A stretch of DNA of 54,414 bases from Bacteroidota bacterium. Its GTDB lineage: Bacteria; Bacteroidota; Ignavibacteria; UBA10030; UBA8401. Location: assembly GCA_028873075.1 (NCBI GenBank), contig JAGWND010000001.1:1-54414 (forward strand). The letters are read 5' to 3'. The position numbers were made by a program, and so were the translations under genes. Positions within the stretch are counted from its first letter, which is position 1. Every line of letters starts with the position of its first letter. The notes below the pieces were generated by a model that saw only the letters and a list, made by a program, of their open reading frames with translations, made no database searches and had not been told where the DNA came from. Shown in pieces: positions 1 through 54,414 of this stretch.

Positions 1-740
1 TTAAAGAACACGTAGATGTCATTCAGCTCATCCGACAGTGCGTGAACCTTTCTTTGCAATTGCTCCAATTCCTGACGCGAAAAATCATACCGGTACATGC
101 TCGGCTTGCCGCCCTGCGGCACAGAGCCTTCGGGCGTCGTGCCGAAGCCGTGCAGCCTGAAATATGCGGTCTTGGATTTCCCGAACACAAGCGGATCGTT
201 TCTCAACGGACCAACACAGTGAACCAACTCGCATTCTTCGCAGAGTCGTTCGATTAATGCAGGATCGTCGTACCATTTTCCTCTCGGTTCCCACACGGCG
301 ACGACACCGCGGCGGTCTATCTTGCCAAAAAACTCCGCCATTGCATCAATGCTGTGTTAAGTGGGTTTAAAACTTGCGGGGGATTGGAAGAGAATGAATC
401 GCGCATGAAGCACAGAGCTAACTTCTTTGAGAGTGTCGTACGCGTCGAGCGATTCCTTTTTCTGAAAGCGATGGAGATGCGTTATCCCTTGAAACGCTTT
501 GACGGTGAACTCAAAACCGGGAGTGACTTCGTCAACTTCCTTGCGCCATTTCTCGGCAGTCGAAAGACGAGGCAGACGGTAAAACGTGGAGTTAATTTCT
601 ACGGCAGTAAAAAGTTTTGCATAGGCTTGGAGTTTCGTGCGCCCTCGAACGGTCTCGCTGAGCGCCGTAAATTCTTTTTCGTTAAGATAACTCCAGCCGC
701 AGCAGCCAATGTGAATTTTGGTGGGCATGGGAACATGCAA
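1..740 (-). pseudogene. DUF72 (YecE-like) family protein with an in-frame TAA at 357-359; the 3' end leaves the window
   Basis: ORF 357..740 reads IHIGCCGWSY...VEINSTFYRLP...FEFTVKAFQGITH, a DUF72 signature. After the TAA the same frame continues HSIDAMAEFFGKIDRRGVVAVWEPRGKWYDD...MYRYDFSRQELEQL down to nt 2. Confidence 0.7.
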
Positions 741-836
741 GCAGGCGGTTTATTTACCATGGAGCGCCCCCCCTCGAAGCGCAATAGAAGAAACCTGATG
801 ATTTTGCCGGAATCTTATGAAAAGGGATTTCAGAGA

Positions 837-1523
837 TTATTTCTTCGCCTGCGTTTCCTTCCGCACCTCCGCTTCGAACTTGAAATGATCTTCCGCAGAA
901 ATGTTCAGCTTCTGGCGAAGGTGTGTTAACTCATCCGATTCCTCCGGAGTTACAACACCATCGTGCCACACCTTTCGCAATGCGGCAAGATAAGCTGAGC
1001 CTTTCGTTTCGTTTTCCATCGCAGTGAAAGCGCTGTCGGAAACGCCGAGGGAAGACTTCAACGTCTCGAGCAGAGCGCGCTCATCGGAAGAGATCGCTCC
1101 GTCTTCCCATGCTTTTTCGAAAAGAATTTTCAGGTGATCAGCGGCTACCGACGCATCGGCGGGACGCTGAGGCGAAACCGGCGACGCCGATGCAGCCGGT
1201 TGAAAACCCCCTTGGGGCTGCGGTTTCGCATCGGGCACACGCGGCGGTGCGGGTGCCGGCGTTTTTTCCTGTACGGGTTTTTGCTCCTCAGGTGTTCTTT
1301 TCATCCGCGCTTCCGCTTCTTTTTTCTGTGCTGCTTCGGATGCGACTTTGATGCGCTCGCTGTACGCCAGCGCGTACATGTTATTCGGCTCAAGGGCGAG
1401 CGCTTTGTTCACCTGATCCAATGCTTGGGGAAATTCCGCAGACTTGATAAATTTGTCTGCAGCTTTGAGATATTCCCCAATGATCCGTTTTTGCTCGTCT
1501 TTATTTTGAACCAGCGGTGTCAT
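837..1523 (-). CDS. hypothetical protein: N-terminal TPR-like helices, Pro/Ala/Gln-rich linker, C-terminal pair of helical repeats
   Basis: 228-aa ORF with an ATG start and TAA stop. It has ALALEPNNMYALAYSERI (TPR-like), a low-complexity PAPAPPRVPDAKPQPQ linker, and repeated ISSDERALLETLK / VTPEESDELTHLRQKL helices. Confidence 0.6.
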   Translation of the reverse strand: MTPLVQNKDEQKRIIGEYLKAADKFIKSAEFPQALDQVNKALALEPNNMYALAYSERIKVASEAAQKKEAEARMKRTPEEQKPVQEKTPAPAPPRVPDAKPQPQGGFQPAASASPVSPQRPADASVAADHLKILFEKAWEDGAISSDERALLETLKSSLGVSDSAFTAMENETKGSAYLAALRKVWHDGVVTPEESDELTHLRQKLNISAEDHFKFEAEVRKETQAKK

Positions 1524-1665
1524 GATATCCCGTTATTCGGTTGTGTGCCGAAGTAATATATCCAACCATCGGAAGAATGTCAACGAAACTTCGAGCGCAA
1601 TAATGCAACAGAAATAAAACTTTTTCTTACATTACGGATGCTCACTCGCCACAAAGGAGAACACT

Positions 1666-2082
1666 ATGGTCATTCAAAAAATATTTTCTCTTGCAACGCG
1701 CGGCAACGGTGATATGCACGACATTACAGAAAGCGTTACCAGCATCGTGGAATCGTCGAAGATCCGCACCGGCATCGCACACATCTTCATCGTCGGCAGC
1801 ACTGCATCCGTCGGCACGATTGAATTCGAGCCGGGACTCCAGCACGACTTGCCGGAGCTTTTGAACAAGCTCATTCCGCCAAGCCGAAATTACAAACACG
1901 AGCAGGCATGGCACGACGGCAACGGACATTCGCACTTGCAGGCAACACTAATGGGAGCGGAAATCACCGTTCCGGTTGCGAACAGCACACTTGTGCTCGG
2001 CACGTGGCAGCAAATTATTCTGCTTGAATGCGACGTGCGAAACAGGAGCCGGGAAGTTGTTGTAACAGTGATGGGAGAATGA
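1666..2082 (+). CDS. yjbQ: YjbQ/UPF0047 family protein (secondary thiamine-phosphate synthase-like)
   Basis: 138 aa with an AAAGGAGA Shine-Dalgarno upstream. HDGNGHSHLQATLMG and LGTWQQIILLECD are typical of UPF0047. Confidence 0.9.
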   Translation: MVIQKIFSLATRGNGDMHDITESVTSIVESSKIRTGIAHIFIVGSTASVGTIEFEPGLQHDLPELLNKLIPPSRNYKHEQAWHDGNGHSHLQATLMGAEITVPVANSTLVLGTWQQIILLECDVRNRSREVVVTVMGE

Positions 2083-2121
2083 AAAAATTTCCAGAACAGT
2101 GTAAAAACGTGCGATTTCAAC

Positions 2122-2191
2122 TTGCCACGAATTCTCAAAGGCATTAAGTTTTTTATTTTCATTTCTTTGTGTCTTTGTGCTTTCGTGGCAA
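2122..2191. terminator. long imperfect hairpin between convergent yjbQ and yhhQ, with outer 10-bp perfect stem TTGCCACGAA/TTCGTGGCAA
   Basis: The inverted 10-mers lie at 2122-2131 and 2182-2191. The right arm is built of CTTTGTG-like words (TTCTTTGTGTCTTTGTGCTTTCGTGG). Confidence 0.5.
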
Positions 2192-2195
2192 AAAT

Positions 2196-2921
2196 TCATT
2201 TCCCTCCACTCCACCTCAACGGATTAAAATCCGTTCCTCTGTCGTAATAATCTTGCCGCTCTGAGCGTTTAAGAAAAGTCACCGCTGCGTACGTCAGCGG
2301 TGTTGCAACAATTTCGTATGCCGATTTCACGAGCCATTGTGTCACAATCAGCCGCAAAAGAAACGAGGAAGGAATGATCCCGATGAATGCGAGCGTGATG
2401 AAGATACCCGAATCGGCAAGCTGTCCTGCGAACGTGGAGCCAATGGTGCGCGTCCATAAATATTTCCCGTTGGTTGCCAGCTTCATCTTCGCCATCACGA
2501 ATGAATTGAGAAATTCTCCGGCAAGATACGCCGCAAACGACGATGCGAGAAGCCGGGGCGTGAATCCTAACACCGCTTCGTACGCCTGCTGTGCCGATGC
2601 CGCGGAACTGTAGCCGAGCGTCCAGAACGCCGCCGGCGAAAGCTGAATGCTGATCCACATTGCCGCTACGGCAAAGAGATTGCATCCGAATCCGATCCAG
2701 ATGATCTGCCGCGCACGGGCGTACCCGTACACTTCCGTCAGCACATCGCCGAAAATATAGGAGATTGGAAAAATGATGATTGCCGCGGGAAGCACGAACG
2801 GTCCCGCGGCAAATAATTTCACTGCAATGATGTTGGAAATAACAAGACTTGTTACAAATAATGAAGCAATAGTAGGAAGCCAGCGTTGCGTTGGACGCGG
2901 CGGCGCAGGAAATTCGTTCAT
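2196..2921 (-). CDS. yhhQ: queuosine precursor transporter (YhhQ/DUF165 family)
   Basis: 241 aa, multi-TM. It has FPISYIFGDVLTEVYGY and LWTRTIGSTFAGQLADS motifs. Its start overlaps the queF stop (ATGA). Confidence 0.9.
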   Translation of the reverse strand: MNEFPAPPRPTQRWLPTIASLFVTSLVISNIIAVKLFAAGPFVLPAAIIIFPISYIFGDVLTEVYGYARARQIIWIGFGCNLFAVAAMWISIQLSPAAFWTLGYSSAASAQQAYEAVLGFTPRLLASSFAAYLAGEFLNSFVMAKMKLATNGKYLWTRTIGSTFAGQLADSGIFITLAFIGIIPSSFLLRLIVTQWLVKSAYEIVATPLTYAAVTFLKRSERQDYYDRGTDFNPLRWSGGK

Positions 2922-3394
2922 CGCTTTTTATCCAGGGGATCCTTCGGATGCTCTGCCATGCCTGTGGCTTGACTTTCAGCTTCAACCGTAATGGAGATGC
3001 CGCCGCGTACTGCGAACGCCGCCGTCACCTTGCACCAGCGCGGTGAAAGCGCTGCAACAAGGTCGTCAAGCACAACGTTGGCGAAGTGTTCGTGAAAAAC
3101 CCCTTCATTGCGGAACGACCAGAAGTACAGCTTCAGCGATTTCGATTCGACAATCTTTTTATCGGGAATATATTGAATCGTCACCTCGGCGAAATCGGGC
3201 TGTCCCGTTGCAGGACAAACGCAGGTAAACTCTTTCGTCCGCAGCGTGATCACGTAGTCGCGCTCAGGATGATGATTCGGAAATGCTTCAAGCTTCCGTG
3301 CCGGTTTTGCTCCGCGGCCAAGCAGAGTGAGATTGTCGAGATCGGATTCCTGCGTCAGCGCAGAAGAAACGCGGCGTGAATTTTTCTTCTTCAT
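2918..3394 (-). CDS. queF: NADPH-dependent 7-cyano-7-deazaguanine (preQ0) reductase
   Basis: 158 aa from ATG 3394. It has the catalytic-Cys context CPATGQPD and the QueF motif ESKSLKLYFWSFRN. The longer 236-aa ORF start would overlap the upstream gene. Confidence 0.9.
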   Translation of the reverse strand: MKKKNSRRVSSALTQESDLDNLTLLGRGAKPARKLEAFPNHHPERDYVITLRTKEFTCVCPATGQPDFAEVTIQYIPDKKIVESKSLKLYFWSFRNEGVFHEHFANVVLDDLVAALSPRWCKVTAAFAVRGGISITVEAESQATGMAEHPKDPLDKKR

Positions 3395-3414
3395 AGCCTT
3401 AACAACAAGCTTTC

Positions 3415-4521
3415 CTAAATTCTCCAGTAAATATTTCTTTTGTTGCACCACAGAAGAGTCACCCACAACACAGCCGTCCAGACCAATCCGACAAACATCC
3501 CCATCCAGCCGCTGTACCCGGTGAGATACGGTTTGAAGCCGAGCGAAAACGCGGCGATCCGGACAATCGGCTGAAGAAAATATCCCAGCAGAGCATTCGA
3601 GCCGAAGACAATAAACGCCCATGCCCATCGCTGAACATGCGCCGCATCCATGATTAAATAGAAAATAAGAAATGTGAACGCGCTGACGCCGGAAGTAAAC
3701 AGCGCGTATGACGATGAAACAGTTTCTTTGTTCATTCCAAAAACCGGCCAGTCAAAGCGATGAAGCGCGTAACCGATAATGCAAAAAACAGTTCCGATAA
3801 TGAGCGACTGCCGAATAATCGTCCTTTGGTCCCCGGTTGCTATTGCTTCACCTACCAATGTTCCGACCACCGTGATAACGCCGAATGAAATTGATGCCCA
3901 CGGCGTGCAATGGATCGTCAGCGGGCGCAGCATGTCGCCGGAAAGATTTGCAATTGTCCAGAACGACGCATTCGGATCGCCGAGATGAAGCCACCACGGA
4001 ACAGTCAACGACATAAGTTGATGGAACGCCGCAACAACGAACACGGCAATCCACCGCCATAATTTAGGGAGAGTAAAAAGCGCGGCACCCATAAAATATG
4101 CAATACCGATCGCCTGAAGAATTCCCCACCACCACGACAGTCCGAAGATAAGAGAAATATAAATGACGCCAAGAACGATCAGCATTACCGTCCGCGTGCC
4201 GACATGCTTCCACCATGAGGTGCCCCGGCGTTTTTTGCTCAGCGGAATGACGAGTCCGACAATGAACACGAAAAACGGTGCAACAAGATCAGTGAACGTG
4301 AGGCCCACGCCGGTTGTATTTCCGGCGGCTTCCGCCGCGTGATGAAATGTTGTGACCGGCGGGCTTCCGAACCACGACATTGTGAGCGGCAAATTCGAGT
4401 AGCCGGCAACGAGATTTACAAAAATCATTGCAAGCACGGTGAACCCGCGGAACGCATCTATTGAAGCGATGCGAGTGCTTTTCGGAGAAGACAAAGAAAC
4501 GGTTTCATTTGTCATAGTCAA
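3415..4521 (-). CDS. DUF5009/DUF1624 (heparan-alpha-glucosaminide N-acetyltransferase-like) membrane acyltransferase
   Basis: 368 aa, polytopic, with the N-terminal IDAFRGFTVLAMIFVN motif typical of this family. Confidence 0.75.
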   Translation of the reverse strand: MTMTNETVSLSSPKSTRIASIDAFRGFTVLAMIFVNLVAGYSNLPLTMSWFGSPPVTTFHHAAEAAGNTTGVGLTFTDLVAPFFVFIVGLVIPLSKKRRGTSWWKHVGTRTVMLIVLGVIYISLIFGLSWWWGILQAIGIAYFMGAALFTLPKLWRWIAVFVVAAFHQLMSLTVPWWLHLGDPNASFWTIANLSGDMLRPLTIHCTPWASISFGVITVVGTLVGEAIATGDQRTIIRQSLIIGTVFCIIGYALHRFDWPVFGMNKETVSSSYALFTSGVSAFTFLIFYLIMDAAHVQRWAWAFIVFGSNALLGYFLQPIVRIAAFSLGFKPYLTGYSGWMGMFVGLVWTAVLWVTLLWCNKRNIYWRI

Positions 4522-4527
4522 CCTCGT

Positions 4528-5058
4528 TTACCACCCCGTTCTTTTTCTCAATGATGTGATGTGGGCGACATGATGCCGCCCATGCCACGCATAGTGCGCT
4601 ACCGCGCGGTCCAGCGTTGAAACGCCGCTCTCGGGATGACGCCAGGTACGTGAAAAATCTTCCGGCTTCATGCTCTTCAGCAGCGCAACCCAGCGCGAGT
4701 GCAATGCTTCGAGCAAAGAGAGCGAGACGGCAATGTCGCCGTGCTTTGCATCAGGAAATTCTGCCCACAAGGCTTCTTCGTACGTTTTTATTGCCGGTTC
4801 TTTTTCTGTGAGCGCAAGCTTGAAGCGGATGTACGAATTCATATGGCTGTCCGGCAGGTGATGCACAACCTGCCTCACGGTCCATCCTTCGGGACGATAC
4901 GGTGTATCGAGCTGTGTCGCAGAAAATCCGGCGACCGCTTTTCGAAGCTCAGCGGGCACAGCGGCAATTTGTGCAATGAACCCGCGGCGAAGCTCCGGCG
5001 TATAGTGCGCCGGCGGCTCAAATTTTCCAATCGGATAACGAAGATCGTCAGACATCAT
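4528..5058 (-). CDS. DinB/YfiT-family metal-dependent hydrolase (bacillithiol-transferase-like)
   Basis: 176 aa with RYPIGKF, VVHHLPDSHMN and WHGRHHVAHI motifs (His triad of the YfiT/DinB fold). Confidence 0.85.
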   Translation of the reverse strand: MMSDDLRYPIGKFEPPAHYTPELRRGFIAQIAAVPAELRKAVAGFSATQLDTPYRPEGWTVRQVVHHLPDSHMNSYIRFKLALTEKEPAIKTYEEALWAEFPDAKHGDIAVSLSLLEALHSRWVALLKSMKPEDFSRTWRHPESGVSTLDRAVAHYAWHGRHHVAHITSLRKRTGW

Positions 5059-5289
5059 GTTTCTTCCTCTCTTTCACTTTTCATTGGTTTCAATTTACAA
5101 ACAGGATATTCGGTACATGGCAAAAGCCGGATCAACGGACTGACGGATAAACGGAAGCCCCCGCATCCGACAATCCATTATCAGCCGTTTCTGCTTCGTG
5201 GCTACACACTTGAAAAAGATACTCACATCTCGGACATGATTCAACTCGCAGAGGCGCCGGACACCCGGAAAACGCCGTCTGCCATCTTC

Positions 5290-6207
5290 TTAAAACGGAA
5301 ACTGTTTTTCGTACCAATACTTCGTTACGTCAAGCCAGAAAAACAAGCCGCGCCACTTGCCGAACGGTGCGTAAAACTTTTCGATTGTTGAATCCTTCAC
5401 CGTGCGCCCGTTTTTATGAAGCTTGAAAAATTTTGCGCGGCACCACGAATCGAGCGCAAGATAATCGTAACGTCCGAGCAGCCGCATCAGATTTCCCGCC
5501 GCGTAGTCACCCGCTCCTTTCACAGAGCGCACGCGTTCGAACAGTTTCTCTGTCGGCAACGCAGATGTCCGCCATTCTTCCATTGTCAATTCCTTTGAGA
5601 CAACGCGCCCGGCAAGCTCAAGTAAGTACGGCGCGCGGTAACCGCAGCGGATCTCTTTACGAAGAAACTTTTCCGAAACCGATGCAATCGCTTCAGGTGA
5701 CGGGAACGCGCCATCGCCGATTTTCTCGACAAGATTCTTCACCATCGTTTTCGTCAATGCCCAACTGCAATTTGTCGTGCAGATCATTTTGACAACATCT
5801 TCGAACACGGTTTGCGAGCGCAGCATTCTTCCCGCGCCGACGCGCCTTACCCAGTGGAACGCAGCATGCTTGGAGGCTTCGGTATAAAATTCATCGAGCG
5901 ACTCGTCTAACCGTAGCATTGCACGCACAGCATCGTTGATCATCTCTTTCTCGTTCTTTGAAAGCGCACCGTTGCTTTCAATACCGATGTAAAGGAACGT
6001 GTCCTTCGACTCTAAACGAACCGGAATGCTTCTCCTTTTGTTCAGTGCAATAACTGCTCGCAGAGAAGCGGTCTCTTTCTCGACAGAAAATGGCGGAAGC
6101 GAGCACCAGCCGTGACTGTACACTGTGGCGAGAAAATTGAATCCGGCAGGAAGCGGCAATTTGCTTTTCATTGTTGTTTGTTCATACATTTGTTTACCGA
6201 ATAACAT
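5290..6207 (-). CDS. HhH-GPD superfamily DNA glycosylase (AlkA/Ogg-like)
   Basis: 305 aa with a helix-hairpin-helix VRSVKGAGDYAAGNLMRLLG in an AlkA-like scaffold. Three candidate ATG starts lie within the first 13 codons. Confidence 0.75.
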   Translation of the reverse strand: MLFGKQMYEQTTMKSKLPLPAGFNFLATVYSHGWCSLPPFSVEKETASLRAVIALNKRRSIPVRLESKDTFLYIGIESNGALSKNEKEMINDAVRAMLRLDESLDEFYTEASKHAAFHWVRRVGAGRMLRSQTVFEDVVKMICTTNCSWALTKTMVKNLVEKIGDGAFPSPEAIASVSEKFLRKEIRCGYRAPYLLELAGRVVSKELTMEEWRTSALPTEKLFERVRSVKGAGDYAAGNLMRLLGRYDYLALDSWCRAKFFKLHKNGRTVKDSTIEKFYAPFGKWRGLFFWLDVTKYWYEKQFPF

Positions 6208-6218
6208 GAGGAGTTTCT

Positions 6219-6665
6219 ATGAATCAAAAATGGATCGCATTCCTGCGCATTGTCGTCGGCATTTTCTTCATCGGCGAAGGCTTGGGAAAGCTTGGGTGGT
6301 ATTCCTCGTCCGAATTTCTGAAATTGGACCTCGACCGCTTTGCGCAAAACGCGCCCGCTGTCTCTGCATGGTATCAACGACATGTTGCATACCCCGGCAT
6401 TGAAGCGTGGGCACGTCTCATTCCGACAGGAGAAATGCTCATCGGCATTGCACTGGTTATCGGCGTACTCACATTGCCGGTATTGATCGCTGCATTTCTT
6501 CTCGTGCTTAATTTCAATCTTACCAACGGCGTCCTTTTTTCGTGGAGATTTTTTTCGAATCCGTATGCGCTGCTTCTGCTTTCATGCATTCTTATGTTAA
6601 TCAACGGAAAAGCCGGAAGCGTTTTCGCGCTCGATACAAAGATGCGCAGAAGCAGAAAACTATGA
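6219..6665 (+). CDS. DoxX family membrane protein
   Basis: 148 aa, 4 TM, with a GAGGAG Shine-Dalgarno. LRIVVGIFFIGEGLGKL and the hydrophobic pattern are typical of DoxX. Confidence 0.8.
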   Translation: MNQKWIAFLRIVVGIFFIGEGLGKLGWYSSSEFLKLDLDRFAQNAPAVSAWYQRHVAYPGIEAWARLIPTGEMLIGIALVIGVLTLPVLIAAFLLVLNFNLTNGVLFSWRFFSNPYALLLLSCILMLINGKAGSVFALDTKMRRSRKL

Positions 6666-6693
6666 CCTCACGCAGAGCCGCCGCACATTAGTT

Positions 6694-6716
6694 GTCCGAC
6701 AGTTGCACTGTCGGAC
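6694..6716. repeat. REP-like hairpin GTCCGACAG-TTGCA-CTGTCGGAC
   Basis: A 9-bp perfect stem with a 5-nt loop, between the DoxX stop and the RAYT 3' end. Confidence 0.85.
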
Positions 6717-6733
6717 ATGCACCTGTTGGACAG

Positions 6734-7187
6734 TTATACTGCTCCCTTGCGAACAGGATTGTCGTGAATGTAGTTTAACTTTTGCATAAAAAAGTCCTGG
6801 AAAACAATGGCTTCCGGATGACCCCTCGATTGCCAGACCTTGCAATCGTTCCCTTCTCCCGCTCTTTCTGCCGCAGTAGCGAAATATTTCAAAAGCTTGA
6901 TGTTGTTCGTTTCTTTTCAAAAGATCAGAAACTTTGCGTGACGTAAAGCGTTTGAAATCCCGAAGAATGCCGGAAAGATTTCCATCCACCGTTGAGAGAA
7001 TGGTGTGGATATGGTTAGGCATAATAACATAGCCATGAATCGGCAGGCCTTTTTCATTTTGACAGTACTTCAAAGATGCAATGATTGAATTAAAGAAAGG
7101 GAAAGAAACAAATACGCATTGCCAGCCGACAATTGTATCGGTACGGAAATAGTATTCAACATCCTTTGTTAGGGCAAATGGTTTCAT
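6734..7187 (-). pseudogene. REP-associated tyrosine transposase (RAYT, IS200/Y1_Tnp-like), frameshifted near 6905-6925
   Basis: From ATG 7187: YYFRTDTIVGWQCVF...SLKYCQNEKGLPIHGYVIMPNHIHTILS (HUH = HIH)...RDFKRFTSRKVSDLLK. The +1 frame then gives LLKYFATAAERAGEGNDCKVWQSRGHPEAI..QKLNYIHDNPVRKGAV with a stop at 6734-6736. The shift lies at T4/A4 runs. Confidence 0.8.
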
Positions 7188-7231
7188 TTGTTGAGCTTTG
7201 TAGGAAGAGTTAAACTCTTCCCACAGTTTGT

Positions 7232-7254
7232 GTTCGACAGTGCAACTGTCGAAC
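7232..7254. repeat. REP-like hairpin GTTCGACAG-TGCAA-CTGTCGAAC, an inverted copy of 6694-6716
   Basis: A 9-bp perfect stem. It differs from the reverse complement of the first copy by a C>T / G>A compensatory pair. Confidence 0.85.
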
Positions 7255-7271
7255 AACTTGCGTGAAATTTT

Positions 7272-9449
7272 CTAATACTTCCCGTACCACACGTCATCGG
7301 AAGAGACGAACGGCTCACTCAGATATTTTTCCGCTTCGATGATCGTCACCGCCGCTTCCGCAGGCGTGCGCCCGGCAACGCTTAACGCCTGACGGTACAG
7401 CTGCAGCGCTTCATCCCGCCTTCCCTTCATTTCGATTGCATTTCCCAATCTCACTAAACTCATTGAAGGAATCCATCGTTCCTGCTCCGCCGCCTCTAAC
7501 AACGATGCCTGGCGGAAATAGGAATCCGCTTTCACAAGGTCGTTCCTCAACACGGCGATTTTTCCAAGCGAAAAAAGCGCCGGCGGATTGCTGCCTGTCA
7601 AGTTATACGGATCAAGCTGCAGTGCCAGCAGCGCTTCCTTTTCCGCATTGACGACGTCGTGGCTGAACACGCGGTAGCTTTCCGATGTACGGGCGTGTGC
7701 AAGAAGACGAAGCTGCGGCACCCAGCGCAGCACGTTGTACTCGGGATCGAATTCCACGTTCAACGGTTTGTCGGCAACAACAAATTCAAACGTCTGGTCC
7801 TGCCGTTGTAAAAATATTCGCTTCGGTACCGCACGTGAAGCAGTTGTGATCACAACATCCGCCGGCGTAACATACACGTCGCCGCGCTGAACAACGCGCA
7901 CACGCACCGTGTAACTGCCGCGCACTGTCGGCACAACATCCGAAGAAAAAACAAGCTCGGGAAATCCTGTGCGGTACACCCATTCATCGAAGAACCAATC
8001 AAGCGGTGTGCCGTACGCTTCCTCGCACAGTTGTTGAAATTCCGGAATCGTGATCGGCGTAGCGTGGTATGCGGAATACATTTTATAAATCACCTCATCG
8101 AACGATTCCTTGCCGAGAATATACTCTAACATCGAAAACACGTACCCGCCTTTGCGGGAAAAAACCGCAGTCTCATTTTTCCGTTGCCGTTCTGCAGCGA
8201 CCGGATAGGTCGGATAAAAATCGAGCGCGCCCGCCATCAAGCGAAGACGTTCATGCTGCCGCTGCGCTCCCGTTGCATCAGTCTTCTCTAAAAAAAATCG
8301 GGATGAAAGATAGCTCGCCCATCCTTCATTGAACCAAAATGTTGAATCCGTTGCAGCGATCCCAAAGGAATGAGAAAGATCGTGCACCCACATATTGTCG
8401 GCGGAAAGCTGAAGCAGCGATGAGTCGAGAACGGTGAACGCCGGTGAATTTTTTATGATAAATGTGCCGTCCCTTGAAAATTGCTCCGCGTTTTTCTCTC
8501 CACTGCCGATAACGGCAAAACGAAACTGAAGGCTTTTCTCAGAATGATGTTCGATTGGGAAACGAGAAATTTCCGAAGGGGTAAGTGTCAACGCAGAAAA
8601 GAATTCTGCTGCCGCACCAAGCTGGTGCACAACGTATCCGGCAAGATCGCTGCTGAATTGCGCGGGTGAAAAGTACAAAGAAACATGAACGGAACTGTCG
8701 GCGCTGACGAACGATTTTTCCGAAAACTCTTTCGACGCACAGAAAAGAAATGCATTGTTCACCGGCATGTTGTGTTTATGATGAAAGCTCCATTCGATAG
8801 GACCGTCCGGTAAATGCGCTGTGTCGCACTCCCCGCTGGAAACGGCTACATATGAAGCCGGAAGAGCAACAGAGAGCGTGACATTGGCCGTTTGTTCCGA
8901 CGAATCCACGCCGGACAATAAAATGGGCCACCACCGTGCGTCGTGATCCGCCGGCAGGCGTGCCTGCGCAAAGCCGATGCGTTGCTTCGGCGGAGGCAGG
9001 AGAATATTTCCATCGGTAATAAATGTGGAAGACGTCAGCGGCGAATCTATTTCGGCGTTATACAACAACCGGAGAAAAAAGAGGGCGCCGCTTCGAAGTG
9101 CGCCGGGAATAGAAACATCAACATCGGTTGTTCCGTCATCAAGCCTCGTAATCTTTCTTGAAAGCTTTCCGCCTGTTGTGTCGCGTGCTGAATCGAAATC
9201 CAATATCCTGCTGAAAGAAAAATGAAGCACGGAAAGCGAATCTTTCAAAAGGCGAATCCTCATTTGCGCTTCTGCGGAAAACGAATGGCGTTCAGGGGTG
9301 ATCGAAAGATGCAGCGAGTACAGTTCGATCTTTGCGGAAGCGCTGCCGGTTTGCCCGAAGACGCCAACAGAATTCGAACCAGAGAGAAAAAAAATTGAAA
9401 ATGCGAACAGCCCTAATGGAGTTTTCAAAAAGCCTGCGATGTATTTCAT
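7272..9449 (-). CDS. M1-family (aminopeptidase N-like) secreted protein with a C-terminal TPR region; the zinc motif is degenerate (HDLSH)
   Basis: 725 aa with a signal peptide. VHDLSHSF...WFNEGWASY aligns to the M1 HEXXH-X18-E motif with Glu replaced by Asp. The C-terminus has TPR-like repeats. Confidence 0.7.
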   Translation of the reverse strand: MKYIAGFLKTPLGLFAFSIFFLSGSNSVGVFGQTGSASAKIELYSLHLSITPERHSFSAEAQMRIRLLKDSLSVLHFSFSRILDFDSARDTTGGKLSRKITRLDDGTTDVDVSIPGALRSGALFFLRLLYNAEIDSPLTSSTFITDGNILLPPPKQRIGFAQARLPADHDARWWPILLSGVDSSEQTANVTLSVALPASYVAVSSGECDTAHLPDGPIEWSFHHKHNMPVNNAFLFCASKEFSEKSFVSADSSVHVSLYFSPAQFSSDLAGYVVHQLGAAAEFFSALTLTPSEISRFPIEHHSEKSLQFRFAVIGSGEKNAEQFSRDGTFIIKNSPAFTVLDSSLLQLSADNMWVHDLSHSFGIAATDSTFWFNEGWASYLSSRFFLEKTDATGAQRQHERLRLMAGALDFYPTYPVAAERQRKNETAVFSRKGGYVFSMLEYILGKESFDEVIYKMYSAYHATPITIPEFQQLCEEAYGTPLDWFFDEWVYRTGFPELVFSSDVVPTVRGSYTVRVRVVQRGDVYVTPADVVITTASRAVPKRIFLQRQDQTFEFVVADKPLNVEFDPEYNVLRWVPQLRLLAHARTSESYRVFSHDVVNAEKEALLALQLDPYNLTGSNPPALFSLGKIAVLRNDLVKADSYFRQASLLEAAEQERWIPSMSLVRLGNAIEMKGRRDEALQLYRQALSVAGRTPAEAAVTIIEAEKYLSEPFVSSDDVWYGKY

Positions 9450-9537
9450 GTACCGAGAAAAATTCAGGTGGTTACCGCCCCCTCTCTAAATGTTAGAGTG
9501 GGGTCATAAAAAGATGTCAGACCGCTAAGAAGCGCCG

Positions 9538-9960
9538 TCAGGCATCAGCAGGATGTTCAATATCCATTTCTAATTTTTGTCGAAGATTTACGTACACAAT
9601 CTTCGGGCTGTTGGGTGAAATTTGAATTGCCCAATCTCCTTTCTCATTCCGAACAACTGATCCGAATAATTTGCGCAGGCGAAGCTGCGTGAATTTTTCC
9701 CAGAAGACCCAGCCGAAATACGCATCGGTGCCGTCCACATAAAATGCCGGTACGCGCTCCCCCGGCTCGCACGTTACCTGCTCGACAGTCATTGGTAGGA
9801 AATTGTTCTTCTCTAATTCCTGAAGAAATACATTGCTCACATCAACGCCCGAAAAAAGCAATTCGTGCTTCGCACGCTTCACCGTTTTACCTTCAATAAT
9901 GTCGCGAAATGTCTCGCGCAGCTTTTTGTCGAGCTGGCTGCGCGCATTAGCCGTCGTCAT
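9538..9960 (-). CDS. hypothetical protein (140 aa)
   Basis: ATG 9960 overlaps the stop of the upstream hydrolase (ATGA), suggesting translational coupling. I recognise no motif. Confidence 0.55.
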   Translation of the reverse strand: MTTANARSQLDKKLRETFRDIIEGKTVKRAKHELLFSGVDVSNVFLQELEKNNFLPMTVEQVTCEPGERVPAFYVDGTDAYFGWVFWEKFTQLRLRKLFGSVVRNEKGDWAIQISPNSPKIVYVNLRQKLEMDIEHPADA

Positions 9961-10832
9961 TTCGTTTCTCCTCCCAGAATAAAATTCTTCGCAACTTCCG
10001 TAAATTTCTCCGGCTCGTCGAGCCACGGAAAGTGCCCGCTCCTTTCCATCAGCACGTAGCGGGCATTCGGAATTCTCTCGCGCATGGTTTCCGAGTGAGA
10101 AGGCGAAACGTGGATATCGTGCTTCCCGGCAATAATGAGTGTCGGGCAAGCTATCGCAGGAAGCTTAGCAAGAACATTGTACCGGCTCAGTTCGACAGTA
10201 GCAAAATATTTATAGCGCTCGATAGAAATGTCTGTCGAGGCAAACATCGCATCAACTTCCGCTTTTGCCCCTTCACGCTGAACATCCATGACATACACGG
10301 AACGCATGTACGCGCGAAAGTTTTCTGCAGTAAATTCGCGGCGGAATTTCTCTGCATTCTCTTTCACTTCTGGATAACGCGGATGATTTTTATCACGGAT
10401 TGTTCCTTTGTGAAAAAATCCGGTTGGAGAAGAACAAATAACCATGAGCTTTTCCGCAGCTTGTGGAAATGCGAGTGCATATTCAAGTGCTGTAAATCCG
10501 CCCGCAGATTGTCCCATGACAAGCCACGACGAAATACCGAGCGCGTTTCTGACAGCTTCAAGATCATCCACGAGCGTTGGAATTCCGTACTCCTGTTTGT
10601 CGAAAACGGGGCCCGAAATTCCTGTCCCCCGCGGGTCAACAAAAATCAATGTCAGAAAATCGGACATTGCAAGAAGCGTATTCCATTGATGCGAAGAAAC
10701 GCCCCACGGCACGGGACAAATGATGCATGGCGGTCCTTTGCCGCGTGCCGTGTAACCGATCCATGTCTTACCACGAGAAAGACGGAATGTTCCTCCCGCC
10801 TTTGGCGGGATGTTCCAGTCGGGAATAATCAT
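9957..10832 (-). CDS. alpha/beta hydrolase (proline iminopeptidase-like)
   Basis: 291 aa with the nucleophile elbow GQSAGG and the HD..V / GH.P pattern near the C-terminus. Confidence 0.85.
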   Translation of the reverse strand: MIIPDWNIPPKAGGTFRLSRGKTWIGYTARGKGPPCIICPVPWGVSSHQWNTLLAMSDFLTLIFVDPRGTGISGPVFDKQEYGIPTLVDDLEAVRNALGISSWLVMGQSAGGFTALEYALAFPQAAEKLMVICSSPTGFFHKGTIRDKNHPRYPEVKENAEKFRREFTAENFRAYMRSVYVMDVQREGAKAEVDAMFASTDISIERYKYFATVELSRYNVLAKLPAIACPTLIIAGKHDIHVSPSHSETMRERIPNARYVLMERSGHFPWLDEPEKFTEVAKNFILGGETK

Positions 10833-10924
10833 CGGGAGAAAAATATAGCACTCCAGCGAATGAGAAGCAAAAAAGAAAACGCTTAACCTTACGAAGGTTG
10901 TAAAACCTACGCAAGGTTTTTCTT

Positions 10925-12193
10925 CTACGTCTTCTGCTGTTTCTTCTTCGCCGCTGGAAAGAGCACGTTATTGAGGATGAGACGGTAGCCGGGGGAGTTT
11001 TTGTGGAGGCTTAAATCTGTCGGCGGGTCGCCGACAGCATGTTGGTAATCTTCCGGATCGTGGCCGCCGTAAAACGTGAACGAGCCGCGCCCGTAATTGC
11101 CGTGAAGATATTTCACTTCTTCCGTTCCTTCCCGCTCCGCAAGAATTGTCACCGTCGGCTTGATCAAACTTTTTTTGAACGCCGTCGTCTGCCCCATAAA
11201 TCCTTTGATGATGTTGACGTGGTCCTGTGTCAGCATCGTGGGAACAGGATCGTACTTTGCGGAAAACTGAAACAGTGTAAAGTAATCGGTGTTCGGGTCG
11301 CGGATCGGCACAGGATCGCTCGGAGGAATGTCAATGTCGGAATACTCGTAGCGGTACGGATTCATCTCGAGCGTGAAATTCTGAAAGGCGAGCGTTTTTG
11401 AAAAGTCGAGCTTTTTCTGCGCATCGGGGTCGGGCGGATCGCCGTCATACATTACATCGCAGATGTCGTCGTTCTCAGCCGCAAGTGCAATGTCGTACGT
11501 GTCGGTCGCGGAACACATCGCAAACATGAAGCCGCCGTTGCCGATGTAATCTTTAATCGCACGGGCAACAGCTTTCTTTTCTTCCGAAACTTTTTTGAAG
11601 CCTAACTTATGCGCTTCTTTTTCGTACTGGATCTGCTGCTCGATGTACCACTGCGAATTGTGATGCGTTGCGTAGAATTTCCCGTACTGTCCGGTGAAAT
11701 CTTCGTGGTGGAGATGAAGCCAGTCGTACTGCGAAAGCTTTCCGCCAAGCACTTCATCATCCCACACCTTTGTGTACGGAATTTCGGCGTACTCGAGTGC
11801 CATCGTGACGGCGTCGTCCCACGGATTGAATGTCGGGGGAACATAGACGGCGATCTTCGGCGCTTTTTCCAACCGCTCGACATCCATATTCGAGTTTTCG
11901 CTTTCGATCTCACCGTAAACCTGCGCCGCTTGTGCGCCGCTTTCCGGTTCGAACAAAACACCCCGCACGCGGCACTCCGTTGCCGCAGCGTCGCTGTAAT
12001 CCATCATGAACGAGCCGCCGCGGTAATTCAACAGCCAGTCCACTTCAACACCCTGCTCGAGCGCCCAGTACGCGATGCCGTACGCCTTGAGATGATTCGT
12101 TTGTTTCAAATCCATCGGAATGAGAAGCTTCTGCTGGGCATACCCCATGCTTAACGTGAAAAAAAATATTCCCAGAAAAAACAACCGTTTCAT
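10925..12193 (-). CDS. conserved FCB-group secreted protein (family often auto-annotated 'asparagine synthetase B', glutamine-amidotransferase-like fold)
   Basis: ATG 12193 gives the signal peptide MKRLFFLGIFFFTLSMGYAQ. QTNHLKAYGIAYWAL...NYRGGSF matches my recollection of this family. The longer ORF start at 12256 is a TTG. Confidence 0.65.
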   Translation of the reverse strand: MKRLFFLGIFFFTLSMGYAQQKLLIPMDLKQTNHLKAYGIAYWALEQGVEVDWLLNYRGGSFMMDYSDAAATECRVRGVLFEPESGAQAAQVYGEIESENSNMDVERLEKAPKIAVYVPPTFNPWDDAVTMALEYAEIPYTKVWDDEVLGGKLSQYDWLHLHHEDFTGQYGKFYATHHNSQWYIEQQIQYEKEAHKLGFKKVSEEKKAVARAIKDYIGNGGFMFAMCSATDTYDIALAAENDDICDVMYDGDPPDPDAQKKLDFSKTLAFQNFTLEMNPYRYEYSDIDIPPSDPVPIRDPNTDYFTLFQFSAKYDPVPTMLTQDHVNIIKGFMGQTTAFKKSLIKPTVTILAEREGTEEVKYLHGNYGRGSFTFYGGHDPEDYQHAVGDPPTDLSLHKNSPGYRLILNNVLFPAAKKKQQKT

Positions 12194-12264
12194 TTCTTTT
12201 TTATGGAATAAACGAGGCAGAAAAACACATCGAGGGTTACGGGTTTCATAATTCAATTAAAAAA

Positions 12265-12354
12265 CTGTTTCGTGGTTTGAGTTTCGGGTTTTGCGTTTTT
12301 GAACTTCTGAACGCCGCCTGCTTAGCTCGAACCCAAAAACTCAAACCTCGAATC
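12265..12354. repeat. heptad-periodic inverted-repeat element E1
   Basis: Left arm CTGTTTC GTGGTTT GAGTTTC GGGTTTT GCGTTTT; right arm GCTCGAA CCCAAAA ACTCAAA CCTCGAA. An 11-bp perfect stem GGTTTGAGTTT (12274-12284) pairs with AAACTCAAACC (12337-12347), with flanking pairs. Confidence 0.8.
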
Positions 12355-12389
12355 TTTTCAACGTACGAACTTTTCCCCACTTCAGCAAA

Positions 12390-13049
12390 CTACGCCGCAG
12401 AAAGAAGCGCCGGAGATGGCTGTGTGTGTTTCTTCGCTTTCTTCACCGGAGCCGCGATATAACCTTCCCGTACCGCGAACGTATGGAGCTTTTCCTGCAT
12501 CACTTTCCTCGCACGGTGGAGCCGCGAGCGAACCGTGCCGAGAGGAATTTCAAGTATCTCGGCAATTTCTTCATACGTCAATCCTTCAAGATCGGAGAGA
12601 ATGATGATCGTACGGAATTCTTCAGTGAGAGACTCCATCGCATTGACAATATCGTCATCGAGCATGTTCCTGAAGAGTTGCGTGCGCAGATCGTTCGAAT
12701 CGTCCGAATGCTTTTTCACCAGGTCGTAGTAATCCTGAATTTCGTCGTAATCAACTTGTTCCGGCGTTCGCGCCTGCCGGCGGTAATCGTTGATGAAAGA
12801 ATTTTTCATAATGCGGAAGAGCCACGCTTTTGCATTCGTGCCTCGCTCGTACTTGTCAATGAAACGGTACGCCTTCAGGTACGTGTCTTGCAGCAAATCT
12901 TTCGCATCGTCGGTATTGCCGGTGGTGCGGAGTGCAAAGTTGTATAACAGACTCATGTGCGGAACCATCTCGCGCTGGAATAATTCCTCTCTCTCTCGTA
13001 CAACGTTTTTTTCTATTTTTGAAGTCATAGCAACCGCCTTTCTTGGCAT
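12390..13049 (-). CDS. ECF-type RNA polymerase sigma-70 factor
   Basis: 219 aa with region 2 (DLLQDTYLKAYR..AWLFRIMKNSFINDYR) and region 4 (LSDLEGLTYEEIAEILEIPLGTVRSRLHRAR). Confidence 0.85.
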   Translation of the reverse strand: MPRKAVAMTSKIEKNVVREREELFQREMVPHMSLLYNFALRTTGNTDDAKDLLQDTYLKAYRFIDKYERGTNAKAWLFRIMKNSFINDYRRQARTPEQVDYDEIQDYYDLVKKHSDDSNDLRTQLFRNMLDDDIVNAMESLTEEFRTIIILSDLEGLTYEEIAEILEIPLGTVRSRLHRARKVMQEKLHTFAVREGYIAAPVKKAKKHTQPSPALLSAA

Positions 13050-13130
13050 GTGGAATTCTGGAGTGCCTCTATAATTAACAACAAATTTCAGTTCCCAAGG
13101 TTTAATTTACTCCCGTTTTTCAGGCATTTC

Positions 13131-13177
13131 CTAAGAAAAAGAGCAGATGGACTCCAACTTCAACGTGGAGCCCATCT
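13131..13177 (-). terminator. probable intrinsic terminator downstream of dnaX
   Basis: On the minus strand, AGATGGGCTCCAC..GTTGGAGTCCATCT forms a ~12-bp stem with 1 mismatch and is followed by GCTCTTTTTCTT. Confidence 0.55.
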
Positions 13178-13233
13178 CTATACTAATGAAGACGAATCTC
13201 TTCCGAAAAAATTGCCGGGTAATCGTTGAACTG

Positions 13234-15096
13234 CTAACTTAGACGTTCTGCGCCGAAGTCTCGTTCCAACGTTTCAATGATGGAATGTATTTTTTCCGAA
13301 CCCGCCTGTCGGACAGGCAAGTCGGCAGGGGACGGGTTCGGAGCTATGGATTCGGGAAAGGTGAGAGAAGTTTCAGAAGAAAAAGCCGCTCCCGGCTTGT
13401 CCAAAGAACCCTTCGAGTCGGGGCGCTGCTCGGGCAAGGCAAACGGCTGAACGACAGATTCGAGACGGAGGCGCGTGTTGAGCGTTTGGTTGATTTTCTC
13501 CGTAAGAAAAATGCCGTTCCGTTTTATCGCCGCCGAATGATATTCGTCCGGGCACGCAATGCGGAGCGCTCCGTTCACAATTTCAAGCGGGTGGCTTTCT
13601 GCAAGAACGGTCCCCACGGAAATTTTCTGCGCGCGCACGTCGGCAACAACTTGCTCCCACATTGTCTGAACGTGTTGCATGGTCGAAAATTCCTTTGGAG
13701 CAGTGCCGGGAACAAGCGATGTCCCGAGTGGATTTTCAATCCGCTGTTCCGAAGACAGCGAGCGATGTGCATCACCGGAAGGGAGCGGCGACATCGTCGT
13801 ACGGGACTCGAATCCGAAAGAGCGTTCGGAGACGGCACCGGGAGAAGCAATAGACAGAGAATATGTCGCTTTTTTTCCGGTTGAAGACTCCTTTGGAGCA
13901 AAACTCAGCGACGGAGGCCCGTTCGGTTCAAGTCCCGCCTTTGGCGGGATGGATTCCCACTTTTTTTTTAACTCATCAATCTGCGCGAGGAGCTCATTGA
14001 TACGGACGGACTGTTCCATTTTTGTCATCTGTACAATGCTCACTTCAAAACGGAAGCGTGGTTGTGTGCTGTACCGCAGAGCCGATTCCAATTCCGATAC
14101 GGTTTTGATGAGCCGGAGCAAATCCTGTTCGTTGAAGGTATTGCTGTCTTGAAGGTATCGCCGGCGGTAGGCTTCCGACGTTTCAATGAGATCCCCCGAA
14201 TGCATCGAGCGCGCGACCAACAAATTGCGAAAATGTTCCGCCAACCCTCCGGCAAACTCCTTCAAATCGAATCCGTCCCGCACAATTTCATCTACAAGAT
14301 CGAGTCCTGCTTTTGTATCATGAGCTTTGATAATATCGGAGACGCGGAAGAAAAATTCCTGATCAACGATGTTGAGCGCCTCTGCCGTTTGCTGTGCTGT
14401 AATTGTTGTTCCGCAGTACGACACGACCTGATCGAAGATGCTTTGCGCATCGCGCATGGCACCGTCCGCTTTTTTTGCGATAAAGAGAAGCGAATCGTCG
14501 TCAATCGAAATTTTTTCTTCTCCGGCAATGAAGCGAAGACGCTTGCTGATATCGTCAATAGAGATGCGGCGGAAATCGTACCGCTGGCACCGCGAGATAA
14601 TTGTGGACGGCACTTTCTGAATTTCCGTCGTCGCAAAAATGAAAAGAATGTGCGGGGGCGGCTCTTCAAGGACTTTCAGCAGCGCATTGAACGCGCCTTT
14701 GGAAAGCATGTGCACTTCGTCAATGATGTAGACTTTTTTCTTTCCGCGCGACGGCGTGTACCGGGCGGCTTCACGAATCGAGCGCACATCGTCAACGCTG
14801 TTGGTCGAGGCGCCGTCAATCTCGATGATGTCCATGCTGCGTCCGCTGTTGATCTCCTCGCACACCTCGCATTCGTTGCACGGATTGGAGTCCTTCGGGT
14901 TCAGACAGTTCACCGCTTTTGCAAGAATGCGCGCCGTCGAAGTTTTGCCGCAGCCGCGTCCACCGCTGAAAAGAAACGCGTGCGCCAGCCGATTGGTTGC
15001 GAGCGCGTTACGCAGCGTGTTGGTTACATGTGTTTGCCCGATGACATCTTCAAACACCATCGGTCGCCATTTGCGTGCGGTAACTTGATAGGGCAT
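13234..15096 (-). CDS. dnaX: DNA polymerase III subunits gamma/tau
   Basis: 620 aa with Walker A GGRGCGKTS, the zinc module CNECEVC, the DEVHML box and SRCQRYDF sensor, followed by a long low-complexity tau C-terminus. Confidence 0.95.
   Translation of the reverse strand: MPYQVTARKWRPMVFEDVIGQTHVTNTLRNALATNRLAHAFLFSGGRGCGKTSTARILAKAVNCLNPKDSNPCNECEVCEEINSGRSMDIIEIDGASTNSVDDVRSIREAARYTPSRGKKKVYIIDEVHMLSKGAFNALLKVLEEPPPHILFIFATTEIQKVPSTIISRCQRYDFRRISIDDISKRLRFIAGEEKISIDDDSLLFIAKKADGAMRDAQSIFDQVVSYCGTTITAQQTAEALNIVDQEFFFRVSDIIKAHDTKAGLDLVDEIVRDGFDLKEFAGGLAEHFRNLLVARSMHSGDLIETSEAYRRRYLQDSNTFNEQDLLRLIKTVSELESALRYSTQPRFRFEVSIVQMTKMEQSVRINELLAQIDELKKKWESIPPKAGLEPNGPPSLSFAPKESSTGKKATYSLSIASPGAVSERSFGFESRTTMSPLPSGDAHRSLSSEQRIENPLGTSLVPGTAPKEFSTMQHVQTMWEQVVADVRAQKISVGTVLAESHPLEIVNGALRIACPDEYHSAAIKRNGIFLTEKINQTLNTRLRLESVVQPFALPEQRPDSKGSLDKPGAAFSSETSLTFPESIAPNPSPADLPVRQAGSEKIHSIIETLERDFGAERLS
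13933..13969 (-). other. candidate dnaX recoding signal: an A9 run (TTA AAA AAA AAG) plus a downstream hairpin
   Basis: The T9 on the plus strand at 13961-13969 encodes codons K377-K379. The hairpin TCCCGCC-AAA-GGCGGGA (13949-13933) starts 10 nt after the AAG. The -1 frame stops after 10 codons (TGA at 13930-13928). Confidence 0.5.
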
Positions 15097-15159
15097 AAAG
15101 AGAAATTAAGAATGAAAAATTAAAAAAGAAACAACACGTTCATCAAGCAACTGTTGAGG

Positions 15160-17559
15160 TCATTTCTTCTTTCCAAACACGTACGGCACTGCGTCCTCGA
15201 TCTTTTCAATCGGAAGAATCTTCAATCCTTCTTTCACTTTCTCCTGAATCTCCACGAGGTCTTTTTCATTTTCTTTCGGAATAAGGACGGTCGCCATGCC
15301 GTTGCGCTTTGCGGCGATCAGCTTCTCGTTCAGTCCGCCGATGGCGAGCACGTTGCCGCGCAATGTAATTTCGCCGGTCATCGCAATATCGGCACGGGCG
15401 GGCTTGCCGCTTAACGCCGAGAGCATCGCCATCGCCATCGTGATACCGGCTGAAGGCCCGTCCTTCGGAATCGCTCCTTCAGGCAGATGAATATGAATTT
15501 CTTTCTTCGTGAAGAAGTTCGGGTCTAACTTCATCTGTTTTGCGTTGGAACGAAGATAACTGAGCGCCGCATGTGCGGATTCTTTCATGACATCGCCAAG
15601 CTGTCCGGTCAGCGTCAGCCGTTCCGGTCCGCGCATGACGGTCACGTCAACGGAAAGAATGTCGCCGCCGACACTCGTCCACGCCAAGCCCGTGACAGAA
15701 CCGACGCGCGGCTTGCGTTCCGCCATACGCTCGCGGAATTTCGGCACGCCCAAATATTCTTCGATCTTTTTTTCATCGATGACGATTGAAGCGTGTTTCT
15801 TTTTCGCAGCTTTTGCGTGGTGACCGTTTTTCTGTTTTCCTAAAACAATATCCTTTGCAATTTTCCGGCACACGCCGGCAATCTCGCGCTCGAGATTCCG
15901 CACACCGGCTTCGCGCGTGTACTCACGGAGGATTTTCGTCAGCGCCGCGTCGGTGAATTCGATCTTCTTTTCTTTCAACCCGTGTTCGGCAAGCTGCTTG
16001 GGAAGAATGTGGCGCCGCGCAATCTCTTTCTTGTCGTAATCGAGATAGCCCGAAAGCTCGATGATCTCCATTCTGTCCTGCAGCGGCAACGGAATCTGGT
16101 ATCGCACGTTTGCCGTCGTGATGAACATGACGCCGGAGAGGTCGTAATCAACATCGAGGTAATGATCGTTGAACGTGCTGTTCTGCTCCGGATCGAGAAC
16201 CTCGAGCAGCGCGGACGCCGGATCGCCGTGAAAATCCATGCTCATTTTATCCACTTCGTCCATCAGCATAACGGGATTGACGACGCCGGCGCGTTTCATT
16301 GACTGAATAATTTTCCCCGGCATCGAACCGATATAGGTGCGGCGGTGTCCGCGGATTTCCGCTTCGTCGCGCACGCCGCCGAGCGAAATGCGGACGAACT
16401 TTCTTCCCAACGCGCGCGCAATGGATTTTGCGAGCGACGTTTTTCCGACGCCCGGAGGCCCGACGAGGCAGAGAATCTGCCCTTTCATCTCCTTGACAAG
16501 ATTGAGAACGGCGATGTGCTCGAGTATTCTCTCCTTCGGCTTCTCCAAGCCGAAATGATCTTCATCTAAAATTTGCTTGACGTGCTCGACGCTGAGATTG
16601 TCTTTCGTCCGCTTTTTCCACGGCACGCCTGTCAGCCAATCGAGGTAGTTGCGGGTGACGGTGAACTCCGGCGACATCGCGGGGGTTTTTTTCAGCTTGT
16701 TGAATTCCTCCATCGCTTTGTCGTGCACTTCCTTCGGCATTCCGGCTTTCGTGATCTGCTCTTTCACCTTTGCCAGCTCGGGCGTCGCTTCATCCTCCCC
16801 CAATTCATCCTGAAGAATTTTGATCTGTTCCTGTATGAAATATTTCCGCTGCGACTTCTGAATATTGTCGTGAACCTTCGAATCAATTTCTTTTTCGATC
16901 TTCAACACGCTGATCTCGCCGTTGAGAATGCGGATCAATTCCATGAACTGCTCCCGCACGCTGCGGATGCCGAGAATTTTCTGCTTCACTTCCACGCTCT
17001 GCACGACGTTCGACGCCATAAAATAAAGCTGGCGCTGCGTGTCCTTGATATTCTCGAACGCCGAGTGCACCTCCGGAGGAATATTCCGGTTGTAGCGGAC
17101 GTACTCCCCGAACAGGTTCGACGCGTGGCGGACAACCGCCTCCATCTCCTTGTTTGTCTCAGGCACCGCCATGCTGATTTCCACTTCCGCCTGCAAAAAC
17201 TGATCGTTGGGGTGGATGCGCTTCACCGATGCCTGCACGACGCCGTCCACCAGAATTTTCATCAAGCCGTTGGGCAGCTTGAGAATCTGGATGATCTTTG
17301 CCACAACGCCGTCTTTGTAAATGTCGTCGGCAGAAGGCTCGTCAACATTCGGGTCTTGCTGTGCGGAAAGGAAAATGAATTTTTCATGCTCGAGTGCGTA
17401 GTTTGCCGCCCGCAGCGACGATTCGCGTCCGACAAGAACCGGAAAAATCATATAGGGAAACACCACCACGTCGCGCAGCGGAAGAACCGGCAGCATGGTG
17501 GGAATTGTTCCCGGCGGCTCGCTGATGGTTTGAACAATGCTGTTTTTTTTCTCAATCAT
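15160..17559 (-). CDS. lon: ATP-dependent Lon protease (LonA)
   Basis: About 800 aa from ATG 17559, with Walker [10 protein letters not shown], the protease site [11 protein letters not shown] and an N-terminal LON domain. Confidence 0.95.
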
Positions 17560-17593
17560 AAAGTTGTTTGTTTCATTGTCTTTGAATTGTAGA

Positions 17594-17628
17594 AATGTCC
17601 GACGCACCTTCAAGATGCGTCGGACATT
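17594..17628. promoter_or_regulatory. perfect 13-bp inverted repeat with a 9-nt spacer in the lon leader (AATGTCCGACGCA-N9-TGCGTCGGACATT)
   Basis: It lies 35-69 nt upstream of the lon ATG. It shares its outer stem TGTCCGAC/GTCGGACA with the REP hairpin at 6694. Confidence 0.6.
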
Positions 17629-17678
17629 CTGTAACACCGCTTGTAACGCCTGTACCCCGCAGAAAGTTTAACAGTAAA

Positions 17679-17707
17679 AAGATACTCAGAAATTGAAGTG
17701 TTGTCAA
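17679..17707 (-). promoter_or_regulatory. possible sigma-70-like lon promoter (TTGACA-17 nt-TATCTT)
   Basis: The minus strand reads cTTGACAacacttcaatttctgagTATCTT. Promoter rules for this lineage are unknown to me. Confidence 0.3.
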
Positions 17708-17740
17708 GAAACGGAAATGCTTGTCTATTCCTTGTAGAAA

Positions 17741-19051
17741 TTAAAATTTGGGTGACGCCTTTTTCTTTTTCATCGCATAAAACACCGGCAACCCAACGGC
17801 CAGCATCACAATTCCCGCCGCCGCTTGCGCCGGTTTTTCAATCAGCGTGCTGATAACAAACCAGACGGCGAACGAAATAAAAATGAGCGGCGTAACCGGA
17901 TAGCCGAATGTTTTATATTTCCGCTCTGCGTTTGCCAATTTCTTTCTGAAGATAAACACACTCGCCGCTGTCAGCGCAAAGAAAATCCAGTCGGTGAAAA
18001 CGACGTACGAAATCAGGTTTTCGAACGTTCCCCAGAATAAAATCAGCACGATTGCCCAAAGCGATTGAAGGAGAATTGCGTTCACCGGCGTGTGAAACTG
18101 TGGATGAATTTTTCCAAGCGATTGAAAAAACAATCCGTCAGACGCCATCGCGTAATAAATGCGCGGCGCCGTGAGCGTGTAAATTCCTGTTGTGCCGAAT
18201 GTTGAAATGAAAATCGCAATAGCAATTGCTCCGCCCCCCGCTGTACCGACAACGGTTGCAATCGCATCTGCTGCGAGACTCGACGACTGTGCGATTTGAC
18301 TTGGTGAAAGTAAAAAGAGATACGCTACGTTCACCGACACATACACAAGTGTCACGATCATTGCGCCGATCACCATTGCGAGCGGAATTGTGCGGTGCGG
18401 CTGCTTCGCTTCTGCCGAAGCAAATGTCGCATGCTGCCACCCGCCGTACGACCATAACACCCCGACCATCGCTATTCCAAGTCCGCCGCCAAAACCGGAT
18501 GCATGGAAAAAAGAAAAATCCGTTTTCGCACCGTTTCCCCACGCAAACCCGATGACAATAACGCCGAAAATTCCGGCAAGCTTCAGCACGGTGAAGACAT
18601 CGGAAAAAACGCCGCCGGCTTTTACACCGCGTACATTCACCGCTGTCACAATCACAATGCCGGTGATCGCGCACAGTTTTATTCCCGTTGGAGAAAGGGG
18701 CATGAAGTAACCGAAGTATGTTGCAAAAGCAATGCTCAGTGCGGCAATCGCGCCGGTATTCACCACAAGAAAATACGCCCAGCCGAAAAGAAATCCGGCA
18801 AGGTCGCCGTAACCTTCTTTCAGGAAAACATAGACACCGCCTGCTTTCGGAAATAACGCGCCAAGCTCCGCGTACGTCAGCGCGCCGGAAAGCGCCATGA
18901 CGCCGCCGAGAATCCAGACAAGCACGATCATCGGCGGCGACGGCAGCGCGTGGGCAATCATCGAAGGAGTCAGAAAAATTCCCGAGCCGATGGTGGAGCC
19001 GACGGCGATCATGATCATATCGAAAAGCGTGAGGCGCTGTTCAAGTTCCAA
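17741..19051 (-). CDS. APC-family amino acid permease
   Basis: 436 aa, about 12 TM, with the N-terminal IGSGIF motif typical of APC transporters. Confidence 0.9.
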   Translation of the reverse strand: MELEQRLTLFDMIMIAVGSTIGSGIFLTPSMIAHALPSPPMIVLVWILGGVMALSGALTYAELGALFPKAGGVYVFLKEGYGDLAGFLFGWAYFLVVNTGAIAALSIAFATYFGYFMPLSPTGIKLCAITGIVIVTAVNVRGVKAGGVFSDVFTVLKLAGIFGVIVIGFAWGNGAKTDFSFFHASGFGGGLGIAMVGVLWSYGGWQHATFASAEAKQPHRTIPLAMVIGAMIVTLVYVSVNVAYLFLLSPSQIAQSSSLAADAIATVVGTAGGGAIAIAIFISTFGTTGIYTLTAPRIYYAMASDGLFFQSLGKIHPQFHTPVNAILLQSLWAIVLILFWGTFENLISYVVFTDWIFFALTAASVFIFRKKLANAERKYKTFGYPVTPLIFISFAVWFVISTLIEKPAQAAAGIVMLAVGLPVFYAMKKKKASPKF

Positions 19052-19195
19052 TGGAATCCCTTCGGGACATAATTCGTAATGAAGAATGAGGAATTGTGTA
19101 TTGGCTACGGCTTGCTTAAGGTAGGTGAAGGCGGGGAAAGAAGCAACTTGATAAACAAACTTATTGTGCTTGACTCAGCTTTGCAATAACTTCTC

Positions 19196-19417
19196 TTAGT
19201 AATTCCTGTTGTGACGTTTATCGAGACGCTGTTGTAGAAGTTGTTGAAACTCTTGCTCGGAAAGATTCGGATATCTTTTTCGAAGTCCGTGAATAAAAAG
19301 CTGCTTGCCGAAATCAGAAAGCGCAAAAGCTTTCTGCAATCGCTGTTCAGGCGTCATTTTCCTTAACACCTGAATATAAAGGTGATGATTCGGTTTTGGC
19401 TTGATATCCACAGACAT
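19196..19417 (-). CDS. small conserved hypothetical protein (73 aa from the ATG; the 80-aa ORF starts at a TTG)
   Basis: MTPEQRLQKAFALSDFGKQLFIHGLRKRYPNLSEQEF..RLDKRHNRNY resembles small proteins I recall from cyanobacteria. A GAGGGGAG Shine-Dalgarno-like box lies upstream of ATG 19417. Confidence 0.5.
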   Translation of the reverse strand: MSVDIKPKPNHHLYIQVLRKMTPEQRLQKAFALSDFGKQLFIHGLRKRYPNLSEQEFQQLLQQRLDKRHNRNY

Positions 19418-19484
19418 TCTACGATTTGCTCCCCTCAATATAAATTTTTACGCAAGGACTGTCAATTAATTTTGGGAATGCGGC

Positions 19485-20930
19485 TTACCCCTTCCTCATC
19501 ACATACTCATCAATTGCTTTTGCAGCAGTTTTTCCTGCACCCATCGCTTTGATCACCGTCGCTGCGCCGATGACGATATCGCCGCCAGCCCACACACCTT
19601 CGCGCGATGTTTTTCCTGATTCATCCGCAACAATGTTGCCGTACTTTGTCACACTGAGGCCGGGCGTTGTTTTGTTGATAAGCGGATTCGAGCCGTTGCC
19701 GACTGCAATGACAACCGCTTCGGCTTCGAGCGTAAATTCGCTGCCGGGAATCGGAACCGGCTTGCGCCTGCCCGACGCATCCGGTTCGCCTAATTCCATC
19801 CGCTGGCATTCAACGCCGTTCAGCCATCCATCTTTGCCGAGAAAGCGCGTCGGGTTCGTCAAAAGCAAAAACTCAATGCCTTCCTGTTCGCCGTGATGAA
19901 TTTCTTCTTTGCGCGCAGGCATCTCGACATGCGAGCGGCGGTACACGATGTACACTTTTTCCGTCCACGGCAGGCGGAGCGCCGTGCGCGCGGCATCCAT
20001 CGCCGTGTTGCCTCCGCCGACAACGACAACATGCTTCGCCATCGGCACCGGTGTATCGGCGCTATTAGGGAATTCAAACCCCTTCATCAAATTGACGCGG
20101 GTAAGAAATTCGTTGGCGGAATAAACGCCGTTCAGATTTTCTCCCGGAAGCTTCATGAAGTACGGCAGTCCAGCTCCCGTTCCGATAAACGCTGCATCGA
20201 AACCGTCTTCGTTCATCATCTCGTCAATCGTGCGCGTCATGCCGACGACAAAATCGCATTTGATCTGTACGCCAAGCTTCTCGAGATACTGCACTTCCGC
20301 TTCAACAATTTGTTTCGGCAGACGAAACTCAGGAATGCCGTACACGAGCACACCGCCCGGTTTGTGCAGCGCTTCAAAAATCGTTACCGAATGCCCGCAC
20401 TTCGCCAAATCGCCGGCACAGGTCAATCCCGCCGGACCGGCGCCAATGATGGCAATTTTCTTTCCGGTCGGCGGCGGTATTTCCGGAATCGCCATCTCGC
20501 CGTTCGCACGCTCCCAATCCGCAACAAAGCGCTCCAAGCGTCCAACCGCCACCGGATCAACTTTCGCACCGATCACACAAAGCGATTCGCATTGGTCTTC
20601 CTGCGGACAAACTCTTCCGCAGACAGCAGGAAGCGCATTAGTTTGTTTCAAGAGCTGTGCTGCACGAGCAAAATTTCCCGCCGCAACTTGTTCAATGAAC
20701 TGCGGAATCTGCACGTTGACCGGACAGCCTTCAACGCATTTTGCTTTTTTGCAGAGCAGGCAGCGCTCTGCTTCTTCCATTGCCATTTCGGGAGTGTAGC
20801 CGAGCGGCACTTCGAAAAAATTATGGGCGCGTTCCAGCGGACTTTGTTCCGGCATCGGGTGCCGCGGAATTTTCATCCGCTCTTTGTTGGAAATTTTCGG
20901 TTTGACTGATATTTGGATGTCGGTGTTCAT
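19485..20930 (-). CDS. nfnB: NfnB / GltD-like NADPH-dependent oxidoreductase (glutamate synthase small-chain family, 2x[4Fe-4S] + FAD)
   Basis: 481 aa with Cys clusters CLLCKKAKCVEGCP and CGRVCPQEDQCESLC and two Rossmann motifs (IIGAGPAGL, VVGGGNTAMD). It is paired with an NfnA-like gene upstream. Confidence 0.85.
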   Translation of the reverse strand: MNTDIQISVKPKISNKERMKIPRHPMPEQSPLERAHNFFEVPLGYTPEMAMEEAERCLLCKKAKCVEGCPVNVQIPQFIEQVAAGNFARAAQLLKQTNALPAVCGRVCPQEDQCESLCVIGAKVDPVAVGRLERFVADWERANGEMAIPEIPPPTGKKIAIIGAGPAGLTCAGDLAKCGHSVTIFEALHKPGGVLVYGIPEFRLPKQIVEAEVQYLEKLGVQIKCDFVVGMTRTIDEMMNEDGFDAAFIGTGAGLPYFMKLPGENLNGVYSANEFLTRVNLMKGFEFPNSADTPVPMAKHVVVVGGGNTAMDAARTALRLPWTEKVYIVYRRSHVEMPARKEEIHHGEQEGIEFLLLTNPTRFLGKDGWLNGVECQRMELGEPDASGRRKPVPIPGSEFTLEAEAVVIAVGNGSNPLINKTTPGLSVTKYGNIVADESGKTSREGVWAGGDIVIGAATVIKAMGAGKTAAKAIDEYVMRKG

Positions 20931-20943
20931 TTGTTAAAAGAAT

Positions 20944-21037
20944 GATTCAAGATTCAGGTTTCAGGTTTCAGGTTTCAGGTTTCAATGGTTTGAGATTCGT
21001 GATTCGAGTTTAGAGTTTGCAAGTTACGAGTTTCAAG
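20944..21037. repeat. degenerate heptanucleotide tandem array (about 13 units, CAGGTTT x4 perfect at 20955-20982)
   Basis: GATTCAA GATTCAG GTTTCAG GTTTCAG GTTTCAG GTTTCAA ..ATTCGTG ATTCGAG TTTAGAG TTTGCAA .. TTTCAAG. Confidence 0.9.
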
Positions 21038-21053
21038 CAGAGCAGCGGCACTT

Positions 21054-21085
21054 ATTCCATCATTCCAATGTTCCATTATTCCAAC
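21054..21085. repeat. 8-nt periodic array of (A/G)TTCCA words, x4
   Basis: ATTCCATC ATTCCAAT GTTCCATT ATTCCAAC, starting at 21054, 21062, 21070 and 21078. Confidence 0.85.
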
Positions 21086-21147
21086 CTACTTATCTTTTTC
21101 ACTTCTGACAACTGACTTATTCCTCGAATCGCGAAACTCGGAGCCAC

Positions 21148-22008
21148 TCACCACACCGCTGTTTCTCTTTGCTCCTGCGTTGCGCAAATCTTGTTGAACA
21201 ATTCCAGCGAGATTTTTTCCTGCGGCGAATACATTTTTTGACGCGCCATCAGTAATTCGAAATCAACCTGATGCGCATCGAATTCCGGTCCGTCAACGCA
21301 GGCGAATTGTAATTTATCTCCGACAACGACACGGCACGCGCCGCACATTCCCGTTCCGTCCATCATAATCGGATTCAGGCTGACAAGCGTCTGTACGCCG
21401 TACGACCGTGTGAGATCGGCAACCGCTTTCATCATCACCACCGGGCCAATGGCGAGCACAACATCCATCGGCTCGCGATTTTCGAGCATCGATTTCAGAA
21501 CTGTCGTTACAAATCCTTTCGTGCCGTAGCTTCCGTCGTCTGTAGCTATGCGCACATCATCGGAAATTGCGCGCATTTCATTTTCCATCAGCATCAACCC
21601 TTTTGTTCTCGCGCCAATAATGGAAATTGTTTTATTGCCGATGAGCTTGTGCGCGCGGACGATCGGGTGAATTGCCGCAATCCCGAATCCTCCGCCGAGC
21701 GCAACGAGCGTCTTCCCTTTTTCTATGTGACTCGGAATGCCGAGCGGTCCCACAACATCCGCCAGCACGTCGCCCGCTTTCATCATGCTCATCATGATTG
21801 TCGTTTTACCGATTGCCTGTACGTAGAGCGTGATAGTCCCTTTCGCAACATTCCAATCCGCAAGCGTGATAGGAATGCGCTCGCCGTCATCGTACAAACG
21901 AAGAATCACAAACTGTCCGGCTTTTGCTTTCCTTGCTACGTCGGGCGCTTCGATAATGTAGCGGTATACTTTAGCTGCAAGATCGTTCTTCTCAAGAATT
22001 CGAAACAT
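21148..22008 (-). CDS. nfnA: NfnA-like ferredoxin-NADP+ reductase subunit (sulfide/dihydroorotate dehydrogenase-like FAD/NAD-binding protein with C-terminal [2Fe-2S])
   Basis: 286 aa with the FNR-like fold (RIPITLAD, GGGFGIA) and a C-terminal CGACRV...CVDGP cluster. Confidence 0.8.
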   Translation of the reverse strand: MFRILEKNDLAAKVYRYIIEAPDVARKAKAGQFVILRLYDDGERIPITLADWNVAKGTITLYVQAIGKTTIMMSMMKAGDVLADVVGPLGIPSHIEKGKTLVALGGGFGIAAIHPIVRAHKLIGNKTISIIGARTKGLMLMENEMRAISDDVRIATDDGSYGTKGFVTTVLKSMLENREPMDVVLAIGPVVMMKAVADLTRSYGVQTLVSLNPIMMDGTGMCGACRVVVGDKLQFACVDGPEFDAHQVDFELLMARQKMYSPQEKISLELFNKICATQEQRETAVW

Positions 22009-22025
22009 AGAATTACTCTTTTATT

Positions 22026-22089
22026 ATCCACAAAGAACACAAATGAACACAAATAATTTTTTCGCGTACTTTTGTGTCCCTTTGTGGAT
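22026..22089. repeat. long hairpin in the nfnA leader built from CACAAAG/CTTTGTG words
   Basis: ATCCACAAAGAACACAAA (22026-22043) pairs with TTTGTGTCCCTTTGTGGAT (22071-22089), giving 10 + 7 bp around an internal loop. It ends 17 nt before the nfnA ATG. Confidence 0.7.
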
Positions 22090-22230
22090 ATCTTTTCTTC
22101 CAACTTATGTGCCAGAACTTTATTGCTTCAATTGCACATTATATTGAGGAAAAACTAATGAAGCGCCCCTTGCTTCGCAAAAGTGGGAATGGTTCTCAGA
22201 AGTGGAACAGATTGGTGCGTACGGGGAGAT

Positions 22231-22270
22231 ACAAAAATAAAAAAGGCATTCACCGCAGCAAATGCCTTTT
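22231..22270 (-). terminator. intrinsic terminator after the DUF4097 gene
   Basis: AAAAGGCATT-10 nt-AATGCCTTTT forms a 10-bp stem with T/A runs on both sides. Confidence 0.7.
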
Positions 22271-22294
22271 CAACAGCACAAAAGAAACTGCAAA

Positions 22295-23359
22295 CTATTT
22301 TTTCCGAATTTCGATGTTGGCGTTTGTCGTTTTCAATGTAATTTCCTGCCCCCCGCCATTCAAAATATATGTGCGGTTAATTTCATCGTCGTCGCTAGTA
22401 CTGTTTTTCTGTGCTTCGAAATCGGATACGATGCCGTAATCCTCCGGCGACGCATCCTCCAAACGAATGATTGCATGAATGGTTGCCTTCGCATTTGCAG
22501 GCACGGAAAATTCAATATCGCCGCCGCCGGTCATGATCTTGCTCGGTTCCGCATCGGTCGGATCAAGTTCCGCCGAAACACTCCCGCCTCCTGTTGAAGC
22601 TTCGACAGAGCCGACAAGGCTTTTTAATTCAAGATGTCCGCCGCCGGTACTTGCCTCTATCCTTCCTTTGCTCCCGTTAACCTCAAGCGATCCTCCGCCG
22701 GTGGAGAGCCTTGTGCCTGTCGGTGCACCGGTCACCTCAATGCTGCCGCCGCCTGTTTTTACGTTAAGCGATCGTTGCACACTGTCAACATGAACTTGTC
22801 CACCGCCGGTCGAAACTTCCAATGCACCGGTCACATGGTGGATGTTCATTTGGCCGCCGCCGGTTCTCAGATCGGCGTCACCTTCAACAACATCAATTCG
22901 GACTTCGCCGCCACCGGTTTTTGCCTTCATGTTCCCGACGATACGCTCAACGTGAACTTCACCCCCGCCTGTTGTCGCATCAAATGTACCGCGAAGAGAA
23001 CCGTGCTCTTCTATCCGTCCGCCGCCTGTGCGAAGCTCGGCGTTGTATTGCGAAGGGACGCGAATTGCAAACGATGGACCGCGCGAGTTATTCCAGCGGT
23101 GAGAAGGATTATATTTCACACGCACACCGTCATCGGTGTTCTCGATTAAAAGATTTTCGACTTCTCTCTCCGGGATGCCTTTCGCTTCGACTGAAACCTC
23201 TTCTTTTTCCCACGGCTCAAGAGAAATCTCGCCGGTTTTCACATCAACGAAAAGCGTACCGCCGCTTTTTACTGAAAATGATTTTGTGCCCGCCCAAACA
23301 GACGACGCTACAATTCCCAATAAACAGACTGCTGCCCAAAAAAGTATCCGATGTTTCAT
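22295..23359 (-). CDS. DUF4097 (putative adhesin, beta-helical) repeat protein
   Basis: 354 aa with a signal peptide and about 10 repeats of xTGGGxVxV. Confidence 0.85.
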   Translation of the reverse strand: MKHRILFWAAVCLLGIVASSVWAGTKSFSVKSGGTLFVDVKTGEISLEPWEKEEVSVEAKGIPEREVENLLIENTDDGVRVKYNPSHRWNNSRGPSFAIRVPSQYNAELRTGGGRIEEHGSLRGTFDATTGGGEVHVERIVGNMKAKTGGGEVRIDVVEGDADLRTGGGQMNIHHVTGALEVSTGGGQVHVDSVQRSLNVKTGGGSIEVTGAPTGTRLSTGGGSLEVNGSKGRIEASTGGGHLELKSLVGSVEASTGGGSVSAELDPTDAEPSKIMTGGGDIEFSVPANAKATIHAIIRLEDASPEDYGIVSDFEAQKNSTSDDDEINRTYILNGGGQEITLKTTNANIEIRKK

Positions 23360-23417
23360 ACGACTCTCCGTTTCTTTGATGAAAGGATTTTTTGCTTTCT
23401 ATCACCCATGATATTTA

Positions 23418-26069
23418 TTACTCACCTAAATAATATGTCAGCTTCACCATAAAAATATTGTTGAACTGTGCATTGATGAGACGATGCAGCGATGACCCGA
23501 AATGAAATTCGCCGTGGTCGTTGTAATCATCCGTTCCGCTCTGCGTCCAGACGAAATAAAGCACGGAGCCGGGAAGATATTCCCAGCGCAGCACGGCGTT
23601 GCCGCGCAATGATTTGAAATTGAAATCCGGATCATCGAATGTAAACGAATTCGCCGGTCCGTTTCCGTCGGGATCAACCGTGTATTCCGATCCCTGCTTC
23701 GAAACATCGCTCGCCGAATATTGATTGAACTCGTACGAAAGCGGGCGAGCAAGCTCTTTGTAGTCGTGATACTTTCCCGAAGAAATCAGCGGCTGCAAAT
23801 AAAGCTGGACGCTCAACTGAGGAGTGAATGTCCAGTTCAACCGAATGCTCGCAGAGAGCGTCGTTTGGTCGAGCGTGGCGAAAACGTACCGGCTGCCGTA
23901 TGTCGGCGCCGCCAGCGGATCGGTAAACGCGCCGACCCACTGCGAAAAATCTTTTACCTTTCCGAAATCCGGCTCGAAGCTCACGTACACATTGCCTGCA
24001 GGCTTCCACACGACGCTTGAAGAAACATCCCATTGGTTGCTCGACTTTTGATTGTACGTCGTGCCCTGGAGTCCGAATACCCATTTCTCTTTGCCGTTCG
24101 ATTGAGCGGAAGCGTCAACCTGAAATCCGGGTTCGTTCAACGCAAGCGGGCCGCCGCGCGTGAGACGGTTATTCACGGTTTGCGGATTATACGCAACATC
24201 GTATGAGACAAAATAAAAATTCGGAAGCGTCGCTTCTGTGCGCTGAAACATTCCTTCCCAAATCGTGTTGCCGTCAAAATTGTGGCTGCCAAACACAGCA
24301 AGCATCGTCCAGATTTGCTGATAATATTTCGTCGGCGTTACCCATTGATAACCGGCACCTGCGTGGTAATTGATCAGATCGTTTCGCCAGACAAAGCCGA
24401 GATCGTTCACATCGAATCCCGGCGAAATGAAACCGAGCGCCGAGTTGACGAAAAAGTTTCCTTTCTGTTTGATGAGACGGAATCGTCCGGCATACCCGGA
24501 TAACGACGTCGCTGCACTGTCAACGTGATAGCTCTTTGCATCGGGGCGCTGAAAATAATGGCGCGAGCTTGTTTGCACATCGAGCATCCGCGCCGTTGTT
24601 CCTTCAATGCGGGAACTGCCGAGCCAGCCTGTTGCAACCCACGATTTGTCGCCGTCGAGAAATGTCCATCCGTCAATGCCGCCGCTCAGTGCGCGGCTGT
24701 CGAGCTGATCGCGCAAACCGTTATTGTCGTTATCGAACGCTCTGTCGGTGAACGTGGAAATGAATCCAACCGCCTGATCGCCGCTGTTGAATTGTTTCTG
24801 TGCGCGCGCGATACCGTAATAGGTAAGCGGCTCGACTTCAACCGCTGAACGCCGGCCGGCGAGTTGAATCTGCGCATTCTCTTTTGACGTTACAGCGTGA
24901 ATCGTGCCGATATTCCAGTTGCCGCCGACATTTCCGGAAAGTTTTGCGGCGCCGAGAATTCGTGTTCCGGCCGGTTCATCAATATAATCGTACGACGGCA
25001 AGCTTCCTTCCGGTGCTCTTCCGATTCTTCTGCTGTAGAAGAAGTCCGGACTGCCCCAGTTGAAACCCCAGTTGTTGCGCGCCCCGCCGTTGCCGAAATC
25101 GAAAATGCTTTGTCCTTCGAGAAAGAAGGGCCGCTTTTCCTGATAAAATGTTTCGACGTCGCTCAGGTTCACGACCGCCGGATCAACTTCCACTTGACCG
25201 AAATCGGGATTGATCGTTCCGTCGAGCGTGAGGTTGCTTCCGATGCCGACTTTCAGATCGGCGCCGGTTGCCGGAACATATTTCGAGCCGGAATTGAACG
25301 GATCGCCTGCGGCAGGATGAGAATATTCCGCGCGCGTTGTGACGTACGGCGTTACTTCAAATCTGCCCGGCGGCGTGATGTTTTCGATTCCTGCAAGATC
25401 GGGAAAACGGGAGACAAAACCGCTTCCGTTTTTCGGGGTGTACACAATCTGGTCCGTTTCATTTCTGCGTGCAATATCCCGCCGAAAATTTATTCCCCAA
25501 ATAATTTTTTTGCTTTCGTGGAAGCGAAGCTGCGAGTACGGAATACGAAGTTCCGCCGTCCATCCTTTGCTGTCAATGCGCGTTTTCCCTTCCCAGACGC
25601 CGTCCCATGAATCGTCGGTCCAATCGTCGTTCAGGAATGTTCCGTCAATCAGCGTGCCTGCGGCGCTCACACCGAAATAAAATCCGCTCCGCTTGTCGTG
25701 ATAGGTATCGAGTCCGACGGCAAAAAAATCGGCTGTGGTTATTCCATCGCGGCGGGTAAGCTCAGCGATAATCGAATCGGGAGCAGAATCGTACATCCGC
25801 GCACCGACATATAACGCCTGATCATCGTACAGCAACCGCACTTCTGTTCTTTGCGTCGGAGCCGCTCCCTGCACCGGATCGCTTTGCACGAAATCGGTGA
25901 TCGGCGGCGCGCTTTGCCACGCGCGTTCGTCGAGCATTCCGTCAATCGTGATCGCCTGCGTCGTTCGCACGGCGCGGATTTCAGGAATGACGCGCGGCGT
26001 AGTTCCTTCGCCGGCAACCGCGTATGATGCGGAGGACAGGATCGGCAATATCAGCAGCAAAAATTTCAT
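23418..26069 (-). CDS. CBM9-like / DUF5916 outer-membrane protein
   Basis: 883 aa with a signal peptide. N-terminal ITIDGMLDERAWQSAPPITDF.Q..P is a CBM9-like module, followed by a long beta-rich C-terminus ending in an aromatic residue pattern. Confidence 0.8.
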   Translation of the reverse strand: MKFLLLILPILSSASYAVAGEGTTPRVIPEIRAVRTTQAITIDGMLDERAWQSAPPITDFVQSDPVQGAAPTQRTEVRLLYDDQALYVGARMYDSAPDSIIAELTRRDGITTADFFAVGLDTYHDKRSGFYFGVSAAGTLIDGTFLNDDWTDDSWDGVWEGKTRIDSKGWTAELRIPYSQLRFHESKKIIWGINFRRDIARRNETDQIVYTPKNGSGFVSRFPDLAGIENITPPGRFEVTPYVTTRAEYSHPAAGDPFNSGSKYVPATGADLKVGIGSNLTLDGTINPDFGQVEVDPAVVNLSDVETFYQEKRPFFLEGQSIFDFGNGGARNNWGFNWGSPDFFYSRRIGRAPEGSLPSYDYIDEPAGTRILGAAKLSGNVGGNWNIGTIHAVTSKENAQIQLAGRRSAVEVEPLTYYGIARAQKQFNSGDQAVGFISTFTDRAFDNDNNGLRDQLDSRALSGGIDGWTFLDGDKSWVATGWLGSSRIEGTTARMLDVQTSSRHYFQRPDAKSYHVDSAATSLSGYAGRFRLIKQKGNFFVNSALGFISPGFDVNDLGFVWRNDLINYHAGAGYQWVTPTKYYQQIWTMLAVFGSHNFDGNTIWEGMFQRTEATLPNFYFVSYDVAYNPQTVNNRLTRGGPLALNEPGFQVDASAQSNGKEKWVFGLQGTTYNQKSSNQWDVSSSVVWKPAGNVYVSFEPDFGKVKDFSQWVGAFTDPLAAPTYGSRYVFATLDQTTLSASIRLNWTFTPQLSVQLYLQPLISSGKYHDYKELARPLSYEFNQYSASDVSKQGSEYTVDPDGNGPANSFTFDDPDFNFKSLRGNAVLRWEYLPGSVLYFVWTQSGTDDYNDHGEFHFGSSLHRLINAQFNNIFMVKLTYYLGE

Positions 26070-26075
26070 AACAGT

Positions 26076-26188
26076 TTTTCGAGTTTCGTGGTTTGAGCTT
26101 TGAGGTTCGAAACGCTCCTTACTGCTTATTTGTTTCGAGAGTTAGAACTCTAAAACTCGAATCACGAATCCCGAACCTCAAACCTTTT
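26076..26188. repeat. heptad-periodic inverted-repeat element E3 (intercistronic)
   Basis: TTTTTCG AGTTTCG TGGTTTG AGCTTTG AGGTTCG ... AACTCTA AAACTCG AATCACG AATCCCG AACCTCA AACC. The stem 26097-26109 pairs with 26172-26184 (12/13 bp). It shares GTTTCGTGGTTTGAG (26083-26097) with E1. Confidence 0.8.
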
Positions 26189-26190
26189 TT

Positions 26191-27312
26191 CTACTTTACA
26201 AGCTTTCTAATCTCGATATTCCCGGCAGACGTTTTCAAAGAAATATCTTCGCCGCCGCCGTTGAGTATGTATTTACCGTAGATTTCCTCTTCGTCTTTAT
26301 CTTTATGATATTCAGCGGCTTTGAAATCAGAATGGATATCGTACCTCTCGTCGGAGTGCCGCCACCATCCCCGCAACCTGATCTCCGCTTCGATCGTCGC
26401 GCGCGCGTGTTCATCAATGTAAAGCGTCACATCGCCGCCGGATGAGCTAAGCTCGCTGTCACCTTTCCCGCTCGGCGTTAATTCCGCAGTGACATTGCCG
26501 CCGGAAGTTTTTCCTTCTACCGAGCCGGTAATATTGCGTAATTCAAGATCGCCGCCGGCTGTTTTTGCGGAAACTCTTCCGCTGGCGCTTTGGAGCTCAA
26601 TGCTGCCGCCCGCAGTTCGGAGCGTTGCGCTGCCCGAAACTTTCCCAACGGTAATATCGCCGCCGGCAGTCGTAACATTCGCATCGCCGCCGACATCACC
26701 GAGCTGAATATCGCCGCCGGCAGTTGATCCTTTGAACGATTTTCCAATTTTCTCAACGCGAATATTTCCCCCGGATGTGCTGACGTCCGTTTCACCGGAA
26801 ACAGAGCCGACACGCACATCACCGCCGGAGGTTCGCAGCGTTACTGTTCCCTCCACATCACCGGTGGTAACATCGCCGCCGGAGGTTGTGCCCTTCACTC
26901 TTCCTTTCACGACCCCGCGCAGATCAATGTTGCCCCCCGACGTGTGAACATCGGCGTCAAATTCCTGCGGCATCCGAATATCGAAACGGGCGTCGCCGTT
27001 AAATCCCCAGCGCGGGCGAAAATCTACACGCACGGTATTATCGGATTGGGAAATTTCCAGGTCTTCCAAATCGTCGTCATCAATTCCTTCGGCGCGGACG
27101 CTCACCTCGTTTTTATCCCACGTGTTGATGGCGATATCGCCGCCGCTGACGGTGACTTCAAGATTCCCCCCCTTGCTGACGGTGAATGTTTTCGTGCGGC
27201 TTGCGCCCGAATCGGCACATGCCGTGTTCATGAAGAAAACCGCGAAAAATAATTGAACGACGAAGAGATGAATGGCGCTGGATAAATGGATTGATGGATT
27301 GATGGTTTTCAT
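26191..27312 (-). CDS. DUF4097 repeat protein, paralog of 22295..23359
   Basis: 373 aa with a signal peptide and repeated T(S/A)GGD(I/V) units. Its start overlaps the anti-sigma stop (ATGA). Confidence 0.85.
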   Translation of the reverse strand: MKTINPSIHLSSAIHLFVVQLFFAVFFMNTACADSGASRTKTFTVSKGGNLEVTVSGGDIAINTWDKNEVSVRAEGIDDDDLEDLEISQSDNTVRVDFRPRWGFNGDARFDIRMPQEFDADVHTSGGNIDLRGVVKGRVKGTTSGGDVTTGDVEGTVTLRTSGGDVRVGSVSGETDVSTSGGNIRVEKIGKSFKGSTAGGDIQLGDVGGDANVTTAGGDITVGKVSGSATLRTAGGSIELQSASGRVSAKTAGGDLELRNITGSVEGKTSGGNVTAELTPSGKGDSELSSSGGDVTLYIDEHARATIEAEIRLRGWWRHSDERYDIHSDFKAAEYHKDKDEEEIYGKYILNGGGEDISLKTSAGNIEIRKLVK

Positions 27313-28307
27313 TGTGAAACCTCCTGTAAGACTGTTCGCGCCTGTAGCCGAACATAGTTGGTGTCATCTGATTGCACTTTTTTCTTCAACGCTCTGAGAA
27401 TATCGGCGTCGCTCATGCGTTTTTCATGCGATGTCAATTCAAGACTGTTGATCGCAGCGACGCGCATTCCCGAATTTTTATCGTGAAGAAGCACAAAGAG
27501 GACCGCCTCTTTGATTTCCTTGTCGAACGGCATCTGCATCAGCGCGCGCAACGCCTCGCTCCGCACGCCGGGATTGCCGTCTGTTTTCAACGCGGTAATA
27601 AGCGCCGATTTCACCGCCGGATCGGCATCGCGTAATTGTTCCCCTTGCTCGGCAAGAGCGCTGACGGTTTTCAGCCGCACACCTGGATTGTCGCTGTTGA
27701 CAATTGCATGTGCCATTACTTTCTGCACTTGCTCGTCGTTCACATTTCCTTTCACTCGCATGGGTGTTACTGCATCGAACGTGAATTCAACTTCTCCGCT
27801 TTGAGGATCGAGATTGAGAAAATGGAGATTGTCTGTTCGCGTGCCGCCGCGAAGAAATCCGCCGTTGACGGACTGCCGGCTATTTTGCGATGTTTCTGAA
27901 ACAAGCGGCATCCCGTTTTGTTTTGTTTGCTCAAAGCCTGTCCGATAAAAAATCGCGTACCCGATTCCAACGCCGGCCAAAAGCATTGCCGCAGCACTGA
28001 ACGCAAAGCGGTAGCGCGGTGCAAATATTTTGCCTGCTCTTTCAGCAACTCTCTCCCATAGTGATTGCTTAACAGTTTCCCGGCGAAGCGCCGCGCGCAA
28101 TTCCTGACGCGCTTCATTCAACAGTTCGCCGGTAACTTCAACGGCAGGTAGACCTGACAGAACTGCATTGAACGCTTTTAACGATTCAAGCTCGCCCCGG
28201 CATTCAGTGCACGTTTCAAGATGCTGCCGCACTTCCGCTGTTTCATCCGGCGAGAGATCGCCGTAAAGAAAAATCGGCAGAAGTTCTTTGATGTGTTTGT
28301 GATTCAT
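27309..28307 (-). CDS. anti-sigma factor (zf-HC2 N-terminus, one TM, HEAT-like periplasmic repeats)
   Basis: 332 aa with HLETCTECRGELESL (zf-HC2), the TM segment FAFSAAAMLLAGVGIGYAIF, and C-terminal NPGVR-containing HEAT-like repeats. Confidence 0.8.
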   Translation of the reverse strand: MNHKHIKELLPIFLYGDLSPDETAEVRQHLETCTECRGELESLKAFNAVLSGLPAVEVTGELLNEARQELRAALRRETVKQSLWERVAERAGKIFAPRYRFAFSAAAMLLAGVGIGYAIFYRTGFEQTKQNGMPLVSETSQNSRQSVNGGFLRGGTRTDNLHFLNLDPQSGEVEFTFDAVTPMRVKGNVNDEQVQKVMAHAIVNSDNPGVRLKTVSALAEQGEQLRDADPAVKSALITALKTDGNPGVRSEALRALMQMPFDKEIKEAVLFVLLHDKNSGMRVAAINSLELTSHEKRMSDADILRALKKKVQSDDTNYVRLQARTVLQEVSQ

Positions 28308-28376
28308 ACAATACCTCTATTGTTCCAACCCTTGGAGAATTAGTTGTTCTGGAGTTTAACTTCAGGACACAATTCA

Positions 28377-28399
28377 GTGCGGGAGTTCAATTCCCGCAC
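28377..28399. repeat. dispersed hairpin GTGCGGGAG-TTCAA-TTCCCGCAC, copy 1
   Basis: 26/27 nt are identical to 42653-42679. It is followed on the plus strand by AAC + T7. Confidence 0.8.
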
Positions 28400-28407
28400 A
28401 ACTTTTT

Positions 28408-28983
28408 TTACGCAAATTCTTTCAATGCTTCTCTCAATCGCCGAACAGCGGTGAACAATTGCTTTTTCACTGTACCCTCGCTGCACTTCAACATCAAGGC
28501 GATCTCATTCAATTTATATCCTTGGTAATGTTTCAATGTGAAAATTATTTTTTGCTGCGGTGAAAGTGCGTCCATCGCTTCCTCGACACGTGCAGACAAT
28601 TCTGCATTTACCGTTTGCTGGTGCGGGGAATGTTCTTCCGAAACGATCTCCACTCCATGAGATGCTTCTCCGTCGCTCACCTCCTGTTCCTGATCGAGCG
28701 AAACATGAGCGCGCCGTTTTCGCCGCGAATGATAACTGAGACAGACATTCGTTGCAATCCTGAAAATCCATGTTGAAAACTCGCTCCGCAGTTGAAACTT
28801 CTTCAACCCTTTATACACGCGCAGGAACACTTCCTGATAAATATCTTTTGCGTCGTCCGAACTGTTGACATATCGCGCAGCGATCGTGAGCACCTGTTTA
28901 TCGTACTGATACACGAGCGCTTCAAAGGCGCCGGTGTCGCCGCTTCGTGCTTTTTCTATCAGTTCGATTTCGTGTGGCGCCAT
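28408..28983 (-). CDS. ECF-type RNA polymerase sigma factor
   Basis: 191 aa with region 2 (DIYQEVFLRVYKGL..FSTWIFRIATNVCLSYHSRR) and region 4 (YKLNEIALMLKCSEGTVKKQLFTAVRRLR). Confidence 0.9.
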   Translation of the reverse strand: MAPHEIELIEKARSGDTGAFEALVYQYDKQVLTIAARYVNSSDDAKDIYQEVFLRVYKGLKKFQLRSEFSTWIFRIATNVCLSYHSRRKRRAHVSLDQEQEVSDGEASHGVEIVSEEHSPHQQTVNAELSARVEEAMDALSPQQKIIFTLKHYQGYKLNEIALMLKCSEGTVKKQLFTAVRRLREALKEFA

Positions 28984-29102
28984 TGATTGACCTGTATATC
29001 TATATGACTTCGCATCGGGAAAATAGTTGGCGGCTTGTTGTGCATTGATGCGTAGGCATCAATCTTTCAGATTGAACGGATTTTTTGAGAAAATGTTGCT
29101 AT

Positions 29103-29129
29103 GTAGGTCGAAGCGGCGCTTCGACCTAC
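29103..29129. repeat. perfect 27-nt palindrome GTAGGTCGAAGCG-G-CGCTTCGACCTAC
   Basis: It has 13-bp arms and sits in the divergent region between the ECF sigma and the F420-reductase-like gene. Confidence 0.8.
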
Positions 29130-29213
29130 TTCGGCATTGAACTCATTAGCTCTTCACAGTGTTCTTTTACCATCATTCATACCATACACTCACAACTTAT
29201 TTTTGGAGGATCC

Positions 29214-29858
29214 ATGCACGTCGGTGTTTTCGGAACGGGAATGGTGGGGAAAGCCATCGGCACGAAGTTGGTACAGCTCGGTCACGAAGTAAAAATGGGA
29301 TCGCGCACGGCGAACAACGAGAAAGCGGCTGCATGGGTAAAAGCAAACGGCGCGCGAGCAACGCAGGGAACATTCGGCGATGCCGCGGCATTCGGCGAAA
29401 TGCTTTTTAACTGCACCTCGGGAATGGGTTCGCTCGATGCGCTCCACTCTGCCGGCGAAAAAAATCTGAACGGGAAGGTTCTCGTGGATATTTCCAACCC
29501 GCTCGATTTTTCCAAAGGAATGCCGCCGTCTCTTTTTGTGTGCAACACCGATTCGCTTGCCGAGCAAATTCAGCGCGCCTTTCCACACGCGAATGTTGTG
29601 AAAGCACTGAACACGATGAACTGCAACTTGATGGTAAACCCGTCGCTCGTGCCCGGCGAACACGATGTGTTCCTGTGCGGAAACGATGCCGGCGCGAAGA
29701 CAAAAGTAAAAGAAATACTGACATCGTTCGGATGGGAATCACCGATTGATTTAGGCGATCTCTCCGGCGCACGCGGCATGGAAATGATTCTGATGTCGTG
29801 GATTCGCCTGATGGGCGTTTATCAGTCGCCGAATTTCAATTACAAAATTGTGCGGTGA
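29214..29858 (+). CDS. NADPH-dependent F420 reductase-like / NAD(P)-binding oxidoreductase (F420_oxidored family)
   Basis: 214 aa from ATG 29214 with a GGAGG Shine-Dalgarno. VGVFGTGMVGKAIGTKL is a Rossmann motif. Confidence 0.8.
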   Translation: MHVGVFGTGMVGKAIGTKLVQLGHEVKMGSRTANNEKAAAWVKANGARATQGTFGDAAAFGEMLFNCTSGMGSLDALHSAGEKNLNGKVLVDISNPLDFSKGMPPSLFVCNTDSLAEQIQRAFPHANVVKALNTMNCNLMVNPSLVPGEHDVFLCGNDAGAKTKVKEILTSFGWESPIDLGDLSGARGMEMILMSWIRLMGVYQSPNFNYKIVR

Positions 29859-29863
29859 GAAAT

Positions 29864-29933
29864 GATTCAGGATTCAAGTTTCAGGGTTCAGGCCGGCTGT
29901 CGTTCACTACGCTTGAAACCTGACTCTTGAATC
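29864..29933. terminator. heptad-periodic inverted repeat E4, probably a bidirectional terminator between convergent genes
   Basis: GATTCAG GATTCAA GTTTCAG GGTTCAG G ...19 nt... CTTGAAACCTGACTCTTGAATC (18/22 pairing), then TTTTT. Confidence 0.65.
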
Positions 29934-29937
29934 TTTT

Positions 29938-30705
29938 TCAATCCAATGTTCCCGCGTACACTTCAGTGCCGTATTCAAATGTGACCACGCCGTTCTGCTG
30001 CGTTCGATCAAAGATATTTTTCAATTCCCTCATCATCGGCACAAAACGTTTGTCGTCGCTCAGCGGTACGTACGACGAGGAAAGAAGCCTTCCTTTCAAT
30101 CCTTCAAAATCAAATCGCTGGCTGTTGGAGAAAACTTTCTTAATGTGCGAAGTAAAAAATTTCGAGAGTACCGTTTCATTCACGTGGCGGTGATCAATCT
30201 GCTCGTAATCTGAGGAATAACGAAGCAGTAATTCTTCGTACGCTTTCAGAAATGGCGACGTATCGGTTCTCCGCGTGTTCCAGAGAAGCACCACCGGACC
30301 GCCCCGCTTTCCGATGCGGCGGAATTCTTTTTTTGTTTTCTCCTGATCGAACCAGTGAAACGCCTGTCCCGCCGTAACAAGATCAACGCCGTGCGGCGGC
30401 AGTGTTGTCGCTTCTGCCGTTCCATTGACGCTTTTGAAATTCGAATAGTGATGCAGCAATTTCTCGGCGGCAATTCTCATTTCGTTGTTCGGCTCAACGC
30501 CAAAAACCGTATTGCCGTTGCGAAGAAAAATTTCCGAAAGGATGCCGGTTCCCGAACCGACGTCTGCGATCATCCACGACGGTTTTAAATGAAGTTCACC
30601 CGTGAGAAACGAAAAAACTTCCGGGGGATAACCGGGGCGGTAGCGGACGTAATTTTCGACTCTGTTTGAAAAGCGTTCTGTGGATTTCATTTCTTCTTTC
30701 GTCAT
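29938..30705 (-). CDS. class I SAM-dependent methyltransferase
   Basis: 255 aa with motif I DVGSGTGILSE. Confidence 0.85.
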   Translation of the reverse strand: MTKEEMKSTERFSNRVENYVRYRPGYPPEVFSFLTGELHLKPSWMIADVGSGTGILSEIFLRNGNTVFGVEPNNEMRIAAEKLLHHYSNFKSVNGTAEATTLPPHGVDLVTAGQAFHWFDQEKTKKEFRRIGKRGGPVVLLWNTRRTDTSPFLKAYEELLLRYSSDYEQIDHRHVNETVLSKFFTSHIKKVFSNSQRFDFEGLKGRLLSSSYVPLSDDKRFVPMMRELKNIFDRTQQNGVVTFEYGTEVYAGTLD

Positions 30706-32624
30706 GTTGTTGTGTTTTGTTTCTTAAACCTGTTGAGCGACGCGGAAAAAATTCCCGCTCTCGCTTTTTGTGATTCATCAAGACGGCGGCGATGTGAAGA
30801 AAGAACATCGCTGCGGGTAATGATGCCGACAACCTTCGTCGGCTCTTTGCGGGACACGACCGGCAGCCGTCCGACAGAATGGTGCACCATATGATCCGCC
30901 GCTTCCCGCAACGAACAATCATCATAGACTGCTGCGGGCACACGTTGGATAAGATCGCGAAGCTTCATCTCTCCCAAGGGGATTTTCAATCTGGAAATCG
31001 AATCGCCGAACAAATCGCGCCGCGTTAAGACGCCGACAAGATGCCCTTCCGCATTGAGCACAGGAAATCCCTGATGATGCGAACCGCTGGCACCGGATGA
31101 AATCCATGCATTCACTTTTTCCACCGTGTCATCAGCATTCAATGTTACAACGGGCTTCGAAGCAAAATCGCGCACGAGAAGCTGATCAAGGAAATCGGCT
31201 GAATATTCTGCCGGCACACGGACGCCGCGGCGAACAATCTTTTCTGTCATAATCGTATTTTCCATGAGGAAGAACGAAGCAAGGAACGCCGCCGTGCATC
31301 CGCCGAGCAGCGGCAATAATCCGATCGGCTGCAGCGTTGTTTCAAATGCGAACACAACGGACGCGAGAAGTGCACGCGATGCGCCGGAGAACATTGCCGC
31401 CATTCCCACGAGCGCCGCAATCCGCACATCAATGCCGAACGACGGGAACAACATCGCTGCACCGGCGCCGATAACTGCGCCCAACGCACCGCCGATAGTA
31501 AACAACGGCGCCAGCGTTCCTCCTGATGTTCCGCTTCCTAACGCAACTGCCCATGAAATGAATTTGAAAATACAAAGGAAGAACAGCGCCTTCAATGCAA
31601 ATGATCCGGAAACAATATTTTCAATATTGTCATAACCGACTCCTAATGTCCGCGGTGCGAAATAGCCGATGACGCCAACAGCAACTCCGCCGAGCGCGGG
31701 CCACCACATCCAATGCACCGGAAGTTTTTCAAACATGTCTTCAATTTTGTACACACTTCGTGTAACGAACACCGAGGCAACGCCGACCACTCCTCCAAGA
31801 ATGACGTACGTTGCCAATGCGGCGCCGCCCGGCTCACTTAAATTCGGCATAGCGAAAATCGGTTTCGCTCCAACTAACGCAATACGCACGGCTGTTGCCG
31901 TCGCCGCAGCAAGCGACACAGGAATAATTGACCGCGGGCGAAATTCAAAAAGCAAAAGTTCAATGGCAAGAATCACTGCCGAGACAGGGCTGCCGAATGT
32001 CGCCGCCATACCTGCCGCGGCACCTGCGGCAAGAAGCGTTTTTCTTTCATCAGCAGTTGTTTTCAAAAGTTGTCCGACGAGCGAGCCAAGCGCGCCGCCT
32101 GTGGCAATGATCGGACCTTCCGCACCGAACGGTCCGCCGGTACCAATGGCAATAGCGGCAGAAAGCGGTTTGAGAAATGTGAGTCGCGGTTCAATGCGGC
32201 TTTCGTTTGTCAGCACTTGTTCCATGGCTTCAGGAATTCCGTGTCCGCGAATTCCTCTCGAACCGTACCGCGCCATAAATCCGACAATGATGCCGCCAAT
32301 AGATGGAACGATCAGCACCAACCAGCCCAAATGATTTTCTGACGGCGAAACAAAGCTTGTGTTAAATGTCCCGTAGAATGAAATGTTTGTAACGAGATAA
32401 ATGAGCCGCATCAAAATTTGAGCGATGAACCCGGCAGCAAATGCGACAATGACAGCAAGTGAACTGATGAAGATGACGCGGCCTGTAACTACTCCCGATT
32501 GCGTTGGAACGTGAACGGACGCAAGCGACGGGCCGAGCGATGGTGCAAGGGGAAGTCCGTCGGTAGTTGAAGAATTGGAAATTTTTTTATGATTTTTTTT
32601 ATTCCCCTCATTAACGTCTGACAT
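30702..32624 (-). CDS. ClC-family chloride channel / H+-Cl- antiporter with a C-terminal CBS pair
   Basis: 640 aa with GSGIPE-like GHGIPE, GGPFGAEGP and GTSGGTLAP selectivity motifs, and two CBS domains. Its stop overlaps the methyltransferase start. Confidence 0.9.
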   Translation of the reverse strand: MSDVNEGNKKNHKKISNSSTTDGLPLAPSLGPSLASVHVPTQSGVVTGRVIFISSLAVIVAFAAGFIAQILMRLIYLVTNISFYGTFNTSFVSPSENHLGWLVLIVPSIGGIIVGFMARYGSRGIRGHGIPEAMEQVLTNESRIEPRLTFLKPLSAAIAIGTGGPFGAEGPIIATGGALGSLVGQLLKTTADERKTLLAAGAAAGMAATFGSPVSAVILAIELLLFEFRPRSIIPVSLAAATATAVRIALVGAKPIFAMPNLSEPGGAALATYVILGGVVGVASVFVTRSVYKIEDMFEKLPVHWMWWPALGGVAVGVIGYFAPRTLGVGYDNIENIVSGSFALKALFFLCIFKFISWAVALGSGTSGGTLAPLFTIGGALGAVIGAGAAMLFPSFGIDVRIAALVGMAAMFSGASRALLASVVFAFETTLQPIGLLPLLGGCTAAFLASFFLMENTIMTEKIVRRGVRVPAEYSADFLDQLLVRDFASKPVVTLNADDTVEKVNAWISSGASGSHHQGFPVLNAEGHLVGVLTRRDLFGDSISRLKIPLGEMKLRDLIQRVPAAVYDDCSLREAADHMVHHSVGRLPVVSRKEPTKVVGIITRSDVLSSHRRRLDESQKARAGIFSASLNRFKKQNTTT

Positions 32625-32771
32625 TCCACAATAATCCTTTCACACGCGGCACACTGTGAAGCATGCATCATGCACGCCTCATGCAGATTCAATGACAGTA
32701 ATGTAGAAAAACAGCAAACTCTGACTATTCAAAATATACAATGACGGTCGGGATTTTTCAACCTCGCTGCG

Positions 32772-34865
32772 CTATTTCGTTTTCAAAAATCTTTCCTGAA
32801 ATGTCGGCTGCTCGCCTGCCATTTTCAGAAACAGATCGAGCGGAACGGTTTCAAATTCAGAGCCGAGCTTATCGAGTATCGCTTTTACGCGCGGAATGTC
32901 GCTCCATTCACGCACGTGCACGAGCAGAAAATACGGACGCTTCGGATTTAATCTCGCAAGCTCCTGTAAATCGGCAACTGCATCTGCTTCGGGACGTTCC
33001 TTGGAAAGATAATAATCGTACGAAACAAGCGGCACACCGTTGCGCGAAGTAAACGTGTACGACGGCGCATAGCCGTTCACAAATCCGATGGCATCCGGCA
33101 TTTCTTTGTAGTATGCATCAACGACATTTTTTGTCAGTTCGGTATTTCCTTCAACCGTTGCGCCTTGAGAATAATCCATTATCTCGAACACGTTCAAATC
33201 CAATTTCTTCATCAAGCTGTCAGCAGTTGAAACAACTTCCGGCAAATATTCCGGAGGAATTGCTTTCGGATACATGTAGCCAGGACCGGACAACGCTCCA
33301 AGGAAAAAATCATTCTGTGTAGCCGTGCTGTAAAAATATTCGAGCATCGTCGGAGCAAGCCAATAAAAGTTGATCGTGACTTCCCACGCGTACGGAATTG
33401 AGCCGCGTCCCGGTTTCACCCATGCACCAAGTCCAAGTCCGTCTGTTTGAATGCACGCGATATAGACTTTCTTCTTCGGAATGTATTTCTTCCCGGCAGT
33501 CAGATTGTGACGATTCTTGAATTGAAATCCGGAAAGCGGCGGAAGCTTGCTGCTGAAACTCAGATTCGGCATCGTGTGCAGCCCTTCAACACGGAGAACA
33601 TAGTGCGACGCAAGCTTCGTGTAATCGCGCTCTTTGTCTTTTGCGTACGAATGCCAGCCCATCAGCATTGCCATGCGATTCATGCCGCCGAAAATTTTAT
33701 TCGACAAAGCATATTCAAGTGTATCGCTCGGCTTCGTCGAAAGATTTGCGAAGAAGGCATGCTTCGCAATGCCGAAATCGGCGATGCCCGGCTTCATCAC
33801 ATTGCCTGCTTCCCCCCCGAGCCACACAAGAAAATTTTTATTGCACCGATTCCAATACTGATCGTACGCCCATTGAAAAATCTGCGCGTCGGTTTGCCCG
33901 GAAAATTTTCCGCGGAAATCTTCCAACATGTTCAATCCCGCTTTCTCGACCATCGGAATTTGATCCTCGCTGACGACGACCGCACGCTCAAGCCCTGCCG
34001 CGGTAAAGGCAACGATGAGCGAACTGCGCACCGATTTGTCCCACACGATGTATCCTTTCACAAACGATTTGAATTTTTCCAGCGCTGCTTCGGGCGATTT
34101 CAATTCTTCAAAATCTAAATGATGCGTATACATGAGATACTGAAGCATGAACGGCGTGAAGCGGAAATCCCAATCGTTCGGATAAACAAAGTACAACCGC
34201 GGCGCATACGTATTTGCTAATCCCTGCAGACTAATAAGGAATGCATTTTCTGAAAGCTTGCCGTTGATTTCCCAGTTGGAAATCCCTTCGGGATTCACTG
34301 CAAGGTTCATAAAATAAGGATGCGTTGAATCCGTTTTGAAAAAAACGTACCGAAGCAGCGCTCCGGTTTTTCGTGTAGAGCGAGCAATCGTCAGCGTCAA
34401 CATTCGTTCATCGGGAGAAATTTCGTACGTGTCGGTTTCGTTGACATTGTGTTTTCCTTCAGAAACGCGAAGTGTGTATTCTCTTTTCAGAAAAAGCTGT
34501 GTTCCGCTTTTTTCCCACTGCGCTGATACGCGCTGCACGCTTCCAGAATCCATTTTTACTCCCATCATCACATTCGTGGGCCAGATGCGGCTGTGCACGG
34601 GAAGCGTGTTCACCGCGTTGCCGGTGTTCAGCATCATCGTGTCTTTGAATTCCTGTCCGCCGCCCCACACGGCGATGATCGTGACGGCTTTTTCTTCCGC
34701 ACTGATGTGAAGCGTTACGGAAGAGAACAGATCAATCTGCTCGCTTTTTTCCGGAATGAGCTTCCACGTTCCGTTGAACGCGGCGATGTTTGCCGCGAAG
34801 CTTTCCACGGACGCAACTGCCAGTGCAATCACAATCACTATCAATGTTTGATTCAAGCGTACCAT
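32772..34865 (-). CDS. GxGYxYP family protein (putative glycoside hydrolase), secreted
   Basis: About 697 aa from ATG 34865, with a signal peptide. GALSGPGYMYP is the family motif. Confidence 0.75.
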   Translation of the reverse strand: MVRLNQTLIVIVIALAVASVESFAANIAAFNGTWKLIPEKSEQIDLFSSVTLHISAEEKAVTIIAVWGGGQEFKDTMMLNTGNAVNTLPVHSRIWPTNVMMGVKMDSGSVQRVSAQWEKSGTQLFLKREYTLRVSEGKHNVNETDTYEISPDERMLTLTIARSTRKTGALLRYVFFKTDSTHPYFMNLAVNPEGISNWEINGKLSENAFLISLQGLANTYAPRLYFVYPNDWDFRFTPFMLQYLMYTHHLDFEELKSPEAALEKFKSFVKGYIVWDKSVRSSLIVAFTAAGLERAVVVSEDQIPMVEKAGLNMLEDFRGKFSGQTDAQIFQWAYDQYWNRCNKNFLVWLGGEAGNVMKPGIADFGIAKHAFFANLSTKPSDTLEYALSNKIFGGMNRMAMLMGWHSYAKDKERDYTKLASHYVLRVEGLHTMPNLSFSSKLPPLSGFQFKNRHNLTAGKKYIPKKKVYIACIQTDGLGLGAWVKPGRGSIPYAWEVTINFYWLAPTMLEYFYSTATQNDFFLGALSGPGYMYPKAIPPEYLPEVVSTADSLMKKLDLNVFEIMDYSQGATVEGNTELTKNVVDAYYKEMPDAIGFVNGYAPSYTFTSRNGVPLVSYDYYLSKERPEADAVADLQELARLNPKRPYFLLVHVREWSDIPRVKAILDKLGSEFETVPLDLFLKMAGEQPTFQERFLKTK

Positions 34866-34951
34866 CGGGCTTTCCTTTCTCTTATGTTTAACGCGCTTCT
34901 TTGTCCCCTCTTTGAGGGGGGAGAATTTTTTTTTACAATTACGTTTCATTA

Positions 34952-35017
34952 GTTGAACGGTTGAACTTTACGCATAATTATAGTACAATACTCCCACCTT
35001 TCATTCAACCTCCAACC
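34952..35017. promoter_or_regulatory. palindromic arrangement of four GGTTGAA-like heptamers in a divergent promoter region
   Basis: GTTGAAC-G-GTTGAAC (34952-34966) faces TTCAACC-TCCAACC (35004-35017). Confidence 0.4.
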
Positions 35018-35033
35018 ACAATGAGGCAAGGCA

Positions 35034-36353
35034 ATGACAAAAAAATTCTGCTTGATTCTTGTGCCGATGTTGTTCATCGGCAACTGGCTTGCGGCGCAGG
35101 TTCACATCAAGTTCGTCGAATACGACCTTCCGAACGGATTGCACGTAATTCTTCACGAAGATCACTCGGCACCGATCGTGTCGCAAGTGATGATGTATCA
35201 TGTCGGCTCGAAAAACGAAAAGCCCGACCGCACCGGCTTCGCGCATTTCTTCGAGCATTTGATGTTCGAGGGCTCGCCGAACATTCCGCGCGGAGAATTT
35301 TCCAAAATGGTACAGAACGCCGGCGGAACGTTCAACGCTTCGACAAGCTTCGACCAAACACAGTATTACATTACGGTTCCGTCGAATCAATTGGACCTGA
35401 TCATGTGGATGGAATCGGAGCGGATGCTGCATTTGAAGATTGATTCCATCGGCATCGAAACGCAGCGCAGCGTGGTCAAAGAAGAGCGGCGGCAAAATTT
35501 TGAAAACCGCCCGTACGGCTCCCTCTTCGAACAGATTTTTTCCCACGCGTACAAGGTTCATCCGTACCGCTGGATACCGATCGGCTCGGTGCAGTACATT
35601 GACAAAGCGACGCACAGCGAGTTCGAGGATTTCTACAAAACCTACTACGTCCCGAACAATGCGTGTCTCGCCATCGCCGGCGATATTGACGTGGCAAAAA
35701 CGAAAGCGCTCGTGGAAAAATATTACGGCGATATTCCCCGCGGCACGCGCCCGATCTATCGTCCGACTGTTGCCGAGCCGCCGCAGAAAGCCGAAGTGCG
35801 CGATACCGTGTTCGACAACATTCAGCTTCCGGCGGTGATCGAAGCGTACCACATGCCCGCACAGGGGACAAAAGATTATTACGCCCTGAACATGCTTACG
35901 ACGCTTCTCACGGGAGGAGAAAGCTCGCGGATGAACAAGCGGCTTGTTGATAACGACAAGCTCGCGCTTCAGGTTGCAACGTTCCCCATGGATTTAGAGG
36001 ACCCGTCGCTGTTCATCACACTCGCCTTAGCCAACTTCGGCAAATCGTTGGACTCTGTCGAAACGGCGATGGACGACGAGATTGCAAAAGTACAAACGCA
36101 CCTTATCAGCGATGAAGAGCTGACGAAAATCCGCAACGAACAGGAGACAGGCTTCATCGAAAAGAACCGCACGGTGCAGGGGAAAGCGGAGATGCTGGCA
36201 AATTACTATCTCTTCTTCCACGATACGAACCTGATCAATTCGGAGATCAACAGATATCTCGCCGTGACGAAGGAAGATATTCAGCGCGTCGCGCGGCAAT
36301 ATCTGATCCCGACGAACCGCACTGTTCTCTATTACGTTCCAAAATCAAAGTAG
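35034..36353 (+). CDS. M16 (pitrilysin) family zinc peptidase, catalytic-type subunit
   Basis: 439 aa with a signal peptide and the inverted zinc motif HFFEHLMFEG (HxxEH). Confidence 0.9.
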   Translation: MTKKFCLILVPMLFIGNWLAAQVHIKFVEYDLPNGLHVILHEDHSAPIVSQVMMYHVGSKNEKPDRTGFAHFFEHLMFEGSPNIPRGEFSKMVQNAGGTFNASTSFDQTQYYITVPSNQLDLIMWMESERMLHLKIDSIGIETQRSVVKEERRQNFENRPYGSLFEQIFSHAYKVHPYRWIPIGSVQYIDKATHSEFEDFYKTYYVPNNACLAIAGDIDVAKTKALVEKYYGDIPRGTRPIYRPTVAEPPQKAEVRDTVFDNIQLPAVIEAYHMPAQGTKDYYALNMLTTLLTGGESSRMNKRLVDNDKLALQVATFPMDLEDPSLFITLALANFGKSLDSVETAMDDEIAKVQTHLISDEELTKIRNEQETGFIEKNRTVQGKAEMLANYYLFFHDTNLINSEINRYLAVTKEDIQRVARQYLIPTNRTVLYYVPKSK

Positions 36354-36369
36354 CAAAGGAGCAGCTATC

Positions 36370-38583
36370 ATGAAAAAGAATTTTCTTACAATACAACCGA
36401 ATCATAGCCATTCCCGCCCCGCTTACAGCGGGGTAAACTCCAGCGGGAATCCATTCTTTAATCAAATTTTTGCAAATGGATTCCCGACAAAAGCGTTCGG
36501 GAATAACGCCATTGTTGTTGCGCGCAACTTCTGTGTTTTGCTCCTTCTTGCAATTCTTTTTGTTGCCCCGTCATCGGCGCAGCTTGACCGCAGCAAAATT
36601 CCTCCGCCGGGACCGGCGCCGGCAATCGCGTTTCCGAATTACGAGCTGCTGACAACGCGCAACGGCATCCGCGTCATCATCGTGCGAAACACCGAACTGC
36701 CGACCGTGAGCATGCACTTGCTGATTGACCGTAAGCCCGCTCTCGAAGGAACATATGCAGGCGTTATTGATATTGCCGGACAATTGCTGCGTGACGGAAC
36801 GACAACGCGCACAAAAGACCAGCTCGATGAAGAAGTGGACGTGATCGGCGCCGAACTTTCCTCCGGCGGTACTACTGTTTCCGCTTCAGGGCTTTCGAAA
36901 TACACCGGAAAGCTGTTTGAATTGATGTCCGACATTACGCTCCGTCCCTCGTTCCCGCAGGATGAGCTTGACAAACTGAAAATGCAAACCGAATCGGGAC
37001 TGAAATTCAGAAAGACCGAGCCGAACGCCATCGTGAATGTCGTGCGCCAGAGAATTCTCTACGGCAACAATCACCCGTACGGCGAAGTGGAAACGGAACA
37101 AACAGTCGCCAACATCACGCGCGACAAGTGCATTGAAACGTACAACGCATACTTCAAGCCGAACCACGCCATTCTTGCAGTGGTCGGCGACGTGAAGAAA
37201 GATGAAGTGATGAAGCTCGTTGAAAAATATTTCGGCACGTGGAACGAAGGCGACGTCCCGAACCCGACATTCGAAACGCCGAAGCCGCTCGACCGCACCG
37301 AGGTCGCGCTGGTTGACCGCGCAAGCTCCGTGCAATCGGTCATCCGCATTGCACAAACGGTCGAACTGCAGCGCACATCGCCCGACGTGATGCCGGTTTC
37401 CGTGATGAACACATTGTTAGGCGGCGGTTCGTATTTCCGGCTATTCGAAAATCTCCGGGAAAAGCACGGCTACACCTACGGCGCGTACAGCAGCATCGGA
37501 CCGGATGAGTTGATCGGCGCTTTCACCGCATCAACCTCCGCCCGGAATTCCGTTACCGACAGCTCGATCGCACAAATGATCTACGAAATCAAGCGCATCC
37601 GCGCTGAAAAACCGGACAGCACCGAGCTGCAGATGGCGAAGAATTACATGAGCGGCGGCTTCGTGCGAAGCCTTGAAAATCCCGGCACCATCGCGCAGGA
37701 CGCTATCGAGATCGAGCGGTACCATCTTCCGAAAAATTATTACAAGACATATCTCAAACGCCTCGATGAAGTAACCGCCGGCGATGTCGAGCAGGCGGCG
37801 GAAAAATATCTGCATCCCGATCATGAACTGATCGCCGTTGTCGGGAAAGCGAGCGAGATCAAAAGCACGTTAACGCAATTCGGTCCGGTGGCGATGTATG
37901 ATGAAGAAGGAAATCTGATTCCCGAGAAACCGGCGGAAAACATCACGATCACCCCGGACGAAATTTTCAACAAGTTCATGGAAAAATCCGGCGGCAAAGC
38001 AAAGTTAGATTCCATCAAAGACAAGACAATGGAAATGAGCGGCACAATGATGGGCATGACAATTTCTGTAAAAACTGTCGAGAAGGCGCCGAACAAAGTG
38101 TACTCCGAATCGAAGTTCGGAGAATTTTCACAGAAGACGGGCTTCGACGGCGAGCACGGATGGATGTCGTCGGCACGCGGCGAGATGGAGATGACCGGAA
38201 AGCAGCTTGAAGGGATGAAGATCGAAGCGCAGACGAATTTCTACGAGCATTACAAAGAAATGGGTGTTACTCCGATCATCGCAGGGACAAAAATTATTTC
38301 AGGAAAGGGCTGCTACGAAGTGCATTTCACAACGGCGGACAGCGTCGAGTTCAGCCAGTATTTTTCCAAAGATGATTTCCTGAAAGTACGCGATGCGAAA
38401 ACGCTCGACACGCCGCAAGGCCCGATTGAACAGATCACCGATTACTCGGACTATAAAGATTTCAACGGTTATCTCGTGCCGACACACATTGTGCAAAGCG
38501 TGATGGGACGATCAATAGAATTGAAGCTTGACAAGTTCAGCGTGAACACCGGCGTGGAGGATTCGCTGTTTGTGAAGCCGTGA
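36370..38583 (+). CDS. M16 family peptidase-like protein lacking HxxEH (non-catalytic partner) with a C-terminal extra domain
   Basis: 737 aa with an AAGGAG Shine-Dalgarno 8 nt before the ATG. It has M16 fold motifs but no HxxEH. About 45 unusual codons precede the signal-peptide-like segment. Confidence 0.85.
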   Translation: MKKNFLTIQPNHSHSRPAYSGVNSSGNPFFNQIFANGFPTKAFGNNAIVVARNFCVLLLLAILFVAPSSAQLDRSKIPPPGPAPAIAFPNYELLTTRNGIRVIIVRNTELPTVSMHLLIDRKPALEGTYAGVIDIAGQLLRDGTTTRTKDQLDEEVDVIGAELSSGGTTVSASGLSKYTGKLFELMSDITLRPSFPQDELDKLKMQTESGLKFRKTEPNAIVNVVRQRILYGNNHPYGEVETEQTVANITRDKCIETYNAYFKPNHAILAVVGDVKKDEVMKLVEKYFGTWNEGDVPNPTFETPKPLDRTEVALVDRASSVQSVIRIAQTVELQRTSPDVMPVSVMNTLLGGGSYFRLFENLREKHGYTYGAYSSIGPDELIGAFTASTSARNSVTDSSIAQMIYEIKRIRAEKPDSTELQMAKNYMSGGFVRSLENPGTIAQDAIEIERYHLPKNYYKTYLKRLDEVTAGDVEQAAEKYLHPDHELIAVVGKASEIKSTLTQFGPVAMYDEEGNLIPEKPAENITITPDEIFNKFMEKSGGKAKLDSIKDKTMEMSGTMMGMTISVKTVEKAPNKVYSESKFGEFSQKTGFDGEHGWMSSARGEMEMTGKQLEGMKIEAQTNFYEHYKEMGVTPIIAGTKIISGKGCYEVHFTTADSVEFSQYFSKDDFLKVRDAKTLDTPQGPIEQITDYSDYKDFNGYLVPTHIVQSVMGRSIELKLDKFSVNTGVEDSLFVKP
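36410..36504. repeat. cluster of overlapping hairpins built on ATTCCCG/CGGGAAT words, inside the 5' end of the M16-like ORF
   Basis: ATTCCCGC (36410-17) pairs with GCGGGAAT (36443-50), enclosing CCCCGC-TTACA-GCGGGG. GGGAATCCATT (36445-55) pairs with AATGGATTCCC (36475-85). ATTCCCGA (36480-87) pairs with TCGGGAAT (36497-504). Confidence 0.8.
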
Positions 38584-38603
38584 GTGATTGGCGAATGCAT
38601 CGG

Positions 38604-38634
38604 AGATCTCGTTTACTACATAGTAAACTGATCT
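38604..38634 (+). terminator. hairpin after the M16-like gene (AGATC..GTTTACT-ACAT-AGTAAAC..GATCT)
   Basis: It forms 5 + 7 bp and starts 21 nt after the TGA stop. The T tract is weak (TCTTCTT). Confidence 0.4.
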
Positions 38635-38786
38635 TCTTACGATAAGGTGTTCTCACGCAAGAGCGTGGGAACGAGATGAAAATGAATTGTAATTTCTTTC
38701 AATTAAGAGAGAAGTTGGATAACATTTAACAGTTCACATTATTTAACAGAGGGCATTATAATATTAGTTAGCCCGCATCAACAGCG

Positions 38787-39014
38787 ATGGCTAAAACAAT
38801 CAAGGAGCAGCGTATGGAACAACAAAAAACCCAGCAGATGCCGCCTCAAATGGCGCAACAATGTTCTGATTGTAATGGGACTGGACGTTGTAAATATTGT
38901 AAAGGTTCGGGTAAATGGGGCTACCCTGGTTATGGCAAGCCCGGCGACAAACCTTGTCCAAACTGTCAAGGTTCGGGTGTTTGTCAATGGTGTCGAGGAC
39001 GTGGTACACGTTAA
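38787..39014 (+). CDS. small DnaJ-type (CR-type) zinc-finger protein with four CxxCxGxG repeats
   Basis: CSDCNGTG, CKYCKGSG, CPNCQGSG and CQWCRGRG follow a Gln-rich N-terminus. An AGGAG Shine-Dalgarno 6 nt before the internal ATG 38814 favours a 66-aa product. Confidence 0.6.
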   Translation: MAKTIKEQRMEQQKTQQMPPQMAQQCSDCNGTGRCKYCKGSGKWGYPGYGKPGDKPCPNCQGSGVCQWCRGRGTR

Positions 39015-39018
39015 TTCA

Positions 39019-39051
39019 AAATGGGAATGAGAGAAACTCTCATTCCCATTT
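39019..39051 (+). terminator. perfect 15-bp hairpin between the two cassette genes (AAATGGGAATGAGAG-AAA-CTCTCATTCCCATTT)
   Basis: It starts 5 nt after the stop codon and is followed by GCTAATTTTG, a weak U tract. Confidence 0.6.
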
Positions 39052-39083
39052 GCTAATTTTGATGCGCAAATTGATTGCTACTA

Positions 39084-39491
39084 ATGGAAAGATTTGATTT
39101 TATATTATCAGAACAAGAGTCTATTTCGCTTCAAGAACGCAACTTAAATACGGGAGATATTGCTGTTGAAATTTGTAAGATTTATTTTCAGCACCAATAT
39201 ATTGGCGCAACTTTTATAGAAAATCCAGAAGCCGGCGTTGATTTGGAAGTAATTGTTCCCCAACGACCAAATCTTCAAATTGAAGTGAAGGGCACTGAAG
39301 AACGAGGGCTTGCACCATACCAACTTGGCGTTTCTGGTAATCATTCATTTCAGCGTCTCTTTAATGGCTTGCCATTGTATAGAGTTTCCAATGTTCGTCA
39401 ACGAGAGATTACGATTTGGATACTTACTTGTCCTGCTGACTTCAGAATGGAACCAGAACCACGTTGGAGAATAATTCTCAATCAAAACTAA
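39084..39491 (+). CDS. hypothetical protein with a PD-(D/E)xK restriction-endonuclease-like motif arrangement (DUF3883/NERD-like size)
   Basis: 135 aa from ATG 39084. DIAVEICK ... GVDLEVIV-10 aa-LQIEVKGT follows the E / D / ExK pattern. I see no clear Shine-Dalgarno. Confidence 0.55.
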   Translation: MERFDFILSEQESISLQERNLNTGDIAVEICKIYFQHQYIGATFIENPEAGVDLEVIVPQRPNLQIEVKGTEERGLAPYQLGVSGNHSFQRLFNGLPLYRVSNVRQREITIWILTCPADFRMEPEPRWRIILNQN

Positions 39492-39618
39492 TTAAATACA
39501 CATATAATGCGGGCAAACCTCTTTAATAAGTAAAAAGCTAAGAGATTTACTGAATAGTGCGAAACACGATAGCAAGCGGGGAGCTTCAGAAATGTGTAGA
39601 TTGTAGTATAGAAAATAG

Positions 39619-39643
39619 ATGCCCGATAAAAACATTCGGGCAT
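39619..39643. repeat. hairpin ATGCCCGA-TAAAAACAT-TCGGGCAT, same geometry as 36480-36504
   Basis: An 8-bp stem with a 9-nt loop. The stem differs from the other copy by a compensated pair, and the loops read YAAAARCRT. Confidence 0.7.
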
Positions 39644-39675
39644 GACGACCTTATCCAAAAACAAAGGAGTAAATC

Positions 39676-40602
39676 ATGACCACTTCATTCTTTATTGTTG
39701 CGTTCACCGCTTTAGGTATTGCTCTGCTCGGTGCGAGAGCAAGGAACGTCGCTTATCCCGTTAATTTTAAGAAACTCGGATATGCAAGCTTCGGGTTAGC
39801 GGTCGTAGCTTTTATCGGCGGTTCGTTTACCATTATTGAGCCGGGGTACGTCGGCGTTCCCGTCACATTCGGCAACGTGGGGTCACACTCTCTTCCTGCC
39901 GGATTTCACCCGATATTCTTTTTGACCGATGTCTATAAAATGTCCATTCAGACGAAAGATTATACCATGTCTTCGGTCCGCAGCGAAGGTGCCAGAGAGG
40001 GCGACGATGCTGTCGCCACGCTGTCGCGCGATCAGCTTATCCTGAAATTTGATGTGACTGTCTGGTTTCATTTAGATCCGTCGCAGGCAAATAATGTGTA
40101 CAGCAATATTGGTTTGAATTACGAAGATGTGATTGTGAGGCCGGCGATCAGAACTGCGCTGGTCAATGCCGCCACGAAGTTTGATGCCAGCGACGTGATG
40201 TCGCTCCAGCGAGATGCCTACACGAAAATGGTTACCGATTTATTGTTAGGGGAGTTGAGCGGCAAAGGTGTCGTTTTGGACCGTGTGCTTATCAGGAACG
40301 TAGAACCGCCCGAAACCGTCAGCGATGCGATTGCAGCGAAGCTGAAAGCTTCCCAGCAAGCGCAGCAAATGGAATACACCATACAGTACGCTCAGAAGGA
40401 AGCACAGCGAAAAGCGATCGAGGCGCAGGGCATCGCAAACGCTCAAAAAATAATCAACAACGGATTGACGCAGAACTATCTGCAATGGTATTACATCTCT
40501 CAGCTTAAAGAGCTGGTGAATAGCCCCAACAACACAACACTCATTTTGCCGTACGATCAAAAACTGATGCCGCTCTTGAATATCGGCGGCGGCAAGAAGT
40601 AA
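39676..40602 (+). CDS. SPFH/Band-7 (prohibitin/HflC-like) membrane protein
   Basis: 308 aa with an AAAGGAG Shine-Dalgarno and an N-terminal TM. The SPFH core includes IIEPGYVGVPVTFG and a coiled-coil AQQMEY..AQKEAQRKAIEAQGIANAQ. Confidence 0.9.
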   Translation: MTTSFFIVAFTALGIALLGARARNVAYPVNFKKLGYASFGLAVVAFIGGSFTIIEPGYVGVPVTFGNVGSHSLPAGFHPIFFLTDVYKMSIQTKDYTMSSVRSEGAREGDDAVATLSRDQLILKFDVTVWFHLDPSQANNVYSNIGLNYEDVIVRPAIRTALVNAATKFDASDVMSLQRDAYTKMVTDLLLGELSGKGVVLDRVLIRNVEPPETVSDAIAAKLKASQQAQQMEYTIQYAQKEAQRKAIEAQGIANAQKIINNGLTQNYLQWYYISQLKELVNSPNNTTLILPYDQKLMPLLNIGGGKK

Positions 40603-40639
40603 GAGCACGCTCTTGATGATTTAACCGCAGGAGAAAGCG

Positions 40640-40897
40640 ATGCTGGAACTTCGTCCGAATTGCGAATGCTGCAATAAAGATTTGCCGCCGGATTCGACCG
40701 AGGCGATGATCTGCACGTTTGAATGCACGTTTTGCCGGGATTGCGTCGAAAACGTCCTTCATTTCGTCTGCCCGAATTGCGGCGGCGGATTTGTTCAGCG
40801 TCCGATTAGACCGAAGGAGATGCTGCTCAAATATCCGGCGTCAACAAAACGCGTTTACAAACCGGAAGGGTGTAGAAAGATTGACAATTCTTCTTAA
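40640..40897 (+). CDS. DUF1272 domain protein (Cys-rich zinc-ribbon-like)
   Basis: 85 aa. MLELRPNCECCNKDLPPDS..A.IC.FECTFC..C.......CPNCGG..V.RPIRP matches my recollection of the DUF1272 signature. Confidence 0.8.
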   Translation: MLELRPNCECCNKDLPPDSTEAMICTFECTFCRDCVENVLHFVCPNCGGGFVQRPIRPKEMLLKYPASTKRVYKPEGCRKIDNSS

Positions 40898-40941
40898 AAA
40901 AACTATTTTAAGCTGTAGAAGAAAGGCACGGTTTATTCATA

Positions 40942-41169
40942 ATGCATACTTTTGATGAAACACTCGATGCGGTAATGAATCTTTCTCCGCAGGAACGCGA
41001 AACTCTTGTTGAAATACTTGAGCAGAGAAGAATTGAGGAGTGGAGGAAGGAAACCGCAGAAATGGTAAAAGAGAACACGGCACTCTATAAAACCGGACAA
41101 ATTCTTCCTCAAACTGCCGATGAAGTGATACACAAGCTCCACGCTGCTCTCGATACGCCTGATGAATAA
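40942..41169 (+). CDS. putative type II antitoxin (addiction-module component-like)
   Basis: 75 aa, helical and acidic, with LSPQERETLVEILEQ. The stop overlaps the ATG of a RelE/ParE-like remnant (ATGAATAA). Confidence 0.5.
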   Translation: MHTFDETLDAVMNLSPQERETLVEILEQRRIEEWRKETAEMVKENTALYKTGQILPQTADEVIHKLHAALDTPDE

Positions 41170-41456
41170 ACCCATTCTCTCCCCGCAATTCACGCGTTCC
41201 TACAAAAAAGTTTGTCCGCAGGCAGCCTTCCTTGAAAGAGAAAATTGATGAAACGCTTCGTCTCTTAGAAAAAGATATTGATGATCACCGACTTCAAACT
41301 CACAAATTATTCGGAGTTCTTTGGGTTGTTTAGCGTGCAGTTGCGGTTACAACTGTAGAATTGTTTTTCAATATCATAAGGACGAAGGCTCCGACGAAGG
41401 AATAATGACACTGATGAGGATCGGTACACATCAACAAGTGTATTAACCTTCCTCAG
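41162..41456 (+). pseudogene. RelE/ParE-family toxin remnant with two compensating frameshifts
   Basis: Frame 1 reads MNKPILSPQFTRSYKK. The +1 frame reads KFVRRQPSLKEKIDETLRLLEKDIDDHRLQTHKLFG. Back in frame 1 it reads SSLGCLACSCGYNCRIVFQYHKDEGSDEGIMTLMRIGTHQQVY*. The shifts lie at an A6 run (41204-09) and at a TTTGGG run (~41312). Confidence 0.6.
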
Positions 41457-41507
41457 TTTCTTCCCCTCCAACATCCTTCTTAAATACTTCAGAAAAGGTA
41501 ACTCACC

Positions 41508-42554
41508 ATGAGACCCGAACAATGGGAAACATTCAAAAAGGCGGCGCGCCGTGAAAAGTTGGACAAAGTTCCGATGGCGCTGATCATTGACAGCCCGTGG
41601 ATTCCCGGCTACCTCGGCATCAGCCACATGGATTATTATCTCGATCCTGAATTGTGGTTCCAGTCCAATCTGAAAGTTCACAAAGAATATCCCGATGTCA
41701 TTTTTGTTCCGTCATGGTGGATGGAGTACGGCATGGCGGCAGAGCCTTCCGCGCTCGGCGTGAAGATAAAATTTTATCAGGACAACACGCCGAATGAATA
41801 CCACACGCTCAGCAACATCGAGGATGTAGAAAATTTTCCCGAGCACGAAGTGGAAAACGATGCCTTCATGGCGCTGACGCTCCACCGCATCAGAATGCAG
41901 CGGCAGCGCATTTTGGACACGGGGGAAATCCTTCCTCTCGTTACGTCACGCGGTCCGCTCTGCACTGCCGGATTTGTCCGCGGCATCACGGAGTTTATGT
42001 ACGACCTCGTTGACAAGCCGGAAGCAGCACACACACTCATCAGTCTCTGCACCAATCTTATTATTGACTGGCTCAAAGCGCAGCAGAAAGCGATGGGAGA
42101 AACCGTCGAGGGAATTTTTATTTTGGACGACATTGTCGGGTTCATCAACGAAGAACACTACATGGAATTCGCGCATCCGTATCTAAAAAAGATTTGTGAT
42201 GCTTTCCCGGAAGACTGGGTGAAAATTTATCACAACGATGCTCAAATAACAGCATGCCTCGATCATTTGCCTGACTGCGGGTTCAACGTTTTGAACTGGG
42301 GAAAGCAAACCGACATTTCCGAAGTGAAGCGCCGCGTCGGCAACAGGATATGTCTTATGGGAAATGTGAATCCTCTTGAGGTCGGCGTGCGCGGGACGCC
42401 GGAGGAAGTGCGTCGCGCCACGCTCGACGTTCTTGAAAAAAGCGGCGGCGAAGGAATCATCCTTTCTGTCGGCGGCGGAACGAGCCCGGGCATGCCGAGG
42501 GAGAATATTTTAGCAATGCTCGGCGCGCTGAATGATTACAACGCAAAACGGTAA
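41508..42554 (+). CDS. uroporphyrinogen decarboxylase (URO-D) family protein, MtaA/CmuA-like
   Basis: 348 aa. The overall URO-D-like pattern includes ILSVGGGTSPGMPRENILAM at the C-terminus. Confidence 0.7.
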   Translation: MRPEQWETFKKAARREKLDKVPMALIIDSPWIPGYLGISHMDYYLDPELWFQSNLKVHKEYPDVIFVPSWWMEYGMAAEPSALGVKIKFYQDNTPNEYHTLSNIEDVENFPEHEVENDAFMALTLHRIRMQRQRILDTGEILPLVTSRGPLCTAGFVRGITEFMYDLVDKPEAAHTLISLCTNLIIDWLKAQQKAMGETVEGIFILDDIVGFINEEHYMEFAHPYLKKICDAFPEDWVKIYHNDAQITACLDHLPDCGFNVLNWGKQTDISEVKRRVGNRICLMGNVNPLEVGVRGTPEEVRRATLDVLEKSGGEGIILSVGGGTSPGMPRENILAMLGALNDYNAKR

Positions 42555-42652
42555 GGAAGAAACGGTTTCTGGATATTTTAAAAAATATTAATGCCGCGTT
42601 GCTCTGGAGTTTTCACGAAGTGATCCCTTAGGAAACTCAAGAACTGAACCCT

Positions 42653-42675
42653 GTGCGGGAGTTCAACTCCCGCAC
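42653..42675. repeat. dispersed hairpin GTGCGGGAG-TTCAA-CTCCCGCAC, copy 2
   Basis: A 9-bp perfect stem. The upstream TCTGGAGTTT word is also shared with copy 1. Confidence 0.8.
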
Positions 42676-42737
42676 AACTAAGGAATCGTCAAAAAATTTC
42701 CTGCCATTTTCCATTTCTCCTCTTCCCTTTTCTTCTC

Positions 42738-43985
42738 TCACCATCTCCGCGGTGCGTCTTTCACGCAGCGGACGGTGTCGCGTGCAATGAGCAGCTCTTC
42801 ATTCGTCGGGATGACAAAAATTTTCACGCGCGACGATCGCTTCTGAATTTCTCCTTCTTTTCCTGCACGGGTTTCCGCGTTGAGCGATTCGTCCATCTCG
42901 ATGCCTAACCATTCGAGTCCCTCGCAAATCCGTTTTCTGATCGTCGGAGAATTTTCGCCGATGCCGCCGGTGAAGACAATCGCATCCGCACCGTTCATCT
43001 CAGCAAGATACGCGCCGATATATTTTTTCACGCGCTGGCAGAAAATTTCGATCGCCATCTTTGCGCGGCGGTCCTGATTTTCCTTTTCTTCGTCAATCAG
43101 GTCGCGCATATCGTTCGTCAGCCCGGAAATACCCAATAATCCCGACTGCTTGTTCAACAACGTATCAATTTCACCGATGCCCATTCCTTCTTTGTGCATC
43201 AGATATTCGATAATGGAAGGATCAATGTCGCCGGAGCGTGTTCCCATCACCAATCCTTCGAGCGGTGTCAGTCCCATGCTCGTGTCGACCGATTCGCCGT
43301 TCTTGATCGCGCACGCAGAACAGCCGTTTCCCAAATGAAGCGTGATGATATTCGTTTGTTCGCGCTCAATGCGCATCAGCTGCCGGTAACGGTAGCCGAC
43401 GTAGCGGTGCGACGTGCCGTGAAATCCGTACCGGCGGATTTTGTGCCGGCGATACAATTGATACGGAATGGCGTAAAGGAACGACCGCTCCGGCATCGTC
43501 GAGTGAAACGATGTATCGAACACCGCCACCTGCGGAATTCCGGTGCCGAATAATTCTATCGCTGCGTGAATGCCTTTCAGGTTTGCAGGATTGTGAAGCG
43601 GCGCGAGATCAATGCAGTCTTCAATACCTTTGATGATCTCATCGTTGATGATAACCGAGCGGCTGAATTTTTCCGCGCCGTGCACGACACGGTGTCCGAT
43701 GGCGTGAATATCCGCGAGCGAGCGGATGCCCGGAATGCCTGCTTCAGGAGAAATGATCCACCGTGCAAGAAAATCGAGCGCAGCGCGGTGGTCGCGCAGC
43801 GGTACCGCCTGCTTCACCGGCGATTTTCCCGCTGCTTCGAACGTAACGAGCGCTTGACTGCCGATGCGTTCGATAATGCCTTTAGCGCGCTGCACGTCGG
43901 CGTCGGTTTCGATAAGGTTGAGATCGGTTTCAATGATTTGGAATTTGAGCGACGAGCTGCCGCAATTAAGCACGAGAATATTCAT
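42738..43985 (-). CDS. ackA: acetate kinase
   Basis: 415 aa from ATG 43985, with MNILVLNCGSSSLKFQ, HRVVHGAEKF and GFHGTSH motifs. Confidence 0.95.
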   Translation of the reverse strand: MNILVLNCGSSSLKFQIIETDLNLIETDADVQRAKGIIERIGSQALVTFEAAGKSPVKQAVPLRDHRAALDFLARWIISPEAGIPGIRSLADIHAIGHRVVHGAEKFSRSVIINDEIIKGIEDCIDLAPLHNPANLKGIHAAIELFGTGIPQVAVFDTSFHSTMPERSFLYAIPYQLYRRHKIRRYGFHGTSHRYVGYRYRQLMRIEREQTNIITLHLGNGCSACAIKNGESVDTSMGLTPLEGLVMGTRSGDIDPSIIEYLMHKEGMGIGEIDTLLNKQSGLLGISGLTNDMRDLIDEEKENQDRRAKMAIEIFCQRVKKYIGAYLAEMNGADAIVFTGGIGENSPTIRKRICEGLEWLGIEMDESLNAETRAGKEGEIQKRSSRVKIFVIPTNEELLIARDTVRCVKDAPRRW

Positions 43986-44146
43986 GGTTGTTGTCTTTCG
44001 AAAGAAGGTAACGCGCACTAATGTACTGAATTTTCTTGAAATGCACATGCGCCCCGGAACATTTTTCTTGCATCTTACCTGCCGTTTTCTTTCTTACATA
44101 ATAGGATCGTACGCGGGGAAACAACGACACCGAAGGAACAAACGTC

Positions 44147-45202
44147 ATGCATCAACTGCTTGATCAAGAGGTGCTGGGCAACACGCTCGCAAGCTATGTA
44201 TTTTTTCTCGGCTATTTCATTGCCTGCATTGTCGTTATTTTTGTTTTCCGTAAAGTCGTTCTCCACAAACTGAAAGCGTGGGCTGAGCGAACGGAAACAA
44301 CGCTCGACGATTTCCTTATCCATTCCGTCGAACGGTTTCTCGTTCCGGCGCTCTACTTCGGCGCGCTGTACGCCAGCGTGCAAACGCTGAACCTTCACCG
44401 CACATTGTCGCGCATTCTTGATACTGCGGGAATCATTATCATCACGATTCTTGCAATCCGTTCTACCACAGCCGTAATTGAATATTCGTTTCAGGAACAC
44501 TGGCTGAAGAAAAGCGAAAACGAGACGCGGCACCGCAGCCTTCGCGGGTTGATGCCGGCAATCAATGTCTTGGTGTGGGGGCTCGGGATTGTTTTTCTTC
44601 TTGATAATTTAGGCGTTCGTGTTTCCGCCGTTGTTGCCGGGCTTGGTATCGGCGGCGTAGCGGTGGCGTTAGCGGCGCAGGCAGTACTGAAAGACCTGTT
44701 CAGCTATTTCGCCATTCTGCTCGACCGCCCCTTTGAAGTTGACGATTTCATTATCATTGATGAGTACATGGGAAGTATCGAGCATGTCGGGATCAAAACC
44801 ACGCGCATCCGAAGTCTCAGCGGCGAACAATTGATCGTTTCCAACGCCGACCTGACAAGCTCGCGGCTGCGGAATTACAAAAGAATGGAGAAGCGGCGCG
44901 TTGTATTCCAGTTTGGAATTCTCTACGAAACGCCTCAAGAAACTGTCGAGCACATTCCCGGCATCGTTGAGCGCATCATCCGCGCGGTTGATCAAACCGC
45001 GTTCGACCGCGCACACTTTGCAAAGTTTGGCGACTCAGCATTGATCTTTGAAGTTGTCTATTATGTCCTCTCCAGCGATTACAATTTATACATGGACATC
45101 CAACAGAAAATCAACTTTGCATTGATGAAAGAACTTCGCGGGCACAACGTTTCCTTCGCGTATCCCACGCAAACGTTGTATCTTACAAAATCAGGGGACT
45201 GA
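44147..45202 (+). CDS. MscS-family mechanosensitive ion channel
   Basis: 351 aa with N-terminal TMs, the pore helix GIGGVAVALAAQ, and a beta-domain (VGIKTTRIRSLSGEQLIVSN). Confidence 0.9.
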   Translation: MHQLLDQEVLGNTLASYVFFLGYFIACIVVIFVFRKVVLHKLKAWAERTETTLDDFLIHSVERFLVPALYFGALYASVQTLNLHRTLSRILDTAGIIIITILAIRSTTAVIEYSFQEHWLKKSENETRHRSLRGLMPAINVLVWGLGIVFLLDNLGVRVSAVVAGLGIGGVAVALAAQAVLKDLFSYFAILLDRPFEVDDFIIIDEYMGSIEHVGIKTTRIRSLSGEQLIVSNADLTSSRLRNYKRMEKRRVVFQFGILYETPQETVEHIPGIVERIIRAVDQTAFDRAHFAKFGDSALIFEVVYYVLSSDYNLYMDIQQKINFALMKELRGHNVSFAYPTQTLYLTKSGD

Positions 45203-45356
45203 GAAATAATCATTCAGTCGTGAGTTTGTAGAACACACTTCGGCATCCGATATTCAACATCCACGGTGAAGAATGAATGCCGGATAAAGTATTTCTGAAT
45301 GACGACTTTTCTGCCGCTCACGGACAACTTTGTGTTACGAAAGGAGGGATGTCATC

Positions 45357-47555
45357 ATGGCATTGCATCAAAAGCCGAACAGAATCGTGCTTGTGTCAAA
45401 CCGCCTCCCCATCACGATCAGGAAGACCGACACGGGGCTGGAATTTCGCTCGAGCGTCGGGGGGCTCGCAACCGGCTTGCAGTCCGTGCAAGGTGATCAA
45501 GAGATTCTCTGGATCGGCTGGCCCGGAACAGTTGCAAAAGAGGACCGGAAGGAAGCGGAAGCGACGCTGATACAGCAGCACAACTATACGCCGGTTTTTA
45601 TGAGCGAGCGGCTTGTGGAGAAATTTTATGAAGGGTTCTGCAATCGTACAGTGTGGCCCCTCCTTCATTCGTTTCCGATGTACACAAAATATTCTGCTGC
45701 GGAATGGGAAGCGTACAATGAAGCCAACATGTTGTTTGCGGAAAGGATCCTCAAAACGGCGCGCCACGACGATATCATCTGGATCCACGATTACCATTTG
45801 ATGCTTCTGCCGAAACTGCTGCGCGATCATTTTCCGCGGGCGAGCATCGGATTTTTTCTCCACATTCCGTTTCCGCAGTACGACATTCTCCGGCTTCTTC
45901 CGCAAAGCAAAGAAATTGTCGAGAGCCTTCTCTCGGCTGATCTCATCGGATTTCACACACACGATTACGCGCAGGCATTCCTCGGCAGTGTGCGGAGAAT
46001 TCTCGGCTACGACAACGCGCTGGGACAGATCATGCGGGGCGACCGCGTTGTGCAGGTGGATGTGTTCCCGATGGGAATTGATTTCGACCGTTACTCGCAC
46101 GCCGCACAGGATGCGGCGGCACTGCAGGAAGTCGAAAAAATTCACCAGCGCATTGGAAAAAGAAAAATTGTCTTTCTTGTCTCGCGCCTCGACTACACGA
46201 AAGGGATTCCACAAAGCCTCGATGCAATCGAAGAGTTCTTTGAACGCTATCCCCAGTGGCGTGAAAACGTGACCTTCATTCTTGTTGTTGTTCCGTCGCG
46301 CGAGCGGGTTGAGCGCTATGCCTCGCTGAAGCGTCAGATTGACGAACAAGTCGGCAGCATTATCAGCGCGTACGCGACGCTCGACTGGGCCCCGATCCGC
46401 TACATTTACAGGAACCTCGACTTCCCGCTCTTGGTTGCATTATATGAAGCTTCGGATGTCGCACTCATTATTCCTTTGCGCGACGGCATGAATCTTATTG
46501 CAAAGGAATATCTTGCCGTGCAAAACGATTGTGAGGGCGTGCTTATTCTAAGCGAGCTTGCAGGCGCAGCAAAAGAGCTTTTGGAATCGGTCATAGTAAA
46601 TCCGAATAATACGGAAGATGTCGCGGCGGCAATTGACCGCGCGCTGACGATGCCCGTTGACGAACAGCGCCGCCGGAATGAAATTATGCGCCGCCGTCTT
46701 CAAAGCTACGGACTGGAACAGTGGGTGCACGCATTCCTCCGCCGGCTCACTGATGTTGTCACCCAGTCACAATCACTGTCGGTCAAAATTCTCAACGCAA
46801 CAACAAAAAAAGAATTGCTGAAAGAATACGCCAAAGCCGAACGACGGCTTCTCATTCTCGATTACGACGGAACACTTGTGCCGTTTGCCAATGAACCGGG
46901 CGCCGCGAAACCCGACAAAGAGCTGTTCCAGATTTTGAAGGCACTTTCCGATTCCTCAAAAAATTCCGTTGCAATTCTCAGCGGGCGCGACCGGCATTCG
47001 CTCACTGCGTGGTTTGGTTCGATGAACATGGTGCTTGCAGCGGAACACGGCGGCTGGATAAAACACAGCGGCAGTTCCGACTGGCATTCCACTATCGCAG
47101 GTTCGCAGGATGTGTGGAAAGAACAAGTGCGCCCGATCCTTCAGCTGTATGTTGACCGAATTCCCGGCTCGTTTATCGAGGAAAAAGATTTCGCGCTCGT
47201 GTGGCACTACCGGCAGGCAGATGTTGAATCCGGGTCTGTCGCTGCGAAAGAATTGCTCGATACGGTCTCGAATCTTGCCGCGAATTTCGGCATTCATGTT
47301 CTGCCGGGAAGCAAAACTGTTGAGGTGCGGAACGTCAGCATCGGCAAAGGAATTTTTTTCAACCAACAATTTGCAAAGGAAAATTTCCCATTCATGCTCG
47401 TCATCGGCGATGATTGGACGGATGAAGATTTGTTCGGCGTGCTGCCGCAGTCGGCATATTCCATCAGAGTCGGCAAGAGCGTGTCGAAAGCGCGCTTCAA
47501 TGTCGAAACAATTGCCGATGTGCGAGCGCTGCTGGGTGAGCTTGAAAAGAAATAG
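45357..47555 (+). CDS. otsAB: bifunctional trehalose-6-phosphate synthase / trehalose-phosphatase (OtsA-OtsB fusion)
   Basis: About 732 aa from ATG 45357 with an AAGGAGGG Shine-Dalgarno. The GT20 domain has VSNRLP, IWIHDYHL and LRDGMNL. The C-terminal HAD domain has LILDYDGTL and GDDWTDEDLF. Confidence 0.9.
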   Translation: MALHQKPNRIVLVSNRLPITIRKTDTGLEFRSSVGGLATGLQSVQGDQEILWIGWPGTVAKEDRKEAEATLIQQHNYTPVFMSERLVEKFYEGFCNRTVWPLLHSFPMYTKYSAAEWEAYNEANMLFAERILKTARHDDIIWIHDYHLMLLPKLLRDHFPRASIGFFLHIPFPQYDILRLLPQSKEIVESLLSADLIGFHTHDYAQAFLGSVRRILGYDNALGQIMRGDRVVQVDVFPMGIDFDRYSHAAQDAAALQEVEKIHQRIGKRKIVFLVSRLDYTKGIPQSLDAIEEFFERYPQWRENVTFILVVVPSRERVERYASLKRQIDEQVGSIISAYATLDWAPIRYIYRNLDFPLLVALYEASDVALIIPLRDGMNLIAKEYLAVQNDCEGVLILSELAGAAKELLESVIVNPNNTEDVAAAIDRALTMPVDEQRRRNEIMRRRLQSYGLEQWVHAFLRRLTDVVTQSQSLSVKILNATTKKELLKEYAKAERRLLILDYDGTLVPFANEPGAAKPDKELFQILKALSDSSKNSVAILSGRDRHSLTAWFGSMNMVLAAEHGGWIKHSGSSDWHSTIAGSQDVWKEQVRPILQLYVDRIPGSFIEEKDFALVWHYRQADVESGSVAAKELLDTVSNLAANFGIHVLPGSKTVEVRNVSIGKGIFFNQQFAKENFPFMLVIGDDWTDEDLFGVLPQSAYSIRVGKSVSKARFNVETIADVRALLGELEKK

Positions 47556-47574
47556 AGAGGAAACTTAGAGGCTC

Positions 47575-47695
47575 GAGATTCGAGAGCTAAGATTCACGAT
47601 TCAGGTTTCATAACTCAAGCGTTTTGAACAATAGCCTTGAATCACGAATCTTGAAACCTGAATCCAAACCACAAAACTAGAAACTCAAACCACGA
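47575..47695. repeat. heptad-periodic inverted-repeat element E5
   Basis: TCGAGAT TCGAGAG CTAAGAT TCACGAT TCAGGTT TCATAAC ... CCTTGAA TCACGAA TCTTGAA ACCTGAA TCCAAAC CACAAAA CTAGAAA CTCAAAC CACGA. A 13-bp perfect stem pairs 47598-47610 with 47652-47664. AAACTCAAACCACGA (47681-95) is the reverse complement of the E1 core. Confidence 0.8.
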
Positions 47696-47699
47696 CTGT

Positions 47700-48908
47700 A
47701 TGCTCACCCTCAACGACTATCGCCCGATTGTCGGCGACAAAATTATTTCTGAAATTTACCGGCTCGCGCGCGATCTTTACGGCGCGAAGGTGCTTCACAT
47801 CAACTCCACCTATTACGGCGGCGGCGTTGCCGAAATGCTCTACACGCTCGTGCCGCTGTTGAACGACGCCGGCATCAATGCAGACTGGAGAATTCTCCGC
47901 GGCTCCGAAGATTTCTTCATGATCACGAAAAAATTCCACAACGCTCTGCAGGGAGACCACATCAACCTCAGCGAAATGAAAAAAGATATCTACGTGAGAA
48001 CAAATGAAGATTTCTCGACGTACTGCGAGGTTGACCACGACGCTGTCATCGTTCATGATCCGCAGCCGCTGCCGCTGATTCGTTTCTATAAAAAACGCCA
48101 GCCATGGATCTGGCGCTGCCATGTTGACCTTTCGCATCCGAATCAGGAACTGTGGCATTTCCTTACCGATTTTATTCTGCGATACGATGCAGTGATCGTT
48201 TCGGCAGAGTATTACCGGAAAGACGATCTTCCTGTAGAACAAAAAGTGGTCGCACCGGTTATTGATCCGCTGACAGCAAAGAACAAAATGCTGCCGCACA
48301 CTCTTATTCACAAGATGTTGAAAAAGAACGACATCCCGACCGACAAACCGCTGATCACACAAATTTCCCGCTTTGATAAATGGAAAGACCCCGTTGGCGT
48401 TGTTGAAGCGTTTAAGCTGGTGCGGCGCAAAACCGACTGCCGCCTCGTATTGTGCGGCAGTATGGCACCGGACGATCCTGAAGGATGGGATATTTATGAC
48501 AGCGTGAAATCAAAAGCGAAAACACTGATCGAGAGCGGCGACGTAATTTTGAACACGACGGAACATAACGTTCTCGTCAATGCGCTCCAGCGAAGTTCCG
48601 CAGTCATTATTCAGAACTCGACGCGCGAAGGTTTCGGGTTGACGGTGACTGAAGCATTGTGGAAAGGAAAACCGGTCGTGGCGACAAATGTCGGCGGCAT
48701 TCCGCTACAGATTGTTGACGGCGAGTCGGGATTTCTTGTTGAACCGGAGAACAGCGAGCAGTTGGCGCAGCGTACGCTGGAAATCCTCCAGCACCCGGAA
48801 ATGGGCAAACATTTGGGCGAGCGTGGGCGCGAAGATGTGCGCCAGAAATTTCTTATCACACGAATGGTGTACGACGATTTGAAGTTATTGAGAGAGTTAA
48901 TCGGATAA
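47700..48908 (+). CDS. treT: trehalose glycosyltransferring synthase (TreT-like GT4 glycosyltransferase)
   Basis: 402 aa. HINSTYYGGGVAEML, FHNALQG, WIWRCHVDLS, ITQISRFDKWKDP and REGFGLTVTEALWKGKPVV match my recollection of archaeal TreT. Confidence 0.8.
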   Translation: MLTLNDYRPIVGDKIISEIYRLARDLYGAKVLHINSTYYGGGVAEMLYTLVPLLNDAGINADWRILRGSEDFFMITKKFHNALQGDHINLSEMKKDIYVRTNEDFSTYCEVDHDAVIVHDPQPLPLIRFYKKRQPWIWRCHVDLSHPNQELWHFLTDFILRYDAVIVSAEYYRKDDLPVEQKVVAPVIDPLTAKNKMLPHTLIHKMLKKNDIPTDKPLITQISRFDKWKDPVGVVEAFKLVRRKTDCRLVLCGSMAPDDPEGWDIYDSVKSKAKTLIESGDVILNTTEHNVLVNALQRSSAVIIQNSTREGFGLTVTEALWKGKPVVATNVGGIPLQIVDGESGFLVEPENSEQLAQRTLEILQHPEMGKHLGERGREDVRQKFLITRMVYDDLKLLRELIG

Positions 48909-48923
48909 CGGCAAGACTCAACG

Positions 48924-49910
48924 TTAGCGATTCACGCCCTTCATTCCTCTTTCATTGTACCGCATTCCTGCCGTACTATCAGGAGGAAGAATTTCATTCA
49001 TGTGATCAAGATCGGTACGGCTTAGTTTAACTTCAAGTGCGCCAATATTTTCTTCGAGATACTTTCTCCGTTTCGTGCCGGGAATCGGAACAATGTCATT
49101 CCCCTGCGATATGACCCAGGCAAGCGCAAGCTGGGCGGCGGTGCAATGTTTCTCTTTTGCAAGTTTTTTTATCTTCTCGACGATCTCCAAATTCTTCGTG
49201 AAATTTTCTCCCTGAAACCGCGGATGCGCGTGCCGGAAATCGTCCGGAGAAAGACTTTCCTGCGATGTAAATCTGCCGGTAAGAAATCCCCGCCCTAACG
49301 GGCTATACGCAACAAATCCGACGCCGAGGTCACGGCATACTGAAAGGATCTCTGTTTCTACGTCGCGAGTCCAGAGCGAATATTCTGTTTGCAGCGCAGT
49401 GATTTGATGAACAGCGCAAGCACGGCGAAGAGTTTTCGCCGAAGCTTCCGACAAACCGAGATGACGCACTTTTCCTTCTTTGACAAGCAACGCCATCGCG
49501 CCGACAGTTTCTTCAATCGGCACTTCCAGGTCAACGCGGTGCTGGTAGTAAAGATCAATAACATCGATGTCGAGCCGGTGCAGGCTTGCTTCGCATGCGT
49601 AACGAACATACTCCGGACGCCCGTTCACGCCGAGAAAGCTGCCGTCCTTTCCGCGGACATTTCCGAATTTTGTTGCAATAACAACTTCGTCTCGATGTTC
49701 TTTCAACGCTTTCCCGACAAGCTCTTCGTTTTTTCCGACGCCGTACATATCGGCAGTGTCGAAAAAATTGATGCCAAGGTCGAGCGCGCGGTGAATTGTT
49801 GCCATTGATTCGGCGTCATCGCGTCCGGCATAAAAATCGGACATGCCCATACAGCCAAGCCCGAGCGCAGAAACTCTCAATCCGCTTTTTCCGAGTTCAC
49901 GATAGTTCAT
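48924..49910 (-). CDS. aldo/keto reductase
   Basis: 328 aa with [15 protein letters not shown] and IPGTKR motifs. Confidence 0.9.
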
Positions 49911-49926
49911 AGATATAGATTCTCTT

Positions 49927-50198
49927 TCAGCAATGTGTTTTCAAAAAATGCAGTACAACCCGCCATGCTTGTTCGGCGGATTCTTTATGATATGTTGAGC
50001 GTGCATCGTTAAAAAATCCATGTGCCGCTTCAGAAAGTTCGATGTTTGTGTACGGTTTCTGAGCAGATATGTGTGTTCACACCGAACGCTTCCTGATACA
50101 CAATGATGTCGGGATTTTTTCCCGCTGAATCCGGTCGCACAACATACGCACGCATTTCCGTACCGTCAGCAACCTTAAGCGTTACATAATTATTCATC
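49927..50198 (-). pseudogene. dienelactone hydrolase relic (N- and C-terminal pieces only, frames differ)
   Basis: MNNYVTLKVADGTEMRAYVVRPDSAGKNPDIIVYQEAFGVNTHI is followed, one frame over, by [38 protein letters not shown]. The roughly 150 central codons of the family are missing. Confidence 0.6.
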
Positions 50199-50235
50199 TC
50201 TCACCTTTTGAAGAAGAAAAGTACCGCGTTATGTT

Positions 50236-50985
50236 CTATGCGGCAACGTTCGGATACAACGCCGCGCCGATTGATGCAAGCACAATTGTTCCGAGCAGGA
50301 ACGTTGCAAAATCGAAAAAAACCCCGAACACACTTGTTCCTCCAAGAAGCATCAGCGCGCGCAACGCATCAACTTCATACGTCAGCGGATTAATGTGTGC
50401 AATCGCTTTCAGCCATCCCGGCATCATCGCAATCGGATAAATTGCGTTGCTGGCAAAAAACAACGGCATCGTCATCACTTGACCGATTCCCATAAATCGC
50501 TCACGCGTTTTCACAATGCACGCAATGATAAGCGAGAATGTGGAGAAGAGCGCAGACCCCAGAAATACAAAAAGAAGAATGCCGAGCAATGCAATCGGAT
50601 TCCAATTAATATGTACGCCGAGAACAAGTGAAAGCCCGTAGATGATGACCGTCTGCGATGCTCCGCGCACGCCGGCAGATAATGCTTTTCCCAACACAAG
50701 CGCCATTCGCGGCGTCGGGCTGACAAGAAATTTGTGGATGATGCCGAGGTCACGTTCCCAAATGATTGCAATACCGTAAAAGATGGCAACGAAGAGCACG
50801 CTCTGGGCAAGAATTCCGGGAGCCATGAAATCAAGATACCCGACATTGCCGGTTGGAATTACCCGGATGCGCGAAAAGACTTCGCCAAAAATTAGCATCC
50901 ATAACGCGGGCTGAAGTGCGCGCGTAAAAAGCTCCGTCGGGTCGTGGCGAAGTTTTCGCACTTCGAGCTCTGCGATAACGAACAT
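50236..50985 (-). CDS. ABC-2 type transporter permease
   Basis: 249 aa from ATG 50985, 6 TM. No ATG/GTG/TTG lies between the ATPase stop and this ATG in frame. Confidence 0.8.
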   Translation of the reverse strand: MFVIAELEVRKLRHDPTELFTRALQPALWMLIFGEVFSRIRVIPTGNVGYLDFMAPGILAQSVLFVAIFYGIAIIWERDLGIIHKFLVSPTPRMALVLGKALSAGVRGASQTVIIYGLSLVLGVHINWNPIALLGILLFVFLGSALFSTFSLIIACIVKTRERFMGIGQVMTMPLFFASNAIYPIAMMPGWLKAIAHINPLTYEVDALRALMLLGGTSVFGVFFDFATFLLGTIVLASIGAALYPNVAA

Positions 50986-51070
50986 TTTGTAGAAAAATTG
51001 TCTGATCGTGCGTGCACCGCCTGCTGACGAGTGCGGAATGCTCGCCCCGTTGAAGCTCCGGCGAAGCGGG

Positions 51071-51871
51071 TTAGCTGAGCCTGCGGGCTGTACGGCGTAC
51101 TCTTGACGCTTCACGATATCCTCCTTCGGATTCGAGTGTGCCTCCGGAATAAAAAGCAAAAACATCGTCAAGGGTGCTACCGTTGCCGCCGACAGATTTT
51201 TTCAGCTCGGCGGGAGAACCATTGGCGACTAATTTCCCCCGATACATAATTGCAATTCGCGTGCAGAGACTTTCTGCTTCTTCCATGTAATGTGTTGTGA
51301 GAATAATTGTTGTTCCGTTGCGGGCAAGCGCTTCAACCTGCTTCCACACCGATTGACGCGCGACCGGATCGAGCCCTACCGTCGGCTCATCGAGAAAAAG
51401 AACCGGCGGATTATGCAGCACCGCCTGTGCAATTTCGAGCCGGCGGATCATTCCGCCGGAATATGTGCGCACAAGCTTATCTTTCGCATCCGAAAGCCCC
51501 ATAAATTCAATAGCGTTATGAATACGATCTTCGCGCTCGCCTGCGGGAAGATCGTAAAGCTTTGTAAACAGAAGAAGGTTTTCGTGACCGGTTAAACTCC
51601 CATCGGCAGAAAGCAGTTGCGGCACGTAACCGATAGTACGGCGCACGTTTGCCGGATGATGCACAACATCCCACCCCGCAACAATCGCCGTTCCGCTTGT
51701 TGGCGACAGCAATGTCGTCAACATTTTGATCGTTGTCGTTTTCCCTGCTCCATTCGGGCCTATCAATCCGAACACATCGCCGCGGCGAACAACAAAGCTT
51801 ATTTCATCTACTGCAGTAAGCGATCCGAAGCGCCGTGAAAGGCGCTTCGTTTCAAGAATAGTTTCCTTCAT
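51071..51871 (-). CDS. ABC transporter ATP-binding protein (DrrA-like)
   Basis: 266 aa with Walker A GPNGAGKTT, the signature YSGGMIRRL and Walker B VLFLDEP. Confidence 0.9.
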   Translation of the reverse strand: MKETILETKRLSRRFGSLTAVDEISFVVRRGDVFGLIGPNGAGKTTTIKMLTTLLSPTSGTAIVAGWDVVHHPANVRRTIGYVPQLLSADGSLTGHENLLLFTKLYDLPAGEREDRIHNAIEFMGLSDAKDKLVRTYSGGMIRRLEIAQAVLHNPPVLFLDEPTVGLDPVARQSVWKQVEALARNGTTIILTTHYMEEAESLCTRIAIMYRGKLVANGSPAELKKSVGGNGSTLDDVFAFYSGGTLESEGGYREASRVRRTARRLS

Positions 51872-51924
51872 TCAAAAATATATTCCTTAACTGTCTGATC
51901 GCGTACGGCAATCTGACAGCTTTT

Positions 51925-52590
51925 TTATTTTGTGCCGGCTGACGAACCGAATGTAATGTCTTGTGTTGTCGGCTTTTGTTTTTGCTCTTCGTTCAGCGTT
52001 CTGAAAACTACATCCCACAACGGAGAGCTGACACCGAAGTTAATATCCGAATCCATGTAATGATGACGGAAGTGATGCTTCTTCAAATACGTTCCCATCT
52101 TTCCTCTCATCGGAAAATGATGAATGGCATAGTGCATCATATCATACATCAAATACCCGGTAATGAATCCAGCAAAAAACGGGAAGACATACGTCCGACC
52201 AAAAATGTTTTTGAACAGAATAAAAAAGAATGCAGCGAGCGGGATGCTGATCGCCGGCGCCATCACGAGCCTCCGTGAATCATTGGGGTAATCGTGGTGC
52301 ACGCCATGCATAATAAAATGCAGCCGTTTTCCCCACAAACTTTCGGGCTGGAAATGAAAAATTTCCCGGTGCAAAAGATATTCGGTGAGCGTCCATACAA
52401 ATAAACCGGCAATCACCAACGACACTTGCATCGAAATGCCCATTCTGCCATACGCTGTGTGCAGAGAATATGCAACTACCGGAAGAAACAACACCAGCGG
52501 TGTTGCCGGATGCACGTGCGTAAACAATTCCATAAAACCGGACTGGAACATTCGTGCCGACTTGTCCTCGTTAGAAATGTAGTTCTTCAT
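51925..52590 (-). CDS. fatty acid hydroxylase superfamily protein (FA2H/Scs7-like)
   Basis: 221 aa with His boxes HREIFH, HGVHHDYPNDSRRLV, HYAIHH and HHFRHH. Confidence 0.8.
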   Translation of the reverse strand: MKNYISNEDKSARMFQSGFMELFTHVHPATPLVLFLPVVAYSLHTAYGRMGISMQVSLVIAGLFVWTLTEYLLHREIFHFQPESLWGKRLHFIMHGVHHDYPNDSRRLVMAPAISIPLAAFFFILFKNIFGRTYVFPFFAGFITGYLMYDMMHYAIHHFPMRGKMGTYLKKHHFRHHYMDSDINFGVSSPLWDVVFRTLNEEQKQKPTTQDITFGSSAGTK

Positions 52591-52687
52591 GGCTTCCTCC
52601 TCTTTTTCTGTTCAACATCGTTCGCCGCCCTTGCGTCGCGAACTTTTTTACGGTTCACTTCCTTTAGACACATACTACATTTTATAG

Positions 52688-53998
52688 TTAAAACAATACT
52701 GCGCCTGTTGCACGTTTCAATTCATACACACTCAGCACATAATTGTACAGCGACTGCACGTTGCCCAATTGTGCCGCAGATTCTGCCGTTTCTGCATCGA
52801 GCAAATCGAGATTGGTTACAGAACCTGTTTCGTAACGCTTGCGCGCGATGGAAACGGCTTCTTTCGCTTGCTCGATCTGCAAATTAGAAATTTGAAGCTT
52901 GTCGAGTGCCGCCCGAATGTCGCTGACTGCGCGCTCAACGTCGCTGCGAACCTGACGCTGCGTATCGTTTACATGAGCTTGTTCCGCAAGGATGTTCGCA
53001 TGTGCTTCTTCTTCCTGATGATCGGTGCGGCTTCCTTCATAGATCGGCACCTGCAATTGTACGCCGGCGACCCAATTGCCCCGCAGTACATCAAGATTCG
53101 GAATATAACCGTTCTTGACGCCGTACGCGAGATTTACTTGCAACGACGGCATTGCGCCGAACGACACTGCTTTGTACTGCAACTCAGCCGATTGCTCTGC
53201 ATCGCGTGCAAGCTTCAATTCTTCCCTTTGAGCAAACGCTTGCTGAACGAGCGAATCGGTATTTAGTGAAACCGGAGTCATAAGAAATTCTCCGCGTAAT
53301 TGCACCTCTTGTTCAGCCGGAACACCGAGCAATTGGTGCAAAGCAATCTGCTGTTGATGCAGTGTATTTTCCAGTTCAACTTTTTGATTTTGCGCCGCGG
53401 CAACCCGCACCTGAGTTGTCAACACGTCAAAACTTGTCGCCGTTCCTGATTCGACCTTTTTCTGAGTAGTCAGCAAATGCTGGCTCAGCGCATCAATTTG
53501 CTCGTCGGTCACGTGAATTGATTTTTCGAGGAAGAGAATTGCGTAGAATGTGCGGATAGTTTGGTACGCCAGGCTGCTCTTTGTCATTTCAACCGCATCG
53601 CGCGCCGATTGGACGCGTGATTGTGTCGCATTGACAGCGGCATTCGCTTTGCCGAAATCGTACACCGTATATCGTCCGCCGACATGCGCATCATAATTAT
53701 TTTCCGGATAGAGCTTAAAATCACCGAGCCCGGGAAAATATAATTGCGGCACAGGACCGATGCGCGTGTACAGCGCCTCCAATCCGGCGCTGGGCAATTT
53801 CGCAGTCTCCGCTTGAAGCACGCGTGCTTCCGAGGCATAGACATTCTGATTTGCCTGCACAACGGCTGGATGGTTTTGGATCACCCGTTGCACTGCCTGT
53901 TCAACCGTCAGCGTGTCTTGAGCGTACGCCGTTCCAAAGGGGTTTTCAATTTGCAGGAAAAATAAAAAAAGCACCAAGAGTATTTGTTGTTGTTTCAT
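52688..53998 (-). CDS. TolC-family outer membrane efflux protein
   Basis: 436 aa with a signal peptide and the two-repeat alpha/beta pattern typical of OEP/TolC. Confidence 0.9.
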   Translation of the reverse strand: MKQQQILLVLFLFFLQIENPFGTAYAQDTLTVEQAVQRVIQNHPAVVQANQNVYASEARVLQAETAKLPSAGLEALYTRIGPVPQLYFPGLGDFKLYPENNYDAHVGGRYTVYDFGKANAAVNATQSRVQSARDAVEMTKSSLAYQTIRTFYAILFLEKSIHVTDEQIDALSQHLLTTQKKVESGTATSFDVLTTQVRVAAAQNQKVELENTLHQQQIALHQLLGVPAEQEVQLRGEFLMTPVSLNTDSLVQQAFAQREELKLARDAEQSAELQYKAVSFGAMPSLQVNLAYGVKNGYIPNLDVLRGNWVAGVQLQVPIYEGSRTDHQEEEAHANILAEQAHVNDTQRQVRSDVERAVSDIRAALDKLQISNLQIEQAKEAVSIARKRYETGSVTNLDLLDAETAESAAQLGNVQSLYNYVLSVYELKRATGAVLF

Positions 53999-54064
53999 AG
54001 TTCTGTCAAAAAAATTCGATTCGTTTCTATTGAAGTTTGAGGCAATGGGCCTCTGATATTTTTT

Positions 54065-54414
54065 TCACTCCATTGCGGCAATAGATTCGCCTTTTTTCTT
54101 TTTATGCGTGCGTAAAATGAAAATTGGAATTACACCGACAAATGTGATGGCGGCGGCAACAAGAAAATCGTCGTCTACAGCACGCACGAACGACTGCTGC
54201 ACAAGGTGCGATGTGAGAATCGCTTTTCCTCTCATCATCGCCGTGCTCAGCGAACCGCCGACCGTTTCCTGTGCAAAGCGCCCAAGCATATACGCCGTGC
54301 GTTGAAATGCCGGAGAATTCTGGTCAATTGCCTGGCCGTACATCGCCGTATGATAAATCATTCGCTGAGTAAGCAGTGTTCCCATAATTGCAATGCCGAA
54401 ACTTCCGCCGATTT
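54065..54414 (-). CDS. MFS efflux transporter (DHA2/EmrB-like), C-terminal part only; the 5' end is outside the window
   Basis: The frame stays open to the window edge (...IGGSFGIAIMGTLLTQR...). The last TMs and a KKKK tail resemble EmrB-type pumps. Confidence 0.7.
   Translation of the reverse strand, partial: IGGSFGIAIMGTLLTQRMIYHTAMYGQAIDQNSPAFQRTAYMLGRFAQETVGGSLSTAMMRGKAILTSHLVQQSFVRAVDDDFLVAAAITFVGVIPIFILRTHKKKKGESIAAME

Follow-up and report, generated by a model that had tools for sequence, protein, structure and literature searches.

The stretch of DNA analysed here (the window) comprises 54,414 nucleotides, contig C323 of a metagenome-assembled Bacteroidota genome of the class Ignavibacteria (G000; 3.39 Mb in 347 contigs, 48.6% G+C), and holds five short intergenic loci, at 12265-12354, 20944-21140, 26076-26188, 29864-29933 and 47575-47695, which an initial annotation had described as a dispersed family of long imperfect hairpins built from 7-nucleotide words. 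The Lon protease of this uncultured organism is 93% identical to that of 'Bacteroidetes bacterium DBS2-5.bin33', and its more distant relatives bear the labels Ignavibacteriales or Ignavibacteriaceae, in line with the class assignment. All five are found at these coordinates when the sequence is read out, none is assigned to a strand, and every one follows a stop codon in a co-directional or convergent spacer, in keeping with the placement at gene 3' ends or between cistrons that had been noted. Locus 1 (12265-12354) is a heptad-word hairpin of the form GTTTCGT GGTTTGA GTTTCGG GTTTTGC ... AACCCAAAAACTCAAACCTCGAA, located in a 133-nt spacer between two genes of the minus strand, one for an ECF-type sigma factor (12390-13049) and the open reading frame at 10925-12256. 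Locus 3 (26076-26188) is a second such hairpin, filling a 121-nt gap between a DUF5916/CBM9 gene (23418-26069) and the upstream minus-strand gene (26191-27312), while locus 4 (29864-29933), which reads GATTCAG GATTCAA GTTTCAG GGTTCAG ... CTTGAAACCTGACTCTTGAATC, separates the convergent genes at 29085-29858 (plus strand) and 29938-30705 (minus strand). Locus 5 (47575-47695), a heptad-word hairpin of about 125 nt, occupies the junction between an otsAB-like gene (45330-47555) and a treT-like gene (47700-48908).

Fold energies were compared with those of dinucleotide shuffles, 200 for each locus. Loci 1, 3, 4 and 5 form hairpins on both strands, with 0-1 of the 200 shuffles folding as well (z-scores from -3.1 to -5.2), and the period of 7 claimed for their arms is borne out in all four. 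The energies on the two strands are -30.8 and -30.7 kcal/mol at locus 1 (z -4.5 and -4.0; 22 pairs, 20 matched), -34.9 and -33.1 at locus 3 (z -3.7 and -3.1; 31 pairs, 23 matched), -29.8 and -24.1 at locus 4 (z -5.2 and -4.1), and -27.9 (plus) and -43.5 (minus) at locus 5 (z -3.6 and -4.9), where the antisense strand folds far better. The description of every locus as a long imperfect hairpin does not extend to locus 2: its whole spacer (about 213-217 nt) gives a z-score of +1.05, with 171 of 200 shuffles folding as well, and a long or global hairpin is rejected there on this ground. This spacer (20931-21147), between an nfnA-like gene (21148-22008) and an nfnB-like gene (19485-20930), is instead a composite of about 13 unpaired heptad units at 20944-21040, including GGTTTCA in four perfect copies, four copies of the 8-mer ATTCCANN at 21052-21083, and a short, single long-range pairing of 20984-21008 with 21123-21148. 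At 53999-54064 and 34952-35017, where similar words had been thought to recur, we see no periodic array by eye and no detector reports one.

The 12-mer TCGTGGTTTGAG, put forward as a shared core, is present as claimed at 12270 and 26086 on the plus strand and at 47684 on the minus strand, and extends pairwise to 15-16 nt, where 15 nt had been noted. When up to one mismatch is allowed it has four matches in the window, compared with 0.28 expected from shuffles, and none of 100 shuffles reaches four. Genome-wide, however, its exact copies number three, all inside the window, so that it cannot serve as a family-wide core, and the loops of the three loci that carry it are unrelated to one another. 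What does recur is the word dialect: three or more tandem units of G[AGT]TT[CT][AG]N occur 69 times on more than 40 contigs, as against 0-1 times for six column-shuffled motifs. Further copies in the genome are thus found for the dialect and not for the exact 12-mer; the initial annotation was right to see a dispersed family of heptad-word inverted repeats, whose unity lies in word dialect and build rather than in a conserved core or interior.

Autocorrelation at lag 7, which had been proposed as a check, returns 100 segments across the genome, compared with 12 at lag 6 and 9 at lag 8, and the pattern TTCA(N3)x4 has 17 matches at period 7 and none genome-wide at periods 5, 6, 8, 9 or 10. Period-7 arrays occupy about 190-192 loci in G000; on a crude ORF map, which underlies the gene-based statistics and leaves about 10% of the genome intergenic, 137 arrays are intergenic and 72 'coding'. 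Some 92 consensus words are used, typically with 4-5 positions fixed and 2 variable (GATTCAN, TCAATNN, GTTCAAN, ACTGATN, CCAATWA and TTCCATN among others), and they are AT-rich (68% A+T), the dominant ones being free of GGG tracts. An excess of stop-codon-bearing words was looked for and rejected, a stop on either strand being found at 0.78 in the words and 0.78 in letter-shuffled ones; heptad words with a stop on both strands are rarer than in the shuffled set (0.12 versus 0.25).

Long intergenic hairpins, defined by at least 17 pairs, fall genome-wide into 59 with period-7 arms, 49 with period-8 arms and 399 that are non-periodic, and other periods are not prominent. The period-8 class comprises GGAWTNNT ... 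ANNAWTCC and CRCAAAGA types; words such as GGAATNNT and GGATTNNT on the 5' arm and ANNATTCC on the 3' arm are seen, for example, at C131:6088-6175 and C285:4099-4154, with a 5-nt core that pairs well and three variable positions that are partly mismatched. In the window, the 8-mers at 21052-21083 belong with this class. About two thirds of the period-7 arrays lack a clear inverted partner, and array loci show no enrichment in inverted repeats over random intergenic regions when any hairpin is counted; it takes a test of arm periodicity to bring out the signal. Periodic hairpins have a common polarity, with more G than C on the 5' arm in 41 of 54 period-7 and 41 of 46 period-8 cases, compared with 129 of 281 non-periodic ones. 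This polarity reads alike from either strand. The excess of transitions over transversions in the arms is uninformative, because the alignment scoring used on them favours transitions.

The median distance of the hairpins from the upstream stop codon is 11 nt, and they are depleted from divergent spacers, which hold 2 of the 59 period-7 and none of the 49 period-8 hairpins while accounting for 234 of 1545 spacers overall. Together with the position of locus 4 between convergent genes and a T run that follows loci 1, 3 and 4 on one strand, such closeness to stop codons would suit intrinsic, partly bidirectional terminators, or 3'-end stabilisers, whose construction from repeats is incidental. 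We nevertheless consider this reading quite improbable: a T run follows period-7 hairpins on the sense strand in 16% of cases and on the antisense strand in 20% (29% and 17% for short non-periodic hairpins), the T run of locus 3 lies on the wrong strand and locus 5 is not followed by one, the AT-rich stems of 20-50 bp (median 25 pairs) are far longer than those of terminators, and congeners lack the elements at orthologous sites, their genes abutting there. The short GC-rich stem with a U tract on the transcribed strand that defines an intrinsic terminator is thus not what we find, and T runs have no sense-strand bias. G-U pairs are likewise without bias towards the transcribed strand (88 sense, 100 antisense), and as the antisense strand of locus 5 folds better, there is no sign of selection on mRNA structure.

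Two genomes of the same genus, G001 and G002, whose coding DNA is about 80-90% identical to that of G000 and which are syntenic across the window, allow each locus to be followed to its orthologous site. Locus 5 is absent from both, the otsAB stop and treT start being separated there by 3-5 nt, and the spacer of locus 1 is occupied in both by an unrelated, non-heptad hairpin. At locus 3, partial heptad arms with another repeat inserted are found in G001 and a short spacer without a hairpin in G002. Locus 4 has a homologue in G001, with the same loop and 83% identity, and none in G002; at G001:C40, by the orthologue of window positions 29933-29938, an insertion of about 2.3 kb separates this hairpin from the methyltransferase gene. 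Locus 2 corresponds in the congeners to heptad arrays of other words (GGTTCAA in G001; AAAAATC / TTTTCCA in G002). Since no gap separates nfnA from nfnB in any of the 24 genomes sampled from outside the family, where the two genes abut or overlap, whereas within it their junction is opened to 28-217 nt by a word dialect that differs from genome to genome, this junction (window 19485-22008) is a hot spot.

Presence or absence among congeners, together with dispersal in intergenic DNA, is also the behaviour of REP/REPIN or MITE families moved in trans by a transposase, and the elements further resemble these in being short, numerous palindromes that outnumber their gene-carrying partner. The window even contains a RAYT-like gene (6660-7256) with REP-like hairpins at 6693-6735 and 7230-7260. 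The latter (TGTCCGACAG...CTGTCGGACA), however, form a separate family without words common to the heptad elements, so that no REP sequence is shared between the dispersed copies and the hairpins beside the RAYT-like gene. Neither do the heptad elements have the near-identical copies, conserved interior and target-site duplication of MITEs: they lack a conserved sequence, their best common stretch is 12-16 nt, their loops are unrelated, and we found no associated transposase and no target-site duplication, the latter looked for at the locus 5 junction. We therefore regard such a family as a highly improbable source.

Arms of this kind also flank genes of PF05635 (the family of the '23S rRNA intervening-sequence protein'), of which G000 encodes 15 members above the curated Pfam cut-off and two that are weak or decayed, none of them in the window. 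Their products have matches to TIGR02436 ('four helix bundle protein') and to 2GSC, a solved structure from Xanthomonas, and Avd of diversity-generating retroelements is among the relatives of the family (PMC10053308). Periodic inverted arms (an inverted repeat score of at least 16 and a period of 7 or 8 in the arms) bracket 9 of the 15 genes, each in its own dialect, whereas 913 control ORFs with lengths of 240-700 nt include no such case (Fisher 4e-18); by eye, about 12 of the 17 are bracketed. Almost all (13 of 14) are co-oriented with both neighbours, and the cassettes, in the sense orientation in mRNA spacers, must be transcribed with the operon. The paralogous proteins are of old divergence, with a median identity of 34%.

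Two cassettes use words of the window. The arms of the C90 cassette (GGTTCGAGATTTGTGGTTTGAGTTTTGAGG ... CAAACCACGAAACTCGAACC) are in the dialect of loci 1, 3 and 5, and GTGGTTTGAGTTT is limited genome-wide to C90, C201 and window loci 1 and 5. The closest paralogue of the C90 protein, that of C75 (62% identical), is flanked by arms of GATTCAG words, as used at loci 2, 4 and 5, whereas one PF05635 cassette, C153, has period-8 arms. In the 17 homologues of the C90 protein that we examined, from 15 genomes of the class, the gene lies between inverted arms 450-680 nt apart, which are heptad-periodic in most cases, similar proteins being accompanied by similar words. Decayed PF05635 remnants at C44:21042-21275 and C157:4823-5232 (three in-frame stops; 51-residue fragment) are still enclosed by inverted word arms and thereby transitional between a cassette with its gene and an empty shell. 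A PF05635 gene or relic is contained in none of the five window loci, and the same holds for these loci in G001 and G002; for this reason we class them as gene-less derivatives rather than full members of the type of rRNA intervening sequences (IVS), and their link to PF05635 is one of shared build and dialect, not of direct descent. Gene-less elements outnumber gene cassettes by about 7 to 1.

Orthologous sites were compared further in G003, from another genus than that of G000, and in two additional relatives, G004 and G005. At the C90 site, arms and gene are present in G000 and G003, while G001 and G002 have a gene-less heptad hairpin whose arm start is homologous, with the same GGTTCG(A/T)G. 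At the C329 site, the gene is found in G000, G003 and G005, G001 and G002 have other, solo hairpins, and G004 retains both arms with the ORF reduced to its first codons directly after a homologous left arm (MDRKDNVLAKKSFAF in comparison with MLTEDNNLYKKSFAF). This relic is identified by a 16-residue protein match, by its position after the homologous left arm and by 16 of 20 bases matching by eye; DNA-level BLAST does not detect it. At the C123 site, G000 and G005 carry the gene and G003 has a heptad hairpin alone, and at the C160 site a cassette is seen in G000 only. At the C153 junction (G000:C153:2170-2660; G001; G002:C138:1885-2450; G005:C6:384889-385418), three PF05635 cassettes that cannot be aligned with one another, in three dialects, occupy the interval between one pair of flanking genes, a sign that preferred sites may have received insertions repeatedly or exchanged their cassettes. 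Read from their sequences, the orthologous sites thus present what appear to be states of one element, namely gene cassette, truncated relic, gene-less hairpin and nothing. The alternative direction, in which a PF05635 gene was inserted into the loop of a pre-existing hairpin, is contradicted at the G004 relic only.

Across the class, TTCA-type period-7 arrays occur in 86 of 201 genomes, with lineage-specific words. Of the control genomes, that of Bacteroides thetaiotaomicron alone is positive for PF05635. In 98 of the class genomes, in which two word cores were counted (TTCA and ACTT), such arrays are found in 50 of 78 that are PF05635-positive and in none of 20 that are PF05635-negative (Fisher 5e-8, Spearman 0.53, with related genomes not independent of one another).

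These data bear on whether the elements are plain long simple-sequence repeats that grow by slippage in non-coding DNA, with inverted pairs tolerated or mildly useful and the proximity of PF05635 incidental. Heptamer repeats have been reported in excess in bacteria and explained by slippage (Mrazek 2007, as cited in PMC4692102), and slippage surely contributes to the arrays here, because locus 2 has perfect units without a partner arm and many arrays are unpaired; given that proportion of arrays without a clear inverted partner, slippage alone could make many of them, and a single spacer can hold different dialects in close relatives. It leaves unaccounted for, however, the bracketing of PF05635 genes and of no other small ORFs by periodic inverted arms, the absence of arrays from PF05635-free genomes of the class, the common polarity of the 5' arm, the confinement of variation to fixed word positions and the near absence from divergent spacers. 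As a sole cause slippage is already weakened, and we judge it unlikely.

The reading that we favour, and hold to be probable with some reserve, is that the window loci are gene-less shells of IVS-like PF05635 cassettes, wedged into operon junctions. The population consists of inverted repeats whose arms hold 3-6 tandem words of 7 nt (8 nt in the second class), in a dialect particular to each locus and with the G-rich words on the 5' arm. A full cassette has a periodic arm, a PF05635/TIGR02436 gene in the loop and a complementary arm, and lies in the sense orientation in a spacer between co-directional genes, a few bases past a stop codon. The window shells may be cassettes that an internal deletion has stripped of the gene, or else non-autonomous arm copies, subsequently modified by unit-by-unit slippage and decay, with locus 2 as a putative heap of half-elements. 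Transcribed with their operon, the elements would pair their arms into an imperfect RNA stem of 20-50 bp, of the kind that RNase III cuts in rRNA intervening sequences; since the stem is of this type, the likely effect would be processing or insulation of the polycistronic mRNA rather than termination. An RNase III gene is encoded in G000, and by analogy with those intervening sequences the shells are probably substrates of the enzyme. The elements would be quickly gained and lost, and may be mostly selfish or neutral DNA. Points that count against this reading are the divergence of locus 4 from its G001 homologue, at about the rate of its flanks, the missing PF05635 gene or relic at the window loci, the surplus of gene-less elements over gene cassettes, the many arrays without an inverted partner, the failure to find a transposase or target-site duplication, and the lack of strand bias in G-U pairs.

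The closest precedent for the cassettes is the 23S rRNA IVS of Coxiella burnetii and Leptospira (PMC4990558). In Coxiella, a 28-bp stem of terminal inverted repeats carries the S23p ORF in its loop and is cut by RNase III within the stem (PMC4990558). Both kinds of element have terminal inverted repeats with a PF05635-family ORF in the loop, and both have a sporadic distribution with hints of horizontal spread and ORF decay (PMC4990558). The long IVS-type stem is present here, and the ORF, which occupies the loop at none of the five window loci, is found at 15 other loci. Unlike the rRNA elements, which reside in helix 9, 25 or 45 of 23S rRNA, the cassettes of G000 are flanked by protein-coding genes, and a search of Rfam is empty for the window and for 11 cassette loci, with no rRNA match among the latter. 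Their arms also differ in being periodic 7/8-nt words, most copies are gene-less, and cleavage would follow here by analogy.

For the arrays themselves, the initial annotation had pointed to the heptameric STRR repeats of cyanobacteria. These short tandemly repeated repetitive sequences belong to heterocystous species and have a consensus of the CCCCAGT type. The analogy is a fair one: as with STRR and other heptameric long simple-sequence repeats, the elements consist of tandem 7-nt units in at least 3 copies, are dispersed and mainly intergenic, comprise several word families per genome, vary at fixed unit positions, can lie within operons and are without a known function. In contrast to STRR, the words here are of AT-rich GATTCAG, TCAATNN and GTTCAAN types, none of them CCCCAGT-like, the host is a Bacteroidota bacterium of the class Ignavibacteria, a third or more of the arrays form arm-loop-arm hairpins, and a parallel 8-nt class exists.

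The palindromic arrangement had been taken as an addition to what is known of heptamer repeats, but Xanthomonas is already known to have convergent heptamer pairs (Rehm et al. 2015, PMC4692102), with 70 of them in Xcc and 75 in Xac, and heptameric long simple-sequence repeats have been recorded across the bacteria (Mrazek 2007, as cited in PMC4692102). Both IVS with S23p (PMC4990558) and heptamer arrays, with inverted pairs among them (PMC4692102), were thus known before. The GGGAATC pairs of Xanthomonas (PMC4692102) are, like the elements here, nearby arrays on opposite strands, with the potential to form stem-loops and mostly intergenic; they are transcribed and vary in length and sequence between close relatives, which applies here as well, with transcription deduced from position. 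They use a single word, rich in G, to which the authors ascribe G-quadruplex formation (PMC4692102), as opposed to dozens of AT-rich words without G-tracts in G000. The IVS protein is not mentioned in that study (PMC4692102), and yet the solved PF05635 structure, 2GSC, is that of a Xanthomonas protein, and PF05635 genes such as XCC0516 occur in that genus. Among the papers listed by our literature search, none links the PF05635 family to heptamer repeats or STRR.

A cassette origin of this kind may help to explain the heptamer repeats of cyanobacteria and Xanthomonas. Heptamer repeats, both STRR and heptameric simple-sequence repeats, have served as fingerprinting targets, and their over-representation has been on record for decades, although no origin or role is known for them. 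PF05635, in turn, is a large family that to our knowledge has been met with only in rRNA intervening sequences and, in the form of Avd, as a partner of diversity-generating retroelements. The two are linked here by three results: the bracketing arms, the states of orthologous sites and the lack of arrays in gene-free genomes. It is conceivable, although on balance doubtful, that a pentameric, Avd-like PF05635 protein recognises, or helps to build, the 7/8-nt word arrays of its own arms, that PF05635 cassettes constitute a widespread and so far undescribed mobile or self-renewing element, and that gene-less hairpins, including cyanobacterial STRR and the Xanthomonas heptamer pairs, are its non-autonomous offspring. 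If true, this would give a cause for a decades-old puzzle and a role for an abundant protein family. The question of why heptamers occur becomes testable at the bench, through binding of the arms by a PF05635 protein and cutting of the stem by RNase III. For annotation, it is relevant that the elements split operons (nfnAB, otsAB-treT) and can pass for terminators or regulatory RNAs.

The genome has other repeats as well. A further dispersed short hairpin, GTCATTCC(G/C)GCGAAAGC(C/G)GGAATCC, has about 27-30 copies in G000, and the GTCATTCC hairpin family is also seen in G001 at locus 3 and in G001 and G002 at the C123 site. The commonest 14-mers in the genome are GCGGGATAAACTCC (43 copies) and AAACTGTAACACTAC (37 copies), which may be CRISPR repeats.

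Follow-up and report, generated by a model that had tools for sequence, protein, structure and literature searches.

Lone integron cassettes, and the attC × attG insertion that yields them, have been described (bioRxiv 10.1101/2022.09.11.507474), and such cassettes are reported as SALIN, with one detectable attC, an adjacent coding sequence, and no integrase close by, during integron detection with IntegronFinder 2.0 (PMC9024848). Among the defence cargo that can be recognised in chromosomal integrons, toxin-antitoxin and single-gene nuclease systems are the most frequent, and in integron cassettes about one-third of recognisable defence systems are of the toxin-antitoxin type (bioRxiv 10.1101/2024.07.02.601686). 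NOV_C (DUF3883), a PD-(D/E)xK nuclease domain, has shown nicking activity in the defence protein HmaA (PMC11232893).

The stretch of 54,414 nt analysed here (the window) belongs to a Bacteroidota MAG and contains an AT-rich region of ~0.75 kb with two small genes, placed between an M16B peptidase gene and an SPFH gene (Table 1). Its isolated place among housekeeping genes and the lack of an integrase are features of lone cassettes; no attC was recognised in the unit by folding or by alignment to the attC of L002, a metagenome contig carrying a related cassette. With integron cassettes it shares small size (752 nt between the ends), cargo on one strand only, a GTTAGCC-type left end, an inverse-core-like right end, and end complementarity over 12 nt, and homologues of gene 2 (P0003 and P0120) ride in arrays or cassettes with attC or attC-type ends. 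It differs from integron cassettes in having no recognisable attC body or GTT core site after the right end, in the absence of an integrase or another attC from the contig, and in having two ORFs with an internal terminator-like hairpin. On balance, the two-gene block is probably a stranded, decayed integron cassette outside any integron.

Table 1. Features of the two-gene block and its surroundings (positions in the window)
Feature	Position	Strand	Remarks
Stretch without significant counterpart in L010	38584..39572		Holds the whole element
Sigma-70-like promoter match (TTCACA, 18 nt, TATAAT)	38733..38762	+	11/12; just upstream of the left cassette end
Left cassette end GTTAGCCCGCAT	38767..38778	+	Core-site-like GTTAGCC plus 5 nt, complementary to the right end
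Gene 1, zinc-finger mini-protein, 4 × CxxCxGxG	38787..39014	+	ORF, 75 aa from ATG 38787
Perfect hairpin, 15-bp stem, 3-nt loop	39019..39051	+	Between gene 1 and gene 2; followed by TTTGCTAATTTTG
Gene 2, stand-alone PD-(D/E)xK-fold protein	39084..39491	+	ORF, 135 aa
Right cassette end ATGCGGGCAAAC	39507..39518	+	Inverse-core-like GGCAAAC (consensus RYYYAAC); the cassette's own attC would start here
Weak imperfect hairpin (GCAAACCTCTT, 16 nt, AAGAGATTTAC)	39513..39550	+	Fold equal to shuffles, z of -0.3 to -0.7

The block is foreign DNA, as seen from its codon composition and its absence from the closest relative, L010. The original prediction had described an AT-rich region with two genes, and both genes are real and low in GC and GC3. 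GC in 200-nt windows is 0.33 to 0.485 across positions 38600 to 39700, versus 0.50 to 0.585 in the M16 genes. Because GC3 is 0.31 in gene 1 and 0.26 in gene 2 (GC of 0.474 and 0.380, respectively) versus 0.59 to 0.69 in the M16A, M16B, SPFH, and URO-D genes, the contrast between foreign and host DNA lies in codon third positions. The GC of the flanking intergenic DNA is not diagnostic, since the 221-nt spacer between M16B and SPFH in L010 is also only 0.416 GC. The same spacer measures 1092 nt in the window, and the gene order in L010 is M16A-M16B-SPFH-DUF1272, with neither gene 1 nor gene 2; in this comparison, which had been suggested as a check, the block is missing from the syntenic site. 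Amino acid identity between L010 and the window is 79% for M16B and 90% for SPFH. DNA homology becomes significant again only at positions 39573 to 39616 (39/44 identity; 0 of 300 shuffles as high). Most of the intergenic DNA of this 79%-identical relative is unalignable, which leaves the insertion boundaries approximate, and a reading of the junctions from L010 was dropped, significant alignment being confined to the right flank from position 39573 on. The block was more likely gained here recently than lost from L010.

Several lines of evidence place gene 2, whose product is identical to the NCBI protein KGJ59_00165, in the PD-(D/E)xK superfamily. By sequence, gene 2 has no significant match in Pfam, NCBIfam, PHROGs, PADLOC, or PDB, and tblastn of the proteins of both genes against phage and plasmid records gave no match. 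The AlphaFold2 model (pLDDT 97.1; a single-sequence model was uninformative, with a pLDDT of 37.6) has the alpha-beta-beta-beta-alpha-beta core of the superfamily, and its best structural matches in Foldseek are chains of the SPARDA complex (probability 0.97 to 0.99), EcoRV, and archaeal Hjc. RecU, viral resolvases, and restriction enzymes were also matched, and PD-(D/E)xK enzymes head the matches in both PDB and the viral set. What the SPARDA chains, EcoRV, and Hjc have in common with gene 2 is the core fold, at E values of 4e-3 or weaker, 11 to 17% identity, and, for the SPARDA chains, a query-normalised TM-score of 0.40 to 0.47. The SPARDA match is to the nuclease-bearing subunit of these short-Argonaute systems, with its DREN domain; an Argonaute/APAZ partner is missing beside gene 2.

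At least 90% of 62 relatives conserve D53, E67, K69, G70, T71, R100, E125, R127, and W128, and the family consensus also has a glutamate in helix 1 (E29). As in the superfamily, where the catalytic D is on strand 2 and E-x-K on strand 3, D53 and E67-x-K69 fall on strands 54 to 57 and 64 to 70 predicted in the AlphaFold2 model. The restriction-endonuclease fold proposed from sequence is supported by model and structural search, with catalytic residues D53, E67, and K69 conserved; of the E...D-x-E...E-x-K spacing proposed with it, D53 and E67-x-K69 stand, but E55 of the D-x-E is not conserved. We regard gene 2 as encoding a putative Mg-dependent DNA nuclease or nickase.

The family to which gene 2 belongs is unnamed, comprises proteins of ~140 aa in at least 112 clusters at 50% identity (164 clusters at 90% identity or more), and was reached by a full HMMER scan, a word-indexed homology search having returned only the protein itself. 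It shares with NOV_C/DUF3883 the layout of a helix, G-x-D-L, and I-E-V-K-G, the D...E-x-K residues, an Hjc-like fold, and an occurrence beside type I restriction-modification genes; on L018, a true NOV_C protein is encoded in the same operon as a family member. NOV_C (PF13020) is matched by 15 of the 62 relatives (best E = 8e-5) but not by gene 2 itself, and hhalign to a NOV_C protein gave an E value of 1e-4 at a probability of 57%. Because these results are sub-threshold or weak, gene 2 is a distant relative of NOV_C/DUF3883 rather than a member. It differs from NOV_C in being a stand-alone protein of 135 aa, without a helicase or other partner domain, and in having a conserved C-terminal beta region (R100, F120, and E125-x-R-W).

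Family members are found inside verified integron cassettes. The closest homologue of gene 2, P0003 (53% identity), lies on L002 between two direct repeats of ~160 nt, and a second cassette-borne relative, P0120, comes from the assembly that also contains L010. The cassette of P0120 has the ends GTTATGCACAAG and CTTGCGCATAAC and a 95-nt site with attC-type ends, the fold of which is no stronger than that of shuffles (z = -1.5). L008 and L019 likewise have attC-type arrays. Elsewhere, L003 and L018 have a member beside a type I restriction-modification operon, L009 has one in a conjugative element, and on L020 one lies among housekeeping genes, close to toxin-antitoxin genes. A conserved partner other than a zinc finger was sought among the neighbours, and none was common to them.

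Gene 1 probably encodes the DnaJ-type zinc-finger mini-protein of the original prediction. This assignment is supported, with exactly four CxxCxGxG repeats (starting at 38862, 38889, 38955, and 38982), as had been proposed, though every family match falls below its curated cut-off: DUF7895 (E = 1e-5), DnaJ_CXXCXGXG (PF00684; E = 3.5e-4, 21.2 bits, cut-off 32.7), and RtpA (19.9 bits, cut-off 65). The four repeats in a 1-2 / linker / 3-4 layout are shared with the cysteine-rich domain of DnaJ, and the zinc finger could bind two zinc ions. Unlike in DnaJ, the spacers between paired repeats are of only 1 residue, where E. coli DnaJ has 7 to 9; the J domain is missing, and there is a Gln-rich N-terminal tail. 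In its small size the protein resembles anti-TRAP (RtpA), a protein-binding inhibitor, and among small CxxCxGxG proteins it can also be likened to BSD2-type zinc fingers. Translation more likely starts at ATG 38814 (66 aa), which has AAGGAG just upstream, than at ATG 38787. A word-indexed search of 5.8 billion protein clusters found one homologue, P0002, with 64% identity despite a very different GC. Both start variants are absent from the protein collection, and a scan of viral contigs for gene 1 gave no match. P0002 is encoded on L001, a 649-nt contig without gene 2, the ends of which overlap; a reading of L001 as a viroid-like rod was rejected, since the fold is branched and z is only -2.9.

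The perfect hairpin between the two genes is as originally described. At -15.1 kcal/mol (z = -5.76; 0 of 200 shuffles fold as well), and with a T-rich tail after it, it resembles intrinsic terminators or attenuators. Rfam has no family for it, and a scan of positions 38300 to 39900 gave only chance microRNA matches. Its reading as a mini-attC was rejected, as it is a perfect palindrome without GTT/AAC boxes. The hairpin would lower read-through, and the zinc-finger protein would therefore be made in excess over the nuclease. The promoter match is treated as a lead only, because two such sites occur in the region versus 2.4 expected.

A surplus of the upstream over the downstream product, like that of antitoxin-toxin operons, would suit a zinc finger that acts as a dedicated partner of the nuclease (an inhibitor or antitoxin, a chaperone, or a DNA-binding subunit), with the pair forming a toxin-antitoxin or anti-phage unit. 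This explanation is compatible with a cassette origin, and we consider it unlikely. Gene 1 and gene 2 share one bracket, one strand, and a similar foreign GC3 and are 69 nt apart; a toxin-antitoxin pair (VbhA-Fic) does occur inside a single cassette bracket on L019; and P0102, a distant relative of gene 2, independently has a zinc ribbon and two CxxCxGxG repeats fused N-terminally to the nuclease domain. Against this, a CxxCxGxG ORF lies near gene 2 relatives in none of 10 other separate-gene contexts, including those of the three closest relatives (P0003, P0006, and P0007), and the only homologue of gene 1 is on a contig lacking gene 2. Apart from the Cys/Gly motif, gene 1 and P0102 show no significant similarity (E = 0.49), and a fusion in cis points to an accessory domain rather than to an antitoxin. 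The pair is consequently not a recurrent module, and the nuclease-plus-chaperone module first proposed has weak support, with the single P0102 fusion in its favour; the accompanying statement that the pair corresponds to no named toxin-antitoxin or defence system agrees with the lack of any PADLOC match, which itself speaks against a dedicated partner. In its most specific form, in which gene 1 would be an inhibitor (in excess via the terminator) or a DNA-targeting subunit, the pair would be an undescribed integron-borne toxin-antitoxin or anti-phage module of ~0.7 kb and the P0102 fusion would be its single-chain version; this is a little more doubtful still.

Evidence for a cassette comes from the 12-mers that bracket the two genes. 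The inverted pair is present as first described, with 11/12 positions complementary and complementarity stopping at exactly 12 nt, and the accompanying caution was justified, such pairs arising by chance in 31 of 400 sequences obtained by shuffling both intergenic flanks (~8%). What had been overlooked is that the 12-mers are built like integron cassette ends (GTTAG... / ...AAC). The left end heptamer (38767 to 38773) agrees with the consensus GTTRRRY of the core site G|TTRRRY at 6 of 7 positions, and the same heptamer ends the attC sites of cassettes in L002, L028, L060, L071, and L081; the 11-mer GTTAGCCCGCA ends those in L028, L060, and L081, and L071 has GTTAGCCCGCT. P0003 has its own 12-mer pair in L002, GTTAGCCCGCAC upstream and GTGCGGGCTAAC at the place equivalent to the right end, at distances to the ORF equivalent to those in the window. 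The ends in the window are 11/12 and 10/12 identical to these, respectively, and a rough estimate of the probability of both matching by chance is ~1e-6.

That the L002 repeats belong to integrons is indicated by their distribution and by an integrase. They were found on 69 metagenome contigs, often as 2 to 4 same-strand copies 270 to 1400 nt apart, and one of these contigs, L071, also codes for a 173-aa C-terminal fragment of an integron integrase (TIGR02249, E = 1.4e-57), whose 195 bits fall short of the 265 set for the full-length protein. The left end GTTAG... is, for 22 of 30 pairs of adjacent repeats, the perfect inverted complement, over 12 to 17 nt, of the start of the cassette's own attC (...CTAAC). 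Median perfect complementarity in the verified arrays is 12 nt, equal to the length of the pair in the window (an 11/12 match). Against this, GTT.../...AAC brackets with at most one mismatch are not rare across the window, numbering 13 versus ~4.5 expected. As for a neighbouring cassette, the only other bracket, at 40931 to 41171, is AT-rich and doubtful. The suggestion that the inverted termini are the ends of a mobile unit is thus upheld by their integron-cassette design and their match to the L002 ends, while the pair taken alone is within chance. A transposon reading of the 12-mers was rejected, since the outer bases GTTAG/AAAC are those of a gene flanked by an attC on either side, unlike the termini of a single element.

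Other parts of an integron are missing. Folding of both strands against shuffles and alignment to the attC body of L002 gave no complete attC after the right end, and positions 39519 to 39572, up to the point where host homology resumes, contain no GTT core site. The imperfect hairpin overlapping the right end is not a canonical attC but could be the relic of one. Tyrosine recombinases, integrases included, were absent from the 54-kb window in a motif scan, and no further convincing attC was found in the 54-kb contig. The same absences (attC, integrase, and second attC) would be expected of an ordinary horizontally acquired islet with no integron link, in which the 12-mers would be due to chance, with a probability of ~0.08 for an inverted pair alone, or to some other unrecognised element, and relatives of gene 2 also occur outside integrons (L003, L018, L009, and L020). 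Such an islet is nevertheless quite improbable, as it would leave to coincidence that the 12-mers start with GTTAG, end with AAAC, and are complementary over exactly 12 nt and that both resemble the L002 ends at equivalent distances from the ORF. A fusion by attC loss of two formerly separate cassettes, first zinc finger and then nuclease, with the genes as unrelated passengers, would fit the solitary P0002 in L001, flanked by GTTCGCC and GGCGAAC (inverted match of 8 nt, judged by eye), and the different overall GC of gene 1 and gene 2 (0.47 versus 0.38), but it is very improbable, since the left end, which pairs with the right end of gene 2 and matches that of the single-gene cassette of L002, precedes gene 1 and so places gene 1 inside the cassette of gene 2 rather than in front of it, the intergenic hairpin is unlike an attC, and GC3 is similar in the two genes.

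For a stranded cassette, we propose the following sequence of events. (i) The cassette was most likely cut out in circular form by an integron integrase and then would have entered a non-canonical genomic site by the known attC × attG route. (ii) Insertion at an attG would leave a hybrid core site, G|TTAGCC..., at the left, and ...GGCAAAC would be the first part of the cassette's own attC on the right. (iii) Most of this attC would since have been lost or have decayed, and the cassette would therefore now be immobile. The product of gene 2 is most likely an enzyme that cleaves or nicks DNA by means of D53, E67, and K69. Its family usually appears as a single gene, whether in integron cassette arrays, beside type I restriction-modification operons, or in a conjugative element, and gene 1, as a two-zinc mini-protein of the DnaJ cysteine-rich type, would have been added to this particular cassette. 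The two proteins may also interact.

This analysis defines a widespread, unnamed family of ~140-aa PD-(D/E)xK proteins that is distributed over integron cassettes, restriction-modification islands, and a conjugative element, a distribution that makes it a plausible candidate for a minimal nuclease of defence or addiction. Like the compact anti-phage systems borne on cassettes, gene 2 encodes a small cassette-type protein with a nuclease domain, but, unlike the known ones, it is matched by no PADLOC model. No new mechanism is demonstrated, and the pairing with a zinc finger is so far a one-off plus one fusion (P0102). On this reading, the locus also serves as an example of how an integron cassette can be left behind in an ordinary spacer of a chromosome and go on to lose its recombination site, with foreign codon usage and an inverted bracket of 12 nt as the last signs of its origin. 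Detection based on attC would overlook such relics, and the traffic of cassettes into genomes, here that of a Bacteroidota lineage, may therefore be under-counted.

The 1,092-nt spacer between the second upstream M16 peptidase gene (M16B) and the SPFH/Band-7 gene holds two same-strand ORFs, gene 1 and gene 2, within an inverted pair of 12-mers. As originally predicted, the two genes form an AT-rich block: the GC content in 200-nt windows is 0.33 to 0.485, versus 0.50 to 0.585 in the M16 genes. Third codon positions are where the contrast with host genes is decisive, with GC3 values of 0.31 (gene 1) and 0.26 (gene 2) against 0.59 to 0.69 for M16A, M16B, SPFH, and URO-D. The 12-mers and the perfect hairpin between the genes were likewise recovered. 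The likelier start of gene 1 is the ATG at 38814, because AAGGAG precedes it at the right distance. Gene 2 is annotated in a Bacteroidota MAG whose contig is the entire window and is present in a collection of 15 billion proteins, from which both the 75-aa and 66-aa versions of gene 1 are absent; gene 1 is therefore probably unannotated in the deposited MAG.

Features of the M16B-SPFH spacer (window positions)
Feature	Position	Size or sequence	Details
M16B stop	38583		
Left 12-mer	38767-38778	GTTAGCCCGCAT	complementarity to right 12-mer, 11/12
Gene 1	38787-39014	75 aa	alternative ATG 38814, 66 aa
Hairpin	39019-39051	15-bp perfect stem, 3-nt loop, T-rich tail	-15.1 kcal/mol, z = -5.8
Gene 2	39084-39491	135 aa	identical to NCBI protein KGJ59_00165
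Right 12-mer	39507-39518	ATGCGGGCAAAC	
Weak hairpin	39513-39550	38 nt	
Resumed similarity to L010	39573-39616	39/44	0/300 shuffles as high
SPFH/Band-7 start	39676		

Gene 2 had no significant match in sequence libraries, and a word-indexed search returned only gene 2 itself. Scanning 1.84 billion representatives in full with HMMER yielded 112 relatives at an E value of ≤1e-3 and 41 at ≤1e-10, most of them stand-alone proteins of 130 to 150 aa. In an alignment of 62 relatives, D53, L54, E67, K69, G70, T71, S84, R100, F120, E125, R127, and W128 are ≥90% conserved. With this alignment, AlphaFold2 modeled gene 2 at a pLDDT of 97.1 and a pTM of 0.90, versus a pLDDT of 37.6 without it. Foldseek ranked chains of the SPARDA complex first in the PDB (E = 4e-3; probability, 0.97 to 0.99), followed by EcoRV and Hjc, and a viral structure library gave resolvases, RecU, restriction enzymes, and one NOV_C protein. 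Model, structural matches, and conservation uphold the PD-(D/E)xK fold originally assigned, with the catalytic set corrected to D53 and E67-x-K69; E29, a Glu in helix 1, is also present in the family consensus. The gene 2 product is thus a putative PD-(D/E)xK enzyme, and its family has no name. The NOV_C domain weakly matched 15 of the 62 relatives (PF13020; best E = 8e-5), and hhalign to a true NOV_C protein (E = 1e-4; probability, 57%) spanned the catalytic core. For one NOV_C domain, DNA nicking that requires its D/E/K residues has been published (PMC11232893). PADLOC, proposed earlier as a check for known defense systems, has no model for the family. A defense or addiction role is plausible, as toxin-antitoxin systems and compact defense genes of the nuclease type are known to be overrepresented in integron cassettes (bioRxiv 10.1101/2024.07.02.601686). 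Some family members (P0018, P0020, P0072, P0029, and P0042) are fused N- or C-terminally to DUF7662, and others (P0055, P0088, P0105, and P0079) add an unnamed ~100-aa N-terminal domain and a conserved C-terminal tail (DRYPLRGEPYRYDRPY...) to the core; these fusions suggest that the nuclease core may be a reusable effector module.

Gene 1 contains exactly four CxxCxGxG repeats, matching the four DnaJ-type repeats first described, and its family matches (DUF7895, DnaJ_CXXCXGXG, and anti-TRAP) are all subthreshold. The sole homologue found, P0002, is 64% identical and keeps all four repeats despite a much higher GC content, which argues for gene 1 being a real, selected coding sequence; the product, almost an orphan, is a putative zinc-finger mini-protein of the DnaJ type. 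The first 140 nt of the 649-nt P0002 contig (L001; ENA ERZ27237536 k141_1093499) recur at 510-649, pointing to a circular or tandemly repeated unit of ~509 nt, predicted to encode the zinc-finger protein alone; no gene 2 homologue was found on this contig. GTTCGCC and GGCGAAC enclose its ORF region, a GC-rich hairpin comes next, and its RNA fold is branched (z = -2.9), not rod-like.

The original prediction joined the two genes as a functional pair, a nuclease with a chaperone-like zinc finger. This is compatible with a cassette origin and is favored by the bracket and codon bias that both genes share, by the polarity of the hairpin, and by one fusion protein, P0102 (257 aa), in which an N-terminal CxxC...CxxC ribbon and two CxxCxGxG repeats (CTACGGDG and CWKCWGRG) directly precede the nuclease domain. 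Because of P0102, a zinc-finger accessory for the nuclease is possible, although not the rule. P0102 is the sole counterexample to a survey of ten other contexts in which family members are separate genes: between attC-like repeats (P0003, L002); adjoining type I restriction-modification genes (P0126, L003-5); in an array of small same-strand genes (P0120, L006/7); in an array with attC-like repeats (P0118, L008); in a conjugative element with TrwC, ArdC, and a coupling protein (P0165, L009); closing a type I restriction-modification operon in which a NOV_C protein is encoded as well (P0121, L018); in a cassette array (P0209, L019); among amino acid biosynthesis genes, near toxin-antitoxin genes (P0182, L020); and on short contigs (P0006, L093; P0007, L095). 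All ten lack a CxxCxGxG ORF, whatever the frame, and no other protein is common to the neighbors across the contexts compared. These unpaired contexts tell against a general module, and we regard the functional pair as unlikely. The earlier observations stand and the interpretation stands in part: the fold call was right, but the pairing is not conserved.

A scan of the M16B protein against one genome per species found eight loci, the closest being L010, a MAG contig with the same M16A-M16B-SPFH-DUF1272 order and amino acid identities of 89, 79, 90, and 91%, respectively. The comparison with close relatives suggested earlier did reveal a site without the genes: the L010 spacer is only 221 nt and has neither of them. 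Significant similarity resumes in the right flank, and the left flank could not be aligned; spacer lengths and flank alignment therefore give an indel of 750 to 990 nt, enclosing every feature of the finding. Absence from L010 and codon bias make horizontal transfer the simplest reading. The 8-mer GGCAAACC at the right cassette end (39512-39519) also occurs in the L010 spacer (8077-8084), shifted by ~45 nt when measured from the shared flank, and could be chance or a scar. A second difference lies at 40900-42700, where the window has a 75-aa ORF (40942-41169) and the URO-D gene, unlike L010, in which acetate kinase directly follows DUF1272. On visual inspection, the 75-aa product resembles an antitoxin (Pfam scan negative), and the next fragment, at 41321-41446 (...YNCRIVFQY...LMRIGTHQQVY), resembles a disrupted toxin of the RelE/ParE type; the bracket of the ORF, GTTTATTCATAA and TGATGAATAAAC (11/12), may be chance in AT-rich DNA. 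Elsewhere, a 28-nt inverted repeat (6690-6717 and 7231-7258; 93% complementary, each arm palindromic; region 6660-7258) flanks a 198-aa minus-strand ORF (...MPNHIHTIL...) that, with its hairpin ends, resembles a Y1 transposase, either REP-associated or IS200-like.

P0003, the closest gene 2 homologue (53% identity), lies in L002 between two ~160-nt direct repeats, whose first bases are GTGCGGGCT..GCTAAC and whose last are CCGTTAGCCCGCAC or CCGTTAGGCGGC. Its bracket thus consists of GTTAGCCCGCAC and GTGCGGGCTAAC, which match the window 12-mers at 11/12 and 10/12 positions and lie at a comparable distance from the ORF. In a metagenome scan, a 21-mer taken from the body of the repeat was found on 69 contigs, many of them with 2 to 4 same-strand copies 270 to 1,400 nt apart. 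At its start, contig L071 encodes the last 173 aa (C-terminal part) of an integron integrase (TIGR02249; E = 1.4e-57; 195 bits against a full-length cutoff of 265; model positions 144-313 of 315), followed by L002-type repeats, which can therefore be read as attC sites. In L071, the integrase fragment (3-521) and the attC array (1526-4089) are on the same strand with the array 3' of the integrase, an "inverted integrase" layout unlike the divergent class 1 layout. The circular form of a cassette predicts that its left end (GTTAG...) is complementary to the bases with which its own attC opens (...CTAAC), and a perfect 12- to 17-nt inverted complement was found in 22 of 30 adjacent pairs (median, 12 nt). 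The window pair has the same anatomy, its complementarity ending at 12 nt, and the 12-mers are putative cassette ends.

A generic bracket search found further cassettes: P0120 in L006 (same assembly as L010; ends GTTATGCACAAG and CTTGCGCATAAC, then a 95-nt site with attC-type ends), one in L008, and three in L019 with ~130-nt attC-type sites, one carrying a VbhA-Fic toxin-antitoxin pair. When folded, these sites pair in the R'/R'' stem at their ends, and those of L019 pair also in a bulged L'/L'' stem farther in, at energies no better than those of shuffles (z = -0.6 to -1.5). The integron-type arrays, whose core sites are of the GTTATGC type and whose attC-type sites measure 95 to 130 nt, occupy L019 1358-2425 and 7896-9935 and L006 5960-6545; L019 is Bacteroidota-like by its Por secretion tails, and L006 is from a Bacteroidetes MAG.

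Taken alone, the 12-mer pair is not significant: as the original prediction cautioned, chance can produce it, and shuffling the two flanks 400 times gave an equal pair 31 times. A non-integron islet with 12-mers by chance is improbable, and a fusion of two cassettes, set beside a bracket and codon bias common to both genes, is very unlikely.

Some features do not fit an intact cassette. The window has no attC body: it could not be aligned with the attC of L002, neither strand of either flank folds better than shuffled sequence, and the right end is followed only by a weak hairpin. No GTT lies between the right end and the resumed host homology, and no tyrosine recombinase was found on the contig. 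An upstream attC is not expected, because after insertion at a genomic site (attG), a published route, G|TTRRRY is all that remains at the left (bioRxiv 10.1101/2022.09.11.507474). For the 3' attC to be missing, later deletion or decay is required, and for this reason the element is classed as derived from a cassette rather than as a SALIN or a cassette still intact.

On balance, we lean toward a two-ORF integron cassette that was stranded between M16B and SPFH and later immobilized by attC loss. Its cargo would be a small nuclease capable of acting solo and a lineage-specific zinc-finger ORF, with the terminator-like internal hairpin making gene 2 dependent on read-through. The element is, on this reading, an integron-type cassette carrying a PD-(D/E)xK nuclease, both of known kinds; the points of modest interest are its relic cassette state, the unnamed nuclease family, and the unproven zinc-finger link.
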